A stretch of DNA of 6,832 nt, taken from IMG/VR virus record IMGVR_UViG_2563366976_000004; one strand, given 5' to 3'. A program made the translations under genes and the position numbers. The stretch is from a virus. Its lineage: Duplodnaviria; Heunggongvirae; Uroviricota; Caudoviricetes. Below, piece after piece: positions 1-6,832 of the stretch (positions are counted from its first letter, which is position 1; each line of letters opens with the position of its first letter). The notes under the pieces are model-generated. The model did not search any database and had not been told where the DNA came from. It was given only the letters and a program-made list of their open reading frames with translations.

Positions 1-984
1 ACGCAGATTGATAACGGTCAGCTTGCGCCTGACCTGGCTGAAATCAGGACGTCCATTACGGATGTCAGCAATGAAATCACGCAGACCGTCAATAAAAAAC
101 TGGAAAATCAGAGTGCGGCAATCCAGCAGATACAGAAGGTTCAGGTTGATACAAATAATAATCTGAACAGCATGTGGGCTGTGAAGCTGCAGCAGATGCA
201 GGACGGACGCCTTTATATTGCGGGTATCGGTGCCGGTATTGAGAATACGCCAGCAGGAATGCAGAGTCAGGTGCTGCTGGCGGCAGACAGGATTGCGATG
301 ATTAATCCTGCGAATGGCAACACAAAGCCGATGTTTGTTGGTCAGGGCGATCAGATATTCATGAACGACGTGTTCCTGAAACGCCTGACGGCTCCCACCA
401 TTACCAGCGGCGGTAATCCTCCGGCATTTTCCCTGACACCGGACGGAAAACTGACCGCTAAAAATGCAGATATCAGTGGCAGTGTGAATGCGAACGCCGG
501 GACGCTCAACAATGTCACAATTAATGAGAACTGTCAGATTAAGGGGAAACTGTCAGCCAACCAGATTGAAGGCGATATAGTCAAAACAGTGGGTAAGGCT
601 TTTCCGCGGGACTCCCGGGCACCGGAGCGGTGGCCATCAGGGACCATTACCGTCAGGATTTATGACGATCAGCCTTTTGACAGGCAAATTGTTATTCCGG
701 CGGTGGCATTCAGCGGCGCTAAACATGAGCGGGAGAATAACGATATTTATTCGTCATGCCGCCTGATAGTACGGAAAAACGGTGCTGAAATTTATAACCG
801 TACCGCGCTGGATAATACGCTGATTTACAGTGGTGTTATTGATATGCCTGCTGGTCGCGGCCACATGACGCTGGAGTTTTCTGTATCAGCATGGTGGGTA
901 AATGGCTGGTATCCCACAGCAAGTATCAGCGATTTGCTGGTTGTTGTGATGAAGAAAGCCACTGCAGGCATCACGATTAGCTGA
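1..984 (+). CDS. J: Tail-tip host-specificity protein J, C-terminal portion (5' end lies outside the window)
   Basis: Frame 1 is open from base 1 through the listed ORF 172-984, stop TGA at 982-984. The translation ([62 protein letters not shown]...) matches my recollection of the C-terminal region of lambda J. Position directly upstream of lom agrees with lambda gene order. Confidence 0.88.
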
Positions 985-1003
985 ATTTTATAACCCCAAT
1001 ACG

Positions 1004-1030
1004 GGCGCCAGAAATGGCGCCTTTTTTATT
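1004..1030 (+). terminator. Rho-independent terminator after J
   Basis: GGCGCC (1004-1009), loop AGAAAT, GGCGCC (1016-1021), immediately followed by TTTTTTATT (1022-1030), about 20 nt after the J stop codon. Confidence 0.6.
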
Positions 1031-1051
1031 GCAGAAAAGCGAGAGGTAATT

Positions 1052-1651
1052 ATGCGTAAAGTTTGTGCAGCCATTTTGTCCGCAGCCATCTGTCTGTCCG
1101 TATCCGGTGCGCCTGCATGGGCGTCTGAACATCAGTCCACACTGAGCGCGGGGTATCTTCATGCCCGTACGAACGCTCCCGGCAGCGATAATCTGAACGG
1201 GATTAACGTGAAATACCGTTATGAGTTTACGGACGCGCTGGGGCTGATTACGTCCTTCAGTTATGCCAATGCTGAGGATGAGCAAAAAACGCACTACAGC
1301 GATACCCGCTGGCATGAAGATTCCGTGCGTAACCGCTGGTTCAGCGTGATGGCGGGGCCGTCTGTACGCGTGAATGAATGGTTCAGCGCGTATGCGATGG
1401 TGGGTGTGGCTTACAGCCGTGTGTCGACTTTCTCCGGGGATTATCTCCGCGTAACTGACAACAAGGGGAAAACGCACGATGTGCTGACCGGAAGTGATGA
1501 CGGTCGCCACAGCAACACGTCTCTGGCGTGGGGGGCTGGCGTGCAGTTTAACCCGACCGAATCCGTAACCATTGACCTTGCTTATGAAGGTTCCGGTAGT
1601 GGCGACTGGCGAACGGATGCATTTATTGTTGGTATCGGATACCGTTTCTGA
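1052..1651 (+). CDS. lom: Lom outer-membrane protein (Ail/Lom/OmpX-family beta-barrel)
   Basis: 199-aa ORF with a signal-peptide-like N-terminus (MRKVCAAILSAAICLSVSGAPAWA) and a C-terminal aromatic residue (GYRF) typical of outer-membrane beta-barrels. Sequence closely matches lambda Lom as I recall it. RBS GAGAGG lies 6 nt upstream of the ATG, and the gene sits between J and stf as in lambda. Confidence 0.9.
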   Translation: MRKVCAAILSAAICLSVSGAPAWASEHQSTLSAGYLHARTNAPGSDNLNGINVKYRYEFTDALGLITSFSYANAEDEQKTHYSDTRWHEDSVRNRWFSVMAGPSVRVNEWFSAYAMVGVAYSRVSTFSGDYLRVTDNKGKTHDVLTGSDDGRHSNTSLAWGAGVQFNPTESVTIDLAYEGSGSGDWRTDAFIVGIGYRF

Positions 1652-1755
1652 CAACAGACGCCGATTTATCTTCTGTAAATATTGTTATGATACGCAGGTT
1701 CATCCACCTTATGGGGTGAACTGCGTTTGAGGAAACGTAAAGTTACACTGTCCTG

Positions 1756-1788
1756 AAGCCCGTGGCGTCACTGCTGCGGGCTTTTTTT
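1756..1788 (+). terminator. Putative terminator between lom and stf
   Basis: AAGCCCG (1756-1762) pairs with CGGGCTT (1777-1783) around a 14-nt loop, followed by a T7 run (1782-1788). The large loop makes this less canonical. Confidence 0.45.
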
Positions 1789-1802
1789 ATTGGTGGAAAA
1801 GT

Positions 1803-4800
1803 ATGACAGTAAAAATTTCTGGCGTGCTTAAAGATGGCACAGGAAAACCAGTACAGAACTGCACCATTGTGCTGAAGGCCAGACGAACCAGCAGCACGGT
1901 GGTGGTGAACACGGTGGCCTCTGAAAATCCGGATGAAGCCGGACGTTACAGCATGGATGTTGAGCATGGCCAGTACAGCGTCACCCTGCTGGTTGAAGGT
2001 TTTCCGCCTTCACATGCCGGGACCATTACCGTCTATGAAGGTTCCAGACCAGGTACGCTGAATGATTTTCTCGGTGCCATGACGGAGGATGATGTCCGAC
2101 CGGAGGCACTGCGCCGCTTTGAGCAGATGGTGGAAGAGGTGTCACGTAACGCCTCCGCGGTTGCACAGAATACGGCAGCCGCGAAAAAATCAGCCAGCGA
2201 TGCCAGTGCATCAGCCAGCGAGGCGGCAACTCATGCAACCGATGCTGCAGCCTCAGCACGTGCCGCCAGCACGTCAGCCGGACAGGCCGCGTCGTCGGCT
2301 CAGTCAGCGTCTTCCAGCGCAGGAACGGCATCGACAAAGGCCCGTGAAGCAGCAAAAAGTGCTGCTGCTGCAGAGTCATCAAAAAGCGCGGCAGCTACCA
2401 GCGCCAGTGCCGCGAAAACGTCAGAAACGAATGCCGCAGCATCACAAAAATCGGCAGCCACTTCTGCATCCACAGCGACCACGAAGGCGTCAGAAGCTGC
2501 CACCTCGGCACGGGGTGCGGCGGCCTCAAAAGAGGCAGCGAAATCTTCAGAAACGAATGCATCATCAAGTGCCAGTAGTGCAGCTTCCTCGGCAACGGCG
2601 GCAGGAAATTCCGCGAAGGCGGCAAAAACGTCCGAGACGAACGCTAAGTCTTCTGAAACAGCAGCGGGACAGAGCGCCTCAGCTGCGGCAGGTTCAAAAA
2701 CAGCGGCTGCATTATCTGCCAGTGCCGCGTCAACAAGTGCCGGGCAGGCCTCAGCCAGTGCCACCGCCGCCGGAAAATCGGCAGAAAGCGCCGCATCATC
2801 CGCTTCAACAGCCACAACGAAGGCTGGCAAAGCCACTGAGCAAGCCACTGCAGCAGCGAGGTCTGCTTCTGCAGCAAAAACCTCTGAAACAAATGCAAAG
2901 ACTTCAGCAGACAATGCTGCTTCCTCTAAGGCGGCAGCCGCATCGTCAGCCAGTTCAGCGGCGTCATCGGCATCATCTGCGTCTGCTTCAAAAGATGAGG
3001 CGACCAGACAAGCGTCAGCAGCGAAAGGTAGTGCCACGACAGCAACAACGAAAGCATCAGAGGCGGCAGGCAGTGCGACGGCTGCATCTCAGAGCAAAGT
3101 TGCTGCTGAATCCGCGGCAACGCGCGCCGAGACAGCAGCAAAACGGGCAGAGGATATTGCATCCGCCGTGGCGCTGGAGGATGCGAGCACGACGAAAAAG
3201 GGGATAGTACAGCTCAGCAGTGCAACAAACAGCACCAGTGAAAAGCTGGCGGCAACGCCAAAGGCAGTTAAAACTGTTAAAGATAGTTCAGTTCAAAAAA
3301 CTGGCGACACAATGGGAGGGCAGTTAAAAATCAGCACGATAAATGCTCTTCGAATATTCAACCAAGCCTTTGGCCTTATTTTTAGGCGTTCCGAAGATCA
3401 TCTTCATCTTATTCCGACTAATGAAGGGGAGGGGGAAAATGGAGACATCGGTTCATTAAGACCATTCTCTATAAACTTAAGATCAGGGTTGGTGTCCATC
3501 GGTAATGGACTAAAAGTTGGTGGTAGTGTTACTGGTAATTTGACCGGAAACGCAGATACTGCGACCAAGATCAAGACAGCACGTAAGATTGGGGGCGTGG
3601 CATTTGATGGATCGGCAGATATCAACTTGCCTGGAGTCAACGCTACCGGTAATCAAAACACTACAGGTAATGCTGCGACCGCCACGAAACTTCAGGCAGC
3701 CAGAACGATTAACGGTGTGTCATTTGATGGTAGTGCAAATATCACATTGACCCCTTCAAATATTGGGGCATTGGCATTAACTGGAGGGACTCTTTCAGGT
3801 GGTTTAACTGCTGCTGGTGAGGTTATTTCAAGGTCAGCAAATGGTCTGCGTATTGCCTATGGCAACTATGGATTCTTTATCCGAAATGATGGATCAAACA
3901 CATATTTTATGTTGACAGATTCGGGTAACAGTCTTGGTACGCACAATAGCTTAAGGCCGTTTATAATTAGTAACCATACTGGCAATGTTACAATTGCAAC
4001 TAAATTAAACGCGAGTGGTGGTATCACTGGATCTTTATCGGGTAATGCAAGCACAGCAACCAAATTGCAAACTGCAAGGACAATTAACGGCGTAAAATTT
4101 GACGGCTCGGCAAATATTGAAGCGTTTCCGCCAGGTGTTCCGCTGCCGTGGCCATCAGATACACCACCTGCAGGTTATGCGATCATGCAGGGGCAGACGT
4201 TTGATAAGGCAGCATATCCGAAACTGGCTATTGCCTATCCTTCAGGTGTTATTCCAGATATGCGCGGCTGGACAATCAAGGGCAAACCCGCCAGTGGCCG
4301 GGCCGTATTGTCTCAGGAACAGGACGGCATAAAATCGCACACCCACAGCGCCAGCGCATCCAGTACGGATTTGGGGACGAAAACCACATCGTCGTTTGAT
4401 TACGGCACTAAATCCACGAATAACACCGGGGCGCATACGCACAGTCTGAGTGGCTCTACGGGGTCTGCCGGTGTTCATACTCATGGTAATGGTATTCGTT
4501 GGCCAGGAGGCGGCGGTTCTGCGTTAGCATTTTATGATGGCGGTGGGTTCACTTATGTCCAGAATTCACAGTATCAAGTAAGCCCGGAGACTTCTTCCTA
4601 TAGATCGTATTATCAACGTATTCAGACACAGTCAGCAGGTGCTCATACCCACTCGCTGTCTGGTACTGCAGCAAGTTCTGGCGCACATGCACATACTGTA
4701 GGTATTGGTGCGCATACGCACTCCGTTGCGATTGGTTCACATGGACACACCATCACCGTTAACGCTGCGGGTAACGCGGAAAACACCGTCAAAAACATCG

Positions 4801-4829
4801 CATTTAACTATATTGTGAGGCTTGCATAA
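1803..4829 (+). CDS. stf: Side tail fibre protein, long StfR-like variant (1008 aa)
   Basis: N-terminus [22 protein letters not shown]... and C-terminus ...[18 protein letters not shown] match lambda Stf / E. coli prophage Stf proteins as I recall them. It contains the conserved fibre motif [24 protein letters not shown], repeated GNAxTATKLQxARTINGVxFDGSANI units and C-terminal HxH repeats. SD GGTGGA lies upstream of the ATG; the stop TAA (4827-4829) overlaps the tfa start. Confidence 0.9.
2148..3182 (+). repeat. Ala/Ser/Thr-rich low-complexity repetitive region inside stf (about residues 116-460)
   Basis: About 345 codons dominated by A/S/T/K/E, with recurring degenerate units such as [18 protein letters not shown] and [10 protein letters not shown]. 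The matching GC-rich DNA repeats (e.g. aaaacgtcagaaacgaatgc near 2416, 2541, 2626, 2877) generate long spurious ORFs in the other frames. Confidence 0.8.
3546..4122 (+). repeat. Three copies of a ~28-aa tail-fibre repeat inside stf
   Basis: [28 protein letters not shown] (about 3546-3627), [28 protein letters not shown] (about 3666-3747) and [28 protein letters not shown] (about 4041-4122). Copies 1 and 3 are each preceded by a related ~60-aa unit (...[38 protein letters not shown]... versus ...[40 protein letters not shown]...). Confidence 0.6.
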
Positions 4830-5413
4830 TGGCATTCAGAATGAGTGAACAAGCACGGACCATAAAAATTTATAATCTGCTGGCCGGAACTAATGAATTT
4901 ATTGGTGAAGGTGACGCATATATTCCGCCTCATACAGGTCTGCCAGCAAACAGTACCGATATTGCACCACCAGATATTCCTGCTGGCTTTGTGGCTGTTT
5001 TCAACAGTGATGAGGCATCGTGGCATCTCGTTGAAGACCATCGGGGGAAAACGGTTTATGACGTAGCGTCAGGGGACGAGTTATTTATTTCTGAACTCGG
5101 TCCGTTACCGGAAAATGTTACCTGGTTATCGCCGGAAGGGGAGTTTCAGAAGTGGAACGGCACAGCCTGGGTGAAGGATACGGAAGCAGAAAAACTGTTC
5201 CGGATCCGGGAGGCGGAAGAAACAAAAAACAACCTGATGCAGGTAGCCAGTGAGCATATTGCGCCGCTTCAGGATGCTGCAGATCTGGAAATTGCAACGG
5301 AGGAAGAAACCTCATTGCTGGAAGCCTGGAAAAAGTATCGGGTGTTGCTGAACCGTGTTGATACATCAACTGCACCTGATATTGAGTGGCCTACGAACCC
5401 TGTCAGGGAGTAA
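4829..5413 (+). CDS. tfa: Tail fibre assembly protein Tfa (194 aa)
   Basis: Translation [54 protein letters not shown]... is nearly identical to lambda Tfa as I recall it, with the same 194-aa length. The start overlaps the stf stop in TAATG, suggesting translational coupling. Confidence 0.9.
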
Positions 5414-5462
5414 TCATTGGGATTATGCCGCAGCACGTCTTAAGCAAGAACGTGCTGCGGTT
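5248..5462 (+). repeat. Direct repeat copy A (tfa 3' end plus downstream hairpin)
   Basis: Aligns by eye with 6297-6512 at high identity (scattered substitutions plus one replaced 13-14-nt patch). The stretch cgtgttgatacatcaactgcacctgatattgagtggcct is identical in both copies. Confidence 0.85.
5428..5460. other. Perfect 11-bp-stem hairpin in the convergent tfa / methyltransferase intergenic region
   Basis: CCGCAGCACGT (5428-5438), 11-nt loop, ACGTGCTGCGG (5450-5460). A T6 run follows on the + strand only after about 10 nt (5471-5476), so it is not a canonical intrinsic terminator in either direction. Confidence 0.45.
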
Positions 5463-5467
5463 GGATG

Positions 5468-6136
5468 CTATTTTTTCCCTGAAGCGGAAAACATTACTAC
5501 AGTACCTTGAACCTTGGTTTTAACATTCTCGAAATGCTCTGAGAGTATATGTGTTAAGCCTTCTTCGGAATCTTTTGTGTTTGAAAAGATGCCTTTCTGA
5601 TTGTAAATGCGCATCAGTTTTTGACCGAAGCTATTGTGCACAACTCCATCGCCAAGAATTGTGGCTCCGTATAGAGTTCCATCGTCAGTTAAGGCCTGCG
5701 CCGCATTGCGTATTACACAGCTTTTTGTAGATATATTTCCAGGCAGGCAGTGAAGAAGGTAAAACATGGAAATGGAATCAAATTGACCATGTAACGCCGC
5801 GGGATAAGGTTCAAAAACATCATGGCTAATTTTATGTTTAATTTTTGATTCCCCAGCCCTTGTAGATGCCGCGTTCAGGCTAGCTTCGTTCAAATCCATT
5901 AAAGATATCAGACTACTCTCAGGTACGTGAGTAAGGTAAAACCCAGTTCCAACACCAATATCCAGATGGTTGTTACCTACATGTTCCAGAAAGTGTGGAA
6001 GAAGGTGTTCCTTTGTAGGACATCCCCATGCAAGCCGATTTGATACTCCCAAAACCCACCAGTCATAAAGCTTTAGGGTAAGTGGTGTGTAAATTTTAGC
6101 CCCATCATCTGTGTTTTTTTTCATTGATTTCACCAT
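5468..6136 (-). CDS. Class I (Rossmann-fold) SAM-dependent methyltransferase, substrate unknown; true start may be the ATG at 6124
   Basis: 222-aa ORF with motif I HLDIGVGTGF (encoded about 5939-5968), an acidic residue at the expected beta-2 position (LMDLN), a motif II/III-like stretch (HDVFEPYP...GQFDSISMFYLLHCLPG...ALTDDGTLY) and an N-terminal YDWW...RLAWG pattern common in small-molecule methyltransferases. No DPPY/NPPY or cytosine-C5 motifs, and no signal peptide or transmembrane segment. GGTGA lies 5 nt upstream of the internal ATG at 6122-6124, while the first ATG lacks an SD. Confidence 0.75.
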   Translation of the reverse strand: MVKSMKKNTDDGAKIYTPLTLKLYDWWVLGVSNRLAWGCPTKEHLLPHFLEHVGNNHLDIGVGTGFYLTHVPESSLISLMDLNEASLNAASTRAGESKIKHKISHDVFEPYPAALHGQFDSISMFYLLHCLPGNISTKSCVIRNAAQALTDDGTLYGATILGDGVVHNSFGQKLMRIYNQKGIFSNTKDSEEGLTHILSEHFENVKTKVQGTVVMFSASGKK

Positions 6137-6165
6137 GTTATAGTTTTATTTGTGAATTAAATCAA
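6137..6165 (-). promoter_or_regulatory. Putative sigma70 promoter for the methyltransferase (TTGATT-N17-TATAAC on the - strand)
   Basis: On the minus strand, TTGATT (complement of 6160-6165), a 17-nt spacer, then TATAAC (complement of 6137-6142) abutting the first ATG. This would place the transcription start inside the first codons and favour initiation at the second ATG (6124), which carries the GGTGA SD. Confidence 0.3.
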
Positions 6166-6192
6166 TTATGGCGATGAATTACAAGGGGTTAA

Positions 6193-6462
6193 ATGCTGCC
6201 GCAGCATAGCGATATTGAAATAGCCTGGTATGCTTCGATACAGCAGGAGCCGAATGGCTGGAAGACCGTCACCACACAGTTCCACATCCAGGAATTCAGT
6301 GAGTATATTGCGCCACTGCAGGATGCTGTAGATCTGGAAATCGCAACGGAGGAAGAAAGATCGTTGCTGGAGGCATGGAATAAATATCGGGTATTGTTGA
6401 ATCGTGTTGATACATCAACTGCACCTGATATTGAGTGGCCTGCAAATCCTGTCAGGGAGTAA
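6193..6462 (+). pseudogene. Truncated tfa-like ORF (89 aa): unrelated 35-aa N-terminus fused to the Tfa C-terminal ~54 aa
   Basis: The C-terminal part [52 protein letters not shown] parallels the Tfa C-terminus ([52 protein letters not shown]). DNA homology with tfa begins near 6297. An AAGGGG SD lies 4 nt upstream of the ATG, so expression is possible. Confidence 0.55.
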
Positions 6463-6512
6463 TCATTGGGATTATGCCGCAGATACGTCGTATGCAGGAA
6501 CGTGCTGCGGTT
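6297..6512 (+). repeat. Direct repeat copy B (tfa 3' end plus downstream hairpin region)
   Basis: Second copy of 5248-5462, in the same orientation. The 13-nt central patch of the hairpin (CACGTCTTAAGCA) is replaced by 14 nt (ATACGTCGTATGCA), which weakens the stem. Confidence 0.85.
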
Positions 6513-6620
6513 AGTTTGTGAGCTTTCGATAGTGGTTGTTATTTTTGCCCTTATTTGTTCCGGAGGCCATGGTTCAATGGTCCGTCTGCCCCCTGTGGTG
6601 ATGTCAGCAAAATCAGCCAC

Positions 6621-6832
6621 TGAACCGCCCCGGGAATCCTGGAGACTAAACTTCCTGAGAAAGAGGTAAACAGGATGACTAAAAATACTCGTTTTTCCCC
6701 CGAAGTCCGTCAACGGGCAGTCCGTATGGTTCTGGAAAGTCAGAGCGAATATGACTCACAATGGGCGACAATTTGTTCCATTGCTCCAAAGATTGGCTGT
6801 ACGCCGGAGACTCTGCGTGTCTGGGTTCGCCA
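6621..6832 (+). mobile_element. IS3-family insertion sequence, IS629/IS1203-like, left end (continues past the window)
   Basis: The sequence from 6621 (TGAACCGCCCCGGGAATCCTGGAGACTAAACTTCCTGAGAAAGAGGTAAACAGGATGACTAAAAATAC) matches my recollection of the IS629 left inverted repeat and orfA leader. IS3-family ends typically begin with TGA. Confidence 0.85.
6675..6832 (+). CDS. IS3-family transposase OrfA, N-terminal part (3' end outside the window)
   Basis: ATG at 6675 preceded by the SD GAGG. Translation [52 protein letters not shown] is the helix-turn-helix OrfA N-terminus of IS629-like elements as recalled. Confidence 0.85.

Follow-up and report, generated by a model that had tools for sequence, protein, structure and literature searches.

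The side tail fibre gene stf in the window (the whole 6,832-nt stretch of phage DNA analysed here; IMG/VR record IMGVR_UViG_2563366976_000004, Caudoviricetes) has a middle part of low G+C content. This raises the questions of whether an internal domain of the fibre has been exchanged, where the edges of the exchange lie, which source may have supplied the DNA, and what the exchange would mean for the fibre. A sequence-only reading had proposed such an exchange for positions 3270 to 4110, with a bearing on host range.

Organization of the stf locus

The window contains a lambdoid prophage locus in which stf lies between lom and tfa (Table 1). Stf is of the lambda type, with the prophage tail fibre N-terminal domain PF08400 (phage_tail_N; aa 1-134, 234 bits versus a cut-off of 26.6), the J-lom-stf-tfa gene order, and a collar together with His-containing repeats. 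Scanning of the full-length protein against Pfam also detected Gp34_trimer at aa 620-722, Collar (PF07484) at aa 778-825 and Phage_fiber (PF03335) at aa 873-886, and PF03406 matched the left boundary of the segment (aa 462-495; 66.2 bits versus a cut-off of 22). The distal region consisting of the collar, the GAHTH repeats and the tip works with Tfa. The same gene order is found with the lambda/Rac/Qin-type Stf proteins, including StfR of the Escherichia coli K-12 prophage Rac and Ur-lambda Stf, which have PF08400, the Ala/Ser-rich rod, the Phage_fiber_2 box, the PWPSD collar, the GAHTH repeats and Tfa in common with the present system. NCBIfam gave no match for Stf or the methyltransferase, and there was no tRNA gene in the window. 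A second tfa fragment, found downstream in a scan of 4800-6832, is a direct and not an inverted repeat.

Table 1. Coordinates of the genes and of the parts of stf in the window
Feature	Position	Strand	Basis
J, C-terminus	172-984		ORF list, Pfam
lom	1052-1651		ORF list, Pfam
stf, side tail fibre gene, 1008 aa	1803-4829	+	ORF list; Pfam domains
N-terminal tail-attachment domain (aa 1-134) and Ala/Ser-rich rod (aa ~135-461)	1803-3185	+	Backbone
Left recombination box, Phage_fiber_2 motif (26 protein letters, not shown)	3186-3272	+	PF03406
Knob 1 (aa 491-580): short lead-in, then diverged gp34-P4-like beta-prism unit	3273-3542	+	Similarity to knob 2
R1 (3543-3626), linker of 12 protein letters, not shown (3627-3662), R2 (3663-3746)	3543-3746	+	
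Knob 2 (aa 649-745), gp34-P4-type beta-prism unit	3747-4037	+	PF21446
R3 (4038-4121) and collar lead-in AFPPGVPL, right junction zone	4038-4145	+	Homology resumption
Distal part: collar domain, His-rich GAHTH repeats, tip	4146-4829	+	Pfam Collar, Phage_fiber
tfa, tail fibre assembly chaperone	4829-5413	+	Pfam Caudo_TAP, E = 1.9e-44

Conserved flanks and different middles among stf alleles

The present gene was compared with eight lambdoid stf alleles (Rac StfR, Turner, PhiR26_1, PhiR29_1, SPF_0923, 204576, SF-468 and AR_0086), all of which showed 87-97% nucleotide identity to it up to 3271/3272, and the same range of identity held for the backbone (1803-3185) with all lambdoid stf alleles examined. 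Homology ended directly after ATPKAVK, exactly where the start of the module had been placed. In the alleles measured, 801-1260 nt of unrelated DNA followed between the shared flanks. Seven of the eight alleles aligned again from 4127-4146, while AR_0086 differed through to the 3′ end. The point at which homology resumed was 4122 for lambda, 4127 for SF-468, 4146 for most alleles and 4053 for P2-like gpH. The PWPSD collar motif had thus been correctly named as the right edge, though not its position, as lambdoid homology resumes 12-36 nt beyond 4110.

Downstream of the segment, positions 4146-4829 were 94.6% and 92.9% identical to phages 204576 and SF-468, respectively, both of which have different middles. 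Lambda stf could be aligned with the present stf only up to 3271 and then from 4122, the blastn matches in the distal part covering 4122-4478 and 4692-4829. The flanks of stfR were 88.8% identical to those of the present stf, whereas its middle, of 1260 nt compared to 873 nt here (aa 491-781), shares just one distantly related gp34-like unit with the present Stf (48% amino acid identity). The allele with the present middle was found in 423 of 5426 complete E. coli genomes at 99-100% nucleotide identity. Stf-like matches occurred in 5178 E. coli genomes, only 423 of which had this middle, and other span classes numbered in the thousands; one and the same module is thus not present in all Stf homologues. 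With lambda-type flanks kept and unrelated middles, the alignments support the expectation of an internal domain exchange in stf, with conserved fibre motifs on either side of the exchanged segment (3273-4145).

Base composition and synonymous codon usage

The G+C content of 3270-4110 was 42.9%, compared to 57.6% in the upstream part of stf (1803-3269) and 51.3% in the downstream part (4111-4829). Two sampled lines, previously counted by hand at 42-43%, measured 43.3% (3301-3360) and 41.7% (3901-3960), and the segment as a whole is below both flanks, as had been anticipated; the composition, also followed in sliding windows, is not uniform. However, the upstream contrast is partly inflated by the Ala/Ser-rich coil, in which GCN and TCN/AGC codons lead to a GC2 of 0.80, and thus to a high overall GC of the rod, while GC3 is only 0.44. 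This exaggeration of the contrast would suit a gene inherited vertically without any transfer, in which the GC dip is a by-product of the amino acids of an Asn/Ile/Thr/Gly-rich beta structure beside an Ala/Ser-rich rod. When every codon was drawn anew at the synonymous frequencies found in J, lom, tfa and the remaining parts of stf, however, the GC3 of the module (0.340, at an overall GC of 0.434) was far below that expected from its own amino acids (0.501 ± 0.028; z = −5.84), with 0 of 5000 resamples as low, which rules out amino acid composition as the sole cause of the dip. In addition, DNA homology to all other alleles breaks precisely at the edges of the segment, and the block encoding knob 1 shows 100% identity between backbones whose DNA immediately before it differs by 6-25%. 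Vertical inheritance without transfer is thus extremely improbable.

In a scan of stf for two change-points in GC3, the low segment extended over aa 488-792 (3264-4178), coinciding with the homology breakpoints, though the change-point statistic was reached by 5 of 200 permutations and is of modest significance on its own. The dip was strong in both knob 1 (GC 0.404, GC3 0.311) and knob 2 (GC 0.405, GC3 0.289). The middles of other stf alleles were also somewhat below their own flanks (GC 0.45-0.51, GC3 0.39-0.47), so that a 'foreign' composition is a matter of degree.

Knobs and repeats of the segment

Self-comparison bore out the two tandem units of ~95 aa and the extra fibre repeat that had been read from the sequence, and arranged them in the order knob 1, R1, linker, R2, knob 2, R3. 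The 28-aa repeat, of the form TGNAxTATKxxxARxIxGVxFDGSAxI, occurs three times (aa 581-608, 621-648 and 746-773), with 69% protein identity between R1 and R2. Knobs 1 and 2 were 42% identical over 114 aa (E = 2e-22), and no repeat between the two units was detectable at the DNA level; on these grounds, a recent intragenic tandem duplication of the units was rejected. The 28-aa repeat had no Pfam match of its own, though in the full-protein scan the Gp34_trimer match (aa 620-722, profile positions 17-116) covered R2 with its N-terminal part. Its assignment to Pfam Phage_fiber_2 proved to be wrong, PF03406 being the KKGIVQLS...ATPKAVK box. The array of repeats and linker is tandemly multiplied in two other fibre proteins (P0010 and P0014).

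Knob 2 matched PF21446 (Gp34_trimer) with 92.7 bits when aa 649-781 were scanned alone and with 94.2 bits in the full protein, against a cut-off of 27. Knob 1 scanned alone reached 14.4 bits, below this cut-off, and is thus regarded as a diverged paralogue rather than a Pfam-level member, its kinship being suggested by the 42% identity to knob 2 and a predicted five-stranded sheet (strands at aa 515-566). Among PDB sequences, knob 2 matched residues 268-350 of the Mu fibre protein S (5yvq, E = 1.6e-25; 73.5% identity over 68 aa in tblastn) and residues ~1040-1121 of T4 gp34 (5nxf, 4uxe), its alignment with gp34 extending over about residues 997-1121 in all. The AF2 monomer model, of low-to-moderate confidence (mean pLDDT 65, pTM 0.36), predicted two five-stranded sheets, and its best Foldseek matches were 5yvq and gp34 structures (E = 1e-7 to 1e-5; probability 1.0), with TM scores of only 0.22-0.25; the model is taken as supporting and not as decisive evidence.

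The P3 and P4 domains of gp34 are five-stranded beta-sheet prisms that punctuate a triple beta-helix (Granell et al., 2017; PMC5537660). The present segment resembles the tandem knob-and-helix layout of this C-terminal region (PDB 4UXE, 5NXF, 5NXH; PF21446), at the level of domains only. T4 gp34 is the proximal half-fibre of a myovirus, whereas the present protein is the side fibre of a siphovirus and has neither the N-terminal region nor the P5 domain of gp34. The closest solved or sequenced relatives of knob 2 are Mu S (gp49; PDB 5YVQ), protein S of P1 and P7, and the fibres of the phage-plasmids SSU5, CMS-2020a and RCS47. Over 68 aa, P1 S has the same amino acid identity to knob 2 as Mu S (73.5%), and CMS-2020a reaches 73% over 96 aa. 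These fibres share the 28-aa repeats and an LPGVNxTGNQNTT linker with the present Stf, but have other N-terminal attachment parts and other tips, and their DNA is ~70-72% identical.

Position in the fibre and receptor binding

The segment is flanked by the coiled rod on one side and by the collar and tip on the other, which supports its assignment to the shaft. The former description as a shaft or distal module therefore stands for the shaft and fails for a distal position, the tip (4146-4829) being 93-95% shared across different middles. In the trimeric fibre, the segment would likewise separate the Ala/Ser-rich rod from the collar and receptor-binding tip, and it may act as a structural spacer with elements for trimer registration, judging from the solved trimeric structures of its homologues.

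The segment might instead be a host-range cassette, whose knobs or repeats recognize a receptor on the cell surface, for example a polysaccharide, and whose acquisition changed the strains to which the phage adsorbs. The restriction of the allele to 423 of 5426 E. coli genomes and the presence of extra globular domains at the middle position in other alleles would fit with this. However, homology to the receptor-binding ends of lambda Stf and P2 gpH lies in the collar, the His repeats and the tip, which come with their cognate Tfa, and the 93-95% nucleotide identity of the tip in alleles with other middles points to a swap of the shaft, from which a change of host range, as previously suggested, does not follow. 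The proximal half-fibre of T4 makes no receptor contact, and we know of no binding function described for gp34-type beta-prisms. The P3/P4 domains homologous to the knobs lie in this contact-free half-fibre (PMC5537660). Although fibre mosaicism is classically tied to host range in literature cited in PMC3945230, a receptor-binding role of the segment is thus unlikely. A compositional 'island' in a fibre gene is not by itself a sign of changed receptor specificity.

Independently assorting cassettes and their source

Two other prophage stf genes have the same sequence as the window at 3048-3676 (L012, one mismatch) and at 3228-3685 (L013, no mismatches), tracts of 458-629 nt that stop at the start of R2. 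Both genes contain the knob-1 block (3273 to ~3680) at 100% nucleotide identity and are without knob 2; before the shared tract the identity is 75-94%, and after it the DNA is unrelated. This combination indicates that the block has moved recently and independently of knob 2, and the perfect identity of the shared tracts shows that exchange is ongoing among E. coli prophages. Knob 1 is joined to a Gp53-like_C tip or a Rac-type tip in the proteins P0025 and P0026. As most of the listed protein matches were of 510 aa or less, being fragments or miscalled genes, context was taken from the encoding contigs. The last repeat with the collar (4053-4411) was 91% identical to P2-like gpH. Knob 2 was not found in another backbone at discordant identity, its nearest relatives being 73-78% identical in amino acids.

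The single module that had been envisaged thus falls apart, as does a model with a single donor: the knob-1 block and R3 plus collar differ in both nearest relatives and breakpoints. These results indicate that the segment is a concatenation of at least two to three independently assorting cassettes. A search of phage DNA, a tblastn search against phages and a search of 5.8 billion proteins identified no donor; in the same searches, E. coli alone had the complete two-knob segment (identity of at least 98%), and single sub-blocks alone, at 92% or less, were found outside this species. The nearest relatives, found in Mu S, CMS-2020a and P1/P7/SSU5-like phage-plasmids, were 65-78% identical at the protein level, and among all non-identical relatives of the knobs the closest reached just 65-82%, so that the direction and source of transfer can be judged only indirectly. 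Homologous knobs were low in GC3 (0.32-0.42) in every backbone checked, suggesting that the composition is the signature of a domain family and does not trace a donor. Of the origin in a lower-GC phage, the low G+C content was thus upheld and the donor was not; a lower-GC donor is plausible.

Routes of exchange

The left box contained exact matches of 35-44 nt with most lambdoid alleles compared and of 53 nt with P2-like gpH, and at the right junction the exact matches measured 17 nt for lambdoid alleles and 41-48 nt for the P2-like gene. In R2 the exact matches were short (14-23 nt), and the crossover there may have been homeologous or have passed through a closer, unsampled intermediate. The L012 and L013 tracts have different left ends (3048 versus 3228), a pattern that homologous exchange would produce and a fixed site would not.

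Considering the results of this study, we propose the following scenario, which we hold to be highly probable as a whole. The region 3273-4145 would encode a shaft segment of composite make-up that a lambda-type side tail fibre has acquired laterally. Its two beta-prism knobs would be of the type seen in distal T4 gp34 and in Mu/P1 protein S, each followed by a conserved 28-aa repeat, with one extra repeat and a linker between the knobs. Entry probably occurred by homologous or homeologous recombination in short DNA stretches encoding motifs conserved across otherwise unrelated fibre genes, with the Phage_fiber_2 box ending in ATPKAVK as the putative left exchange site, the 28-aa repeats as internal sites and the PWPSD collar box as the right site. 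The cassettes would assort independently, with a very recent transfer of the knob-1 block between stf backbones of different kinds. The low G+C content, which is mainly synonymous and strongest in both knobs, would be characteristic of a domain family in circulation rather than of the lambdoid backbone.

A fibre-associated site-specific invertase of the Cin/Gin/Pin/Min family might have carried out the exchange in place of homologous recombination. Sandmeier (1994) and De Paepe et al. credit associated invertases with stf-type exchanges (PMC3945230), and such enzymes have been proposed to account for ancient exchanges between fibre genes. L012 and L013 have a resolvase/invertase gene downstream of tfa, and homologous knobs lie within invertible segments of P1, P7 and Mu. 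The present stf, unlike the Mu/P1/P7 S-type genes, is not inside an invertible segment. The ORF list and Pfam scans gave no invertase gene in the window, and no inverted repeats were found downstream of stf (4800-6832). The breakpoints keep the reading frame and fall within conserved coding motifs, and the differing left ends of the two identity tracts are typical of homologous exchange. Invertase-mediated exchange is thus very unlikely.

Relation to known tail fibre mosaicism

Mosaicism of tail fibre genes by exchange at conserved motifs was reportedly described by Haggard-Ljungquist et al. in 1992, by Sandmeier et al. in 1992 and by Sandmeier in 1994. Short motifs common to the fibres of lambda, P2, P1, Mu and T4 flank variable segments in these known cases, and the breakpoints in the present stf fall in such motifs. 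Horizontal exchange of fibre segments among the same five phages is documented in references 71-74 of PMC3945230, and the RBPseg atlas (2025; PMC12143355) classed pseudo-domains found in distal gp34 as mobile. The present locus does not differ in principle and is a clear but ordinary case of tail fibre mosaicism, known since 1992-94. It adds nothing new to the concept, being a specific and very recent example from a lambdoid prophage.

A broader reading is that the 28-aa repeats and the Phage_fiber_2 box are kept at the DNA level as 'plug sockets', making the knob plus repeat an in-frame mobile cassette for any enterobacterial phage fibre. If so, the cassette could be inserted, multiplied or swapped, and the knobs, with their persistently low synonymous GC, would belong to a distinct gene pool in continual circulation that AT-rich virulent (T4-like) phages keep supplying, implying ongoing gene flow from virulent to temperate phages. 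De Paepe et al. did not detect gene flow in this direction for recent mosaics. We consider the 'plug socket' reading unlikely. The locus nevertheless provides a base-level map of where in-frame exchange is tolerated, namely 3272/3273 after ATPKAVK, ~3676-3685 at the start of a 28-aa repeat, and 4122-4146 before PWPSD. These are junctions of the kind needed for chimeric Stf fibres in engineered phages and packaged delivery vectors.

Layout of the locus and of the segment

The window is the tail-fibre end of a lambdoid prophage; its genes, the four Pfam matches in Stf and the parts of the low-GC middle of stf (the segment, aa 491–781, 3273–4145) are listed in the table. The segment comprises two tandem beta-prism-like units, knob 1 and knob 2, and the 28-aa repeats R1–R3. 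Nucleotides 1–6622 (97%) match many Escherichia coli chromosomes, VR50 and BEN2908 among them, at 99.6–100% identity; the segment is present at 100% in ATCC 25922, and 423 of 5426 complete genomes carry the full stf allele. The E. coli survey also returned many span classes with common stf flanks. In most E. coli genomes the match stops at 6622 and in one record, NZ_CM129861.1, it runs to 6832, suggesting that a variable junction or prophage end may lie near 6622.

Features of the tail-fibre locus and of the low-GC segment of stf
Feature	Nucleotides	Residues of Stf	Remark
J C-terminus	172–984		
lom	1052–1651		
stf	1803–4829		1008 aa
tfa	4829–5413		
SAM methyltransferase	5468–6136		reverse strand
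tfa 3′ remnant	6193–6462		89 aa
PF08400		1–134	Pfam match
Gp34_trimer		620–722	Pfam match
Collar		778–825	Pfam match
Phage_fiber		873–886	Pfam match
Knob 1		491–580	
Repeat R1		581–608	28 aa
Linker		609–620	12 aa
Repeat R2		621–648	
Knob 2		649–745	
Repeat R3		746–773	
Lead-in to collar		774–781	AFPPGVPL

Base composition

The sequence-only reading had described 3270–4110 as a lower-GC stretch, and this was borne out: G+C is 42.9% there (43.3% in line 3301–3360, 41.7% in line 3901–3960) compared with 57.6% in the upstream and 51.3% in the downstream part of stf. Part of the upstream contrast is artefactual, because the Ala/Ser-rich rod has a GC2 of 0.80 and a GC3 of only 0.44, and GC3 was therefore tested conditional on the protein sequence. 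Resampling the codons of aa 491–781 according to synonymous usage in J, lom, tfa and the remainder of stf gave an expected GC3 of 0.501 ± 0.028, against an observed 0.340 (z = −5.84; 0 of 5000 resamples as low), which excludes pure amino-acid bias as the cause of the dip and shows that composition is not uniform. Deviation in the other stf segments is far smaller, and within the window only the methyltransferase gene is comparable (z = −4.8). An unsupervised scan of GC3 along stf with two change points picked aa 488–792 (3264–4178), with a statistic reached by 5 of 200 permutations.

Within the segment, G+C is lowest in the two knobs (GC 0.40; GC3 0.31 in knob 1 and 0.29 in knob 2) and intermediate in the repeats (GC 0.43–0.51). 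Homologous knobs in Mu S, P1 S, CMS-2020a, Rac StfR and Turner Stf are also low (GC 0.42–0.45, GC3 0.32–0.42) within loci of 0.47–0.53 GC, and the low-GC signature is thus a property of a circulating knob domain family. The alternative middles of other stf alleles lie below their own flanks less strongly (GC 0.45–0.51, GC3 0.39–0.47). Since T4-type genomes have about 35% G+C and the knob family is abundant in T4-type phages, an origin of the knobs in AT-rich phages, as had been supposed, is plausible, though phage and protein-database searches found no donor closer than about 65–82% protein identity.

Breakpoints and mode of recombination

The stf gene was compared by blastn with eight lambdoid alleles, from phages Turner, PhiR26_1, PhiR29_1, SPF_0923 and 204576, Rac (stfR, K-12) and the SF-468 and AR_0086 prophages. 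In every one of them the alignment (87–97% identity) begins at the start codon and breaks off exactly at 3271/3272, at the end of the ATPKAVK codons and precisely where the left boundary had been placed. Seven of the eight re-align from 4127–4146, at PWPSD, the AR_0086 stf differing right through to its 3′ end, and the lambda alignment resumes at 4122. Between the junctions, the five phage alleles measured have 801–1260 nt of unrelated DNA encoding different domains; the module is not universal among Stf homologues. In the P2-like gpH gene (P2_4A7b), homology covers the left box (3194–3272, 90%) and then 4053–4411 (91%). The proposed right boundary at 4110 was therefore only approximate, lying 12–36 nt short of the lambdoid junctions and beyond that of the P2-like partner.

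At the left box, exact matches to most of the lambdoid alleles are 35–44 nt long and the match to the P2-like gene is 53 nt long; at the right box the corresponding lengths are 17 nt and 41–48 nt. PF03406 (Phage_fiber_2) falls on a 26-aa box at the left junction (66 bits) instead of on the 28-aa repeat, which was rejected as a Phage_fiber_2 unit. The evidence favours exchange by homologous or homeologous recombination at these conserved coding boxes. Experiments have shown that lambda undergoes relaxed homologous recombination across stf-tfa with the prophages Rac and Qin, in a study that also summarises classical work on the exchange of fibre genes between lambda, P2, P1, Mu and T4 (De Paepe et al. 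2014, PMC3945230). For this allele there is no support for invertase-driven exchange: no invertase gene appeared among the ORFs of the window or in the Pfam scans, and no inverted repeats were found downstream of stf.

The stf genes of SF-468 (aa ~462–620) and of two other stf-bearing loci, L002 and L004, carry two to four tandem Phage_fiber_2 boxes with a spacer (45 aa), multiplying the left recombination anchor, which is single-copy in the window allele. The first 1469 nt of the AR_0086 stf are 97.4% identical to the window, followed by a wholly different distal half and an inverted second tfa; just upstream, ISEc12 (IS21 family; 237–2539 of that locus) interrupts lom.

Composite origin and recent transfer of knob 1

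The full two-knob arrangement was found only in E. coli, at ≥98% identity, in a protein-database search that also returned proteins carrying single sub-blocks in other combinations. Two of these, with knob 1, come from lambdoid prophages (L012 and L013) with the order J-lom-stf-tfa as in the window. Upstream stf is 74–94% identical in L012 and 76–97% in L013 (90-nt bins), and is followed by tracts shared with the window at 3048–3676 (one mismatch) and 3228–3685 (no mismatches), respectively. In both, the R2-coding stretch then diverges mainly at third codon positions before the sequences become unrelated; the L012 gene goes on into a distal part of Rac type, and that of L013 into a Gp53-like_C tip, accompanied by a different Tfa. 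Such perfect identity inside approximately 12% divergence is direct evidence that the knob-1 block alone was transferred very recently. On the left, the crossovers lie in the rod or in the Phage_fiber_2 box, and on the right they lie where R2 begins. The left ends do not coincide (3048 vs 3228), which agrees with homologous recombination and not with a fixed site. For the R3-plus-collar stretch the nearest relative is yet another gene, P2-like gpH, and the segment is composite.

In L013, tfa is closely followed by a gene for a SopE-like guanine-nucleotide-exchange effector (5371–6093, minus strand; PF05364/PF07487), and beyond that lies a resolvase/invertase gene.

Structure and role of the segment

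The two tandem units and extra fibre repeat noted earlier were recovered: knob 1 + R1 and knob 2 + R3 share 42% identity over 114 aa (E = 2e-22), and R1 and R2 share 69%. No DNA-level repeat was found within the segment, so it is not a recent internal duplication. Gp34_trimer scores 92.7 bits on knob 2 alone and only 14.4 on knob 1 (cut-off 27). Searches of PDB sequences matched Mu fibre protein S (5yvq residues 268–350, E = 1.6e-25; 73.5% identity to knob 2 over 68 aa by tblastn) and T4 gp34 (5nxf, 4uxe, 5nxh) around residues 997–1121, a triple beta-helix with interspersed beta-prism domains P3 and P4 of three five-stranded sheets each (Granell et al. 2017, PMC5537660). An AF2 monomer model of aa 485–790 contains two five-stranded sheets (aa 515–566 and 681–731) at moderate confidence only (pLDDT 65, pTM 0.36), and its best Foldseek PDB matches were 5yvq and gp34 structures (E = 1e-7 to 1e-5), with the low TM expected of an isolated chain of an intertwined trimer.

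The segment had been taken for a shaft or distal module. The distal part (4146–4829), consisting of the collar, GAHTH repeats and tip and partnered by Tfa, is common to alleles with different middles (94.6% in 204576, 92.9% in SF-468); the swapped segment is thus a shaft element, not the receptor-binding end, and a host-range effect of the swap is not supported. Considering the homology to gp34 and Mu S, its role is most likely structural, and may lie in spacing, rigidity, trimer registration or folding nuclei.

Each ingredient, namely Stf architecture, the Phage_fiber_2 box (its sharing by P2 gpH and Stf included), mobile prisms and motif mosaicism, has already been described. Mosaic fibre evolution at conserved motifs was reportedly treated by Haggard-Ljungquist in 1992 and Sandmeier in 1992 and 1994. 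Gp34-type prisms are mobile among fibres (RBPseg atlas, PMC12143355). The present locus adds a well-resolved case in which junctions are placed to the base and very recent movement of a cassette is proved; its main use is in showing which junctions are permissive when Stf chimeras are engineered.

Methyltransferase gene and spurious ORFs

A direct repeat of approximately 225 nt (5237–5462 and 6286–6512, 89% identity), comprising the tfa 3′ end and approximately 30 nt downstream, brackets a low-GC (0.41; GC3 0.36) reverse-strand class I SAM-dependent methyltransferase gene, for which NCBIfam gave no match; the second copy of the repeat is the tfa remnant. Judged from this arrangement, the gene looks like moron-type cargo between the full tfa and a leftover tfa end. 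Spurious ORFs lie in or antisense to the stf rod at 2089–3207 (plus strand, frame 2; 372 aa) and 2300–3037 (minus strand; 245 aa). Gene calling in public assemblies has favoured the antisense ORF, cutting stf to its last 419–454 aa, which explains many ‘fragment’ Stf entries in protein databases; the stf genes of L012 and L013 (proteins P0025 and P0026) were likewise shortened by an antisense ORF in the Ala-rich rod.

Follow-up and report, generated by a model that had tools for sequence, protein, structure and literature searches.

Diverged direct repeats of the tfa 3' end flank a YbcY-type methyltransferase gene: a probable moron and recombination scar in a lambda-like prophage

In IMG/VR record IMGVR_UViG_2563366976_000004, a reverse-strand methyltransferase gene lies directly behind the tail fibre assembly gene tfa, and the 3' end of tfa recurs on its far side. 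This arrangement raises the question of how a cargo gene came to sit between two copies of the end of a structural gene, and whether it can leave again by way of those copies. We addressed it in the whole 6,832-nucleotide stretch of DNA (hereafter the window; Table 1) and in matching phage and E. coli sequences. The literature found on ybcY, tfaX, IS009, and CssrB consisted of genome-scale listings, with none on the repeat structure.

Table 1. Positions and descriptions of the features at the tfa-ybcY locus of the window
Feature	Position	Strand	Description
tfa	4829..5413	+	194 aa, intact; lambda orf-194-type tail fibre assembly chaperone; from the ORF list
Repeat copy A	5237..5462	+	Last 177 bp of tfa (conserved C-terminal domain) and 49 bp of 3' non-coding DNA
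Hairpin hpA	5427..5461		CCGCAG-C-ACGT, 11-nt loop, ACGT-G-CTGCGG; between convergent tfa and ybcY
ybcY	5468..6136	-	YbcY-family class I SAM-dependent methyltransferase; Pfam, PHROG, AlphaFold
Divergent promoter region	6137..6194	both	Predicted sigma-70-like hexamers
tfa' ORF	6193..6462	+	TfaX / phrog_2341 type, 89 aa; residues 32-89 are the Tfa C-terminal domain
Inner junction	6285..6286		ybcY upstream spacer / tfa relic; non-homologous, same in every copy examined
Repeat copy B	6286..6512	+	tfa 3' relic and hairpin hpB (6477-6510)
Post-repeat sequence	6513..6620	+	Directly follows tfa-hairpin in empty alleles; start of a DUF4376-type pseudogene relic running to attR in ompW
IS3-family insertion sequence, left end	6621..6832	+	orfA start 6675; outside the repeat structure, interrupts the downstream relic

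Within the window, BLAST showed that 5237-5462 recurs at 6286-6512 with 88.1% identity over 227 columns. The repeat search reported one long direct pair, 5237-5433 and 6286-6482 (197 nt, 89%), which continues as 5435-5462 and 6485-6512 (28 nt, 89%); the spacing shifts from 1049 to 1050, indicating one 1-bp indel between the copies, and a MAFFT alignment of copies A and B was concordant with BLAST. The pair is not a chance match, because the window-wide search found no further repeat longer than 33 nt. Furthermore, the same repeat pair was found in hundreds of genomes. The initial annotation had claimed that the tfa 3' end and its downstream sequence recur in the same orientation, and all three methods confirmed this; its limits (5248-5462 and 6297-6512) were right at the 3' end and approximately 11 nt short at the 5' end. 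The repeated DNA comprises the terminal 177 bp of tfa, with stop codons at 5411-5413 (copy A) and 6460-6462 (copy B), and 49-50 bp of 3' non-coding DNA with the hairpin. Between the copies lie 823 bp (5463-6285) that hold the methyltransferase ORF and 149 bp of its upstream sequence with sigma-70-like hexamers, placing the cargo gene and its promoter exactly between the copies, as had been proposed. To the left of 5237 and 6286, no significant similarity was detected: a local alignment of 6190-6293 with 5140-5244 scored 16, which was matched by 533 of 2000 shuffles. A leftward extension of copy B was rejected. The Rfam IS009 model aligns 6216-6285 to tfa, but with low posterior probability, the local alignment does no better than shuffles, and tblastn places residues 1-31 of the tfa' ORF solely in ybcY-linked copies, setting the start of the repeat at 6286.

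Copy A belongs to a complete gene. The tfa product matches Pfam Caudo_TAP (E=1.9e-44), the gene is 92% identical to lambda tfa at the DNA level, and the protein, WP_000885577.1, is identical in an occupied and an empty allele. The repeated coding part corresponds to Caudo_TAP profile positions 75-130. Compared with the two-domain chaperone, copy B has these positions only and lacks the variable N-terminal fibre-binding domain. In Tfa proteins the C-terminal domain is conserved and the N-terminal domain variable (PMC9608196). Matches in tblastn came from the Tfa of P2, Mu, APSE, and Ralstonia phages, all starting at residue 27-43 of the tfa' ORF; residues 1-31 showed no tfa homology in tblastn and matched no full-length Tfa. 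In RefSeq, 6286-6462 is listed as a pseudogene of a tail fibre assembly protein with a missing N-terminus. Judged by its sequence, copy B is a relic or an ORF for the C-terminal domain only.

How the two copies arose can be read partly from their differences. Copies A and B differ by 11 synonymous and 5 amino-acid changes, and this mostly synonymous divergence indicates that copy B derives from a different functional tfa allele. The earlier view that the diverged copies reflect no recent event, or a distinct phage source, therefore holds in the form of different tfa alleles, with no recent duplication in place. Had one phage duplicated its tfa 3' end in tandem and later received ybcY between the copies, an insert flanked by direct repeats at one locus would also result. 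Nevertheless, we consider this in-place duplication very unlikely: the copies differ by 12%, mainly at synonymous sites, as expected of two working-gene alleles and not of a decaying duplicate, B-type sequence accompanies ybcY in phages without an adjacent full tfa, and the surroundings of ybcY carry no transposition signature. The repeat search of the window found no inverted repeats flanking 5463-6285. Transposon- or IS-borne cargo was likewise rejected, given this lack of inverted repeats, flanking repeats of 226 bp that are 12% diverged, and a sole transposase in the window that belongs to a separate IS3-family element.

All 56 of 56 copies examined align from 6137 through the inner junction at 6285/6286. 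Because this junction is non-homologous and identical in all of them, a single illegitimate join gave rise to the structure. Towards its right-hand end, on the other hand, copy B is a chimera that continues, depending on the phage, into one of at least three distinct tfa 3' ends; four kinds of ending were seen, two of which are the 3' ends of other tfa alleles (the PTSPAE type and the K-12 type). These chimeric right ends point to homologous exchange inside copy B. Homologous recombination between tfa 3' ends, by which the initial annotation had explained the gain of the cargo, is thus supported for exchange inside copy B, but cannot alone make the duplication, given the non-homologous inner junction.

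In twenty complete genomes with this ompW-integrated prophage, an intact tfa runs straight into the sequence from 6513 onwards, so the empty site that had been suggested as a check exists in related prophages at the same chromosomal locus. Their order is J-lom-stf-tfa-hairpin-DUF4376'-ompW', with no cargo; compared with the window, they show 99.7% identity in stf-tfa and no difference in the right flank. The empty alleles fall into two right-flank haplotypes, each 0-3 differences away from the occupied alleles that share it, which shows at least two independent events. They are chimeric, beginning as A-type sequence and turning into B-type towards the 3' side at switch points that differ. Some occupied loci have a copy A with B-type terminal codons, and tfa alleles without ybcY linkage can share the 'ACGAAC' variant of copy A; the module is not alone in having the diagnostic variants. 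Insertion or deletion alike would need one crossover within a 35-45 bp interval. Recombination between the repeats had been predicted to delete the cassette and fuse tfa to the downstream region. Fused empty alleles do exist, but the data are compatible with either deletion products or never-occupied ancestors.

The right flank also bears on whether the two tfa-like segments could belong to two adjacent prophages, the case named at the outset as one that would overturn the inserted-cassette reading. On one IMG/VR contig (L069), ompT is followed by another, nearly full tfa-hairpin-ybcY, which may be a tandem or nested element. At the window locus, however, copy B has only 177 bp of tfa and is followed by approximately 0.6 kb of relic DNA, attR in ompW (ompW'), and yciE, with no second phage gene set, and tandem prophages are scarcely credible there. 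The post-repeat sequence 6513-6620 is identical or shows one difference in L001 and L008-L011. All E. coli matches to the window end at 6622, where the insertion sequence takes over; it matches Pfam HTH_Tnp_1 and has 100% identical copies on plasmids, annotated as IS3 family transposase.

Taken together, the locus is very probably a moron at the tail-fibre operon end of an ompW-integrated lambda-like prophage, with the repeats a recombination scar and not a target-site duplication. The order of events that we infer is as follows. The cargo would be a small, host-derived YbcY-family methyltransferase gene with its own sigma-70 promoter, convergent with tfa and with one hairpin shared between the two stops. 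A single ancient, unequal, non-homologous join may have linked a tfa-hairpin-ybcY phage to the middle of the tfa of a different phage, and its product would have had an intact tfa at the left and a 177-bp tfa 3' relic with hairpin at the right. The repeated segment, which is the sole part of Tfa conserved across phages, and the conserved end-of-operon hairpin could then have acted as portable homology. Homologous crossovers in the tfa 3' block or hairpin would have brought the ybcY module together with many different tail-fibre modules and right arms, and the same crossovers could remove it cleanly, with an intact tfa remaining. Both the spread and the loss of the module were probably due to such exchange.

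Such a history would explain how a very common E. coli prophage passenger gene is linked to many tail-fibre modules and yet can be lost cleanly. The cassette interior is present in 3,844 of 5,426 complete E. coli genomes (approximately 71%), and the exact arrangement of the window in 762. The tfa-ybcY-tfa' arrangement also occurs in phages PhiR26_1 and 2G7b. To the left of the module, PhiR68_2 and Turner have the 35-bp hairpin only, and a tfa 3' end on that side is therefore not obligatory for the module.

The K-12 prophage DLP12 has the same module in the same order, tfaD - ybcY (pseudogene) - tfaX - appY - ompT, with an identical spacer/tfa' junction, 96.9% DNA identity to window positions 4975-6439, and the same ybcY promoter hexamers. 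It differs in that its ybcY is frameshifted, whereas that of the window is intact, and in that its tfaX is ended by an in-frame stop at 61 aa and is a third tfa allele from approximately 6355. Moreover, the K-12 relic is cut at 6439, without hairpin B, and joined to appY, while the window retains the full 3' relic and hairpin B and, unlike DLP12, a right arm of DUF4376' and attR in ompW. The window is thus the intact form of the DLP12 arrangement, whose decayed copy was already annotated. Copy A matches Rfam IS009 with 225 bits (gathering score 117) over a region that is tfa coding sequence, and copy B with 113.6, under the gathering score. Both K-12 'tfaX' and the Rfam 'IS009' match are best read as fragments of tfa, and neither as a gene in its own right nor as a small RNA.

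Regarding the cargo itself, the true start of ybcY is probably the ATG at 6124 (218 aa), which is preceded by GGTG; homologues are 218-224 aa long. The product matches Pfam Methyltransf_12/23/25/11 above cut-offs, and residues 5-222 match the full 218-position profile of phrog_2132 ('unknown function'). Its AlphaFold model (pLDDT 90.6) has a Rossmann fold, and the SAM-binding motif I LDIGVGTG occupies residues 58-65, with D59, G61, G63, and G65 invariant in 30 homologues. Foldseek returned class I methyltransferases at probability 1.00, the top neighbours being bacterial phosphatidylethanolamine N-methyltransferase, juvenile hormone acid methyltransferase (JHAMT), and natural-product methyltransferases. 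Sequence matches were sub-threshold in NCBIfam (CpaM, RquA, PmtA) and had E ~1e-3 against PDB sequences. The modelled fold suggests a small-molecule or lipid methyltransferase and not a DNA methylase. The (D/N/S)PP(Y/F/W) motif and the PC and ENV motifs are absent from the 222-aa sequence. A DNA methylase or anti-restriction role was rejected, as the closest matches among solved structures act on lipids, small molecules, and natural products and PADLOC gave a 12.9-bit match only. The gene has a G+C content of 41%, against 48% for tfa and 52% for stf, and Salmonella and Enterobacter have homologues with 56-68% identity on the chromosome, outside prophages. The reading frame is uninterrupted in 45 of 46 copies, and pN/pS is approximately 0.4.

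Upstream of ybcY, two minus-strand hexamer pairs are predicted, TTGATT-17-TATAAC (6165->6137) and TTAACC-16-CATAAT (6192->6165), together with ATGGCG-15-TTAAAT (6168-6194) on the plus strand. The hexamers at 6137-6192 are identical to those of the K-12 ybcY promoter selected by genomic SELEX, where the same pairs in the ybcY/tfaX spacer are listed as a constitutive RpoD promoter site with H-NS binding, and a plus-strand promoter is also predicted (PMC3946193). By analogy with K-12, ybcY may be expressed in the lysogen.

The tfa' ORF might exceed a passive scar, because it is mostly intact (48 of 56 copies) and has a pN/pS of 0.34. It could be a retained gene, encoding a chaperone of the Tfa C-terminal domain alone, co-selected with ybcY as a divergent pair and possibly interfering with the tail-fibre assembly of competing phages. 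An AAGGGG Shine-Dalgarno-like motif lies 4 nt ahead of its ATG, the plus-strand promoter predicted in K-12 could serve it, and tail-assembly-blocking prophage proteins, Tai and Tab, are known (PMC11364771). We nevertheless regard this as improbable. RefSeq calls it a pseudogene; it is broken in approximately 14% of copies against 2% for ybcY, although ybcY is 2.5 times longer; its 3' end exists in four versions, including read-through into unrelated sequence; the plus-strand predicted -10 hexamer overlaps its start codon; PADLOC gave no match to it; and the low pN/pS could stem from functional tfa alleles that recombination brought in. A broader conjecture, which we hold to be unlikely, is that the hairpin and the conserved Tfa C-domain block form a selected 'landing pad' for a cargo slot that lambdoid phages share at their late-operon end, with reverse-strand passengers (ybcY here, ea47 in lambda) gained, swapped, or lost as units between copies, and with the 89-aa C-domain-only Tfa ORF maybe expressed, for example as a decoy against the fibre assembly of competing phages.

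Lambda offers a parallel. Like ybcY, the b-region gene ea47 is a reverse-strand accessory gene right after tfa, between direct hairpin copies (22573-22606 and 24162-24195), and it has 'empty' relatives in which tfa-hairpin runs straight into the post-hp2 sequence; unlike here, the duplication is a 35-60 bp hairpin element only, with no tfa 3' block, and the cargo is unrelated to ybcY. Reverse-strand cargo bracketed by direct hairpin copies in both cases, the hairpin-only left junctions of PhiR68_2 and Turner, and a locus (L025) in which hpA is joined to lambda post-hp2 sequence would suit a hairpin acting as a site-specific recombinase site, with ybcY, like ea47 in lambda, an integron-style cassette. 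However, the switch points in empty alleles and chimeric copies are scattered in the tfa coding block with no fixed hairpin point, no dedicated recombinase is linked (pin occurs in some contexts only, and the integrases differ), and the L025 junction sits in microhomology past the stem; we judge such a cassette highly improbable. Pin-type inversion at this locus was also rejected, as the window has no invertase and the copies are direct.

Returning to the recombination scar in a moron, morons in the sense of Juhala and Hendrix are known from lambdoid phages, including lambda lom and bor, HK97 gp15, and O157 prophage effector genes downstream of tail-fibre genes. Like these, the window has an extra gene of deviant G+C between conserved neighbours; its predicted promoter and terminator-like hairpin would be further points in common, and, as with morons that are present or absent among otherwise collinear phages, 20 cargo-free ompW prophages were found. 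It differs in being bracketed by 226-bp repeats from the neighbouring structural gene, which is not general among morons. Invertible tail-fibre segments (Mu G, P1 C, and e14/Rac/Qin pin) likewise have partial or alternative tfa copies downstream of a tail-fibre gene, and they precede the ybcY module in some phages. Their copies, however, are inverted and switched by Pin/Gin/Cin, and, unlike them, copy B lacks the fibre-binding N-terminal domain. On this reading, the tfa-repeat structure is an ordinary recombination scar of lambda-like phages and opens no new mechanism.

The hairpin hpA lies 14 nt past the tfa stop and 6 nt past the ybcY stop. Its predicted RNA fold reaches approximately -24 kcal/mol on each strand (z = -3.96 and -3.63), and one stem pair covaries across phages. 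There is no canonical U-tract on the minus strand and a weak one only on the plus strand, so that any terminator role of the hairpin is putative. Rfam CssrB is matched through its 3'-terminal hairpin alone, over all 32 nt and with 36 bits against a gathering score of 76. Many lambdoid phages have this hairpin where the tail-fibre operon ends, and in lambda two copies of it bracket ea47. It may thus serve as a landmark for the tail-fibre operon end and for cargo boundaries in the annotation and engineering of lambdoid phages.

The window covers the end of a lambda-like prophage; the features discussed here are listed in the table. A repeat search of the window returned a single long direct pair (5237-5433 and 6286-6482, 89%), extended with a shift of one base by 5435-5462 and 6485-6512. 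By BLAST, the resulting copies A (5237-5462) and B (6286-6512) share 88.1% identity over 227 columns. The repeat consists of the final 177 bp of tfa and 49-50 bp of non-coding DNA; left of 5237 and 6286, the two sequences are no more similar than shuffles. The repeat coordinates of the initial annotation proved correct to about 11 nt by repeat search, BLAST, and alignment, and the cargo, a ybcY-type methyltransferase gene, lies with its upstream region (5463-6285) exactly between the copies, as had been claimed.

Features of the window and of the lambda locus (L002)
Feature	Position	Strand or orientation	Remark
J C-terminus	172-984
lom	1052-1651
stf	1803-4829
tfa	4829-5413
Hairpin A	5427-5461		in non-coding part of copy A
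222-codon ORF (cargo)	5468-6136	minus
89-codon ORF (tfa')	6193-6462	plus
Hairpin B	6477-6510		in non-coding part of copy B
IS3-family element, left end	6621-6832		orfA from 6675
Lambda hairpin copies	L002 3101-3134, 4690-4723	direct

The repeated coding block corresponds to positions 75-130 of the Pfam profile Caudo_TAP. When the 89-aa tfa' ORF was compared by tblastn with 50,697 phage records, the Tfa proteins of P2-, Mu-, APSE-, and Ralstonia-type phages matched only from residue 27-43 onward. This confinement to the C-terminal part fits the published picture of Tfa, in which the fibre-binding N-domain is variable and the C-terminal domain is conserved (PMC9608196). Residues 1-31 of tfa' had no match outside ybcY-linked copies. 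An AAGGGG motif stands 4 nt upstream of the ATG of this ORF (phrog_2341), whose reading frame is unbroken in 48 of 56 copies at other loci (pN/pS 0.34).

Divergence between copies A and B is mostly synonymous (11 synonymous positions, only 5 amino acids different); both copies therefore evolved inside functional tfa genes, with copy B derived from a different allele. The junction between ybcY spacer and tfa relic (6285/6286) is non-homologous and the same in 56/56 retrieved copies, and for these reasons it points to one illegitimate join. The right end of copy B, on the other side, takes four forms: the full 3' end with hairpin B, the form of the window (29 copies); the 3' end of another tfa allele ("...PTSPAE"), followed by a hairpin of another kind (12-15 copies); a K-12 type, with a third allele from about 6355 and cut at 6439; and one cut at 6417 that continues into a hydrolase-ompT island. 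Forms two and three are chimeras from crossovers within the conserved block. To its left, the module is preceded by a full tfa, by tfa relics (96, 117, or 144 bp) that follow unrelated fibre modules, by a truncated pin plus relic, or by the hairpin only (PhiR68_2 and Turner). Copy A of some loci occupied by ybcY carries terminal codons typical of copy B, which indicates conversion between copies. The repeat is real and was rightly read as a recombination scar around the cargo gene. Homologous exchange at tfa 3' ends, the mechanism proposed initially, therefore accounts for the spread and probably the loss of the module, but not for the origin of the duplication, whose inner junction is non-homologous.

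Empty sites had also been predicted. Complete E. coli genomes were searched with a synthetic "empty" query and then with a more selective one, and 20 genomes were found in which intact tfa leads through the hairpin directly into the 6513+ sequence at the same chromosomal site. Over stf-tfa, the empty allele of EFF60 and the window have about 11 differences in 4,000 positions, and the Tfa protein and 109-bp right flank are identical in both. In the four aligned empty alleles (L008-L011), the repeat starts as A-type at the 5' end and changes to B-type towards the 3' end, after 5396 in EFF60 and, patchily, left of 5391 in the other three. Empty alleles occur on two very different right-flank haplotypes, and on each they differ from occupied alleles of that haplotype at 0-3 positions in 640 bp; at least two independent gain or loss events must therefore have taken place. 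As to their direction, the marker variants are found outside the ybcY module too, and insertion and deletion alike need one crossover within 35-45 bp; that empty alleles are rare (20 vs 762 genomes with the exact window arrangement) mildly favours deletion as their origin. Other losses of ybcY were seen in two IMG/VR loci: in L042 (3658-3842), hairpin A and the last 32 bp of ybcY are followed by unrelated DNA, and in L025 (6020-6260), a short microhomology links hairpin A to the sequence found after the second lambda hairpin copy (hp2).

The arrangement is widespread, annotated already in K-12, and mechanistically ordinary for lambdoid mosaicism. The K-12 DLP12 prophage (tfaD - ybcY pseudogene - tfaX - appY - ompT) is 96.9% identical to window 4975-6439, and the module is also present in the sequenced phages PhiR26_1, PhiR29, 2G7b, ev243, PhiR68_2, Turner, and Kati. 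Among 5,426 complete E. coli genomes, 3,844 have the cassette interior, in 1-4 copies per genome. In IMG/VR locus L069 (6650-12687), tfa-hairpin-ybcY-tfa'-hydrolase-ompT comes before a further tfa that is nearly full (aa 32-194, 71%), a hairpin, and another ybcY 3' end; the extra part is a second module, nested or in tandem, or else a DLP12-like remnant next to the first.

The cargo encodes a class I SAM methyltransferase (Pfam Methyltransf_12/23/25; phrog_2132, function unknown), probably with ATG 6124 as its start, the point at which the PHROG profile and homologues begin. The structures nearest to its confident model (pLDDT 90.6) are bacterial phosphatidylethanolamine N-methyltransferase, juvenile hormone acid methyltransferase (JHAMT), and natural-product methyltransferases. 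The protein sequence has no DNA-methylase motif, and defence-system models gave only a negligible 12.9-bit match. Genes for homologues at 56-68% identity occur singly on the chromosomes of Salmonella and Enterobacter, in non-prophage settings; of those at 56-65% identity, the Salmonella genes (L012/L013, 5001-5660) adjoin a PMT_2 glycosyltransferase and cytochrome b561, and the Enterobacter genes (L014-L016, 5001-5660) a DUF4156 lipoprotein. The neighbourhoods are unrelated, with no conserved operon hinting at a substrate. The gene has a G+C of 41% vs 48-52% in its neighbours, and the spacer carries TTGATT-17-TATAAC on the cargo strand, the hexamer pair of the K-12 ybcY promoter from a genomic SELEX screen, where H-NS binding was also reported (PMC3946193). 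Intact ybcY was found in 45/46 collected copies, the sole broken one being that of K-12. Taken together, these properties, with the predicted promoter, would make ybcY a moron.

The strong hairpin of both copies follows the consensus CCGCAG-N1-2-ACGT-11 nt-ACGT-N-CTGCGG, and hairpin A folds at about -24 kcal/mol (z about -4) on both strands. Covariation is seen at one stem pair (C-G 136, A-T 16, T-G 8, mismatch 2, as sequence counts rather than independent events). In lambda, the element occurs twice, after tfa and 1,589 bp beyond, bracketing the reverse-strand ea47, and several phages show an "ea47-empty" state in which tfa-hairpin leads directly into the lambda post-hp2 sequence. A 66-nt hp2-type element is found in 157 phage records, including HK633, Rac-SA53, and many Stx phages, and lies between tfa and sib/attP in HK97. 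In 120 IMG/VR stretches, the element directly follows tfa, follows pin where the phage has invertible fibre segments, or shortly precedes the integrase. It is conserved and, in many lambdoid phages, marks where the tail-fibre operon ends. The 3'-terminal hairpin of Rfam CssrB (Shigella sRNA B) equals window 5428-5459 in 32/32 nt (36 bits vs a gathering score of 76), and the rest of that model had no match in the window or the related loci searched; that CssrB ends exactly in the hairpin suggests that the element forms transcript 3' ends. The Rfam model IS009 (listed as "Gene"), scoring 225 bits on copy A (5172-5370) and 113.6 on copy B (6216-6419; gathering score 117), is in effect the 3' coding part of lambda-type tfa.

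The top match among complete E. coli genomes is 100% identical to the window as far as 6622 and shows the locus as a prophage integrated in ompW beside yciE-trp, where only a short DUF4376-type pseudogene and attR follow the second tfa-like piece. The IS3-family left end breaks into the relic that follows copy B; 0/5,426 complete E. coli genomes carry an IS at that position, all best matches ending at 6622. As labelled by RefSeq, the relic would be a DUF4376-domain pseudogene (L008 5682-5951, window 6559 onward); a Pfam scan gave no significant match (best DUF5646, E=0.013). Within stf, 2100-3150 is a long Ala/Ser/Thr-rich low-complexity stretch (G+C about 58-62%) containing six members of a diverged family of 33-nt repeats (64-100% identity), and it gives rise to long spurious ORFs in other frames.
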